Shown: positions 1-64,000 of the stretch, piece after piece
How positions within the stretch are numbered: the stretch's first letter is position 1
How the letters are laid out: every line of letters begins with the position of its first letter
NCBI RefSeq assembly: GCF_013122565.1
Contig: NZ_CP053258.1
DNA length: 64,000 bases
From: Escherichia coli
Lineage (GTDB): Bacteria > Pseudomonadota > Gammaproteobacteria > Enterobacterales > Enterobacteriaceae
Direction: 5' to 3' (one strand)
The notes under the pieces: generated by a model
What the model saw: only the letters and a program-made list of their open reading frames with translations
The model's database searches: none
Told to the model about the DNA's origin: nothing
Position numbers and translations under genes: made by a program

Positions 1-473
1 TCAAATGCTGGGACAACGCCAAGTTTTCCGCTGTGATTGATGCCTTACATGCTCGTGGTTATGAAGTCGTTCTGACGTCCGGCCCAGATAAAGACGATCT
101 GGCCTGCGTCAATGAAATTGCGCAGGGATGCCAGACGCCACCAGTAACGGCCCTGGCTGGAAAGGTGACCTTCCCGGAACTTGGTGCGTTAATCGATCAT
201 GCGCAGCTGTTTATTGGCGTTGATTCCGCACCGGCGCATATTGCCGCTGCAGTTAATACGCCGCTGATATCGCTGTTTGGTGCGACAGACCATATTTTCT
301 GGCGTCCCTGGTCAAATAACATGATTCAATTCTGGGCGGGAGATTATCGGGAAATGCCAACGCGCGATCAGCGTGACCGAAATGAGATGTATCTTTCGGT
401 TATTCCGGCGGCAGATGTCATTGCTGCTGTCGATAAATTACTGCCCTCCTCCACGACAGGTACGTCGTTATGA
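1..473 (+). CDS. waaQ: LPS heptosyltransferase III, C-terminal part (5' end upstream of window)
   Basis: ORF in frame to window edge; GT9 heptosyltransferase C-terminal motifs (GVDSAPAHIAAA); stop overlaps next start; position ahead of waaG-waaP. Confidence 0.8.
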   Translation, partial: KCWDNAKFSAVIDALHARGYEVVLTSGPDKDDLACVNEIAQGCQTPPVTALAGKVTFPELGALIDHAQLFIGVDSAPAHIAAAVNTPLISLFGATDHIFWRPWSNNMIQFWAGDYREMPTRDQRDRNEMYLSVIPAADVIAAVDKLLPSSTTGTSL

Positions 474-1594
474 TCGTTGCTTTTTGTTTATATAAATATT
501 TTCCCTTTGGCGGTTTGCAGCGCGATTTTATGCGTATTGCTCAGACAGTCGCCGCCCGAGGTCATCATGTTCGGGTTTATACCCAGTCGTGGGAAGGCGA
601 ATGCCCTGATGTATTTGAACTGATCAAAGTGCCGGTTAAATCGCATACCAATCACGGGCGCAATGCGGAGTATTTTGCCTGGGTGCAAAAACATTTACGC
701 GAACATCCCGTCGATAAAGTCGTTGGATTCAACAAAATGCCGGGGCTGGACGTTTATTATGCCGCTGATGTTTGTTATGCCGAGAAAGTAGCGCAGGAAA
801 AAGGCTTTTTCTATCGCCTGACGTCACGTTATCGCCATTATGCCGCCTTTGAGCGGGCAACCTTCGAACAGGGCAAGCCGACACAGCTGCTGATGCTGAC
901 AGATAAGCAAATCGCCGATTTCCAGAAACATTATCAGACTGAAGCGGAGCGTTTTCATATTCTGCCACCGGGAATTTATCCTGATCGTAAATATAGCCAG
1001 CAGCCAGCTAATAGCCGTGAAATCTTCCGTAAGAAGAATGGAATAACCGAACAACAATATTTATTGTTGCAGGTCGGTTCAGACTTCACGCGTAAAGGTG
1101 TCGATCGTTCCATTGAAGCACTTGCTTCGTTACCGGATTCGCTGCGCCACAACACATTGCTATATGTTGTTGGGCAGGATAAACCGCGAAAATTTGAGGC
1201 GCTGGCAGAAAAACGCGGCGTGCGCAGTAATGTTCACTTCTTCTCGGGGCGCAACGATGTCTCGGAATTAATGGCGGCGGCGGATTTATTACTGCATCCT
1301 GCCTACCAGGAAGCTGCGGGAATTGTGCTGCTGGAAGCGATTACTGCAGGATTACCGGTACTAACAACTGCCGTTTGCGGCTATGCGCATTATATTGTCG
1401 ACGCCAATTGCGGCGAGGCTATTGCTGAGCCATTCCGCCAGGAAACATTGAATGAGATTTTACGCAAAGCGTTAACACAATCTTCATTGCGCCAGGCCTG
1501 GGCGGAAAATGCGCGACATTATGCTGATACACAAGATTTATACAGTCTGCCAGAGAAAGCGGCGGATATCATAACGGGTGGTCTGGATGGTTGA
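470..1594 (+). CDS. waaG: LPS core glucosyltransferase I (GT4)
   Basis: 374 aa ORF, sequence recognised as E. coli WaaG; start overlaps waaQ stop. Confidence 0.9.
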
Positions 1595-2384
1595 ACTTAA
1601 AGAGCCGTTTGCCACGTTATGGCGCGGAAAAGATCCTTTTGAGGAAGTTAAAACTTTGCAGGGTGAGGTATTTCGTGAACTGGAAACTCGCCGTACTCTG
1701 CGCTTTGAAATGGCGGGCAAAAGCTATTTTCTCAAATGGCATCGCGGCACGACCCTGAAAGAGATAATCAAAAATTTACTCTCATTGCGGATGCCAGTAT
1801 TAGGCGCAGACCGCGAATGGAATGCGATTCATCGACTGCGGGATGTCGGCGTTGATACTATGTATGGGGTGGCATTTGGCGAAAAAGGCATGAATCCGCT
1901 GACCAGAACTTCATTTATTATTACCGAAGATCTGACACCAACCATAAGTCTGGAAGATTACTGTGCTGACTGGGCGACCAACCCACCAGATGTTCGCGTA
2001 AAGCGTATGCTTATTAAGCGTGTCGCGACGATGGTGCGCGATATGCATGCTGCGGGCATTAACCACCGTGACTGTTATATCTGTCATTTCCTGTTGCACT
2101 TGCCTTTTTCCGGTAAGGAAGAGGAGTTAAAAATTTCGGTAATTGACCTGCACCGGGCGCAGCTTCGCACGCGCGTTCCACGTCGTTGGCGGGATAAAGA
2201 TTTGATTGGTTTATATTTCTCATCAATGAATATTGGTCTGACGCAGAGAGATATCTGGCGATTTATGAAGGTTTATTTTGGGATGCCTTTACGCGATATT
2301 TATAGACTTGAGATTGATTTACTTAAAAAGGCAAGGATTAAAGCAGGAAAAATAGAAGCAAGAACAATAAGAAAAAACTTGTAA
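1587..2384 (+). CDS. waaP: LPS core heptose(I) kinase
   Basis: ORF 1578-2384; likely start at second ATG ([12 protein letters not shown]...) overlapping waaG stop, giving 265 aa; kinase-like motifs. Confidence 0.88.
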
Positions 2385-2416
2385 ATAGTATTTTATTACA
2401 AAAAGGGATTCTAAAA

Positions 2417-3397
2417 TTGTTGAAATATAGAAACTTCGTTGCTAAGAAGAAAAATTTATACCAAAACGAAGTGTCGTATGTTAAAAATTTACATATTGCA
2501 CTATGCTTTGACCGTGAATTCATAATGCCAGCGGGTGTTGCATTATATTCAATTATATCCAACAATAGACATATTAACCTTCATTTTCACCTTCTTATAT
2601 CAGGCATAGAAGAAAAGGAGTGTTCAGCTTTTTACGAACTAGAAGGTCCTAATACATCAATATCTGTATATTATATAACTGATAAATTTGACATTAATCC
2701 GGATACATTAGTTCTTGGTATTCCTTTATCAACATGTTTACGTTTTTTAATCCCAGAAGTTATTGATGATAAAATAAATAAGATACTTTATCTTGACTGT
2801 GATGTCATATGTAATGGTCCTTTAGATGAACTGGTTGATTATAATTTAAATGCTGATATTGCATATGTAATTCCAGATTCGCCAGAAATGCAAGAACGTG
2901 TAAAAAAATTAGACTATGGCATTGAGTTTATTAATTATTTTAATGCCGGGGTTATGCTTATTAATACCAGCGAATGGAAAAAAAATAATATAACACAAAA
3001 AGCGTTAGAAAAGATCAACAGTGGAAAAGTATATAGGTATGCAGATCAGGATGTGCTCAATATTTTACTTAATGGACGAGTGCATTACCTTGATAAGAAG
3101 TACAATAATAAGACAACATTGTCAGTACGATGTGATGAAGAACAAAAAAACTTGCCCAACACAATTATAATGCATTATGTTACCCAGAATAAACCATGGT
3201 ACAAAATATTTAGAGCACAAAATTTTGATCATTATTTTTCAAATTCTCCTTGGAAGAACCATAAAAGAAATCTAGCTCCATCATCAAGTGAGATTAGGTT
3301 AAAGTCTAAAGTTTTTTGGCTAGAAGGAAAATATTGTAAAGCCATTTCTTATTATTATAAGTATTTACTTGTTAAATTATTTGGCTTAAAGATTTAG
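2417..3397 (+). CDS. LPS core glycosyltransferase, GT8-like, in the position occupied by waaS in K-12/R2 core loci
   Basis: 326 aa ORF; GT8 motifs shared with the downstream WaaO/WaaJ paralogs (YLDCDV...DXD, NAGVMLIN, DQDVLN, HY..KPW); AT-rich like the rest of the core operon. Confidence 0.6.
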   Translation: MLKYRNFVAKKKNLYQNEVSYVKNLHIALCFDREFIMPAGVALYSIISNNRHINLHFHLLISGIEEKECSAFYELEGPNTSISVYYITDKFDINPDTLVLGIPLSTCLRFLIPEVIDDKINKILYLDCDVICNGPLDELVDYNLNADIAYVIPDSPEMQERVKKLDYGIEFINYFNAGVMLINTSEWKKNNITQKALEKINSGKVYRYADQDVLNILLNGRVHYLDKKYNNKTTLSVRCDEEQKNLPNTIIMHYVTQNKPWYKIFRAQNFDHYFSNSPWKNHKRNLAPSSSEIRLKSKVFWLEGKYCKAISYYYKYLLVKLFGLKI

Positions 3398-3410
3398 CTG
3401 GAATGAAATT

Positions 3411-4490
3411 ATGAAAATAGCCTTTATTGGCGAAGCTGTTTCTGGATTTGGCGGCATGGAAACAGTCATTCGTGATGTTATTACTACCTTCAGGCAACAA
3501 CATATCCAAAGTGAAATTTTTTTCTTTTGTCGTAATGACAAAATGGATAAGGGATGGCTGGAGGGTATTAAGTACTCGTGTTCATTTTCCAATATTCGCT
3601 TAGGTTTTTTGCGTCGCGCGAAACATATTCATGCTTTAAGCAAATGGTTTCAGGATTATCAGCCAGATGTTGTTATTTGTATTGACATGATCTCGTGTTT
3701 GTATGCGGCCAAAGCTCGTAAAAAATCGGGGATTGATGTACCTGTATTTTCATGGCCGCATTTTTCTTTAGATCATAAAAAACATGCCGAATATATCACC
3801 TGTGCAGACTATCATTTAGCCATCAGCTCTGGTATTAAACAGCAAATGATTAGCCGGGGTGTGCCGGAATCGACAATAAACGTTATTTTTAATCCCGTCG
3901 AGGCGAAAAATTCAGTCATTCCTGCACCCGGGGAAGGCGAAACGGCAACATTCATTTATGTTGGGCGCATGAAATTTGAAGGCCAAAAGCGCGTAAAAGA
4001 TCTGCTTGATGGCTTATCACAAGTGCAAGGTGACTGGAAACTTCATGTATTGGGAGATGGCTCCGATTTCGAAAAATGCCAGGCTTATGGTAGAGAATTA
4101 AATATTGATGATCGAATTGTCTGGTATGGTTGGCAACAACATCCCTGGAAATTAGTTCAGCAAGATATTAAAAAAGTGAGTGCATTATTACTCACGTCAT
4201 CTTTTGAAGGTTTCCCAATGACTCTACTTGAAGCCTTGTCGTGGGGGATCCCTTGTATCAGTGCAGATTGCGTCTCCGGGCCTGCTGATATCATTCAGCC
4301 TGATGTTAATGGTCATTTATATCAACCGGGAGATATTGCTGGTTTTGTAACTCTTCTAAATAAATATATAGCAGGTGAAATTCATATCGAACATGAAAAA
4401 ATTCCTGCGTCGATCGATAAGTTTTATCAATTAAAGTATTACGATAGATTACATAATATAATTATTTCTGCTATTTCCCGGAGGAAATAA
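3411..4490 (+). CDS. waaB: LPS core alpha-1,6-galactosyltransferase (GT4)
   Basis: 359 aa ORF, N-terminus MKIAFIGEAVSGFGGMETV recognised as WaaB; GT4 C-terminal EGFP motif. Confidence 0.85.
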   Translation: MKIAFIGEAVSGFGGMETVIRDVITTFRQQHIQSEIFFFCRNDKMDKGWLEGIKYSCSFSNIRLGFLRRAKHIHALSKWFQDYQPDVVICIDMISCLYAAKARKKSGIDVPVFSWPHFSLDHKKHAEYITCADYHLAISSGIKQQMISRGVPESTINVIFNPVEAKNSVIPAPGEGETATFIYVGRMKFEGQKRVKDLLDGLSQVQGDWKLHVLGDGSDFEKCQAYGRELNIDDRIVWYGWQQHPWKLVQQDIKKVSALLLTSSFEGFPMTLLEALSWGIPCISADCVSGPADIIQPDVNGHLYQPGDIAGFVTLLNKYIAGEIHIEHEKIPASIDKFYQLKYYDRLHNIIISAISRRK

Positions 4491-5509
4491 TGCAGCAGGT
4501 ATTATTCCAGGAAACTGAGTTTCTAAATACAGTTATTGATTATAATCATAAAGTAGAAACGGAAAATCCTTGTCTGGACATCGCGTATGGAACTGACAAA
4601 AACTTTCTATTTGGTTGCGGAATTTCGATTGCTTCAATATTAAAGTATAATGAAGGAAGTCGGTTGTGTTTCCACATTTTTACTGATTATTTTGGTGATG
4701 ATGATCGTAAGTATTTTGATGCCCTAGCGTTACAGTATAAAACCAGAATTAAAATATATCTGATTAATGGTGACCGACTACGCTCATTGCCTAGCACAAA
4801 GAACTGGACTCATGCAATATATTTTCGTTTTGTTATTGCAGATTACTTTATTAATAAGGCGGCTAAAGTCCTTTATCTGGATGCAGATATCATTTGTCAG
4901 GGGACTATTGAGCCACTAATTAAATTCTCATTTCCTGACGATAAAGTCGCAATGGTTGTTTCTGAAGGGCAAGCTGACTGGTGGGAAAAACGCGCCCATT
5001 CGTTAGGTGTTGCGGGAATTGCTAAAGGTTACTTTAACTCCGGTTTTTTATTGATTAATACTGCCAAATGGGCGGCTCAGCAGGTTTCTGCACGAGCCAT
5101 TGCAATGCTAAATGAGCCAGAAATAATCAAAAAAATAACACATCCTGATCAGGATGTATTAAATATGTTGCTGGCAGATAAACTTATTTTCGCTGATATT
5201 AAATATAACACCCAGTTTAGCTTAAATTATCAACTAAAAGATAACTTTATAAACCCAATTACCAACGATACTATTTTTATCCATTATATCGGGCCAACCA
5301 AGCCCTGGCATGATTGGGCCTGGGATTATCCTGTATCACAAGTATTTATGGAGGCAAAAAATGTTTCGCCATGGAAGAATACGGCGTTGCTGAAACCGAA
5401 CAATAGCAATCAATTAAGATATAGCGCTAAACATATGCTTAAAAAACATAGATATCTAAAAGGGTTTAGCAACTATCTTTTTTATTTTATTGAAAAGATA
5501 AAGCATTAA
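4490..5509 (+). CDS. waaO: LPS core alpha-1,3-glucosyltransferase (GT8)
   Basis: 339 aa ORF, GT8 motifs, length and position match K-12 WaaO (RfaI). Confidence 0.8.
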   Translation: MQQVLFQETEFLNTVIDYNHKVETENPCLDIAYGTDKNFLFGCGISIASILKYNEGSRLCFHIFTDYFGDDDRKYFDALALQYKTRIKIYLINGDRLRSLPSTKNWTHAIYFRFVIADYFINKAAKVLYLDADIICQGTIEPLIKFSFPDDKVAMVVSEGQADWWEKRAHSLGVAGIAKGYFNSGFLLINTAKWAAQQVSARAIAMLNEPEIIKKITHPDQDVLNMLLADKLIFADIKYNTQFSLNYQLKDNFINPITNDTIFIHYIGPTKPWHDWAWDYPVSQVFMEAKNVSPWKNTALLKPNNSNQLRYSAKHMLKKHRYLKGFSNYLFYFIEKIKH

Positions 5510-5548
5510 AACTGGGAAACTATAAAGTAATGATATAAGGGTAGCATT

Positions 5549-6565
5549 GTGGACTCATTTCCTGCCATAGAGATAGATAAAGTTAAAGCCTGGGATTTTC
5601 GGCTGGCTAATATAAATACTTGTGAATGTTTAAATGTTGCCTATGGTGTCGATGCTAATTATCTTGATGGTGTAGGTGTTTCCATCACATCAATTGTCCT
5701 AAATAATCGACATATTAGTCTTGATTTTTATATTATTGCTGATGTTTATAATGATGCTTTTTTTCAAAAAGTTGCAAAGCTTGCAGAGCAATACCAATTA
5801 AGAATCACGTTATATAGAATTAACACTGATAAGCTCCAGTGCTTGCCTTGTACACAGGTCTGGTCAAGAGCAATGTACTTCCGTTTATTTGCATTTCAAT
5901 TATTGGGTTTAACTCTTGATCGTTTGCTTTATCTTGATGCAGATGTTGTTTGTAAAGGCGATATTAGCCAACTATTGCATCTGGATTTAAACGGAGCGGT
6001 TGCTGCTGTTGTTAAAGATGTTGACCCAATGCAGGAAAAGGCGGCATCTAGGTTGTCTGATCCTGAATTAGTTGGGCAGTACTTTAATTCCGGTGTCGTT
6101 TATTTAGATTTAAAAAAATGGGCTAACGCAAAACTAACCGAAAAAGCGTTGTCTATTCTTATGAGTAAAGATAATTTTTATAAATACCCTGATCAGGATG
6201 TTATGAATGTCTTACTGAAAGGAATGACAATATTTTTGCCTCGTGAGTATAATACAATTTATACAATTAAAAGTGAATTAAAGGACAAAACACATCAAAA
6301 CTATAAAAAGCTGATTACAGAAAATACTCTTCTTATTCATTATACAGGTGCAACTAAACCGTGGCACAAATGGGCAATTTATCCATCGGTAAAATACTAC
6401 AAAATAGCTTTAGACAATTCCCCCTGGAAAGATGACTCTCCACGAGATGCGAAATCAATTATTGAATTCAAAAAAAGATATAAACATCTTTTAGTGCAAC
6501 ATCACTATATCTCAGGAATTATAGCAGGAGTCTGTTATCTTTGCCGAAAATATTACCGTAAATAA
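5549..6565 (+). CDS. waaJ: LPS core alpha-1,2-glucosyltransferase (GT8)
   Basis: 338 aa ORF, GT8 motifs, length and position match K-12 WaaJ (WaaR/RfaJ). Confidence 0.8.
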   Translation: MDSFPAIEIDKVKAWDFRLANINTCECLNVAYGVDANYLDGVGVSITSIVLNNRHISLDFYIIADVYNDAFFQKVAKLAEQYQLRITLYRINTDKLQCLPCTQVWSRAMYFRLFAFQLLGLTLDRLLYLDADVVCKGDISQLLHLDLNGAVAAVVKDVDPMQEKAASRLSDPELVGQYFNSGVVYLDLKKWANAKLTEKALSILMSKDNFYKYPDQDVMNVLLKGMTIFLPREYNTIYTIKSELKDKTHQNYKKLITENTLLIHYTGATKPWHKWAIYPSVKYYKIALDNSPWKDDSPRDAKSIIEFKKRYKHLLVQHHYISGIIAGVCYLCRKYYRK

Positions 6566-6582
6566 CATTTAACTGGTTTATT

Positions 6583-7281
6583 ATGATTCAGAAGAGCAAG
6601 ATCAAAGACTTGGTTGTTTTTACCGATGAAAAGAATTCAAAGTACCTCAATGTATTAAATGACTTCTTGTCTTATAATATAAATATCATCAAGGTTTTTC
6701 GTTCTATTGATGATACAAAAGTTATGCTTATTGATACCGATTACGGTAAATTGATTCTTAAGGTTTTTTCTCCGAAAGTTAAGCGTAACGAACGTTTCTT
6801 TAAGTCTCTGTTAAAAGGTGATTATTACGAACGCCTTTTTGTGCAAACTCAAAAAGTACGAAATGAAGGGTTAAATACACTCAATGATTTTTATTTATTG
6901 GCTGAACGGAAAACCTTACGATTTGTCCATACTTATATCATGATCATCGAGTATATTGATGGCATAGAGTTATGTGATATGCTCGATATTGATGATTCGC
7001 TAAAAAATAAAATTCAACAATCAATTAATGCCTTGCATCAACATGGCATGGTTTCTGGCGACCCTCATCGTGGTAATTTCATTATAAAAAATGGTGAGGT
7101 CCGAATTATTGATCTCTCTGGAAAACGTGCTTCAGCGCAGCGTAAAGCGAAAGATCGTATTGACTTAGAGCGTCATTATGGTATTAAAAATGAGATTAAA
7201 GATGTAGGCTATTATCTTTTAGTATATCGTAAAAAAATGCGCAATTTTATGCGGCGTTTGAAAGGGAAACCAGCGCGCTAA
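6583..7281 (+). CDS. waaY: LPS core heptose(II) kinase
   Basis: 232 aa ORF, kinase-like HRGN motif, position. Confidence 0.8.
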   Translation: MIQKSKIKDLVVFTDEKNSKYLNVLNDFLSYNINIIKVFRSIDDTKVMLIDTDYGKLILKVFSPKVKRNERFFKSLLKGDYYERLFVQTQKVRNEGLNTLNDFYLLAERKTLRFVHTYIMIIEYIDGIELCDMLDIDDSLKNKIQQSINALHQHGMVSGDPHRGNFIIKNGEVRIIDLSGKRASAQRKAKDRIDLERHYGIKNEIKDVGYYLLVYRKKMRNFMRRLKGKPAR

Positions 7282-7349
7282 AAATTCACAAAATTACATG
7301 TATTCACCAGAACAGTTTTAAGCGGAGTTATTTATTTCACAGGTTTATC

Positions 7350-8201
7350 ATGAAGAATATTAGATATATTGACAAAAAAGATGTTGAAAACCTGATTGAA
7401 AATAAAACATCTGATGATGTTATTATTTTTCTTTCTGGCCCTACATCGCAAAAAACACCTTTGTCAGTATTACGTAAAAAGGATATTATTGCTGTCAATG
7501 GTTCTGCGCAATATCTGTTAAGTCATAATATCGTTCCTTTTATATATATAGTTACAGATGTCCGCTTTTTACATCAGCGTCGTGATGATTTTTATAAATT
7601 TAGCCAGAGAAGTCGTTATACCATAGTAAACGTCGACGTTTATGAACACGCTTCCAAAGAAGATAAACTTTATGTCCTCCAGAACTGCCTCGTATTACGG
7701 TCCTTTTATCGCCGAGAAAAAGGCGGTTTGATAAAGAAGATAAAATTTAATATATTAAGTCAGATTCATAAAGAACTGCTGATCTCTGTACCGTTCTCTA
7801 AAAAAGGTCGTCTGGTCGGATTTTGCAAGGACATTAGTCTTGGTTATTGCTCATGCCATACTATTGCCTTTGCTGCAATTCAAATAGCATATACACTTAA
7901 GTATGCGCGGATTATTTGTTCTGGTCTTGATTTAACTGGTAGTTGTTCTCGTTTCTATGACGAAAATAATAATCCCATGCCCTCGGAATTGAGTAAGGAT
8001 TTATTCAAAATCTTGCCATTTTTCCGTTTTATGCGTGATAATGTTGAAGATATTAATATCTATAATTTATCAGATGATACCGCAATTTCTTACGATGTAA
8101 TTCCATTTATTAAATTTCAAGATATCAGTAGAGAAGAATCAAAAGATAAGACAAGAAAAAAAATGCAATATAGAACTTCAACTGATTCTTATGCTAATTA
8201 A
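7350..8201 (+). CDS. waaZ: LPS core biosynthesis protein WaaZ
   Basis: 283 aa ORF, length and position as in K-12 type core locus. Confidence 0.75.
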   Translation: MKNIRYIDKKDVENLIENKTSDDVIIFLSGPTSQKTPLSVLRKKDIIAVNGSAQYLLSHNIVPFIYIVTDVRFLHQRRDDFYKFSQRSRYTIVNVDVYEHASKEDKLYVLQNCLVLRSFYRREKGGLIKKIKFNILSQIHKELLISVPFSKKGRLVGFCKDISLGYCSCHTIAFAAIQIAYTLKYARIICSGLDLTGSCSRFYDENNNPMPSELSKDLFKILPFFRFMRDNVEDINIYNLSDDTAISYDVIPFIKFQDISREESKDKTRKKMQYRTSTDSYAN

Positions 8202-8233
8202 TCATCCTGAAACTAAAGTGATATGGTATAAAA

Positions 8234-9307
8234 ATGCGTTTAGGAACTTTTCACAAAAAGAAAAGATTTTATATAAACAAAATCAAAATTAATTTCCTTT
8301 CTTTTTTATTTCGTAAGAAAATAAATAATCAAATTACAGAACCAGCGCAAGTTAATTCATGTCTTATTATTCATGATAATAATAAGCTCGGTGATCTAAT
8401 TGTATTAAGTTCGATTTATCGTGAACTTTATAGTAGAGGGGTTAAAATAACCATTCTTACAAATAGAAAGGGTGGGGAGTTTCTCTCTAACAATAAAAAT
8501 ATATTTGAGTTCTGTATTAAAGAATCAACTGGTTTTCTTAAAATGCTTACTCTATGTAAGCATCTGCAGGATTTACAGTTCGATATTGTATTAGACCCCT
8601 TTGAAACTATGCCCTCATTTAAGCATAGCTTAATATTATCAAGTTTAAAAGATTCTTACATTCTGGGTTTTGATCATTGGTATAAGCGTTACTATTCATT
8701 TTACCATCCTCACGATGAATGTTTAAAAGAACATATGAGTACACGAGCAATAGAAATACTGAAGCATATTTATGGTGAGGGTAAATTTTCCACCGACTAC
8801 GACTTGCATTTACCAGTAGATGTTGAAGATAAAATAATAGAATTTATTGGAGATACAAGAATAGTCATTATTAATCCATTAGGTGCAAAAAAAATATGCC
8901 GTCTTACGTTTGAGCAAATAAAAGTTATATATCAAGAAGTGAAAACACACTTTGAAAATTATCGGATTATATTTACCGGGTTACCGCAAGATTTATTGAC
9001 AATACCAATACTTGAAATCGAAACACTACCATTTGATGAGTTTATTTATACCGTTGCGTTGACCAAGTATAGTGATTTTGTCATTTCTGTTGATACAGCT
9101 CTTGTTCATATCGCTGCGGCTTATCATAAACCAACGCTTGCATTTTACCCTAATTCACGTACTCCGGAATATCCCTCGCATTTAATTTGGTCCCCGAATC
9201 ATCATAAATCTATACAAATAGTATCCCCAACATATACGGTAAAAGATATCGATACTGAAACTTTAACTAATTCAGTAAAGAGATTAAGTTGTATAGATAA
9301 GAAGTGA
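8234..9307 (+). CDS. waaU: LPS core heptosyltransferase IV-like (GT9)
   Basis: 357 aa ORF with GT9 heptosyltransferase-like C-terminus (VDTALVHIAAA); last gene of operon, convergent with waaL. Confidence 0.75.
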   Translation: MRLGTFHKKKRFYINKIKINFLSFLFRKKINNQITEPAQVNSCLIIHDNNKLGDLIVLSSIYRELYSRGVKITILTNRKGGEFLSNNKNIFEFCIKESTGFLKMLTLCKHLQDLQFDIVLDPFETMPSFKHSLILSSLKDSYILGFDHWYKRYYSFYHPHDECLKEHMSTRAIEILKHIYGEGKFSTDYDLHLPVDVEDKIIEFIGDTRIVIINPLGAKKICRLTFEQIKVIYQEVKTHFENYRIIFTGLPQDLLTIPILEIETLPFDEFIYTVALTKYSDFVISVDTALVHIAAAYHKPTLAFYPNSRTPEYPSHLIWSPNHHKSIQIVSPTYTVKDIDTETLTNSVKRLSCIDKK

Positions 9308-9321
9308 GTTTTAACTCACTT
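9302..9321. terminator. Bidirectional hairpin between convergent waaU and waaL
   Basis: Perfect inverted repeat AAGTGAGTT-TT-AACTCACTT straddling the waaU stop, AT-rich flanks. Confidence 0.5.
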
Positions 9322-9338
9322 CTTAAACTTGTTTATTC

Positions 9339-10598
9339 TTAATTAATTGTATTGTTACGATTATTAATAACGAGTAAGAGCACTATAGCGGATATAATAA
9401 TAATTGGAATGCTGCGTGCCCATATGATCACATCACTGAGTCCAATCCCCACAATGCCAAGCGTTAATATCAACAAACCCAAAGCTCGTTTTTTATATGC
9501 TATATAAAATAGTGAAAAATAGAGGAAAAGTGTGGAAAAAATTCCCATCAGACCTTTCAGTGACCCTGCTTCAATTATCTCATTATGTAGATGTACGTTA
9601 GAAAACTCCAATGCCCCTCTTAGCCTGTTGTGTTCTGCAACTAACAAATTCATACTTTCAGCGCGCGACTCTGCAGATCTAAATGAAAAAGGTGACTTTT
9701 TGAATATATCCAAACCAATTTCGTACATTGCCAGCCTTGCACCTAAGGAAGTCACGCTATTAGCATTTGTATAACTGTTTAAATCATTTAATGCTTCATT
9801 ATAGCGATTCTGTATTGGTTTATTAAATATAATTACAATACTCGCCAATATAGCAATTAGAAGAAAAATAGCGGAAGTAATTTTCTTAGGTGATTTATTA
9901 TAATAAGCTATTAATGTAACAGCACAAATTCCAGGAAACAGGAGTAGTGTTGCTCTGGTTTGTGTTAGTGCCAGAACATAAAGTACCGCGCAACTATTTA
10001 ATAAAAATAAAAAAGGATGGTTTTTCTTAGTATAAAGAATCGCAACACCACTAACTATCCCTATTAGCATTGTTGAATATGCCGCTCCTGTTGCCGTTCC
10101 TACACCAAAAGAAATACGATCATATTCATGAATACTATTAATATACATTGCATATCCAGCAATTATAAATGACAGAGAATATAAAATGTATAATATACTC
10201 TCTTTTTTATTTTTTAGCTGGCTAGTTAGTGCTAAAAAAACAATAAAAGAACCAAATATAAATATTTTGGCAGTATTTAAATAACTATGGTAAGTAGCAC
10301 GATATGGCGAGTTATCTACTTTAAATACAGAATACCAAATTAAATCAAGAAACCCTATAAAAAATATAGAAAGGGGCAGAATAATATTTTTTATATTGTA
10401 ATTTATTTGTCTGCCACGTAAAATTAGTGCTAATAAGCAAGTTATAGCAGTGATGTTATACATCTTTATGCTGAAATTGTTATCGACGAATGCAATTATT
10501 AATGAAAAAAAACATAATATATAAGTTATTATCTCTAAAATCATAGATGATTGCAGAGTGTAAGGTTTCCATGAATGAAGTTTAATGAAGGTTGGCAT
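9339..10598 (-). CDS. waaL: O-antigen ligase
   Basis: 419 aa polytopic membrane protein, recognised as K-12-like WaaL. Confidence 0.85.
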   Translation of the reverse strand: MPTFIKLHSWKPYTLQSSMILEIITYILCFFSLIIAFVDNNFSIKMYNITAITCLLALILRGRQINYNIKNIILPLSIFFIGFLDLIWYSVFKVDNSPYRATYHSYLNTAKIFIFGSFIVFLALTSQLKNKKESILYILYSLSFIIAGYAMYINSIHEYDRISFGVGTATGAAYSTMLIGIVSGVAILYTKKNHPFLFLLNSCAVLYVLALTQTRATLLLFPGICAVTLIAYYNKSPKKITSAIFLLIAILASIVIIFNKPIQNRYNEALNDLNSYTNANSVTSLGARLAMYEIGLDIFKKSPFSFRSAESRAESMNLLVAEHNRLRGALEFSNVHLHNEIIEAGSLKGLMGIFSTLFLYFSLFYIAYKKRALGLLILTLGIVGIGLSDVIIWARSIPIIIISAIVLLLVINNRNNTIN

Positions 10599-10607
10599 GT
10601 TTTACCT

Positions 10608-11567
10608 TTATAATGATGATAACTTTTCCAAAACTGTTTGACCGTTGAGATTATTTAAACTTTTCCCCGGAGCCCTACAAACCATCTGATTCTTCCCATA
10701 CCCACCAATTAATCCCGGATCGGTTGGTCCATAAACCGTGATATTCGGTCTATCCAGTGCCGCCGTTAAATGGCTTAACCCCGTATCCACCGACACTACA
10801 AATTTAGCCCCGGCCAGCACGCGGGCAACGCCTTCCAGACTCATCTTCGGCAATACTTCAACATAAGCAAATCCTTCCGCCAGTCGTTTCGCCCGTTCTT
10901 CCTCATGCGGCGCGCCCCACGGAAGTTTAATCCGTATTCCTGAATCAGCCAGTAAACCAATCAATTCTCGCCAGTGTTCTTCCGGCCAGTGTTTATCATC
11001 ACGGGTCGTCGCATGAAGAAATACGGCATATTCGCCAGCATCTGTAGGCAGGTTCGTCAGGAAATGCTGTGCAATAGCATAATCGCCCTGGGTTTGCGGT
11101 TTGCTATAGCCCAAACTTTTGGCAAACAGTTCGCGGGTGCGTTCTACGGCGTGCTGCTGTTTTGCAATATGATGTTTACGATTGTAAAACAGGCTGGCTA
11201 AAGGTTCGCGAGCGGTTTGCCAGTCCATTCCATGCTTTACGCCATGCGCCAGACGCGTCACCAGCGCCGCGCTTTTTACCAGCCCCTGAGCATCGATAAC
11301 TGCGTCATAGTTCTCTGCTTGTAGCGCTTCACGAAACGCTTTGCGTTCCGCTTTTATGGGGGCCGAGAACCAGGCTTTACGCCAGCGACGTATTGCCACA
11401 GGAATAACTCGCTCAACGGCGGCGTGCCAGGAAGGAATTTGTGCGAACCCTTCTTCCACCACCCAGTCAAACTTAATCCCTGGGATTGCCTGCTGGGCAT
11501 CAGTGAGTGAGGGCAACGTATGGAGAACATCGCCCATCGACGATGTTTTAACGATCAAAACCCGCAT
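10608..11567 (-). CDS. waaC: LPS heptosyltransferase I
   Basis: 319 aa ORF, N-terminus MRVLIVKTSSMGDVLHTLP recognised. Confidence 0.92.
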   Translation of the reverse strand: MRVLIVKTSSMGDVLHTLPSLTDAQQAIPGIKFDWVVEEGFAQIPSWHAAVERVIPVAIRRWRKAWFSAPIKAERKAFREALQAENYDAVIDAQGLVKSAALVTRLAHGVKHGMDWQTAREPLASLFYNRKHHIAKQQHAVERTRELFAKSLGYSKPQTQGDYAIAQHFLTNLPTDAGEYAVFLHATTRDDKHWPEEHWRELIGLLADSGIRIKLPWGAPHEEERAKRLAEGFAYVEVLPKMSLEGVARVLAGAKFVVSVDTGLSHLTAALDRPNITVYGPTDPGLIGGYGKNQMVCRAPGKSLNNLNGQTVLEKLSSL

Positions 11568-11570
11568 CCG

Positions 11571-12617
11571 TCAGGCTTCCTCTTGTAACAATAGCTCGTT
11601 GAGTTCTTCCAGTACGCGCTGGGGAGTAATGTCGATCAAGCTCTGGTGATAACCCTCCGCAGCGTCACCTTTACGCACTTTGTGATAGCCGGTAATCAGA
11701 CGGATCACGCGTGCTTTATGGGATAGCGGCGGTGTGAAGTCCGGGCTACTCGGACCATACAGGGCAACCAGCGGACGATTGAGCGCCGCCGCAACGTGCA
11801 TCAGGCCAGAATCGTTAGTGACAATGGCTTTACAGGCTGCAATCAGGATAACCGCTTGATCAAGCTGTGTTTCCCCCGCCAGGTTCCGACACCATGCCTG
11901 CTGCTCGGTATTCAAAGCGGCAAGAATCTCATTGCCCGCTTCATGATCTTTCGCCGAGCCAAACAGAACCACCTGATAACCTTCATCAATCAGCTGCTTT
12001 GCCAGCTCCGCATAGTGGTAGTGTGGCCAGCGTTTTGCCGGACCAAACTCTGCACCCGGGCAAAAACCAATCATCGGACGTTCTGATGAAAGCGAAAATT
12101 GATTACAGGTATATGATTTTTCACCTTCGCTCACCTGCAACTGCGGCCATAACAATGGCTGCGGCAGATCTTGTGCGGTACGCATAATGCCTTTGTCATA
12201 GGCCAGCGCGACATAGCGTTCCACCATTAGCGGCCAGGCTTCTTTATCGAGCACACGTACATCGTTGAGTAAACCGTAGCGCATCTCGCCGCGCCAGCCG
12301 GTGCGATGAGGAATACCCGCGAAGAAAGGCACTAATGCAGATTTGAAGGAGTTGGGTAAGACGTAGGCGCGGTCGTAGCGCTTTTCACGCAGGCTATGAC
12401 CCAGTTTGCGGCGTTCGCCGATTTCCAGCGCTCCGTGACCGAGAGGCATAGGGATAGCTTCGTTAACTTCCGGCATCCGCGATAATAATGGACGGCACCA
12501 TGCAGGTGCCATCACGTCGATTATCGCCTGGGGATAGCGCGCCTGGAGCGTGCGATAGAGACTTTGCGACATCATCATGTCGCCAACCCAAGACGGGCCG
12601 ATCACCAGTATTTTCAT
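11571..12617 (-). CDS. waaF: LPS heptosyltransferase II
   Basis: 348 aa ORF, N-terminus MKILVIGPSWVGDMMMSQ recognised. Confidence 0.92.
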   Translation of the reverse strand: MKILVIGPSWVGDMMMSQSLYRTLQARYPQAIIDVMAPAWCRPLLSRMPEVNEAIPMPLGHGALEIGERRKLGHSLREKRYDRAYVLPNSFKSALVPFFAGIPHRTGWRGEMRYGLLNDVRVLDKEAWPLMVERYVALAYDKGIMRTAQDLPQPLLWPQLQVSEGEKSYTCNQFSLSSERPMIGFCPGAEFGPAKRWPHYHYAELAKQLIDEGYQVVLFGSAKDHEAGNEILAALNTEQQAWCRNLAGETQLDQAVILIAACKAIVTNDSGLMHVAAALNRPLVALYGPSSPDFTPPLSHKARVIRLITGYHKVRKGDAAEGYHQSLIDITPQRVLEELNELLLQEEA

Positions 12618-12626
12618 GCAGAGCTC

Positions 12627-13559
12627 TTATGCGTCGCGATTCAGCCAGGCCATATATTCCGTTACACCTTCGGCAACGGTTTTGAACGGTTTGTCGTAAC
12701 CCGCCGCGCGCAGATTTGTCAGATCTGCCTGAGTGAACGCCTGGTAGCGGCCTTTCAGCTTATCCGGGAACGGAATGTATTCGATCTGGCCTTTCTTGTG
12801 ATAAGCCAGCGTTGCATCGGCTACTGCCTGGAAGGATTCTGCACGACCGGTGCCGAGGTTGAAGATACCGGAAACGCCATTTTCCAGGAACCACAGGTTG
12901 ACGTCTGCCACGTCGCCTACGTAAACGAAATCGCGTTTGAAGTTTTCGCTACCTTCGAACAGCTTCGGTGATTCACCGTTGTTAAGCTGGGTGTTGAGAT
13001 GGAAAGCGACGCTCGCCATGCTGCCTTTATGGCCTTCACGCGGCCCATAGACGTTGAAGTAGCGGAAGCCAACAATCTGTGAATTTGCTTCCGGCAGGAT
13101 TTGACGAACATATTCATCAAACAGGAATTTTGAGTAACCGTAGACGTTCAACGGTTTTTCGTACTCGCGGGATTCAATAAAGTCGGAGGTGCGTCCGCCG
13201 TAAGTGGCTGCGGAAGAGGCGTACAGGAACGGGATTTCACGCTCCAGGCAGTAGTGCAGCAGCTCCTTGGAGTATTGATAGTTGTTATCCATCATATACT
13301 TGCCGTCCCACTCGGTGGTGGAAGAGCACGCGCCTTCGTGGAAAATCGCTTCGACATCGCCGAACTCTTCGCCAGCCATAATCTGGATCAGGAAGTCTTC
13401 CTTATCCATATAGTCCGCGATATCCAGATCCACCAGGTTCACAAACTTGGTGCCGTCTTTCAGGTTGTCCACCACCAGAATATCGGTGATGCCTTTATCA
13501 TTCAGGGCTTTAACGATGTTGCTGCCGATAAAGCCCGCGCCGCCGGTAACGATGATCAT
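12627..13559 (-). CDS. hldD: ADP-L-glycero-D-manno-heptose 6-epimerase
   Basis: 310 aa [23 protein letters not shown]ossmann N-terminus; head of hldD-waaFCL operon. Confidence 0.93.
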
Positions 13560-13772
13560 AACTGTAACCTTCGAATTATGGAGTCAGAGACAATCTCAGA
13601 CACGAATACTTCTATCATATCACTACACGGCGTTGGCTTCAGCCATTCGCCAAAAGTGAGATTGATGGACGTTATTTATCCTGAATTTTGCAGAAGTGTT
13701 AACGCGTCATCTCGTCGCGACCTATAAGTTTGGGTAATATGTGCTGGAATTTGCCCTGTCTGGAGAATCGCA

Positions 13773-14969
13773 ATGCGTGGAGAATTTTATCAGCAGTTAA
13801 CCAACGATCTGGAAACCGCACGGGCGGAAGGGTTGTTTAAAGAAGAGCGCATTATTACGTCTGCGCAGCAAGCAGATATCACTGTGGCTGATGGAAGCCA
13901 CGTCATTAACTTTTGTGCCAACAACTATCTCGGGCTGGCGAATCATCCGGATCTGATTGCGGCGGCAAAGGCGGGAATGGATTCTCACGGTTTCGGCATG
14001 GCTTCGGTGCGTTTTATTTGCGGCACTCAGGACAGCCATAAAGAGCTTGAACAAAAACTGGCGGCTTTCCTGGGGATGGAAGATGCGATTCTCTACTCTT
14101 CCTGCTTTGATGCTAACGGTGGCCTGTTTGAAACGCTGCTGGGTGCGGAAGACGCCATTATCTCCGACGCACTGAACCACGCGTCTATTATTGATGGTGT
14201 GCGTCTGTGTAAAGCTAAACGCTATCGCTATGCCAACAACGATATGCAGGAGCTGGAAGCACGTCTGAAAGAAGCGCGTGAAGCCGGTGCACGTCATGTG
14301 CTGATTGCCACCGATGGTGTGTTCTCGATGGACGGCGTGATTGCCAACCTGAAGGGCGTTTGCGATCTGGCAGATAAATACGATGCCCTGGTGATGGTAG
14401 ACGACTCCCACGCGGTCGGTTTTGTCGGTGAAAATGGTCGTGGTTCCCATGAATACTGCGATGTGATGGGCCGGGTCGATATTATCACCGGTACGCTTGG
14501 TAAAGCGCTGGGCGGGGCTTCTGGTGGTTATACTGCGGCGCGCAAAGAAGTGGTTGAGTGGCTGCGCCAGCGTTCTCGTCCGTATCTGTTCTCCAACTCG
14601 CTGGCACCGGCGATTGTCGCCGCTTCCATCAAAGTGCTGGAGATGGTTGAAGCGGGTAGCGAGCTACGTGACCGCCTGTGGGCGAACGCGCGTCAGTTCC
14701 GTGAGCAGATGTCGGCGGCGGGCTTTACCCTGGCGGGGGCCGATCACGCCATTATTCCGGTCATGCTTGGCGATGCGGTCGTGGCGCAGAAATTTGCCCG
14801 TGAGCTGCAAAAAGAGGGCATTTACGTCACCGGTTTCTTCTATCCGGTCGTACCGAAAGGTCAGGCGCGTATTCGTACCCAGATGTCTGCGGCGCATACC
14901 CCTGAGCAAATTACGCGTGCAGTAGAAGCATTCATGCGTATTGGTAAACAACTGGGCGTTATCGCCTGA
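13773..14969 (+). CDS. kbl: 2-amino-3-ketobutyrate CoA ligase
   Basis: 398 aa ORF, PLP-dependent acyltransferase, recognised as Kbl. Confidence 0.93.
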
Positions 14970-14978
14970 GGATGTGAA

Positions 14979-16004
14979 ATGAAAGCGTTATCCAAACTGA
15001 AAGCGGAAGAGGGCATCTGGATGACCGACGTTCCTGAGCCGGAACTCGGGCATAACGATCTGCTGATTAAAATCCGTAAAACAGCCATCTGCGGGACTGA
15101 CGTTCACATCTATAACTGGGATGAGTGGTCGCAAAAAACCATCCCGGTGCCGATGGTTGTCGGTCATGAATATGTCGGTGAAGTGGTAGGTATTGGTCAG
15201 GAAGTGAAAGGCTTCAAGATTGGCGATCGCGTTTCTGGCGAAGGCCATATCACCTGCGGTCACTGTCGCAACTGTCGTGGCGGTCGTACCCATCTGTGCC
15301 GCAACACGATCGGCGTCGGCGTTAACCGTCCGGGCTGCTTCGCCGAATATCTGGTGATCCCGGCGTTCAACGCCTTCAAAATCCTAGACAATATCTCCGA
15401 CGACCTGGCTTCCATTTTTGATCCCTTCGGTAACGCCGTGCATACCGCTCTGTCGTTCGATCTGGTTGGCGAGGATGTGCTGGTCTCTGGTGCAGGGCCG
15501 ATAGGTATTATGGCTGCGGCGGTGGCGAAACACGTTGGTGCACGCAACGTGGTGATCACGGATGTTAATGAATACCGCCTTGAGCTGGCGCGTAAAATGG
15601 GTATCACCCGTGCGGTTAACGTCGCCAAAGAAAATCTCAATGACGTGATGGCGGAGTTAGGCATGACCGAAGGCTTTGATGTCGGTCTGGAAATGTCCGG
15701 TGCGCCGCCAGCGTTTCGTACCATGCTCGACACCATGAACCACGGCGGTCGCATTGCGATGCTGGGTATTCCACCGTCTGATATGTCTATCGACTGGACC
15801 AAAGTGATCTTTAAAGGCTTGTTCATTAAAGGTATTTACGGTCGTGAGATGTTTGAAACCTGGTACAAGATGGCGGCGCTGATTCAGTCTGGCCTCGATC
15901 TCTCGCCGATCATTACCCATCGTTTCTCTATTGATGATTTCCAGAAGGGCTTTGACGCTATGCGTTCGGGCCAGTCCGGGAAAGTTATTCTGAGCTGGGA
16001 TTAA
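14979..16004 (+). CDS. tdh: L-threonine 3-dehydrogenase
   Basis: 341 aa zinc alcohol dehydrogenase-family ORF 10 bp after kbl. Confidence 0.93.
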
Positions 16005-16012
16005 CACGAACA

Positions 16013-16037
16013 AGGGCTGGTATTCCAGCCCTTTTAT
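16013..16037 (+). terminator. Rho-independent terminator after tdh
   Basis: GC hairpin AGGGCTGG-tatt-CCAGCCCT followed by TTTTAT. Confidence 0.6.
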
Positions 16038-16242
16038 CTGAGGATAATCCGTTAAATATGTAAAATCCTGTCAGTGTAATAAAGATATCGTAATTGCGCT
16101 GATCTCTTATATAGCTGCTCTCATTATCTCTCTACCCTGAAGTGACTCTCTCACCTGTAAAAATAATATCTCACAGGCTTAATAGTTTCTTAATACAAAG
16201 CCTGTAAAACGTCAGGATAACTTCAGAGGTCGTCGGTAATTT

Positions 16243-17277
16243 ATGATGAACAGCACCAATAAACTTAGTGTTATTATCCCGTTATATAATGCGGGCGATG
16301 ATTTCCGCACGTGTATGGAATCTTTAATTACGCAAACCTGGACTGCTCTGGAAATCATTATTATTAACGATGGTTCAACGGATAATTCTGTTGAAATAGC
16401 AAAGCATTACGCGGAAAACTATCCGCACGTTCGTTTGTTGCATCAGGCGAATGCTGGCGCATCGGTGGCGCGTAATCGTGGGATCGAGGTGGCGACGGGC
16501 AAATATGTCGCTTTTGTCGATGCTGACGATGAGGTCTATCCCACCATGTACGAAACGCTGATGACCATGGCGTTAGAGGACGACCTCGACGTGGCGCAGT
16601 GCAACGCTGACTGGTGTTTTCGTGAAACGGGAGAAACCTGGCAATCCATCCCCACCGATCGCCTTCGCTCAACCGGCGTCTTAACCGGCCCGGACTGGCT
16701 GCGGATGGGGCTTTCTTCGCGCCGTTGGACACACGTGGTCTGGATGGGGGTTTATCGCCGCGATGTTATTGTTAAAAATAACATTAAATTTATTGCCGGA
16801 TTACATCATCAGGATATTGTCTGGACAACAGAATTCATGTTTAACGCGCTGCGTGCGCGATATACCGAGCAATCATTATATAAATATTATCTGCATAATA
16901 CGTCAGTGAGTCGGTTGCATAGACAAGGGAATAAAAACCTTAATTATCAACGTCACTATATTAAGATTACCCGCCTGCTGGAGAAATTAAATCGAAATTA
17001 TGCCGACAAAATTACGATTTATCCGGAATTTCATCAGCAAATAACTTACGAAGCATTGCGTGTTTGCCATGCGGTGCGCAAAGAGCCGGATATTCTTACC
17101 CGCCAACGGATGATTGCCGAGATATTTACTTCCGGTATGTATAAGCGCCTGATTACCAATGTCCGCAGCGTGAAGGTGGGTTACCAGGCGTTACTGTGGT
17201 TTTTCCGCTTATGGCAATGGCGCGACAAAACGCGGTCGCACCATCGCATTACGCGTAGCGCCTTTAATTTGCGCTAG
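16243..17277 (+). CDS. waaH: GT2 glycosyltransferase (LPS core glucuronic acid transferase, YibD)
   Basis: 344 aa ORF, GT2 motifs (SVIIPLYN, DGSTD, DADD); position between tdh and yibQ. Confidence 0.85.
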   Translation: MMNSTNKLSVIIPLYNAGDDFRTCMESLITQTWTALEIIIINDGSTDNSVEIAKHYAENYPHVRLLHQANAGASVARNRGIEVATGKYVAFVDADDEVYPTMYETLMTMALEDDLDVAQCNADWCFRETGETWQSIPTDRLRSTGVLTGPDWLRMGLSSRRWTHVVWMGVYRRDVIVKNNIKFIAGLHHQDIVWTTEFMFNALRARYTEQSLYKYYLHNTSVSRLHRQGNKNLNYQRHYIKITRLLEKLNRNYADKITIYPEFHQQITYEALRVCHAVRKEPDILTRQRMIAEIFTSGMYKRLITNVRSVKVGYQALLWFFRLWQWRDKTRSHHRITRSAFNLR

Positions 17278-18223
17278 CGTTAAGTTTTGCCGCTTCGGGC
17301 TGCTTGCCCCAGCCTTGCCACTGATGCTGGAAGTAAACGATCAGCGTGCTCTGGCTGATGCTTTCGCTTAATACTTCAAAGAAGCGATTAGCATAAACAG
17401 GTTCTATCGGTTTCTTCGGTTTGCAGAGCTTCACGCCACGGAACGGATTACGCGGTGTGTCGGGCACAGTGTTTTTCGGCGGTGTAGACGTATCAACCTG
17501 CGGTTCATTCAGCAAGCTGCTGGCTTTCACCAGCGTAATGTCTGGTGGCAGGTTATAAACCATCTGTTGTAGCACGCGTACCGTTGAAGGGTGAGGATGA
17601 CCGATGGCAATGGTCGAACCGTTGCGACGCGCGAGGTCAATCGCGCGATTGAACTGCACACGGATGTCCGCTTCGTTCTGTGAATCGTCGAGGAACACCT
17701 TCCGTTTGATCACCTTCACGCCAGTGCCTTGTGCGGCGCGCATCGCCTGGGTATTACCGATGGTTACGCTGTCGAGGAAGTAAAGATTGTAACGCTCCAG
17801 CGCCTGCATCACTTTCTGCATACCAAACAGGTTAGAGGTCATCTTGCTGCCCATGTGGTTGTTGATCCCCACGGCATAGGGCACGTTATTGACCGCACTA
17901 CGAATAATGCGCTCAATTTCGTCGCTGCTCATCTCCGGGCGTAGCGTATTTTTCTCCAGCGGCTGTTTACTCAGTGGTGCCATCGGTAGATGAATCAACA
18001 CTTCGTGACCGCTGTTATGCGCTTTGGTCGCCATCTCTCTGGCGTGCGGTGAATCGGGTAATACAGCGACGGAGATAGCGGGAGGCATCGCCAGCACCTG
18101 GTTTTCGTTGTGCGGGCGATACCCAAAATCATCAATGACGATGGCAAGTTTGCCAGCAAGTACGGGGGAGGAGAGCGCCAACAGAGCGGCAAATGCAAGA
18201 ACGTTACGACGAAATGGAAACAA
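17264..18223 (-). CDS. yibQ: Divergent polysaccharide deacetylase family protein
   Basis: 319 aa ORF with signal peptide; 3' end overlaps waaH convergently; downstream of envC. Confidence 0.85.
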   Translation of the reverse strand: MFPFRRNVLAFAALLALSSPVLAGKLAIVIDDFGYRPHNENQVLAMPPAISVAVLPDSPHAREMATKAHNSGHEVLIHLPMAPLSKQPLEKNTLRPEMSSDEIERIIRSAVNNVPYAVGINNHMGSKMTSNLFGMQKVMQALERYNLYFLDSVTIGNTQAMRAAQGTGVKVIKRKVFLDDSQNEADIRVQFNRAIDLARRNGSTIAIGHPHPSTVRVLQQMVYNLPPDITLVKASSLLNEPQVDTSTPPKNTVPDTPRNPFRGVKLCKPKKPIEPVYANRFFEVLSESISQSTLIVYFQHQWQGWGKQPEAAKLNASAN

Positions 18224-18226
18224 AAC

Positions 18227-19486
18227 TTATCTTCCCAACCACGGCTGTGGATTGACCGCCTGACCCTGGCGGCGAATTTCGAAATAGAGTGAAGGTCTGC
18301 CCTGACCACCACTGCTGCCCACCAGTGCAATTGGCTGGCCCGCGCGAACCTGCGAACCAACGCTCACCAGTGCGCTCTGATTATAGCCGTAAAGACTCAT
18401 GTCGCCTTTACCATGCTCAACCACCACCACCAGACCGTAGCCTTGCAGCCAGTCAGCCAGAATCACCCGACCGTCGGCAATCGCTTTAACTTCAGTACCT
18501 TCAGAGGCACCAATCACCATCCCTTTCCAGCGTAATTCACCCTGTAGCTGTTCGCCATAGCGATGCAGCGTCGGCCCGCGAACCGGCCAGAATGCCTGAC
18601 CACGCGGTGCGCCCAGACCACCGGTACGGGACATCAGCGATTTTTCGCTTTCAGTCGGTTTGTAGGTGGTGCCTTTACGCGTCGCTTCTTTCTGGCGGTC
18701 GCGAACCGCCTGGGCCTCACGTGCTTCTCGTTCTGCACGCGCTTTCGCCGCGGCTTCCGCACGGGCAATGCTGTTACGCAGACGGGATTCGTTGGCGCGC
18801 AGCTCGCTCAACTGTTGCTGACCTTGCTGGATGGAAGACTCCAGCCCTGCCAGCGTCTTTTTACGCTCGTTCAGCGCCTGAGTCAGTTTCGCCTGTTGGG
18901 CGCGCTGTTCGTATAACAGCGTTTGTTGCTCGCTCTGTTTCTCTTCCAGTTCGGCACGCTGCATAGCGACTTCTTCACGCGTTTGCTTCAACTGGGCGAT
19001 GGTTTCTTGTCGCGCCTGGTTGAGATAGCCGAAGTAAGCCTGCAATCGTTGACCGCGCTGGCTTTCTTCGCCGCTGAGAATCAGCTGAATACCGGTATGT
19101 TCACCCTGACGAAACGCGGCATCCAGTTGCGCGGCGAGGCTGCGTTCCTGGGAGGCTTTTTGCTGCTCCAGTTTCGCAATCGACGCATTCATCTCATCAA
19201 TCTGTTTATTCAGTTGATTGAGGGTGTTTTGCGTTTCGCGCAGCTTGCGGGTGGCTTCCGAGATCGCCTCTTCCTGCTTTTTCAGCTGAGCAAGCAGGCT
19301 TGCGCGTTGTTGCTGCTGTTGACGTACCGCGCGCTCTTTTGCGGCGATGTCAGCCTGAATAGATTTGAGTTGGTCACGCTCATCCGCGTGGGCGGAAAAG
19401 GCGCACAACAATACGCCAGCGCTAAGAACGCTGGCGTAGATGATGGGCCTGATTGCAAACCTGCGCGGTTTCACGGCCCGTGTCAT
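18227..19486 (-). CDS. envC: Murein hydrolase activator EnvC
   Basis: ORF 18227-19510; probable start MTRAVKPRRFAIRP (419 aa); long coiled coil plus C-terminal LytM-like domain. Confidence 0.9.
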   Translation of the reverse strand: MTRAVKPRRFAIRPIIYASVLSAGVLLCAFSAHADERDQLKSIQADIAAKERAVRQQQQQRASLLAQLKKQEEAISEATRKLRETQNTLNQLNKQIDEMNASIAKLEQQKASQERSLAAQLDAAFRQGEHTGIQLILSGEESQRGQRLQAYFGYLNQARQETIAQLKQTREEVAMQRAELEEKQSEQQTLLYEQRAQQAKLTQALNERKKTLAGLESSIQQGQQQLSELRANESRLRNSIARAEAAAKARAEREAREAQAVRDRQKEATRKGTTYKPTESEKSLMSRTGGLGAPRGQAFWPVRGPTLHRYGEQLQGELRWKGMVIGASEGTEVKAIADGRVILADWLQGYGLVVVVEHGKGDMSLYGYNQSALVSVGSQVRAGQPIALVGSSGGQGRPSLYFEIRRQGQAVNPQPWLGR

Positions 19487-19519
19487 GGTATTAATCGCCT
19501 TTCCCCTCATGGGGAGGGA

Positions 19520-21064
19520 TTATTCCACGATGAACAGCGGCTTACCAGTCATCTCTTGCGGGATTTCCATACCCATCAGCGACAACATGGTCGGCGCGAT
19601 GTCAGAAAGTTTGCCGCCTTCAACCGCTTTCACGTTCTTATCGCCAACGTAAATCAGCGGAACTGGCAGGTTGGTGTGCGCTGTGTGCGCCTGACCCGTT
19701 GCCGGATCGCGCATCTGCTCAGCGTTACCGTGGTCAGCGGTGATCAGCAGTTGTCCACCTACAGACTCAACCGCTTTCGCAACTTCATCCACGCAGTGAT
19801 CCAGCGCTTCAACGGCTTTAACTGCTGCTTCCATCACCCCGGTGTGACCTACCATGTCACCGTTCGGGTAGTTACAGATGATGGTGTCGTATTTGCCGCT
19901 CTTGATTGCCGCAACCAGTTTTTCGGTCAGCTCTGCGGAGCTCATTTCCGGTTGCAGATCGTAAGTTGCCACTTTCGGTGAGTTGATCAGAATGCGGTCT
20001 TCGCCTTGGAACGACTCTTCTACACCACCGTTAAAGAAGAAAGTGACGTGGGCATATTTTTCGGTTTCGGAAATACGCAGCTGAGTTTTGTCGTTTTTCG
20101 CCATCCACTCGCCGAAGGTGTTAACCAGGGAAGCTGGTGGGTAAGCAACCGCAGTTTTGATGTCTGCGGCGTATTCGGTCAGCATCACGAAATCCACGTT
20201 AACCACTTTCTTACGCGCGAAGCCGTCGAAATCAGCGTTCACGAAAGCACGAGTGATTTCACGCGCACGGTCAGCACGGAAGTTCATGAAAATCAGTACA
20301 TCGCCGTCTTCCATTGCCGCGTCTGGCTGACCTTCTGCACGAATAACGGTCGCTTTCACGAACTCGTCGTTTTCGTCGCGAGCATAAGCTGCCTGCAAAC
20401 CAGCAACGGCGGTATCGGCCTGGAACTCACCCTGCGCCAGAGTCAGCAGGTCATAAGCTTTTTCAACGCGATCCCAACGGTTATCGCGGTCCATGGCGTA
20501 GTAACGGCCAATGATAGACGCTACGCGGCCTTTGCCCAGCGCGGCAAATTTCTCTTCAAATTTTTTCAGCGAGGATTCAGCACTGCGCGGCGGAGTGTCG
20601 CGACCGTCAAGGAATGCGTGCAGGTAGATTTTTTCTGCGCCGCGTTCAGCTGCCAGTTCTACCATCGCCATGATGTGATCTTCGTGGCTGTGTACGCCGC
20701 CTGCGGACAGCAGACCCATAATGTGTACCGCTTTGCCCGCATTTTTCGCTTTATCTACCGCGCCAGTCAGCACCGGATTAGCAAAGAAAGCGCGATCTTT
20801 GATTTCAACGTCCAGACGAGTCAGGTCCTGATACACGATGCGGCCGGCACCCAGGTTAACGTGGCCTACTTCGGAGTTACCCATCTGACGGTCAGGCAGA
20901 CCGACTTCCAGACCGGAAGCGTCGATCAGGGTATGCGGACGATTGGCCCACAGTGCATCCATTACCGGGGTTTTAGCACTAAAAATGGCGTTATCCTGCT
21001 GTTCTTCGCGATAGCCATAGCCATCCAGAATCACCAGTACCATAGGTTTTTTAGAAACCGACAT
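19520..21064 (-). CDS. gpmI: 2,3-bisphosphoglycerate-independent phosphoglycerate mutase
   Basis: ORF extends to 21208 but likely start is [15 protein letters not shown] (514 aa). Confidence 0.93.
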
Positions 21065-21308
21065 TGCGACAACCTCATACTCAAGAGTCAAAATTTGCGT
21101 AATTTTACTACAGCTGAATCGATAAAATAGCCTCTGAAGATCAAAATATACGACCGCTCGCGGCAAGCCGATGCCAGATTTGCGCTTTTTTTTCGTCGCG
21201 CCCCGCAAAATTGCATTCCAGTTAACGCGCTGGCTGTATTTGCCGCACCGCGCAGGTATACTCCTTTCCTGGTTTTTTTAATCACTACGTCGGGAGTTGT
21301 TACCCCCC

Positions 21309-21740
21309 ATGCAAGAAATTATGCAATTTGTTGGCCGTCATCCCATACTGAGTATCGCCTGGATCGCGTTACTGGTGGCGGTTCTTGTGACTACGTTTAA
21401 GAGCCTGACCTCGAAAGTGAAGGTGATTACTCGTGGTGAAGCTACGCGTCTGATCAACAAAGAAGACGCTGTGGTTGTGGATTTACGTCAGCGTGATGAC
21501 TTCCGTAAAGGCCATATCGCAGGTTCTATCAATCTGTTGCCGAGCGAAATCAAAGCCAACAATGTTGGTGAGCTTGAGAAGCACAAAGACAAACCGGTTA
21601 TCGTGGTAGACGGTTCTGGCATGCAGTGCCAGGAGCCTGCAAACGCGCTGACGAAAGCTGGTTTTGCGCAAGTATTCGTGCTGAAAGAGGGCGTTGCTGG
21701 CTGGGCTGGCGAAAACTTGCCTCTGGTGCGCGGCAAATAA
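21309..21740 (+). CDS. yibN: Rhodanese-domain membrane protein
   Basis: ORF 21297-21740; start at [12 protein letters not shown] gives 143 aa; divergent from gpmI. Confidence 0.85.
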
Positions 21741-21880
21741 TTTACCTGTCGTCTTTCATGATGCAGGCCGTTAGCTGCAATTAGGCCCCCAGCGACTTAT
21801 TGTTATAAGCTTCTGGGGACACTCCATTTTGCTGCCGCCCTGCAACATGAAATTTCAGGGTAAAAAACAGGAGCTAAGTT

Positions 21881-22132
21881 ATGGCCAATGTTGAAATCTA
21901 TACCAAAGAAACCTGCCCGTATTGCCATCGTGCAAAAGCACTGCTGAGCAGCAAGGGCGTGAGTTTTCAGGAGTTGCCGATCGATGGCAACGCCGCTAAG
22001 CGTGAAGAGATGATCAAACGCAGCGGTCGCACCACGGTTCCCCAGATTTTTATTGACGCACAGCACATTGGCGGCTGTGATGACTTGTATGCATTGGATG
22101 CACGTGGTGGACTGGATCCCCTGCTGAAATAA
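21881..22132 (+). CDS. grxC: Glutaredoxin 3
   Basis: 83 aa ORF with CPYC active site. Confidence 0.95.
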
Positions 22133-22194
22133 CGTGTGAACGTTGGCATTACATTGCGCAGTATTTAAGGACAACACTTAAGGGTTTTCTACAC

Positions 22195-22662
22195 ATGTCA
22201 GAACAAAACAACACCGAAATGACTTTCCAGATCCAACGTATTTATACCAAGGATATTTCTTTCGAAGCGCCGAACGCGCCGCACGTTTTCCAGAAAGATT
22301 GGCAGCCAGAAGTTAAACTTGATCTGGATACGGCATCTACTCAACTGGCAGATGACGTTTACGAAGTGGTACTGCGTGTTACCGTAACGGCCTCCCTGGG
22401 CGAAGAAACCGCGTTCCTGTGTGAAGTTCAGCAGGGCGGTATTTTCTCCATCGCGGGTATCGAAGGCACCCAGATGGCACATTGCCTGGGCGCATACTGC
22501 CCGAACATTCTGTTCCCGTATGCTCGTGAGTGCATCACCAGCATGGTATCCCGCGGTACATTCCCGCAACTGAACCTTGCGCCGGTTAACTTCGATGCGC
22601 TGTTCATGAACTATTTGCAGCAGCAGGCTGGCGAAGGTACTGAAGAACATCAGGATGCCTGA
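22195..22662 (+). CDS. secB: Protein-export chaperone SecB
   Basis: 155 aa ORF recognised as SecB. Confidence 0.95.
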
Positions 22663-45419: not shown

Positions 45420-45696
45420 ATGGCAGCCTCCATCTTTTTTATCCCTTCAGATAATGCCTTTGGCGTAGATTCTTTAAAAGATGCAATGAATATGATGATA
45501 TGGAATATGGCTTTCACCGTACATGGATGAACTGACGAAGAAAGTGGATATCCCGGCAGGCCTACGCGACCTGAACGTGAAAGAAGAAGATTTCGCGGTA
45601 CTGGCGACTAATGCCCTGAAAGATGCCTGTGGCTTTACTAACCCGATCCAGGCAACTCACGAAGAAATTGTGGCGATTTATCGCGCCGCAATGTAA
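45420..45696 (+). pseudogene. yiaY: Internally deleted remnant of iron-containing alcohol dehydrogenase yiaY
   Basis: ATG at 45420 encodes MAASIFFIPSDNAFGVDSLKDAMNMM (Fe-ADH N-terminus) then stops at 45528; a different frame encodes the Fe-ADH C-terminus ...[56 protein letters not shown] ending 45696; about 0.28 kb where an intact gene is about 1.15 kb. Confidence 0.7.
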
Positions 45697-45860
45697 TCAT
45701 CATTCCCACAACGGCTGGCAAATTGTCAGCCGCTTTTTCAACTATCTCTGTAATCCTTGCCCGTAAATTCGTGATAGCTGTCGTAAAGCTGTTACCGACT
45801 GGCGAAGATTTCGCCAGTCACGTCTACCCTTGTTATACCTCACACCGCAAGGAGACGATC

Positions 45861-47399
45861 ATGACCAATAATCCCCCTTCAGCACAGATTAAGCCCGGCG
45901 AGTATGGTTTCCCCCTCAAGTTAAAAGCTCGCTATGACAACTTTATTGGCGGCGAATGGGTAGCCCCTGCCGACGGCGAGTATTACCAGAATCTGACGCC
46001 GGTGACCGGGCAGCTGCTGTGCGAAGTGGCGTCTTCGGGCAAACGAGACATCGATCTGGCGCTGGATGCTGCGCACAAAGTGAAAGATAAATGGGCGCAC
46101 ACCTCGGTGCAGGATCGCGCGGCGATTCTGTTTAAGATTGCCGATCGAATGGAACAAAACCTTGAGCTGTTAGCGACGGCTGAAACCTGGGATAACGGCA
46201 AACCCATTCGCGAAACCAGTGCTGCCGACGTGCCGCTGGCGATTGACCATTTTCGCTATTTCGCCTCGTGTATTCGGGCGCAGGAAGGTGGGATCAGTGA
46301 AGTTGATAGCGAAACCGTGGCCTATCATTTCCATGAACCGTTAGGCGTGGTGGGGCAGATTATCCCGTGGAACTTCCCGCTGCTGATGGCGAGCTGGAAA
46401 ATGGCTCCCGCGCTGGCGGCGGGCAACTGTGTGGTGCTGAAACCCGCACGTCTTACCCCGCTTTCTGTACTGCTGCTAATGGAAATCGTCGGTGATTTAC
46501 TGCCGCCGGGCGTGGTGAACGTGGTCAACGGCGCAGGTGGGGAAATTGGCGAATATCTGGCGACCTCGAAACGCATCGCCAAAGTGGCGTTTACCGGCTC
46601 AACGGAAGTGGGCCAACAAATTATGCAATACGCCACGCAAAACATTATTCCGGTGACGCTGGAGCTGGGCGGCAAATCGCCAAATATCTTCTTTGCTGAC
46701 GTGATGGATGAAGAAGATGCCTTTTTCGATAAAGCGCTGGAAGGCTTTGCACTGTTTGCCTTTAACCAGGGCGAAGTTTGCACCTGTCCAAGCCGTGCTT
46801 TAGTGCAGGAATCTATCTACGAACGCTTTATGGAACGCGCCATCCGCCGTGTCGAAAGCATTCGTAGCGGTAACCCGCTCGACAGCGTGACGCAAATGGG
46901 CGCGCAGGTATCTCACGGGCAACTGGAAACCATCCTCAATTACATTGATATCGGCAAAAAAGAGGGCGCAGATGTGCTTACCGGCGGGCGGCGCAAGCTG
47001 CTGGAAGGCGAACTGAAAGATGGCTACTACCTCGAACCGACGATTTTGTTTGGTCAGAACAATATGCGCGTGTTCCAGGAGGAGATTTTTGGCCCGGTGC
47101 TGGCGGTGACCACCTTTAAAACGATGGATGAGGCGCTGGAGCTGGCGAACGACACGCAATATGGCCTGGGCGCGGGCGTCTGGAGCCGCAACGGTAATCT
47201 GGCCTATAAGATGGGGCGCGGCATTCAGGCCGGGCGCGTGTGGACCAACTGCTATCACGCTTACCCGGCACATGCTGCGTTTGGTGGCTACAAACAATCA
47301 GGTATCGGTCGCGAAACCCACAAGATGATGCTGGAGCATTACCAGCAAACCAAGTGCCTGCTGGTGAGCTACTCAGATAAACCGTTGGGGCTGTTCTGA
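45861..47399 (+). CDS. aldB: Aldehyde dehydrogenase B
   Basis: ORF from 45723 but recognised start [17 protein letters not shown] at 45861 (512 aa). Confidence 0.93.
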
Positions 47400-47430
47400 T
47401 ATAAGAAGCTGGTCGCATTGGGTATTCATT

Positions 47431-47513
47431 GCCTGATGCGACGCTTACGCGTCTTATCATGCCTACGGGAACCTGACCGTAGGCCGGATAAGGCGTACAC
47501 GCCGCATCCGGCA
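47431..47513. repeat. REP/BIME palindromic units after aldB
   Basis: GCCTGATGCGACGCTTACGCGTCTTATCATGCCTAC and GTAGGCCGGATAAGGCGTACACGCCGCATCCGGCA. Confidence 0.7.
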
Positions 47514-47941
47514 TAAACAAAGCGCACGTTGTTACAATTTACGTTTTAAACCTACGTGCGCAATAACCCAGACTACGCCAACAGAAGTGCGTTTCTGGGG
47601 CGTGTTTTGTCAGGAGTTTAATCTCGCGTTTCGATGGTGAGCGGGCGAACCAGGCCGTAAATCACCATTGGCGTTCCGAGGCCAATCAGCAATAAACGGT
47701 AGATAATTGAAGGTTTAATACGCTTAATCTGTATTGTGGATGTTTTACTGGAGTTATTCATTAGTTTGGCCAATAGTTCTATTATTTCAATATGATAAGT
47801 CTCAGTCTGTTGAAAATCCACGCAGTACACTTCAGAAAGTATATAAAAAACAATATGTCGTTATATAAATAAGGAAATTGCACTGCATCATGGCATTTCA
47901 TAATATGCGTTAATTGTTTTTTTATATTCTTTGAGGAAAAT

Positions 47942-48265
47942 ATGTTCCTGGACTATTTTGCACTGGGAGTGCTTATTTTTGTATTTCTGGTGATATTCTA
48001 TGGGATTATTATTTTACATGATATTCCCTACCTGATTGCTAAAAAACGTAATCATCCACATGCCGACGCCATTCATGTTGCTGGTTGGGTGAGTCTTTTT
48101 ACGCTGCATGTTATCTGGCCATTTTTGTGGATTTGGGCCACGCTTTACCGCCCGGAGCGGGGATGGGGAATGCAAAACCATGACTCCTCCGTTGTGCAAC
48201 TACAACAGCGTATTGCCGGGCTGGAGAAACAGCTCGCTGACATCAAATCCTCTTCTGCCGAGTAA
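47942..48265 (+). CDS. yiaW: DUF3302 small inner-membrane protein
   Basis: 107 aa ORF, N-terminal 80 aa nearly identical to YibI. Confidence 0.85.
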
Positions 48266-48270
48266 TACTT

Positions 48271-49407
48271 ATGGATTTACTGATTATTTTGACCTATGTG
48301 GCTTTCGCATGGGCAATGTTTAAGATCTTCAAAATTCCTGTAAATAAATGGACCATTCCCACCGCGGCCCTGGGTGGAATATTTATTGTCAGCGGTTTAA
48401 TTCTGTTAATGAACTATAACCATCCGTATACCTTTAAAGCGCAAAAAGCGGTTATTTCTATTCCTGTTGTCCCACAGGTGACAGGCGTGGTGATCGAAGT
48501 GACGGATAAGAAAAATACGCTGATTAAAAAAGGTGAGGTGCTATTTCGACTGGACCCGACGCGTTATCAGGCGCGGGTGGATCGGCTGATGGCGGATATC
48601 GTTACCGCAGAACATAAACAGCGGGCGTTGGGCGCAGAGTTAGATGAGATGGCGGCGAATACTCAGCAGGCAAAGGCCACGCGGGATAAATTCGCTAAAG
48701 AGTATCAGCGTTACGCACGCGGCAGCCAGGCGAAAGTAAACCCGTTTTCAGAACGCGATATTGATGTGGCGCGGCAAAATTATCTGGCGCAGGAAGCCTC
48801 CGTAAAGTCATCGGCGGCGGAACAAAAACAGATCCAGAGCCAGCTGGATAGCCTGGTGTTGGGTGAACATTCTCAAATCGCCAGCCTGAAAGCGCAGCTC
48901 GCGGAAGCAAAATATAACCTTGAGCAGACGATAGTGCGTGCGCCGAGCGATGGTTATGTGACCCAGGTGCTGATTCGTCCGGGTACCTATGCCGCGTCGC
49001 TGCCGCTACGTCCGGTGATGGTGTTTATACCCGATCAGAAACGACAAATTGTGGCGCAGTTCCGTCAGAACTCCTTGCTGCGACTGGCTCCTGGCGACGA
49101 TGCGGAAGTGGTGTTTAATGCTCTGCCAGGTAAGGTATTCAGCGGTAAGCTGGCAGCCATTAGTCCAGCCGTTCCCGGCGGAGCTTATCAGTCGACCGGC
49201 ACCTTACAGACGTTAAACACAGCGCCGGGTTCAGATGGCGTTATCGCGACCATTGAACTGGATGAGCATACTGATTTGAGCGCATTACCAGACGGTATTT
49301 ACGCCCAGGTGGCGGTCTACTCTGATCATTTCAGCCATGTCTCGGTGATGCGCAAAGTACTGTTACGCATGACCAGCTGGGTGCATTACCTTTATCTCGA
49401 TCATTAA
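48271..49407 (+). CDS. yiaV: HlyD-family periplasmic adaptor (membrane fusion) protein
   Basis: 378 aa ORF, paralog of YibH with near-identical C-terminal 40 aa. Confidence 0.85.
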
Positions 49408-50378
49408 TCTTCGCTTTCCGCCGCTTGTTCAGGCCGCAGTTGCTGCGACTGAGCAAGCTGGTGGCGAATTTCACGCAGCATTTCATCCAGCACATACTGG
49501 ACCCGCCAGGGCTGGTATTCCCGTTTACGGAAGATAGCCACCAGATCCAGCCACCATTCATACGGGTGCTGAAAGCAGGGCACCAGCGTGCCGTCTTGCA
49601 GGTCGCTCTGCACACTTTTGTCTGGCGCAAACACAATCCCCAGGTGATTTCGTGCCAGCTCCAGCGCAGATTGCGTGTTGTCGCAAACGTAATTTCCCTT
49701 CACGCGATAATCCCGCACATCTTTACTCCCGGCGACGTTGAAGCGCCAGATATTCGCGTCGTCGATCATCATCGAGTCGATCAAAATACAGGAGTGATGT
49801 TCGAGTTCGTCAGGACGGCTAATGGGATGTTTCGCAAGATAGCGCTGGCTGGCATAAGCGGTTACGGCATATTGTGTAATAAAACTGGCAACCAGCGATT
49901 CATCTTTTGGTGGGGCGTAGCTGATTAAAACATCACAATCATCGGGAAATTCGACGCCTTCATAAAAGGCATTACGCTCAAGATTGCAGGTTTTTAGCGA
50001 TAAGGTGATATCACCGATATCTTTAATTTTATCGATAACATGTTTGGATAAATAGGTAATTATGCCGGTTGGGGCGTAGATGGTGACCCGACCACGTTTC
50101 TCATGCTTATAATCTGCAATAAAATTATTAAGCTGCTCGTTTCTGTCCAGCATGTCGTTGATGTACGGTAATAGCGCGGTGCCAAAAGGTGTGAGCATCA
50201 GCTGCCGGGTGGTGCGGTCAAAGACTTTTAAACCCACTTTTGATTCAAAATCAGCAAGATATTTGCTGACGTTGGCCTGTGCGATGCCAAGTACAGTCGC
50301 GGCATGGCTGATATTTTCACTGGCAGCGATTACCGAGATAATTTTTAACTCCCGGTACTTAAGTTGTAATTTTGTCAT
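49404..50378 (-). CDS. yiaU: LysR-family transcriptional regulator
   Basis: 324 aa ORF, N-terminal HTH; convergent with yiaV, divergent from yiaT. Confidence 0.85.
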
Positions 50379-50500
50379 CGCAACAGCCCAATTATATATA
50401 ATTTTATATATTACTATATAAATATGAATCTTGCACCGGAGAAATTGTAAGCATTACTATGCCGACTCTTTTTATCTTATTTTAAAATGGAATACCGGAC

Positions 50501-51241
50501 ATGTTAATTAACCGCAATATTGTGGCGTTATTTGCGTTGCCTTTTATGGCAAGCGCAACTGCTTCTGAATTATCCATTGGTGCTGGTGCGGCTTATAATG
50601 AATCGCCTTATCGCGGTTATAATGAAAATACAAAGGCAATTCCGCTGATTAGTTATGAAGGTGATTCTTTTTATGTTCGTCAGACCACGTTAGGTTTTAT
50701 TCTGTCGCAAAGTGAAAAAAATGAACTTAGCCTGACCGCATCCTGGATGCCGCTGGAATTTGACCCTGCCGATAATGACGATTATGCCATGCAACAGCTT
50801 GATAAGCGTGATAGTACGGCTATGGCGGGGGTTGCCTGGTATCACCACGAGCGTTGGGGAACCGTGAAAGCCTCTGCGGCTGCGGACGTTCTGGATAACA
50901 GCAACGGCTGGGTGGGGGAGCTATCGGTTTTCCACAAAATGCAGATAGGTCACCTGTCGCTGACACCTGCGCTGGGCGTTATCTATTATGACGAGAATTT
51001 CAGTGACTATTACTATGGCATTTCAGAGAGTGAGTCCCGTCGTAGCGGTCTGGCAAGTTATTCCGCGCAGGATGCATGGGTGCCCTATGTCAGCCTGACG
51101 GCAAAATACCCGATAGGAGAGCACGTCGTATTGATGGCGAGCGCCGGATACAGCGAGCTGCCGGAAGAGATTACCGACAGCCCGATGATTGATCGTAATG
51201 AGAGTTTTACCTTTGTCACCGGCGTGAGCTGGCGTTTTTAA
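50501..51241 (+). CDS. yiaT: MipA/OmpV-family outer membrane protein
   Basis: 246 aa ORF with signal peptide and C-terminal aromatic residue (..SWRF). Confidence 0.85.
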   Translation: MLINRNIVALFALPFMASATASELSIGAGAAYNESPYRGYNENTKAIPLISYEGDSFYVRQTTLGFILSQSEKNELSLTASWMPLEFDPADNDDYAMQQLDKRDSTAMAGVAWYHHERWGTVKASAAADVLDNSNGWVGELSVFHKMQIGHLSLTPALGVIYYDENFSDYYYGISESESRRSGLASYSAQDAWVPYVSLTAKYPIGEHVVLMASAGYSELPEEITDSPMIDRNESFTFVTGVSWRF

Positions 51242-51261
51242 TTCACCGATGGATGTCGGTG

Positions 51262-51371
51262 CGGCTGGCCTACGCTCTCGCACCGACTCGTATGCCTGAT
51301 AAGACGTTTTAAGCGTCGCATTAGGCAATGTACTCCCTACGTTGGATGCGGCGCGAGCGCCTTATCCAACC
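51262..51371. repeat. REP-like palindromic units at the yiaT / GH127 junction
   Basis: GCCTGATAAGACGTTTTAAGCGTCGCATTAGGCA and GTTGGATGCGGCGCGAGCGCCTTATCCAAC units; the latter overlaps the GH127 3' end. Confidence 0.6.
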
Positions 51372-53341
51372 TCCGGATGGCGATGCTTTTCCTCATTCAC
51401 CCAGATCCGCATTTCACCTTCACCCCGGTTAGCCCAGCTAAACCACGGGATAAATGTCAGAGTTTGCGGCTGGCGTTTGGCTGGGGCATAGTCGTAATGC
51501 CACAACGGTTGTTGTTCTGGATTGCTCTGTTCATACCGGTAACCCGGTGCCTGGATTAAGATCTTATGGCTGAACAATCCCTTACCTTCAAATGTCGTAA
51601 ATGGCGCATCGGCGGGCAGCCACAGATTATGCAGTGACTCGCCGTTGTCAGCCTGTTCCAGGCAATACACCAGCGGGCCGCGCTGAATCGCCACTTTTCC
51701 GGCGACGTGACGCACCAGCGGGTTACCGTAAACGCGGCGTACCGGCATCGGCAAAGTCAGATTCAGCGTATCGCCCTCCTGCCATTCGCGGGTAATGTGC
51801 AAATACCCTTTACGAATATCCTGCTCGACCTCTTCCCCATTCAATATGATCTGCGGCTGTGTGCACCAGTCCGGCAGACGTAAAGCCAGCGTATGACGTA
51901 CCGGCTGGGGCGATTCAACCGCAATCGTCACCTGCTCCTGCCACGGATAGTTCCCGCTAACCCGCAGGCGCAGCGTGCCATTTTCTACCGGCACTTCCAT
52001 GCTGTTTCCTGCGTATATGTTGATATACAACGCATCTTCACGCGGCGTGTAGAGATAATGACCGATTGAGGTCAGCACGCGGGCGATATTTGGCGGACAA
52101 CAAGCGCAGCCAAACCAACGCTGGCGGATCGGCTTAATGTGATCGTAGATATGGTTGAATTTCAGCGATTTTGGATGTACTTCCAGCGGATTCACATAGA
52201 AGAAATGTTTGCCATCCAGCGCCATGCCGCCGAGCACAGTGTTGTACAGTGCGCGCTCCATCACATCGGCATATTGACTGTCGCCTTCCATTTCCAGCAT
52301 TCGTCGGGCGAACATCATCAGGCCGATGGAAGCACAGCTTTCGGCGTAAACCGTGTCATTCGGCAGATCGTAATCGCTGCTGAACGCTTCGCCGCTACTC
52401 TGTGAGCCAATGCCACCGGTAATATATAACTGACGCTGGGCCATATTGTTCCACAGCCGCAGGCAGTCCTGACGCTTGCTGTCATCGTGACTTAAACGCG
52501 CGAGATGCGCGACGCCGGTCATCAGGTAGACAAAACGTACCGCGTGACCGATGGCGGTTTGCTGTTGCGCAAGGGGCAAATGTGCCTGGCTGTAGGCTTT
52601 GTCTTTCACCATCCACGCCGGGCCGTAGGTGTGCCAGTGCGAGGTCTGCCCGCGCTTTTCATATTCCTGGTCGTAATAGTGCGGTTGCGCACCACGCTGT
52701 TCGACAAAATAGTTCGTCAATGCCAGGTAGCGCGGCTCTTCGGTCACTTCATACAGACGCATCAGTGCCAGTTCAATTTCCGGGTGACCAGGGTAACCGT
52801 GTAACTTACTTTCATCTGGACCAAATACGCTGTCGATATGATCGGCCAGACGGCAAACCACTTCCAGCAAGCGCCGCTTGCCCGTGGCCTGGAAGAAGGC
52901 GACTCCAGCTTCAATCAGATGACCGGCGCAGTAAAGTTCATGACACTCCGCCAGATTGCTCCAGCGTTCTTCGGGCGCTTTTACCGTAAAGTAAGTATTG
53001 AGATAGCCGTCTTCGCACTGGGCGGAGGCGATCAGTTCGATTACCTCGTCGGCGGTTTTTTCCAGTTCGGCGTCCGGCTTCTGGCACAGCGACCAGGCTA
53101 CCGCTTCCAGCCATTTGGCGACGTCGCTGTCCTGAAACACCATCCCGTAAAATTCACCCTCCTGAAGTCCGGCGGCAATGCGAAAGTTTTCAATCGCATG
53201 GCTGGGTTCCGCTTCTGGGATACGATCGTTCAAGGCATCCCACTGATAAGGAATCACCACGTCGCGGACCAGTTGTTGGTACTGACCGAGGAACGGATCG
53301 CTGACCGTCAGTTTATGCAGATCGACTTCCGAAATGTTCAT
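51362..53341 (-). CDS. Glycoside hydrolase family 127 (DUF1680, beta-L-arabinofuranosidase-like)
   Basis: ORF to 53365; probable start MNISEVDL (659 aa) preceded by AAGGAG; conserved ESC and CACCPPN motifs corresponding to GH127 zinc/catalytic cysteines; no signal peptide. Confidence 0.75.
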   Translation of the reverse strand: MNISEVDLHKLTVSDPFLGQYQQLVRDVVIPYQWDALNDRIPEAEPSHAIENFRIAAGLQEGEFYGMVFQDSDVAKWLEAVAWSLCQKPDAELEKTADEVIELIASAQCEDGYLNTYFTVKAPEERWSNLAECHELYCAGHLIEAGVAFFQATGKRRLLEVVCRLADHIDSVFGPDESKLHGYPGHPEIELALMRLYEVTEEPRYLALTNYFVEQRGAQPHYYDQEYEKRGQTSHWHTYGPAWMVKDKAYSQAHLPLAQQQTAIGHAVRFVYLMTGVAHLARLSHDDSKRQDCLRLWNNMAQRQLYITGGIGSQSSGEAFSSDYDLPNDTVYAESCASIGLMMFARRMLEMEGDSQYADVMERALYNTVLGGMALDGKHFFYVNPLEVHPKSLKFNHIYDHIKPIRQRWFGCACCPPNIARVLTSIGHYLYTPREDALYINIYAGNSMEVPVENGTLRLRVSGNYPWQEQVTIAVESPQPVRHTLALRLPDWCTQPQIILNGEEVEQDIRKGYLHITREWQEGDTLNLTLPMPVRRVYGNPLVRHVAGKVAIQRGPLVYCLEQADNGESLHNLWLPADAPFTTFEGKGLFSHKILIQAPGYRYEQSNPEQQPLWHYDYAPAKRQPQTLTFIPWFSWANRGEGEMRIWVNEEKHRHPEVG

Positions 53342-53351
53342 CTTGTGCTCC

Positions 53352-54752
53352 TTAAGGCTGTACATGACGCTGACGCAGGTCGGTAGCTATGCGTGACATC
53401 ATAGGATTATTGAGTTTGCAAAAGCGGATCGCCCCTGCCAGCAGCAGGTGAAATAGCGCAGGCAGTAATGTTTCCATCGCCGCGATCCCGCCAAGCGAAC
53501 TGGCGGTCTGGTTTTCCATGCCTGGCTGGTAGGCGACAAAAATAAACAGCAGGCTGATGATCCCGGCGCTGGAGGCCCAGGCCAGCTTGATGAAAAACAG
53601 ATTGAAGGCGAAGTTCATGCCGGAAGAACGTACGCGGGTTTTCCACTCGCCGTAGTCATCGGCAAAGGCCATCAATGAGAAGTGCAGTGGCAATGTGAAG
53701 CCAAGAATTACGCCATTACCGAGGATCACCGCCAGCCACAGCGTTTGATAAGCCGGGCCGGAGGGCAGGAACCACATCAACACCGCCAGCGCAGCGAGGA
53801 GCAGGTTGGTGTAGTAGTAAATTTTGACGGTATCGAAACGCCGCGTTAACGGGCTGACAATCACCGAGCCGATAATGGAGGCGAAGGTGACCATGGTGAA
53901 GAACAGCGACGTGTAGCCCGTACTGCCTTGTAAGACGTAGGTAATGAAGTACATATACCCACCGCCGCGAATATTAAAGACGTTAATCAGCAGGAAAGAC
54001 ATGACCAGCATCAGCAGCAGTTGGTCGTTGTTCCGCAGCCCGGCAAGATGTTCGCGCAGGGTAAATTTCCCCATTGTGGAGAGCGGCACCCGTTCACGAA
54101 CCCAGAAAAAACAGCACAGGAACATCACCACGGCAATGGCGCACAATACGCCGACGCCCAGTTGATAGCCGCGTGCAGCGTTGCCCTGACCGAAGAGATC
54201 TACCATCCACGGTAAGCCTACCGAAACCAGAAATCCCGCTACGCCGCAGAGAACGAATCGCCAGGACTGGCAGGAGATCACTTCATTGTGGCGGGTGGTC
54301 ATGGTGTTGATCAGCGCGCAGTACGGTACGTTGATGGCGGTATAACCGACTGAAAGGAGCAGGTAAGTACCGAACGCCCAGGCGATTTTTACTCCCATGC
54401 TGGCATCTGGCACGGTGAACGTCAGGATGCCGATAATGCCGATGGGAATGGCAATCCATAGCTGCCACGGACGAAAGCGCCCCCAGCGACTTTGCGTCCG
54501 GTCGGCAATGACGCCCATCACCGGGTCGGAGATGGCATCAAACACGCGCAGTGCAATAAACAGCGTGCCAACCAGCGCCGGAGTTAATCCAAAAACGTCG
54601 GTGTAGAAAAAGGTGAGAAAATTCATGATCAGGCAAGTTATTACGGTGCCGCCTGCGTCACCCAGGCCGTAGCCTATTTTTTCCCGTACAGATAACGCAT
54701 CGTCAATTTTACCTTTAGCGATATCAGCGGTAGTAATCGGTGTAGAGGTCAT
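53352..54752 (-). CDS. GPH-family (MelB-like) glycoside/cation symporter
   Basis: 466 aa ORF, about 12 TM segments; co-oriented directly upstream of the GH127 gene. Confidence 0.75.
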
Positions 54753-54977
54753 AGATATTCCTCGTGAATAGGGAGCAATTTTTAGTTTTATTGCAATGAC
54801 CTGATTAATTCTGCCGTGAACGGGAATATCAACAAGGCGAGAAAAGAGTAAAAAAAGGTGACGATTCCGACCTGTATTTAAAAGTGTGAAATGGATCAGG
54901 TGAAATTAATGTTTTTGATTAATAATCAAAAGGTAATGTGTTTAATCCTTAATAAATAAGCGGGAAATTACATATCA

Positions 54978-55793
54978 ATGCTCGAATTATCCATGACGTT
55001 ACCGATTAAAGTGCAAAATGGTGGATTATTTATTTCCCGTGGCGTAGGGAGGCATCCGGCAAGGCGGCTGGAGTCATGGGAAATTATCTTTGTCGAAAAA
55101 GGTCGATTAACGATTCAGGAAGAAGAACGGATATTTCTGGTCGATGCGGGAGAGAGTTTATTACTCTGGCCGAACCGACAGCATGTTGGGGTGGAGGATT
55201 TTCCCGCCGATCTCAAATTTTACTGGCTGCATTTTGAGGTTAAAGCGCCGGACAACGACCCTCGCTGGCTTACTCATCTTAGCGTGCCGCAACAAACGAA
55301 GGTTGCCGATCCGCAGGCGCTGGTGGCCCTGTTTCGCCAGTTCTTAAGCGAACAGGAAAAGCATCAACGCACTCCGGCGCTGGAGTTTATTGTGCTGCTC
55401 ATTTTGCAGCAGCTCACCCGTGACGCGCGTCTTGATGAACAGGCCGATGGCGCAGGCACCACCCTTGCCTGGAAGGCGCAGAAACTGATTCGCACGCAAT
55501 ATCACCGCCCGCTTTCCACGGCGCTTCTGGCCCGCGAGCTGTACTGCAATGCCGATTATCTTGGGCGTGTCTATCGGCGAGTGTTTCATCTGACGCTTAC
55601 AGAAGCAATCCACCGCCAGCGGGTGCGCGAAGCCGAAAAGCTGTTAATTAGCGAAGCTCGATCGCTCACGGAAGTGGCGGCGTTGTGCGGGTTTAATGAC
55701 GTTGGCTATTTCCGGCAGATTTTTCGCAAGCACACCGGTTTAACGCCAGCAGCGTGGAAGCGGCGTTACAGCAAGGAACATATCAATTCGTAG
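54978..55793 (+). CDS. AraC/XylS-family transcriptional regulator
   Basis: 271 aa ORF; N-terminal cupin-like sensing domain, C-terminal double HTH; divergent from the transporter gene. Confidence 0.8.
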   Translation: MLELSMTLPIKVQNGGLFISRGVGRHPARRLESWEIIFVEKGRLTIQEEERIFLVDAGESLLLWPNRQHVGVEDFPADLKFYWLHFEVKAPDNDPRWLTHLSVPQQTKVADPQALVALFRQFLSEQEKHQRTPALEFIVLLILQQLTRDARLDEQADGAGTTLAWKAQKLIRTQYHRPLSTALLARELYCNADYLGRVYRRVFHLTLTEAIHRQRVREAEKLLISEARSLTEVAALCGFNDVGYFRQIFRKHTGLTPAAWKRRYSKEHINS

Positions 55794-55824
55794 TGCCGGG
55801 GCGATGAAGCCCCGGCGTGAGGGA

Positions 55825-56520
55825 TTACTGCCCGTAATAGGCATTGTCTCCATGCTTACGCAGGTAGTGCTTATCCAGCAGTTCGTTTTGCATGGCAGGG
55901 AGCTGCGGCGCAAGCTGGCGCGAGAACAGGCCCATATAGGCGCACTCTTCCAGCACCACGGCGTTATGCACCGCATCGGCGGCGTTTTTTCCCCAGGCGA
56001 ACGGGCCGTGAGAATGTACCAGTACCGCAGGGATTTGTGCCGGGTTCAGCCCACGCTCTTCGAAGGTTTCAATGATCACTTCGCCGGTCTGGTATTCATA
56101 CTCGCCGTTGATCTCCTCTGCGGTCATCAGGCGCGTGCAGGGGATGGCACCATAGAAATAATCGGCGTGCGTGGTGCCCCAGGCGGGGAGATCCAGCCCG
56201 GCCTGCGACCAGATGGTAGCGTGGCGCGAGTGGGTATGCACAATGCCACCGATTTCGGCATAGCGACGGTAAAGTGCCAGATGCGTTGGCGTATCGGAAG
56301 AGGGCTTTTTGCTACCTTCCACCACCTTGCCGCTGGCTAACTCAACCACCACCATATCGTCGGCGGTCATCACGTCATACTCGACACCGGAAGGTTTAAT
56401 CACCATCCATTGCCGCGTTTCGTCTACCGCGCTGACATTGCCCCAGGTAAACGTCACCAGATGTTGAGCGGGAAGCGCCAGGTTAGCCGCCAGCACGTCG
56501 TTTTTCAGTTGCTCTAACAT
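55825..56520 (-). CDS. sgbE: L-ribulose-5-phosphate 4-epimerase
   Basis: 231 aa class II aldolase-family ORF recognised as SgbE. Confidence 0.9.
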
Positions 56521-57374
56521 ATAAAACCTGCCTCCTGCATACGCGCTTCAATCCAGCGCCGCGCCTGAATGATCTCCAGCACCGGCTCTTTGGCTTTTTC
56601 GGTCCACATCTCAATCAGGAAAGAACCGCGATAGTTCAGTTCATGCAGCGTTTTGAAGATGCCAACGAAATCGACGCAGCCTTCGCCAAACGGCACATCA
56701 CGGAACTGTCCGGGGCTTTGTTCGGTCACTGGCTGGGTGTCTTTCAGGTGGATCGCGGCGATACGGTCAATGCCCAGTTTCAGTTCGGCGGGAACATCAT
56801 TGCCCCAGGCGCTGAGGTTGCCGACGTCCGGGTAGACGGTGAACCACGGCGAGGCGAGCATCTCGTCCCACTTTTTCCATTTACTGATGGAGTTCATAAA
56901 CGCGGTATCCATAATCTCCACCGCCAGCATTACTTGTGATGCCGCCGCCTGTTCGACCGCCCACGCCAGCCCTTCAGCAAAACGTTGTTGGGTGCCTTCG
57001 TCGTGGTCTTCGTAATAGACGTCATAACCTGCCAGTTGAATGGTGCGAATGCCGAGATCGCGCGCCAGGCGAATTGCTTTACTCATGATCTCCCGCGCCC
57101 GTTCGCGCACCGCTTCGTCCCGGCTGCCAAAAGGAAAACGACGGTGGGCAGACAGGCACATTGACGGAATGGCAACACCCGTTTCGATCATCGCAGTGAC
57201 CAGCGAAGCACGTTGTGCGGCGCTCCAGTCAAGACGTGAGAGCCGTTCGTCGGTTTCATCCACCGACATTTCGACAAAATCAAAGCCACAGCTTTTTGCC
57301 AGCACCAGCCGCTCCGGCCAGGAGAGATCTTTCGCCAGCGCTTTTTCATAAATCCCTAACGGATGATTACGCAC
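56514..57374 (-). CDS. sgbU: L-xylulose-5-phosphate 3-epimerase
   Basis: ORF to 57464; probable GTG start ([14 protein letters not shown], 286 aa) preceded by GGAGG. Confidence 0.88.

Positions 57375-64000: not shown

Follow-up and report, generated by a model that had tools for sequence, protein, structure and literature searches.

The LPS core type sets which O-antigens are ligated, shapes recognition by phages and antibodies, and serves strain typing. In the K-12 core type, which is defined by waaU and a K-12-type waaL, the slot between waaP and waaB holds waaS, whose product we take to be the K-12 rhamnosyltransferase. K-12 rhamnose is added to inner-core Kdo residues (PMC8745692). The R2 core type is defined by waaK and an R2-type waaL, and the gene in the same slot received the name wabA in a recent core-typing paper (Trofimova et al., Microb Genom 2025; PMC13293308). 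That paper also reported an "R2/K-12 hybrid" waa locus in one strain, GF4-3 (GCA_013122565.1), among 4,549 genomes and read it as an R2 locus in which waaK had been exchanged for waaU (PMC13293308). In the part of its supplementary table that compares GF4-3 with R2, the figures, read as identity fractions, were 0.99 for wabA, 0.97 for waaB, 0.85 for waaO, and 0.71 for waaQ (PMC13293308), and the per-gene identities to R2 in our window (the whole stretch of 64,000 nucleotides of E. coli DNA analyzed here) followed the same order as these figures. Since both the gene and the hybrid layout were already published in 2025, our finding is real and not new, and its value lies in a clean annotation and a sharper hypothesis, with galactose as the donor sugar and KdoII as the acceptor.

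Identity of the gene between waaP and waaB

An open reading frame scan of the window returned an uninterrupted forward-strand frame of 326 amino acids at this slot (Table 1), opening with a TTG start codon that is preceded, 8 nt on its 5′ side, by an AGGGA Shine-Dalgarno-like motif; the 981-nt coding sequence annotated by RefSeq in other strains is the same frame. The gene matched the R2-slot gene annotated as "GT8 family protein" at 99.7% nucleotide identity over the full 981 nt in 483 complete E. coli genomes, including M217, and its product was equal in length and 99.1% identical to WP_000922462.1 of the R2 strain M217. Altogether, wabA was found in 502 of 5,426 complete E. coli genomes (~9%). 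On the strength of these matches, the 326-residue gene is wabA, the usual occupant of the slot between waaP and waaB in R2-type core loci, instead of the variant glycosyltransferase that an earlier note on this DNA had envisaged. The exact WabA, WaaU, and WaaL proteins of the window correspond to the database entries QJU26359.1, QJU26365.1, and QJU26366.1, respectively. The gaps separating wabA from its neighbors were 32 nt on the waaP side and 13 nt on the waaB side. A scan for promoters and terminators around wabA yielded nothing over background, with no terminator-like site and no surplus of promoter-like sites, and an Rfam scan of the whole window gave no match. A tblastn search with WabA revealed no close phage-borne homologue in a phage database. 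A 61% match returned from that database was a chromosomal contig of Salmonella Infantis. In a full-text literature search, wabA occurred only in the LPSTyper paper of 2025 and in the corresponding preprint, and no WabA experiment was present in the searchable literature.

The GT8 membership of the protein was evident from its match to Pfam PF01501 (Glyco_transf_8; E, 3.7e-49; 168 bits against a cut-off of 24.3), which covered profile positions 1 to 251 of 253, and to PF08437 (Glyco_transf_8C, GT8C; 27.3 bits against a cut-off of 23). Identity was 28% to WaaO (E, 7e-35) and 31% to WaaJ/R (E, 3e-38) of the window, in agreement with the earlier note, which had called the protein a third GT8 paralog beside these two. 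The key residues of WabA comprised the DxD motif (D127-C-D129), N176-A177-G178, D210-Q211-D212, H253, and K259-P260-W261. R109, D127, D129, N176, G178, D210, Q211, D212, H253, and KPW were invariant in 83 relatives, and the catalytic residues aligned with R86, D103, D105, N153, D188, Q189, and D190 of Neisseria LgtC (1GA8/1G9R), the closest relative in the PDB, a distant match (E, 8e-17) confined to residues 35 to 263. Judged from these profile matches and motifs, the GT8 fold assignment is unambiguous. The dN/dS ratio in the WabA family ranged from 0.09 to 0.15, which indicates that the family is under purifying selection; because of this ratio and the invariance of the catalytic residues in the 83 relatives, WabA appears to be functional as a family.

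Comparison with WaaT and WaaW, which the earlier note had proposed, indicated that WabA is neither of these, nor any other outer-core GT8 enzyme. Orthology to WaaT or WaaW was ruled out by identities of 25 to 32% and by a neighbor-joining tree that placed WabA in a separate clade. This comparison left out the R3 gene in the waaD position, whose annotation names a GlcNAc transferase instead of a GT8 enzyme. WabA also fell below the cut-off of the outer-core equivalog model NCBIfam PRK15171 (180.6 bits against 461).

The slot is indeed the waaS position, as the earlier note had stated, with the gene lying between waaP and waaB. This position and the near length of the two proteins (326 versus 311 aa) could be taken to mean that the gene is a divergent K-12 waaS, in which case the locus would be an ordinary K-12 core locus. 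However, K-12 WaaS (NP_418086.1) showed no significant BLASTP similarity to WabA (best E, 0.34), so that the near-identity considered in the earlier note does not hold, and the two belong to different families: the NCBIfam model NF053598 (WaaS/CpsH) matched K-12 WaaS with 179 bits and did not match WabA, and WaaS matched no GT8 model. No counterpart of K-12 waaS DNA was found in the window either, and we dismiss this reading outright. The distribution of the two genes points to alternation, since the 1,031 genomes with waaS and the 502 with wabA add up to 1,533, exactly the number of genomes carrying a waaY of the K-12/R2 class; waaS and wabA thus appear to be alternatives.

Architecture of the waa locus

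The gene order and the origin of each part of the locus are given in Table 1. The lengths quoted in the earlier note for the genes that follow wabA (359, 339, 338, 232, 283, 357, and 419 aa) agreed with the open reading frame list, and the last forward-strand gene was GT9-like by Pfam, as that note had it. Its description of the locus as otherwise K-12-type was borne out from waaO onward, where waaO-R-Y-Z-U and waaL showed 94 to 98% nucleotide identity to K-12; it did not extend to waaB and the 3′ end of waaP, which were R2-type, or to waaQGP, whose allele was distinct from those of both K-12 and R2. The waaQGP allele class of the window was present at 95 to 99% identity in 4,469 genomes.

Table 1. 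Features of the waa locus in the window. The start of waaP was set by analogy with the 798-nt RefSeq rfaP coding sequence.
Feature	Position	Strand	Evidence
waaQ, 3′ part (heptosyltransferase III), truncated by the window start	1..473	+	ORF; 99.3% to WEC rfaQ, ~72% to K-12 and R2 (M217)
waaG (glucosyltransferase I), 374 aa, common E. coli allele	470..1594	+	99.1% to WEC, 79-80% to K-12 and R2 M217
waaP (HepI kinase), upstream junction inside, near 2180	1587..2384	+	ORF end at 2384
R2-derived recombinant segment (waaP 3′ end, wabA, first ~920 nt of waaB), as judged from sequence	2180..4333	+	Mismatch counts
wabA, GT8 glycosyltransferase	2417..3397	+	Pfam GT8 and GT8C; R2 gene match, 99.7% nt
waaB (alpha-1,6-galactosyltransferase), R2-like save the last ~160 nt	3411..4490	+	NCBIfam PRK09922, 599.9 bits; 97.0% R2 vs 91.3% K-12
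waaO (GT8, HexII transferase), K-12-like	4490..5509	+	NCBIfam PRK15171, 574.7 bits; 96.4% K-12, 85.0% R2
waaJ = waaR (GT8, HexIII transferase), K-12-like	5549..6565	+	Pfam GT8 and GT8C; 97.2% K-12, 87.7% R2
waaY (HepII kinase), K-12-like	6583..7281	+	Pfam WaaY, E 1.7e-131; 97.3% K-12, 86.4% R2
waaZ (KdoIII transferase), K-12-like	7350..8201	+	NCBIfam WaaZ, 544.5 bits; 94.6% K-12
waaU (GT9, putative heptosyltransferase IV), K-12-type marker	8234..9307	+	Pfam GT9; 98.0% K-12; none in R2 locus
waaL (O-antigen ligase), K-12-type	9339..10598	-	Pfam Wzy_C; 93.6% K-12; no R2 ligase match
waaC, waaF, hldD (inner-core heptose genes)	10608..13559	-	ORFs of 319, 348, 310 aa; 96-99% K-12

The segment of approximately 2180 to 4333 differed from the canonical R2 locus of M217 at 14 positions in 2,154 nt (99.35% identity), compared with ~122 mismatches (94.3%) to WEC, which is otherwise the closest backbone, and this pattern of likeness reversed on both flanks. 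On the 5′ side of ~2180, every 40 nt held 0 to 2 mismatches to WEC versus 5 to 13 to R2, and on its 3′ side there were none to R2; the second junction lay near 4334, within waaB. As traced by these mismatch counts, the locus is a three-part mosaic of a common waaQGP, an R2-type segment of 2.15 kb, and a K-12-type waaO-waaL block, in which the R2-type segment is embedded between the other two parts by homologous recombination. With regard to core type, the window carried the waaU and K-12-type waaL of the K-12 definition and no waaS between waaP and waaB, together with the wabA of the R2 definition in this slot and neither waaK nor an R2-type waaL. The M217 locus, by comparison, held both R2 markers, waaK and the R2 rfaL, with wabA between rfaP and waaB, and gave no match to waaU or waaL of the window.

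Each junction was located inside a conserved gene, where mis-joins can arise, and a faulty assembly that fused sequence of an R2 strain to that of a K-12-type strain would produce such a hybrid. However, seven independent genomes of the complete E. coli set (5,426 genomes) had the same order of wabA, waaU, and a K-12-type waaL, their sources being humans, pigs, chickens, frogs, and sewage, and a Citrobacter genome had it as well. The flanks also matched the WEC-type hybrid backbone at ~99%, and all reading frames were intact across both junctions, leaving the chance of an artifact negligible. In two of these seven, WEC and YZLc4-1, wabA appears to be disrupted, by a 1-nt insertion that was confirmed in WEC and, in YZLc4-1, as judged from an annotation split in the same way, which suggests that loss of wabA is tolerated; three other hybrid genomes retained an intact wabA of 326 aa.

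In Salmonella and Citrobacter, the WabA orthologues were likewise encoded between waaP and waaB. Many Salmonella carry wabA, in the order waaP-wabA-waaB-I-J-Y-Z-K-L, and the order in Citrobacter was waaP-wabA-waaB-GT8-GT8-waaY-waaZ-GT9-waaL, with every outer-core protein 53 to 69% identical to its counterpart in the window. The window portrays the waa locus as built of exchangeable modules, namely, waaQGP, the waaS-or-wabA slot with waaB, and a distal waaU-or-waaK with its ligase. Typing by distal genes alone, whether by PCR or in silico, would call this strain K-12 and overlook its R2 accessory transferase.

Predicted activity of WabA

Only three alignment columns separated the known galactosyltransferases (WaaI of R3 and Salmonella, WaaT, and WaaW) from the glucosyltransferases (WaaO and WaaJ/R), few independent lineages being represented. 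At two of these columns, the whole WabA clade carried the galactose-type residues, T106 and A177; at the third, WabA had Ala, neither the galactose-type Leu nor the glucose-type Pro/Met. LgtC (T83, A154), which is labeled a galactosyltransferase in the PDB, and WbbM, presumably also a galactosyltransferase, carried the same T and A and had not been used in finding the columns, and the uncharacterized GT8 protein 3tzt displayed the glucose-type pair, M and S. These residues suggest that the donor of WabA is most probably UDP-galactose. They also fit a published suggestion that WabA adds alpha-1,7-galactose to KdoII: Table S13 of the core-typing paper, under the name waaS, lists the slot as "possibly" involved in alpha-1,7-Gal on KdoII (PMC13293308). 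The acceptor of the putative galactose transfer is thus most probably KdoII, in the inner and not the outer core. A search of open papers for Kdo-linked galactose in R2 LPS found none, and the studies in those papers used core released by mild acid. Mild-acid release of the core loses side-chain Kdo.

An outer-core role for WabA, along the lines of the earlier note, would mean that the enzyme attaches one more alpha-hexose as a branch of the K-12-type outer core and creates a new outer-core structure; such a role appears unlikely. It is true that WabA shares its family and C-terminal GT8C domain with WaaO, I, J, R, T, and W and that wabA sits among outer-core genes. However, WabA forms a clade apart from the HexII and HexIII transferases, at the low identities reported above, and WaaG, B, O, R, and K suffice to account for the R2 outer core as published. 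The sole published suggestion for the slot is an inner-core KdoII galactose (PMC13293308, Table S13), and wabA alternates one for one with waaS in genomes, the rhamnose of K-12 being placed on inner-core Kdo (PMC8745692).

The three differences between the window copy of wabA and the common R2 allele, C150Y, F181L, and M199K, were all non-synonymous, with no synonymous change beside them. Position 150 was occupied by A, G, or C in all 82 aligned relatives, Tyr being private to the window allele, and lies on the beta-strand that precedes the conserved D154. Because C150Y places Tyr where the relatives have A, G, or C, this copy might be impaired; an impaired or decaying copy, through C150Y and possibly M199K, would leave a plain K-12-type core with neither rhamnose nor galactose on Kdo. 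Such an outcome would be in keeping with the lack of synonymous differences, with the unique Y150 on the strand before an invariant Asp, with the record of the exact window protein from a single contig, and with the apparently disrupted wabA of the related hybrids WEC and YZLc4-1. We nevertheless consider impairment improbable. The frame is intact with every catalytic residue present, K199 occurs in 5 of 83 relatives and is therefore tolerated, position 181 has the ancestral Leu, relaxed selection cannot be inferred from as few as three substitutions, and three other hybrids keep wabA intact.

Considered as a whole, our observations are best explained, with high confidence, by a wabA gene in a mosaic R2/K-12 waa locus; the product of the gene is predicted to galactosylate KdoII. 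WabA would be produced from the long waaQ operon transcript and would reside on the inner membrane, facing the cytoplasm, where the basic and aromatic GT8C tail at its C terminus would anchor it. Retaining GT8 enzymes make alpha linkages (CAZy family GT8). As a retaining, metal- and DxD-dependent transferase, WabA is predicted to transfer an alpha-linked hexose from a UDP-sugar to the nascent lipid A-core, most probably from UDP-galactose to the side-chain KdoII, yielding a non-stoichiometric alpha-1,7-Gal. It may therefore be seen as the positional and functional counterpart, in inner-core decoration, of the unrelated K-12 rhamnosyltransferase WaaS. The LPS core of this strain is predicted to combine a K-12-type outer core, which bears a HepIV cap and is recognized by a K-12-type ligase, with an R2-style Kdo decoration that replaces the K-12 rhamnose.

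A bolder proposal, which we advance only tentatively, joins this activity to the history of the locus. WabA would be a UDP-Gal:KdoII alpha-1,7-galactosyltransferase, and the layout of wabA, waaU, and a K-12-type waaL would be old and possibly ancestral in enterobacteria, as the uniform divergence in Citrobacter might suggest, and not a recent chimera; the canonical K-12 locus would then be derived through replacement of wabA by waaS. If this were true, the strain would bear a structurally undescribed core glycoform, with a HepIV-capped K-12 outer core and galactose instead of rhamnose on Kdo, and phage and antibody recognition could change. The T/A versus I,M/S pair would also serve as a general predictor of galactose versus glucose donors for GT8 enzymes of LPS synthesis.

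Comparison with described systems

The GT8 enzymes of the outer core (WaaO/WaaI and WaaJ/WaaR/WaaT/WaaW) have the Pfam families GT8 and GT8C, the catalytic motifs, and the approximate length in common with WabA, yet they are just 25 to 32% identical to it, and WabA constitutes its own clade. LgtC, a retaining alpha-1,4-galactosyltransferase, aligns with WabA in the DxD motif, R86, N153, D188, Q189, and the His/KPW region; in contrast to WabA, it lacks a GT8C tail of the enterobacterial kind, and it takes the lactose of lipooligosaccharide as its acceptor. K-12 WaaS has the same operon position as WabA and alternates with it across genomes, whereas the two are unrelated in sequence and family and differ in their sugars, rhamnose in K-12 versus a UDP-hexose, probably galactose, predicted for WabA. 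If the suggestion of galactose on KdoII holds, both would decorate the Kdo region as accessory enzymes.

The wabA gene of the R2 strain M217 shares with that of the window the slot between waaP and waaB and the flanking intergenic sequences, and its partners are waaK and the R2 waaL, whereas waaU and a K-12-type waaL accompany the window gene. The latter combination, wabA with waaU and a K-12-like waaL, is that of the GF4-3 hybrid as well, and the window probably derives from this very strain; the seven hybrid genomes reported above are additional to it. The two accounts differ in how the hybrid came about: the GF4-3 paper describes an R2 locus with a single gene swap (PMC13293308), whereas our mismatch profile points to a separate R2-type insert of 2.15 kb in a backbone that was already hybrid.

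Identity of the 326-aa GT8 gene

The gene between waaP and waaB, wabA, is an uninterrupted open reading frame of 326 codons lying in DNA of 30-32% G+C, with a TTG start codon and an AGGGA motif 8 nt upstream, and RefSeq annotates the same 981-nt coding sequence in other strains. Its product matched Pfam Glyco_transf_8 (E 3.7e-49) and Glyco_transf_8C, and was a distant paralog of the GT8 enzymes encoded downstream in the operon (WaaO, 28% identity; WaaJ/R, 31%), supporting the earlier note's description of a third GT8 paralog. That note had also left open whether the protein was WaaS; a comparison with K-12 WaaS, which we take to be the enzyme adding the K-12 Kdo rhamnose, revealed no similarity (best E 0.34), WaaS belonging to the unrelated WaaS/CpsH family. 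The gene lengths it quoted and the GT9-like character it assigned to the last gene were correct. Its proposal of a variant glycosyltransferase, however, was contradicted by a full-length DNA match of 99.7% identity to the "glycosyltransferase family 8 protein" gene, the R2 wabA, of 483 complete E. coli genomes. At 90% identity or above, wabA was present in 502 of 5,426 complete E. coli genomes, each with one chromosomal copy, and in the canonical R2 strain M217 its counterpart is flanked by rfaP and waaB, and the locus carries the R2 markers (the GlcNAc transferase gene waaK and the R2 ligase). Judged by sequence, the gene is almost certainly the known R2 gene wabA, and it is not a new transferase. 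Exact protein records exist for WabA (QJU26359.1), WaaU (QJU26365.1), and WaaL (QJU26366.1) of the window.

A mosaic waa locus and its published counterpart

Gene-by-gene comparison with MG1655 (K-12), M217 (R2), and another R2/K-12 hybrid, WEC, demonstrated that the waa locus is a three-part mosaic.

Positions of the features discussed and, for waa genes of the window, identity to three reference loci
Feature	Position	MG1655 (K-12)	M217 (R2)	WEC (hybrid)
waaQ, waaG, waaP	window 1-2180 (waaP runs on to 2384)	72-80%	72-83%	98-99%
Junction inside waaP	window, near 2180			
wabA	window 2417-3397 (+)	absent	99.7%	94.4%
WabA T106	window 2732			
WabA A177	window 2945			
waaB		91.3%	97.0%	95.1%
Junction inside waaB	window, near 4334			
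waaO, waaR, waaY, waaZ		94.6-97.3%	85-88%	96-99.8%
waaU		98.0%	no counterpart	99.1%
waaL		93.6%	no counterpart	97.5%
1,299-aa ORF	window 29302-33201 (-)			
WEC wabA (94% allele)	L003:4818-5799			
Citrobacter sp. T1.2D-1 waa locus	GCA_950098555.1, L007:5974-17294			
Hafnia paralvei WabA homologue	CP014031.2, L009:9001-9969			
Salmonella enterica serovar Infantis wabA orthologue	AFYI01000003.1, 333705-334679			

The reading of the locus as otherwise K-12-type held for the distal genes and failed for waaB, which is largely R2-type, and for waaQGP. Mismatch profiles placed the two junctions; between them the window shared 99.35% identity with canonical R2 but 94.3% with WEC, whereas beyond them WEC was the closer match (~99%, against 78-82% for R2). 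This switch in identity at both junctions indicates a 2.15-kb R2-type segment inside a backbone already of the wabA plus waaU layout, a backbone type with its own 94% wabA allele. Homologous recombination probably brought the segment in, but transfer in the opposite direction is possible. The waaQ, waaG, and waaP genes of E. coli fall into strongly diverged allele classes, among which MG1655 rather than the window (72-83% identical to MG1655 and M217) is the outlier; the waaQGP allele of the window is that of most E. coli (95-99% identity in 4,469 genomes).

A 2025 in-silico core-typing paper, which uses the name wabA for the R2 slot gene, reported one "R2/K-12 hybrid" among 4,549 genomes, strain GF4-3 (GCA_013122565.1), with wabA present, waaU replacing waaK, and a K-12-like waaL (PMC13293308). 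A per-gene comparison in that paper gives fractions for GF4-3 against an R2 strain (wabA, 0.99; waaB, 0.97; waaO, 0.85; waaQ, 0.71; PMC13293308), and the window ranks its genes against R2 in the same order. The hybrid layout had already been published in 2025, very likely from the same strain as the window. Our analysis adds the recombination junctions, the recurrence of the layout, the exact waaS/wabA complementarity, a galactose-donor prediction from discriminating residues, and the unusual C150Y substitution.

Elsewhere in the window, matching genomes carry a YadA-like family annotation at the 1,299-aa ORF. Among complete E. coli genomes, the best matches to the 22 kb following the waa locus stopped at ~96% identity and 88% coverage, so the source strain or the adhesin region is fairly divergent.

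Distribution of wabA and of the hybrid layout

The whole 9-kb locus was covered in 7 of 5,426 complete genomes (WEC, YZLc4-1, 6EVA, ET201, LHM10-1, CP52E, and N3), with an intact 326-aa wabA in 6EVA, ET201, LHM10-1, and N3. In WEC, whose waaL has no CDS annotation, one extra nucleotide inserted behind gene position 196 leaves wabA annotated as two fragments, and the YZLc4-1 gene is annotated with the same split; at least some strains can therefore do without wabA. Across the complete E. coli collection, genomes with waaS (1,031) and wabA (502) add up exactly to the 1,533 genomes with a K-12/R2-class waaY, which fits a slot always filled by one or the other.

Outside E. coli, the layout recurred in Citrobacter sp. 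T1.2D-1, whose gene order (waaQ-G-P-wabA-waaB-GT8-GT8-waaY-waaZ-GT9, waaL on the opposite strand) is that of the window, ending in a GT9 gene and a 423-aa ligase. Its outer-core proteins are all 53-69% identical to those of the window (WaaU, 60.7%; WaaL, 58.9%), and this even divergence in one Citrobacter genome hints that the "hybrid" layout may be ancient and not a newly formed chimera. In Salmonella, subsp. salamae and a cluster of 4,127 members among them, the order is waaP-wabA-waaB-I-J-Y-Z-K-L. The full-length Infantis orthologue (61% identical) came from a collection of phage sequences but is not a phage hit, the record being a 515-kb bacterial WGS contig. The Hafnia paralvei homologue (43.8% and 46% identical in two comparisons) lies within a P2-like prophage, flanked on one side by a DinI/S24-peptidase region and on the other by genes for tail-fibre assembly and the tail fibre, a classic lysogenic-conversion gene position. 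This suggests that LPS-modifying enzymes of the WabA clade can be mobile.

Predicted function of WabA

A literature search found no experimental work on WabA. Within E. coli and within Salmonella, dN/dS was 0.15, and ~0.1 between the genera, where dS is saturated; wabA is under purifying selection. Among 83 relatives (42-98% identity), R109, D127, D129, D154, N176, G178, D210, Q211, D212, H253, and K259-P260-W261 were essentially invariant, and the active-site residues of LgtC, a Neisseria retaining alpha-1,4-galactosyltransferase, align with these conserved residues. Three nucleotide differences, all non-synonymous, set the window allele apart from the common R2 allele: L181 is ancestral, K199 is shared by 5 of the 83 relatives, and Y150 is private, the position being A, G, or C in 82 of 82 aligned relatives and A, G, C, or M in every other LPS GT8 examined. 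Residue 150 is in the strand ahead of the invariant D154, and Y150 might reduce activity.

The earlier suggestion of an altered outer core, with WabA as an outer-core transferase, was not supported and is the less likely reading: WabA shares 25-32% identity with the transferases for HexII (WaaO/I) and HexIII (WaaJ/R/T/W), forms a clade distinct from both, and scores far under the WaaO/I equivalog cut-off. When characterised Gal-transferases (WaaI of R3 and Salmonella, WaaT, WaaW) were set against Glc-transferases (WaaO, WaaJ/R), just three alignment columns separated them cleanly, and the whole WabA clade was Gal-type at two, T106 and A177 (Glc-type: I/M and S). LgtC, taken as a galactosyltransferase from its PDB label, and the GT8 domain of Klebsiella WbbM, presumably also a galactosyltransferase, both lay outside the column search and carry T and A, whereas the uncharacterised GT8 3tzt has the opposite pair, M and S. 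These residues are moderate evidence that the donor is UDP-Gal. In LgtC, the matching T83 lies three residues before R86 and A154 adjoins N153; across GT8 enzymes these positions covary, with T+A in Gal- and I/M+S in Glc-transferases, and the pair may be a simple donor-specificity predictor for LPS GT8 enzymes.

A retaining GT8 enzyme using UDP-Gal is expected to yield alpha-linked galactose. Because of this, the Gal-type residues, and the alternation with waaS, we tentatively propose, at slightly worse than even chances, that WabA would be a cytoplasmic, membrane-peripheral alpha-galactosyltransferase decorating KdoII non-stoichiometrically. In K-12, rhamnose is added onto Kdo residues (PMC8745692).

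Follow-up and report, generated by a model that had tools for sequence, protein, structure and literature searches.

The divergent spacer between hldD (rfaD/gmhD) and kbl in the window (the whole 64,000-nucleotide stretch of Escherichia coli DNA analysed here) runs uninterrupted for 213 bp (13560–13772), and it very probably represents the ancestral enterobacterial control region of the two genes, in an allele lineage that never received the htrL cassette. In this explanation, roughly one in three E. coli, among them K-12, would have acquired a cassette of ~1.24 kb and 36% G+C at one unconstrained mid-spacer stretch of ~20 bp, with homologous recombination through hldD and kbl as the most likely route. 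The hldD and kbl control regions would then lie back to back in the window, with a predicted extended −10 and weak −35 on the hldD side leading to a ~47-nt leader that carries a hairpin and a Shine-Dalgarno sequence, and, for kbl, with conserved upstream blocks, a putative TAATAT −10, and its own Shine-Dalgarno sequence.

Gene identities at the locus were assigned from the open reading frames (ORFs) and protein family models. The 310-aa product of hldD (12627–13559, minus strand) is an ADP-glyceromanno-heptose 6-epimerase, scoring as a whole protein 677.5 bits against the NCBIfam equivalog NF008360 (cut-off, 452) and also exceeding the cut-off of TIGR02197 (457.7 vs 274.6), and the 398-aa product of kbl (13773–14969, plus strand) is a glycine C-acetyltransferase (NCBIfam TIGR01822, 745.9 bits; cut-off, 493). 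The tdh gene lies 9 bp 3' of kbl (14979–16004; NF003808, 644.3 bits; cut-off, 380) in the arrangement of a kbl-tdh operon. The hldD side continues with waaF and waaC, and a 419-aa ORF occupies the waaL position; on the kbl side the neighbours are tdh and waaH. The ORF coordinates give a spacer of exactly 213 bp, the length reported in the initial annotation, which had also described htrL as missing here. This absence was assessed by comparison with other genomes rather than by a statistic, and the comparison agrees with direct searches of the window: tblastn with K-12 HtrL found no homologue anywhere in the 64 kb (best E = 0.76), and the K-12 htrL cassette gave zero blastn matches over the same 64 kb, so no remnant of the cassette is present.

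That K-12 has htrL (yibB) between hldD and kbl, as stated in the initial annotation, is borne out by the annotation of the K-12 derivative NZ_CP079736, where the order is rfaD-yibB-kbl and the rfaD-kbl spacer measures 1435 bp; K-12 does not, therefore, have an identical 213-bp spacer with htrL located elsewhere. The window is 100% identical to K-12 over 13460–13607 and 99.5% identical over 13669–13872, and the 61 bp between these segments (13608–13668) correspond in K-12 to 1283 bp with 36% G+C, compared to 51–54% G+C for hldD and kbl. Since window 13608–13651 has a diverged homologue in the first ~44 bp of this K-12-specific stretch, the true K-12 insert is ~1.24 kb and begins after the CTTCAGCC block. 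The insert encodes a 285-aa HtrL_YibB protein (K-12 HtrL matches PF09612 at 7.9e-131), and the cassette has its own promoter-like site (TATACA-18-TATAAT) and intrinsic terminator; Shimada et al. list this same htrL promoter, together with binding of H-NS to the htrL<>hldD spacer of K-12 (PMC3946193). The ends of the K-12 cassette show no terminal inverted repeats and no target-site duplication, and htrL is its sole ORF; lacking terminal repeats, duplication, and transposase, the cassette was not assigned a transposon or insertion sequence origin.

Elsewhere in the window there are further differences from K-12. The first 2400 positions (waaG–waaP) are only ~78% identical to K-12, compared to 88–99% from waaB to hldD, indicating that the waa core cluster is mosaic. 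In relatives, the sequence of a ~5.2-kb insert relative to K-12 (29244–34442) bears the annotation of a YadA-like adhesin gene. The window lacks the RhsA region, which spans ~8 kb in K-12, at 41240–41273, and a segment of ~4.4 kb (51268–55690) is without a K-12 counterpart.

Using a survey set of 5426 complete RefSeq genomes of E. coli, to which the source genome of the window does not belong, it was possible to follow both states of the locus through the species. The contiguous hldD-kbl spacer was found in the majority of genomes (3466 of 5426; 19 full-length rows sampled were single alignments of 1399–1401 bp), and the htrL cassette in 1959 of 5426, 1711 of them at ≥99% identity. The two classes are almost exactly complementary, which makes the locus a two-allele presence/absence polymorphism, and the allele in the window is the commoner one. 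The cassette is carried by, among others, K-12, O157:H7, and O104:H4, and UTI89, CFT073, ST131, and B strains are among those that lack it. Compared to the htrL-less strain AZ147, the window spacer differs by 1 nt, and the best matches of the window among the 5426 genomes reach about 97.9–98.6% (best full-length match, 97.9%). A single E. coli genome, PKF8 (NZ_CP156813.1, near 2949345–2950170), retains beside hldD no more than the initial 218 bp of the htrL cassette and has no matching kbl half, a state that is probably a local deletion or rearrangement.

The possibility that htrL follows the lipopolysaccharide (LPS) core type was considered and rejected. A K-12-type waaL occurs in 1032 of the 5426 genomes, 451 of which also carry htrL (the sampled rows being laboratory derivatives of K-12), and htrL is likewise present in ~1508 of the ~4394 genomes with other cores, so carriage of the gene does not depend on core type. 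The polymorphism itself was known before, and a published pan-genome comparison treats htrL/yibB as a variable member of the E. coli waa neighbourhood (PMC8303582).

The polarity of the change was approached with an outgroup scan that was anchored on Kbl and took one genome per species for the 80 closest Kbl matches; hldD and kbl were both located in 77 of these. An uninterrupted spacer of 202–229 bp was present in 65 of the 77 enterobacterial loci, covering about 30 genera, and the spacer of E. albertii is exactly 213 bp, as in the window. Among the 80 closest Kbl matches, the htrL cassette occurred in four loci, one from Escherichia (Escherichia sp. MOD1-EC7003) and three from Citrobacter (Citrobacter sp. 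R56, C. freundii M-21, and Citrobacter sp. Awk 4, the last of which ends at a contig edge and thus falls outside the 77). Three loci of the Citrobacter youngae group have an insert of 1602–1608 bp without htrL, and five loci from Lelliottia, Enterobacter, and related genera have spacers of 329–340 bp. In C. freundii M-21 (L069, 1291–4000), the spacer measures 2710 bp and holds htrL together with ~1.3 kb more that is devoid of ORFs ≥100 aa, and its sequence upstream of kbl has diverged.

A ChIP study in Salmonella gives kbl<>rfaD as an adjacent divergent pair (PMC10268841), and this adjacency, the spacers of 202–229 bp in 65 of 77 loci, and the 213 bp of E. albertii together identify the short spacer as the ancestral one. 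The window spacer aligns end to end with 66 short spacers, its conserved blocks appearing in the same order across about 30 genera, and its central 61 bp closely match E. albertii. The htrL-bearing alleles of Escherichia and Citrobacter, for their part, have in common a linked haplotype, TAATCATACCATCACAT, beside the cassette. The initial annotation had left the strain as one that either never acquired htrL or lost it; spacer length, the match to E. albertii, and the haplotype favour "never acquired" at the level of the allele.

The alternative that fares best is a secondary loss by allelic replacement, in which the ancestor of the strain bore htrL and an empty spacer was swapped in by recombination with htrL-less DNA. 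Such an exchange would leave a sequence identical to that of a never-acquired allele, recombination around the waa locus is frequent in E. coli, the waa cluster of the window is itself mosaic relative to K-12 (~78% identity over waaG–waaP vs 88–99% elsewhere), and both alleles coexist within one core type, as the 451 htrL-bearing genomes among the 1032 with a K-12-type waaL make clear. Replacement is nevertheless unlikely, as the flanks show no sign of a recombination patch: differences in hldD and kbl number 34 and 28 to K-12 and 29 and 26 to an htrL-less strain, and they are scattered along the genes with no concentration near the spacer. A window that was specially K-12-like beside the junction, as from a recent recombination patch, was rejected on the same counts, the flanks being about equidistant from K-12 and the htrL-less strain. 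The empty allele is, moreover, both the majority and the ancestral state and needs no extra event.

Excision of the cassette, precise or nearly so, from a K-12-like allele would fit the K-12-type core locus of the window (waaU, 419-aa waaL) and the 100% and 99.5% identity to K-12 right up to the breakpoints, but it is highly improbable. The ~44 bp from the leader to the cassette are diverged in htrL alleles (GTCTGTAATCATACCATCACATCCGAATCCCTTCAGCCC, vs ACTTCTATCATATCACTACACGGCGTTGGCTTCAGCCA in the window), and here the window has the empty-site version of Escherichia and E. albertii; a simple deletion is excluded because it would have left the K-12-like TAATCATACCATCACAT haplotype, which the window does not have. 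There are also no flanking direct repeats that could have mediated excision, and no cassette remnant. An assembly artefact, with htrL removed by collapse or mis-join, has nothing specific in its favour and is of negligible probability, given that the contiguous 213-bp arrangement recurs in 3466 complete E. coli genomes and in dozens of other genera.

With an uninterrupted spacer as the ancestral state, the point at which the cassette entered can be placed on a conservation map of 66 distinct short spacers. Near-invariant blocks extend across almost the whole spacer except at 13649–13668, the only unconstrained segment, which shows no column conservation and at which the junction sequences of other genomes place their inserts. 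Three unrelated inserts occupy this position, namely the htrL cassette, a GT4 glycosyltransferase cassette, and an ERIC-like repeat. The second of these, found in the C. youngae group (L007, 2696–3844; L008, L010), is a cassette of ~1.4 kb and ~41% G+C at the same point as K-12 htrL and encodes a 383-aa GT4 glycosyltransferase (Pfam Glycos_transf_1). The third is a ~125-bp, strongly self-complementary repeat (minimum free energy [MFE], −44 kcal/mol) at the same spacer point in Lelliottia, Enterobacter, Huaxiibacter, and Pseudenterobacter (L033, 3749–3885; L034, L035, L040, L045), and in several other loci related ERIC-like copies lie a short way downstream of hldD. On the simplest reading, an insertion elsewhere in the spacer would damage a control region and be removed by selection.

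The suggestion in the initial annotation that the spacer carries divergent hldD and kbl promoters gains support from conservation, in the form of a putative TGnTATGAT element for hldD and a putative TAATAT block for kbl. A search for canonical sigma-70 promoters (≥4 of 6 matches per hexamer, 16–18 nt spacing) returned none in 13460–13872, leaving kbl with no canonical −35, and a consensus terminator scan of the spacer was also negative. As the consensus scan found no site, the promoter assignments are based on cross-genus conservation and not on consensus strength.

On the hldD side, the predicted extended −10, TGATATGAT (13614–13622, minus strand), has a TGn directly upstream of a near-TATAAT hexamer, as in sigma-70 extended −10 elements, and its TG.TATGAT pattern does not vary among the 78 aligned loci, which represent about 30 genera. 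Lying 17 bp upstream of this −10, a weak −35-like CTGAAG is part of the GAATGGCTGAAG block (13637–13648, minus strand), which is conserved in most genera. The start of the hldD transcript is predicted near 13607, from spacing only, and would coincide with the onset of divergence between K-12 and the window; as divergence begins at the predicted start, the transcribed leader would be identical in both alleles and the promoter haplotype alone would differ. The Shine-Dalgarno sequence of hldD, AAGG (13568–13571, minus strand), lies inside a conserved AAGGTT block that is nearly invariant in the 78-locus alignment. Within the 5' coding part of hldD (13500–13514, minus strand) there is also a copy of GCCCTGAATGATAAA, the Rob-binding motif reported for the kbl<>rfaD peak of Salmonella (PMC10268841).

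The hldD leader contains a hairpin (GUCUGAG AUUGU CUCUGAC in the hldD sense; 13583–13601, minus strand) that was recovered by RNAalifold as a consensus structure. Of 72 distinct leaders folded one by one, most form it at the same position. Pair counts on a MAFFT alignment showed 92% of cells to be paired, compared to 16–56% for slid partners, and five of the seven pairs have changed on both sides (69 such cells; a value reached in 0 of 500 shuffles), the compensatory pattern across species, here spanning about 30 enterobacterial genera, that marks a structured RNA. MFE z-scores for single leader sequences are modest (mean, −1.4), so the hairpin is established by the covariation counts and not by the z-scores. 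That the G-U pairs are on the strand in hldD sense speaks for a structure in the RNA transcribed from hldD. The hairpin leaves the Shine-Dalgarno sequence uncovered and is identical in the htrL-bearing and htrL-less alleles of E. coli. No Rfam family was found for it, a search of 13400–13900 at a permissive E-value returning chance matches only (E ≥ 5.6).

The hairpin may, at best guess, stabilise the 5' end or modulate the heat induction of gmhD/htrM-waaF-waaC, though a target for a protein or an sRNA, or a temperature-responsive element, would be just as possible. Stabilising hairpins at the 5' terminus are known from enterobacterial mRNAs, for example in the ompA leader. The heat-induced expression of the gmhD/htrM-waaF-waaC operon is documented in a passage of PMC8745692 that cites Raina and Georgopoulos 1991.

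On the kbl side, the sequence that borders the unconstrained segment is a conserved block with the consensus ACGTGATTTATGCTGCA (13669–13685, plus strand), a candidate regulator site in which positions 13670–13682 are at least 95% conserved over the 66 distinct spacers. It is followed by a second conserved block, GCGTCATCTCGT (13704–13715, plus strand), upstream of the putative kbl −10, and by an invariant block, TTTGGGTAATATGTGC (13729–13744, plus strand), that includes the predicted −10 hexamer TAATAT (13735–13740). The Shine-Dalgarno sequence GGAG (13762–13765, plus strand) belongs to the invariant TCTGGAGA block. In K-12, Lrp represses kbl-tdh. The Lrp consensus YAGHAWATTWTDCTR had no match with up to three mismatches in 13560–13772, though this consensus is weak and Lrp could still bind, and its 102 matches over the whole window are at the level of chance (97.6 expected). 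The block at 13669–13685 was therefore dropped as an Lrp site on motif grounds, having no consensus match. Full-text literature searches returned nothing useful on kbl-tdh and Lrp or on transcription start sites of hldD.

Taken as a statement about this strain, the finding is real, correctly interpreted, and ordinary, and that the strain has the common ancestral arrangement matters little in itself. For annotation, K-12 is the derived state at hldD-kbl, and an htrL that is "missing" relative to K-12 is not to be read as a deletion. Two minor by-products, the insertion-site pattern and the hldD leader hairpin, were not found described in the literature searched. Work on LPS regulation may profit from the conservation map of the control region, which shows where cassettes can insert without disturbing either promoter, and from the covarying leader hairpin, which may play a part in heat induction of the heptose operon. 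Only tentatively, the ~20-bp mid-spacer segment might be a recurrent landing pad across Enterobacteriaceae for small accessory cassettes with links to LPS (htrL, a GT4 glycosyltransferase, and an ERIC-like repeat), which would spread between species via the conserved flanks, and, as a separate matter, the covarying hairpin might set the mRNA stability or heat induction of hldD-waaFC(L).

Compared to the K-12 locus, the window is alike in its flanking genes and their orientation, in the hldD leader (100% over 48 nt), in the 104 bp upstream of kbl, where there is only one substitution, and in its K-12-type waa core locus (waaU, 419-aa waaL). The two differ in that K-12 has a spacer of 1435 bp with htrL and its own promoter-like site and terminator, whereas the window has 213 bp without htrL, and in that the putative hldD promoter region has diverged in K-12. 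The gene with no copy in the window belongs to the HtrL_YibB family (PF09612), an accessory protein linked to LPS/lipooligosaccharide loci that has also been recorded in outer-core loci of Acinetobacter (PMC4172580).

There is close likeness also to the spacers of E. albertii, Salmonella, Citrobacter, Enterobacter, Klebsiella, and other Enterobacteriaceae, with which the window has in common the architecture and length (202–229 bp), the predicted extended −10, the leader hairpin, and the blocks upstream of kbl, and from which it differs by point substitutions only; in S. enterica arizonae, ~12 bp are missing between the −10 and the CTTCAGCC block. The hldD leader may also be set beside the 5' hairpins of the ompA type, which it resembles in that its short stem-loop is separated from the predicted 5' end by a few nucleotides and leaves the Shine-Dalgarno sequence uncovered. 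In the hldD leader it is the pairing that is conserved and not the sequence of the stem, and the resemblance would be one of possible mode only.

Follow-up and report, generated by a model that had tools for sequence, protein, structure and literature searches.

yiaY and Its Described Counterparts

The yiaY gene of E. coli K-12 is an intact gene of 1152 bp located between selB and aldB, and its product of 383 aa (WP_000741518.1) belongs to the iron-type alcohol dehydrogenase family and is named L-threonine dehydrogenase by NCBI annotation. In Pfam, this protein matches PF00465 at residues 9–176 and PF25137 at residues 188–383. The gene is nearly universal in the species, being present at ≥80% in 5,349 of the 5,426 complete E. 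coli genomes. yiaY knock-outs are viable, and the reductase activity of the enzyme on acetaldehyde and isobutyraldehyde was very weak or absent (PMC3439341). YiaY has been treated as a secondary NAD-dependent threonine dehydrogenase (PMC10918650).

A defective form of yiaY is already known, since in two complete genomes, C9 (from a cow) and ET201 (from a frog), RefSeq flags the pseudogenes RG31_RS01435 and NMD30_RS00615, respectively, as 'L-threonine dehydrogenase, incomplete; missing N-terminus'. This annotation covers the 3′ arm of the remnant only and leaves the 5′ arm unrecognised, which is how annotation pipelines at present treat the locus. Yet another arrangement is found in E. coli 18KM2445 (NZ_CP151004), in which selB is followed by a frameshifted but otherwise full-length yiaY, an intact second yiaY, fic, and aldB; the first yiaY copy owes its inactivation to a single T added to a T-run. 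The selB-adjacent copy of this tandem haplotype is therefore also a pseudogene, but a full-length one, whereas the locus presented below retains only a 5′ arm and a 3′ arm.

Microhomology-mediated deletion and homology-facilitated illegitimate recombination are general mechanisms by which such joins arise, the latter being documented mainly in naturally transformable bacteria. The present locus resembles them in three respects: an imperfect direct repeat of 5–7 nt at the join, DNA of foreign type on only one of its sides, and a homologous flank opposite. Unlike those mechanisms, the present case is known from its sequence alone, with no donor or intermediate found.

The yiaY Remnant between selB and aldB

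The analysed stretch of DNA, referred to as the window, comprises 64,000 nucleotides of contig NZ_CP053258.1 from the E. coli assembly GCF_013122565.1, and was compared with other genomes by blastn, semi-global pairwise and fragment-aware alignments. Its gene order is selA, selB, a yiaY-like stretch, aldB, yiaW, and yiaV. selA (42016–43407) lies 5′ of selB (43404–45248, plus strand), which is intact, encodes 614 aa and is annotated as selB in C9, ET201, and K-12; aldB (45861–47399, plus strand) is intact as well, encodes 512 aa and has a conserved upstream region. The selB-yiaY-aldB synteny is common to the window, K-12, C9, ET201, Nissle, and O157. In the window, yiaY is reduced to 277 bp (45420–45696). 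In blastn against K-12, positions 41273–45522 and 45528–51268 align with ~880 bp of K-12 sequence lying between them; what is absent corresponds to nt 118–992 of K-12 yiaY, that is 875 bp (1152 − 277).

The remnant consists of a 5′ arm (45420–45536, plus strand), corresponding to yiaY nt 1–117 in a divergent and decayed form, and a 3′ arm (45537–45696, plus strand), corresponding to K-12 yiaY nt 993–1152 in a K-12/O157-type form. The microhomology AACTGAC (45530–45536, plus strand) stands at the junction. Upstream, the selB-yiaY spacer (45249–45419, plus strand) represents a rare and deeply divergent haplotype; it contains a hairpin with perfect 16-nt arms and A-/T-runs on either side (45297–45330, strand not assigned), read as the selB terminator. 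Downstream, the intrinsic terminator of yiaY, a 9-bp stem followed by a T-run (45712–45741, plus strand), is retained and K-12-like. Both ends of the remnant are homologous to yiaY and its position between selB and aldB is conserved, which identifies it as the remnant of a yiaY ortholog; synteny and homology also extend to the spacer, the selB terminator hairpin, and the terminator of yiaY, which places the resemblance far outside what chance would give. The window thus shares with K-12 the chromosomal slot and homologous terminators, but lacks all of PF00465 and most of PF25137, and diverges by ~28% in its 5′ arm and promoter region.

The initial annotation of this DNA had placed at 45420–45696, between selB and aldB, the first ~26 and the last ~55 codons of an iron-type alcohol dehydrogenase gene, joined out of frame with a stop at 45528, with ~0.9 kb of a ~1.15-kb gene lost and with it the function. 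All of this agrees with the sequence, the list of open reading frames, and the comparison with K-12, whose yiaY is itself full-length at 1152 bp.

Loss of Function

Two open reading frames span the remnant. ORF1 (45420–45530, plus strand) encodes 36 aa and is YiaY-like in residues 1–26 only, matching YiaY 1–26 at 20 of 26 positions (BLASTP against K-12 YiaY, E = 4e-11); past codon 26 it is out of the YiaY frame and ends at the stop codon TGA at 45528–45530. ORF2 (45523–45696, plus strand), whose ATG was created at the junction, encodes 57 aa and contains the C-terminal 55 residues of YiaY, its residues 3–57 matching YiaY 329–383 at 54 of 55 positions (BLASTP against K-12 YiaY, E = 1e-36). In Pfam, ORF1 gives no match and ORF2 matches only positions 139–194 of the 194-position ADH_Fe_C model (PF25137), while the dinucleotide-binding domain PF00465, with its GGGSPHD motif, is matched by neither. 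YiaY residues 188–328 are missing, so the C-terminal helical domain with its metal-binding His/Asp is incomplete. With the NAD- and metal-binding core gone, including the GGGS NAD-binding motif, no enzyme can be produced, and the region is a dead, non-functional yiaY remnant, an ordinary pseudogene. The loss has little physiological weight, yiaY being dispensable; the main tdh-kbl route is intact in the window.

It is extremely improbable that the remnant is kept for a function of another kind, for instance as two translationally coupled micro-proteins encoded by ORF1 and ORF2 or as a regulatory transcript upstream of aldB. The ORF1 stop (45528–45530) does overlap the start region of ORF2 (ATG at 45523), and the core haplotype is nearly invariant among carriers, but a recent single origin accounts for this near-invariance. 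Moreover, carriers of type C have the replacements Q to L, A to V, and I to F at residues that are invariant in all intact alleles, which indicates that the C-terminal ORF is free of protein-level constraint. The Shine-Dalgarno region of the 5′ arm is damaged by a 1-nt loss and no Shine-Dalgarno sequence precedes ORF2. A search of the region against Rfam returned nothing near any gathering score, and in a promoter scan sites were no more numerous than in shuffled sequence. The sole notable plus-strand terminator in the scan was the known terminator of yiaY. Since this terminator and the upstream region of aldB are kept and K-12-like, the remnant would be expected to exert no polar or other effect on aldB.

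Two Arms of Different Ancestry

The initial annotation had described both ends of the remnant as clean, a reading that does not hold, since the 5′ arm is divergent and decayed and the 3′ arm pristine. selB agrees fully with K-12 over its final ~50 nt, and divergence sets in directly past its stop codon. From there to the junction (45249–45536), the spacer and left arm are ~70–73% identical to 5,369 of the 5,372 matching complete E. coli genomes, and only C9 and ET201 among the complete genomes of this species reach ≥99% identity. The 5′ arm alone is 72–74% identical to K-12, 79% to E. albertii, and 81% to the first copy of 18KM2445; the spacer is 66–69% identical to the E. coli and E. albertii spacers, and the two segments together show ~77% identity to the 18KM2445 haplotype. 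At the same locus E. coli alleles are 84–97% identical to each other and 78–80% to E. albertii, whereas the left piece of the window is only 66–77% identical to all of them and thus stands further off than E. coli and E. albertii do from each other. selB and aldB beside the remnant are 97–99% E. coli-like.

The right arm, by contrast, has 98% identity to K-12 and both K-12/O157-specific markers, G45547 and A45564; it differs from K-12 at three sites, every one of which has the same base in intact alleles. Private sites, defined as bases absent from ten intact Escherichia and Citrobacter alleles, number 11 of 102 in the left arm and 0 of 159 in the right arm (Fisher p = 2e-5). The decay of the left arm is also seen in a +2 indel at 45498–45502 with a compensating −2 indel near 45525–45530, and in the motif IPSVNVIG, found in ~35 genera from Escherichia to Vibrio and Pseudomonas, which in the window reads IPSDNAFG owing to the replacements V11D, V13A, and I14F. 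One arm decayed and the other a pristine K-12/O157 type, the two have different histories and different ancestry. A deletion remnant that appears 'clean' can thus carry two arms of different descent.

These observations bear on the plainest explanation of the locus, a deletion of ~875 bp within one ordinary yiaY, running from ACTGAC (nt 112–117) to ACTGGC (nt 987–992) and followed by neutral decay. It would account for a net length difference of exactly 875 bp, for the homology to yiaY at both ends, and for the short imperfect direct repeats that in K-12 lie on both sides of the missing segment. A simple intragenic deletion should, however, leave arms of similar divergence and decay, and here an arm 72–74% identical to K-12 adjoins one of 98%, with private sites confined to the former. 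The non-coding upstream spacer is equally divergent, and the divergence on the left goes beyond that between E. coli and E. albertii, yet the neighbouring genes are E. coli-like. As decay in place should have touched both arms alike, this explanation is considered highly improbable.

Relatives of the Left Arm

Among full-length relatives, the selB-adjacent yiaY copy of 18KM2445 comes closest to the left arm and spacer, with 77–83% identity (82.8% over the 5′ end; 77% with the spacer). An 11-nt shortening of the selB terminator hairpin is common to the window and the 18KM2445 haplotype only, and TTTTATACTCGTTCAGG and GATTCTTT, besides several derived blocks, are likewise common to this haplotype and the left part of the window. 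At 77–83% identity, the 18KM2445 copy is a cousin of the left arm and not its ancestor. The tandem yiaY pair (L097:3017-5678) recurs in seven further loci (L098–L104), where a frameshifted yiaY again stands ahead of an intact second yiaY and fic; in total the haplotype is represented by 18KM2445 and ~20 assembled contigs (P0033–P0036, P0148). Both tandem copies show 80–83% DNA identity to K-12, to E. albertii, and to each other. The repaired first copy of 18KM2445, used as a protein query, returned its own small family at 99–100% and then Citrobacter and Salmonella at ~85%, with no donor lineage among them. Because the tandem copies are only 80–85% identical to yiaY of any named species, they appear to come from an unsampled lineage.

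A full-length allele of the window's left type, single or in tandem, was found in no genome. A 46-aa query composed of the window N-terminus and K-12 residues retrieved short fragments and exact ORF1 (P0031), with no full-length protein of the window type; a degenerate DNA pattern encoding FFIPSDNAFGVDS had no match in the GTDB species representatives, and a 32-nt pattern common to the 5′ leaders of the window and 18KM2445 had none in the JGI metagenomes. In a scan of species representatives for YiaY orthologs, E. albertii was the sole Escherichia species among the matches listed (80 loci).

Two other sets of candidates were rejected as relatives of the left arm. A fragment of a paralog (fucO, eutG, or adhE) is excluded by the sequence upstream, where both the non-coding spacer and the selB terminator have their homologs in the selB-yiaY spacer. 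Three high-scoring E. coli YiaY proteins (P0032, P0037, P0038) turned out to be of the K-12 type and to contain in-frame duplications within the protein, of 54, 43, and 24 residues, respectively, the last consisting of repeats of ARLRDCA; these duplications show that the gene is prone to slippage-type rearrangements.

The Junction

In K-12 yiaY the left site ACTGAC occupies nt 112–117 and the right site ACTGGC nt 987–992, as located by alignment with the window. Intact alleles read (A/C/G)ACTGA(C/T)A at the left site, and every intact allele examined reads (A/G)(A/G)CTGGC, i.e., (A/G)(A/G)CTGGCGAAG, at the right one. The junction in the window reads GATGAACTGAC followed directly by GAAGAAAG (AACTGAC, then GAAG). 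A short direct repeat is thus present at both parental sites and one copy of it is left at the junction: there is microhomology at the join. The simplest reading is a crossover within the imperfect repeat AACTGAC/AACTGGC, with A45535 contributed by the left copy. The 6–8 nt directly to the left of ACTGAC (GGATGA) fit neither arm well, which makes the exact crossover ambiguous within 45522–45537, and a join at CAT (45522–45524) accompanied by four nearby substitutions is conceivable. Non-K-12 markers end with A45523 and K-12/O157-specific ones begin with G45547, 24 nt further on; the junction lies between the two, and the join itself thus appears to have linked two different alleles.

A link of this kind could have been made in one step by homology-facilitated illegitimate recombination, in which divergent Escherichia-like DNA anchored in selB would have been joined at AACTG in the resident yiaY, so that an incoming selB 3′ end, spacer, and dead yiaY 5′ end would have taken the place of the resident spacer and of nt 1–992 of the gene. 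The divergent DNA does lie on one side only of the junction and the switch in allele type coincides with 5–7 nt of microhomology. The divergent tract, moreover, begins at the selB stop codon, beside ~50 nt that are identical in all alleles and might have served as the anchor; being identical, they would retain no trace of it. Against this reading, selB shows no donor-type sequence ahead of its stop codon, where a donor with ~25% divergence would be expected to leave some, and the donor was found neither in the GTDB species representatives and JGI metagenomes nor among the YiaY ortholog matches listed. Such a one-step import is regarded as rather doubtful, although it is the chief alternative to the route preferred below.

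Two successive events are the other possibility: homologous recombination would first have produced a mosaic yiaY with a divergent, defective 5′ part, which would then have suffered the 875-bp deletion. E. coli yiaY alleles are indeed visibly mosaic, the identity between Nissle and K-12 ranging from 87% to 99% along the gene, and recombination tracts also end within the remnant itself. However, the earlier breakpoint must then fall inside the deleted segment, with no trace of either allele type left, the switch between alleles lies within 24 nt of the junction, and two events are needed where one suffices; this sequence of events is judged unlikely.

Carriers and Distribution

A 701-bp query across the remnant was matched whole in two of the 5,426 complete E. 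coli genomes, C9 and ET201, and the identical junction was found in 10 further assemblies. Of the 12 carriers, two are closed RefSeq genomes, three are GenBank drafts, six are SRA-derived assemblies, and one is a metagenome scaffold, and the junction is the same in all of them, apart from one private SNP in L008. The probability that the remnant is an artefact of assembly or sequencing, an idea with no point in its favour, is negligible in view of this agreement. The exact 36-aa ORF1 is encoded on at least 45 contigs (59 index blocks) among NCBI, ENA, and SRA-derived assemblies, and in one deposited genome it is named 'putative alcohol dehydrogenase' (SQQ07488.1).

The allele in C9 and ET201 is the same as that of the window, with an identical junction and one differing site in the left arm; seven SNPs separate it from the window, all but one within the last 50 nt, and the flanking genes are 2–5% different. 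Carriers of types W and C differ from position 45650 onward. Over 6.1 kb, one SRA-derived assembly (SRR11451224) shows 100% identity to the window. GCA_958336275, GCA_017593585, and GCA_958323235 are likewise carriers. Among the carriers the selB and aldB flanks differ from those of the window by 2–5%, whereas the ~500-bp core (about 45144–45649) differs by one SNP. A nearly invariant core within such flanks argues strongly for one ancestral event, and so for a single origin of the allele, with the flanks later reshuffled by recombination. While the initial annotation was right to set aside a sequencing artefact, the same junction having been found in 12 independent assemblies, its description of the loss as strain-specific has to be abandoned: in the survey of the 5,426 complete genomes the remnant was present in C9 and ET201, and the allele occurs on at least 45 contigs, in backgrounds that are 2–5% different. 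Being of single origin, the allele can serve as a clean marker of a rare haplotype in E. coli.

Proposed Origin of the Remnant

The remnant is very probably the dead product of one illegitimate join between the start of a divergent, decaying yiaY and the end of an ordinary yiaY of the K-12/O157 type. The left piece would be the first ~117 nt of a deeply divergent and already decaying yiaY copy adjoining selB, and the right piece the last 160 nt of the ordinary E. coli gene; a single illegitimate joining at the short imperfect repeat AACTGAC/AACTGGC would have eliminated the whole intervening segment, GGGS NAD-binding motif and metal-binding residues included.

As to the route, preference is tentatively given to the collapse, by a deletion of ~2.4 kb, of a tandem array selB – old yiaY′ – functional yiaY – (fic) – aldB, in which the first copy would have been long dispensable and decaying and the second functional. 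We infer both this tandem ancestor and the order of events from the surviving haplotypes. In 18KM2445 the distance equivalent to the ~2.4-kb deletion is 2,385 bp, and in the carrier L009 the identical remnant precedes fic, an arrangement expected from an ancestor with both the tandem pair and fic. The first copy of the tandem haplotype is the nearest relative of the left arm (77–83%). The second copy is not of the K-12 type, being 82% identical to K-12, in contrast to the 98% K-12-like right arm of the window. Recombination did enter the right arm at a later time, type W and type C carriers being different from 45650 onward; conversion of this arm is thus conceivable in principle, which counts against the proposed fusion of two alleles. 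After its single origin the allele has persisted in E. coli at very low frequency, with its flanks reshuffled by homologous recombination.

Viewed more broadly, the scar would combine a long-dead xenologous yiaY with an ordinary copy, the selB-aldB interval would be a small hot spot of yiaY/fic turnover, in which whole alleles, a second yiaY copy, and fic are gained, swapped, and collapsed, and the divergent lineages, namely the left arm of the window and both yiaY copies of 18KM2445, all only 80–85% identical to any named species, would derive from an unsampled Escherichia-like donor; this wider interpretation is given slightly less than an even chance. The locus in any case points to unusual allelic turnover in the selB-aldB interval.

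Other Features of the Locus and Its Surroundings

The gene fic, encoding a Fic-family protein of 431 aa, is present between yiaY and aldB in Nissle 1917, O157:H7, 18KM2445, and the carrier L009 (L009:3407-4702; L015:4020-5315; L016:4019-5314; L097:5808-6120), and is absent from the corresponding position in the window (45697–45860), in K-12, and in C9. The fic insertion in L009 begins right past ...CAACTATCTC, downstream of the yiaY terminator. In ET201 (L004:8439-9624), IS1 is located just downstream of aldB, beside a truncated yiaO; the stretch of the window from yiaW to yiaO is missing there and yiaK is frameshifted.

Past the stop codon of selB, at 45258–45300 of the window, lies the motif ATTAATT...AATTAATACAAAA, conserved from E. 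coli to Citrobacter and Pseudocitrobacter; in the window its second half has been destroyed (AGTAGATAAAAA). The motif is a possible site for the binding of a yiaY regulator. Within selB, the window and L009 differ at about 45 positions in 400 bp (44393–44780), and the window and K-12 at 22 positions per 250 bp (44250–44500), a patch that looks like a recombination mosaic within the gene.

Further upstream, the window (41239–42016) has the order mtlA - yibI - yibH - yibF - selA with no Rhs element, as does ET201, while in K-12 (L003:11688-14001) rhsA is located directly beside yibF; this stretch of the window is matched contiguously in only 1,578 of the 5,426 complete genomes. Finally, an ORF of 1299 aa on the minus strand (29302–33201) gives matches to trimeric autotransporter adhesins (Ata, EmaA, YadA-like), all below the family cut-offs, and probably encodes an adhesin of the UpaG/EhaG type.

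Follow-up and report, generated by a model that had tools for sequence, protein, structure and literature searches.

The closest described relative of the hydrolase studied here is Ara127N of Geobacillus stearothermophilus T6 (PDB 4QJY, 4QK0), a GH127 beta-L-arabinofuranosidase from a Gram-positive thermophile. Lansky et al. are said to have reported in 2014 that its gene lies in a large arabinan-utilization cluster served by ABC transporters. In Bifidobacterium longum, an ABC importer takes in beta-Ara2, secreted GH121 and GH43 enzymes make this substrate, and the intracellular GH127 enzyme HypBA1 splits it into two molecules of L-arabinose (PMC7263609).

We analyzed a window of 64,000 nucleotides from Escherichia coli in which three genes (the module) lie between yiaT and sgbE and encode a GH127 hydrolase, a GPH-family symporter and an AraC-type regulator. 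The hydrolase and Ara127N align over their full length (hydrolase residues 11-650; 4QJY, E 8.5e-234; ~55% identity, 343 of 628 aligned positions), a family match that is not a chance pattern, and they share the three-domain architecture and the motifs C-A-C-C-P-P-N and E-x-C. HypBA1 is more distant (511 versus 781 bits). The partners are different from those of Ara127N, consisting of a single GPH symporter and an AraC-type regulator. The module appears to follow the same logic as the B. longum system, that is, import and then intracellular cleavage to L-arabinose. However, the E. coli locus has neither an ABC importer nor secreted GH121 and GH43 enzymes, and so would have to rely on other organisms for the release of its substrate.

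E. coli K-12 has several pairs of genes (melAB, uidAB, yicJI and yagGH), each encoding a GPH symporter and a cytoplasmic glycoside hydrolase on one transcript, and the module resembles these. The best NCBIfam matches of its symporter are the YagG subfamily, the PRK11462 GPH transporter, MelB and the glucuronide transporter. The hydrolases are different: GH127, with a predicted cysteine nucleophile, in the module, and GH4, GH2, GH31 and GH43 in the K-12 pairs. At the locus of the module itself, K-12 has only decayed fragments, ysaC and ysaD. We conclude that the module is probably a catabolic operon for small beta-L-arabinofuranosides that was vertically inherited and was lost from K-12 by deletion.

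Gene content and boundaries of the module

The gene content and coordinates of the module, the overlap of the symporter stop codon with the ribosome-binding site of the hydrolase gene, and the REP-like units on the yiaT side were all present as given in a preliminary description made from the sequence alone (Table 1). The module genes and the K-12 remnants are already annotated, and the finding is in this respect an ordinary one. The yiaT and sgbE stop codons are 4,583 bp apart in the window and 346 bp apart in K-12. YiaT is 98-99% identical in amino acid sequence to YiaT of E. coli loci.

Table 1. Features of the module and its surroundings, in positions of the window
Feature	Position	Strand	Remarks
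yiaT	50501-51241	+	MipA/OmpV family outer-membrane protein; left flank, outside the module; from ORF and RefSeq names
GH127 hydrolase gene	51362-53341	-	659 aa; ATG at 53341
Symporter gene	53352-54752	-	466 aa; GPH family (MelB/YagG-like), glycoside:cation
AraC/XylS-family regulator gene	54978-55793	+	271 aa; divergent
sgbE	55825-56520	-	L-ribulose-5-phosphate 4-epimerase; right flank, outside the module; final gene of the yiaK-sgbE operon
Inverted repeat GTCGGTGCG / CGCACCGAC	51255-51287		Perfect, 9 bp; directly 3' of the yiaT stop
REP-like palindromic units	51293-51325 and 51334-51377		BIME-like pair; core of the second at 51344-51367
Divergent control region	54753-54977		Between the symporter and AraC genes
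CRP-like site CCTGA-N6-TCACA	54885-54900	-	From conservation and spacing only
Near-invariant block	54829-54874		Candidate regulator site; from conservation and spacing only
Candidate weak promoter	-35 TTGTTG, 54830-54835; -10 CAGAAT, 54808-54813	-	From conservation and spacing only
G+C-rich hairpin GCCGGGGC-N6-GCCCCGGC	55795-55816		Between the convergent AraC and sgbE genes
Main deletion in K-12	51669-55689		4,021 bp
Second gap in K-12	51269-51478		210 bp

The core of the second REP-like unit, GGATGCGGCG-N4-CGCCTTATCC, occurs three times in the window, with none expected by chance, and the unit overlaps the final codons and stop of the GH127 gene. The first unit is similar to another at 47431-47462. 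At the other end of the module, the hairpin is kept unchanged in K-12. It is likely to terminate transcription in both directions, keeping the module apart from the sgb operon.

Hydrolase, symporter and control region

Three Pfam profiles matched the hydrolase, PF07944 (E 2.9e-112, residues 12-427), PF20736 (438-532) and PF20737 (534-649), and it has the corresponding GH127 architecture, an (alpha/alpha)6 catalytic domain and two beta domains. The 659-aa start is also used by RefSeq in other strains; an alternative in-frame ATG upstream would make a protein of 667 aa. In a residue-level alignment with HypBA1 (3WKW; E 5.9e-152), E322, E338, C340, C417 and C418 of HypBA1 correspond to E318, E334, C336, C414 and C415 of the hydrolase, and H142, H194 and H270 are matched as well. 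In HypBA1 we take C417 to be the nucleophile, E322 the acid/base, and E338, C340, C417 and C418 the zinc site, and the three histidines presumably line the -1 site. The predicted residues of the hydrolase are thus acid/base E318, nucleophile C414, and zinc ligands E334, C336, C414 and C415. Judged from the profiles and this alignment, in which all of the catalytic and zinc residues are kept, the protein is a bona fide GH127 (DUF1680) enzyme with its catalytic apparatus intact, and the earlier reading of its cysteine motifs was correct. There is no signal peptide at its N-terminus (MNISEVDLHKLTVSDPF...). We predict that it is a cytoplasmic beta-L-arabinofuranosidase (EC 3.2.1.185). The dN/dS of the gene is 0.04-0.05. 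Bradyrhizobium carries a GH127 enzyme that is 72% identical.

The symporter matched TIGR00792 (GPH, TC 2.A.2) with 331 bits against a cut-off of 231, over residues 25-462 of 466, and MelB structures align with its residues 20-461. It fell below the cut-offs of the more specific models for MelB (205 versus 456 bits), the YagG subfamily (354 versus 610), the glucuronide transporter (191 versus 528) and PRK11462 (323 versus 836), and therefore belongs to a separate orthologous group. In the alignment, N58 and D124 of MelB are replaced by S and N. The symporter stop codon, TAA, is inside TAAGGAG, the ribosome-binding site of the hydrolase gene, 7 nt before the hydrolase ATG, and from this arrangement we consider the two genes to be translationally coupled. 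The dN/dS of the symporter gene is 0.02-0.12.

It is possible, but unlikely, that the architecture is as described and the substrate is different: another furanoside, an aceric-acid-type or anhydro-sugar linkage, or a glycoside of a plant secondary metabolite, imported by the symporter. GH127 is not a mono-specific family. Its members include an aceric acid hydrolase (NF049879), and GH127 is treated at length within a carrageenan catabolism pathway (PMC5698469). The equivalog model for the aceric acid hydrolase was the sole NCBIfam model matched by the hydrolase, and the symporter is under every equivalog or subfamily cut-off. In addition, at ~55% identity to the nearest characterized enzyme, the aglycone and linkage preference of the hydrolase are not readable. 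In contrast, the match to the aceric acid hydrolase model reached 457 bits against a cut-off of 950, with its best stretch limited to residues 252-649. Two beta-L-arabinofuranosidases match far better than any other solved structure, and all of the catalytic residues and the three histidines of the HypBA1 -1 site are conserved. The literature searched contained no biochemical study of the E. coli GH127 enzyme, in agreement with the preliminary description, which had called the E. coli substrate uncharacterized, and no enzyme, transport or growth data for any enterobacterial member. We infer the substrate of the hydrolase, the inducer, the direction of transport and the coupling ion.

The regulator matched the Pfam profiles AraC_binding (E 2.7e-9, residues 26-132) and HTH_18 (E 4e-19, residues 184-263). 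By these domains it is a member of the AraC/XylS family, in which a cupin domain for ligand binding is at the N-terminus and an HTH at the C-terminus. Its best NCBIfam match was the equivalog model for AraC proper (NF007860), at 61 bits against a cut-off of 208, and we rejected this identity. No close solved relative of the N-terminal ligand-binding domain was found.

A phylogenetic footprint of the control region, made from 68 intergenic regions of ~25 genera, revealed blocks that are near-invariant across genera. From their conservation and spacing we infer the CRP, operator and promoter roles listed in Table 1. A promoter scan of the control region found no strong sigma-70 match, which fits an activator-dependent promoter. 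If CAGAAT is the -10 element, then the CRP-like site would be ~91 bp upstream of the presumed transcription start. This spacing resembles that of the araBAD and rhaBAD promoters.

Distribution of the module and its loss from K-12

In a survey of 5,426 complete E. coli genomes, 2,313 carried the module, among them O157:H7 and E. coli B. Another ~2,470 had a scar only and shared the 4,021-bp loss, and 641 had neither module nor scar. MG1655 is among those without the module, as had been claimed. The accompanying statement that yiaT is adjacent to sgbE in K-12 holds only if two annotated pseudogenes between them, ysaD (b4649) and ysaC (b4648), are ignored. ysaD is a 190-bp piece from the 3' part of the GH127 gene (window 51479-51668, minus strand; 89.5% identity by blastn of K-12 against the window), and ysaC is the final 104 bp of the AraC gene (55690-55793). 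Both remnants also appear in the strain table of PMC12361893. Compared to intact alleles, 7 of the 63 codons in the ysaD piece are changed and its dN is ten-fold higher. The left breakpoint in K-12, GGCTGG (51263-51268), is in the loop of the 9-bp inverted repeat; it is the only short repeat and it marks the deletion junction. Because K-12 retains fragments of both end genes, the site is the scar of a deletion (~4.2 kb lost) and not an empty site. The deletion is an old one, and almost half of the E. coli sequenced to date have lost the module in this way, as has K-12.

Outside of E. coli, the order sgbE-AraC-GPH-GH127-yiaT is common to Citrobacter, Enterobacter, Lelliottia, Pseudocitrobacter and Huaxiibacter, indicating that the position of the module predates E. 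coli. In Pantoea, Buttiauxella, Mangrovibacter and others, the module is elsewhere in the genome. The arrangement of a divergent AraC gene with the GPH-GH127 pair recurs in ~70 species representatives of the Enterobacteriaceae (~25 genera), whatever the flanking genes. This recurrence supports the view, already put forward in the preliminary description, that the three genes are a self-contained unit for import, cleavage and regulation. Across all three genes dN/dS is 0.02-0.12, indicative of strong purifying selection.

The preliminary description had regarded the module as inserted, and its patchy presence in E. coli and the REP units at one end could be taken to indicate a horizontally acquired islet, with a REP-marked junction between yiaT and sgbE, in some lineages. 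The Bradyrhizobium homolog likewise indicates that the hydrolase gene is able to cross phyla. We consider this origin extremely unlikely. Genomes lacking the module hold internal fragments of both end genes, not a clean empty site, and the REP units were themselves removed by the K-12 deletion. The module is in the identical position in other genera, and its synonymous divergence tracks that of the flanks. Its G+C content (0.54-0.55) is the same as that of the flanks, and the ORF list, tRNA check and composition revealed no tRNA, no integrase or other mobility gene and no flanking direct repeats at the module. We conclude that the module is a vertically inherited, ancestral segment of the Enterobacteriaceae chromosome.

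Proposed pathway and relation to the yiaK-sgbE operon

We propose that the GPH symporter imports a small glycoside, most likely Araf-beta1,2-Araf or a similar beta-L-arabinofuranoside, that would be set free by other organisms from plant hydroxyproline-rich glycoproteins or pectic glycans. The cytoplasmic GH127 enzyme would cleave it by means of the zinc-held cysteine nucleophile C414 and the acid/base E318, and the L-arabinose released would enter the ordinary araBAD pathway. When inducer is present, the divergent AraC-type protein, together with CRP, may activate the weak promoter that precedes the symporter gene. The genomes have no obvious secreted enzyme to produce the substrate, so this model needs cross-feeding.

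A link to sgbE and L-pentose metabolism had also been suggested. It is conceivable that the module works with the yiaK-sgbE operon and that the freed sugar is metabolized by LyxK, SgbH, SgbU and SgbE instead of, or in addition to, AraBAD. sgbE adjoins the AraC gene in 25 of the 69 module-bearing species representatives (among others in Citrobacter, Klebsiella, Raoultella, Enterobacter, Phytobacter, Kosakonia and Salmonella diarizonae), and SgbE is annotated as a paralog of AraD. Both the module and the sgb operon plausibly handle plant-derived compounds. Nevertheless, we think such cooperation very unlikely. The two are transcribed convergently, with the hairpin between them, and have separate regulators. 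Although their adjacency is conserved in many genera, each has been lost without the other. The module persists in O157:H7, where the whole sgb-yia operon is missing, and sgbE persists in K-12 and NC101, which lack the module; in E. whittamii, the module and sgbU are present and sgbE is absent. In many genera the module is found in unrelated contexts, and simple vertical synteny is sufficient to explain the adjacency. The suggested link is thus weak and not supported, and we favor the araBAD route for the arabinose released.

A further form of this idea, which we regard as highly improbable, is that the module and yiaK-sgbE, which are neighbors in many Enterobacteriaceae, make up one supra-locus for plant-derived sugars, in which this clade of GH127 enzymes would free not arabinose but another L-pentose or an L-sugar acid and feed it into LyxK, SgbH, SgbU and SgbE. 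If this were true, the poorly understood sgb branch would have a natural glycoside source, and a new specificity would be defined for GH127, together with the first transporter that serves it.

The yiaT-sgbE locus and the deletion in K-12

We found that K-12 is the derived, deleted state at the locus between yiaT and sgbE. We listed the ORFs from the yiaT stop (51241) to the sgbE stop (55825) in the window; the three genes of the module and the neighboring sequence elements are in the table. The stop codon (TAA) of the 466-aa symporter ORF falls within TAAGGAGCACAAGATG and so contributes to the Shine-Dalgarno sequence from which the 659-aa hydrolase ORF is translated. An alternative in-frame ATG upstream in the hydrolase ORF would give a protein of 667 aa; RefSeq uses the 659-aa start in other strains. 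Two REP-type units are between yiaT and the hydrolase stop. The core at 51344-51367 recurs twice more in the window, a total of three copies where chance would give none. The preliminary description had placed the symporter stop in the hydrolase ribosome-binding site and REP-like units at the yiaT-proximal junction, and its account of the locus was accurate in every detail that could be checked. A further REP pair (BIME), just downstream of aldB (47431-47509), has the same cores as the pair adjoining the GH127 stop. An Rfam search of the window gave no match.

Features of the module and its control region (window coordinates)
Feature	Position	Strand	Basis or remark
GH127 hydrolase ORF, 659 aa	51362-53341	-	ORF listing
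GPH-family symporter ORF, 466 aa	53352-54752	-	ORF listing
GCAGAAT	54808-54814	symporter strand	footprint
~45-bp block, CAGGTCGGAATCGTCACC-T7-ACTC...GCCTTGTTG	54829-54874	symporter strand	footprint
GATC-N5-TCACAC element, CRP-like	54885-54900	symporter strand	here CCTGA-N6-TCACA
AraC-type regulator ORF, 271 aa	54978-55793	+	ORF listing
G+C-rich hairpin	55795-55816		between convergent AraC and sgbE genes

The module had been described as inserted between yiaT and sgbE. This reading did not hold, because K-12 retains a scar that includes pieces of both end genes. In the PGAP annotation of a K-12 genome, the interval from yiaT to sgbE has two pseudogene fragments, one an internal part of a 'hypothetical protein' and the other the C terminus of a regulator of the AraC family. 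The MG1655 record (NC_000913.3) names these pseudogenes ysaD (b4649) and ysaC (b4648). A published strain table gives the gene order yiaS-ysaC...ysaD-yiaT for an insertion located between ysaC and ysaD (PMC12361893). By alignment, K-12 has kept sequences corresponding to 51479-51668, part of the 3' region of the GH127 gene (89.5% identity), and 55690-55793, the final 104 bp of the AraC gene. The 4,021 bp from 51669 to 55689 are missing, as are 210 bp in a second gap (51269-51478) that has a GGCTGG repeat at its bounds. In the K-12 hydrolase remnant 7 of 63 codons are changed, and its dN is ~10-fold higher than for intact alleles, in keeping with a remnant in decay.

Conservation across genera and locus states in E. 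coli

Relatives were sought by scanning one genome per species, and the proteins of the window were then mapped onto the loci found. Close relatives of the GH127 hydrolase (70-97% amino acid identity) were present at about 80 loci, and at 69 loci the AraC, GPH and GH127 genes were together in the same divergent/co-directional arrangement. These loci were from Escherichia, Citrobacter, Klebsiella, Raoultella, Enterobacter, Lelliottia, Kluyvera, Kosakonia, Phytobacter, Salmonella diarizonae, Pantoea, Mixta, Buttiauxella, Mangrovibacter and others. In Citrobacter, Enterobacter, Lelliottia, Pseudocitrobacter and Huaxiibacter the unit is exactly between sgbE and yiaT. Divergence of the module parallels that of its flanks: dS relative to an E. 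coli strain was 0.11 for GH127 and 0.14 for sgbE, and relative to Citrobacter was about 1.2 for both GPH and sgbE. All three module genes had dN/dS of 0.02-0.12. In addition, the G+C content of the module (0.54-0.55) is that of neighboring genes, a tRNA scan found none, and the ORF listing around the module contained no mobility genes. By these sequence comparisons the module is ancestral at the yiaT-sgbE position and has been selectively maintained.

Several other loci differed from this arrangement. In Bradyrhizobium spp. (L074-L080 and L083; e.g., L076 4701-8953), GH127 proteins 70-72% identical to the enterobacterial enzyme are encoded with no GPH or AraC partner. This closeness, striking across classes of Proteobacteria, suggests gene transfer. 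In two of these loci (L076 and L080) the GH127 gene is 3' of a 698-aa serine-peptidase-like ORF that weakly matches oligopeptidase B (88 bits), a neighbor that would fit glycopeptide substrates, although this is only a hint. Enterobacteriaceae bacterium MGYG-HGUT-00110 has the standard module (L031) and a second GPH-GH127 pair, ~70% identical, that adjoins a LacI-family rather than an AraC-type regulator (L082 4219-8956). The symporter gene of Pantoea stewartii (L028 5590-6990), broken into ORFs of 203 and 259 aa, has probably become a pseudogene; both the hydrolase and the regulator are still encoded by full-length ORFs. In Escherichia whittamii (L004 3657-5364) the AraC gene directly follows sgbU, sgbE is absent, and there is no yiaT, yiaU, yiaV or yiaW within 7 kb downstream of GH127.

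We surveyed 5,426 complete E. coli genomes for presence or absence of the module, counting it as present if at least 80% of it was found. The module was present in 2,313 genomes (about 43%), about 2,470 had only the scar (roughly 290 bp), and 641 had no match. There are at least four states of the locus. The full module, with annotations intact, is in the window, PapM-32-1 and E. coli B C2566. The ysaC/ysaD scar is in K-12, O104:H4 and O103:H2 strains, which share one deletion allele with the other scar-only genomes. In O157:H7 the module is kept and the entire sgbE-to-yiaJ block is deleted, leaving an IclR fragment. In NC101, aldB is directly joined to sgbE, and yiaWVUT and the module are gone. 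The region is a deletion hot spot.

Individual loci gave further detail. The ysaD remnant is ~89% identical to every intact E. coli allele compared (e.g., 51479-51668 against 4265-4454 of locus L001), whereas intact alleles are 94-99.5% identical among themselves in this interval, so the deletion allele looks old relative to E. coli diversification. In O157:H7 PNUSAE145590 (L003 11797-11937), with the GH127 module kept and the whole sgbE-to-yiaK block missing, all that survives beside ysaA is a C-terminal piece of the IclR-family repressor (yiaJ/plaR). NC101 (L084 5415-7695), which lacks yiaW, yiaV, yiaU, yiaT and the module, represents a third deletion state of the region, and a larger one. 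No complete E. coli genome was nearly identical to the window (dS to E. coli strains was about 0.1): the best identity was 96.2-96.6% over the 24 kb from 20000 to 44000 (coverage 89%). For the 7.5 kb that surround the module (50000-57500) it was 97.7%. The source of the window is probably either a divergent Escherichia lineage bordering on E. coli or a genome absent from the collection.

Adjacency to sgbE had raised the possibility of a link to L-pentose metabolism through the yiaK-sgbE operon. sgbE adjoins the module in 25 of the 69 species representatives, an adjacency that vertical synteny explains. The module and sgb units are convergent, separated by the hairpin and under separate regulation, and they have been lost independently of each other. 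We consider functional coupling to sgbE very unlikely. Where the module is elsewhere in other genera, we found no consistent arabinose-related partner genes.

Module proteins and control region

The hydrolase has the full GH127 architecture in Pfam (PF07944, PF20736 and PF20737). Its best match among solved structures was the Geobacillus stearothermophilus GH127 beta-L-arabinofuranosidase 4QJY (E 8.5e-234, residues 11-650), with 343 of 628 aligned positions identical, followed by HypBA1 of Bifidobacterium longum (E 5.9e-152). The catalytic and zinc cysteine motifs, thought from the sequence to be intact, are so: HypBA1 residues E322, E338, C340, C417 and C418 correspond to E318, E334, C336, C414 and C415, and H142, H194 and H270 of HypBA1 are also matched. 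We take these to be the acid/base, zinc ligands, nucleophile and sugar-binding histidines. The score for the NCBIfam 'aceric acid hydrolase' equivalog was 457 bits, below the cut-off of 950. The enzyme should be cytoplasmic, as its N-terminus lacks a signal peptide.

The symporter clears the curated cut-off of the GPH:cation symporter model TIGR00792 and is below those of all four of the MelB, YagG, glucuronide and PRK11462 models. At the MelB site positions that bear on the coupling cation, D55, D59 and T121 are conserved, with N58 replaced by S and D124 by N. The regulator has AraC_binding and HTH_18 domains, and its match to solved AraC-family structures is confined to the DNA-binding domain.

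An alignment of 68 AraC-GPH intergenic regions revealed three near-invariant elements on the symporter strand in a poorly conserved background (see table). Promoter, regulator and CRP sites were assigned from conservation and spacing only. We suggest that a weak promoter, TTGTTG-16-CAGAAT, is activated by the AraC-type protein from a site at roughly -36 to -75, and that CRP would be centered near -91.5. The predicted transcription start is close to 54801 on the - strand. The araBAD and rhaBAD promoters have this same layout. A generic promoter scan of the control region gave no strong match, which fits dependence on an activator. When the operator-like block is compared with itself at an offset of 21 bp, about 9 of 21 positions agree, too weak a signal to claim an internal direct repeat.

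Proposed function and significance

We think it reasonably likely that the module serves the import and cytoplasmic cleavage of small beta-L-arabinofuranosides. The symporter would import the glycoside, the GH127 enzyme would hydrolyze it in the cytoplasm, and the L-arabinose released would enter the araBAD pathway, with the local regulator and catabolite repression governing expression. What doubt is left is mostly about the exact substrate, since GH127 has more than one known specificity. B. longum offers a precedent: secreted HypBA2 frees Araf-beta1,2-Araf from extensin-type glycoproteins, and an importer takes it up for cleavage by intracellular HypBA1 (PMC7263609). In contrast to B. longum, the enterobacterial loci encode no secreted partner, so the substrate would come from other organisms or from plant material.

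The three genes are correctly named by RefSeq in thousands of genomes. Two pangenome studies have reported on GH127 in E. coli, a 2021 preprint as a non-core CAZy family whose prevalence varies by clade (bioRxiv 10.1101/2021.10.19.464957), and a 2024 paper as co-segregating with epithelial invasion, interpreted via HypBA1 (PMC11879602). Our literature search turned up no work on the biochemistry or genetics of the E. coli operon, in agreement with the earlier statement that its substrate there is uncharacterized. The finding is real but ordinary: the operon is of a familiar design, and its enzyme is an annotated, uncharacterized ortholog of a known one. It matters modestly and holds nothing to surprise a specialist. 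It is a useful correction of reference-genome bias, since K-12 is the deleted state and ~43% of complete E. coli genomes, including O157:H7 and the laboratory B/BL21 lineage, keep an intact, selected operon. Expression hosts derived from E. coli B have their own GH127, whose activity could add a background when they are used to produce beta-L-arabinofuranosidases. Should the substrate prediction hold, beta-L-arabinofuranosides that primary degraders release from extensins or pectins of plants, in the gut or on produce, could be scavenged by many E. coli.
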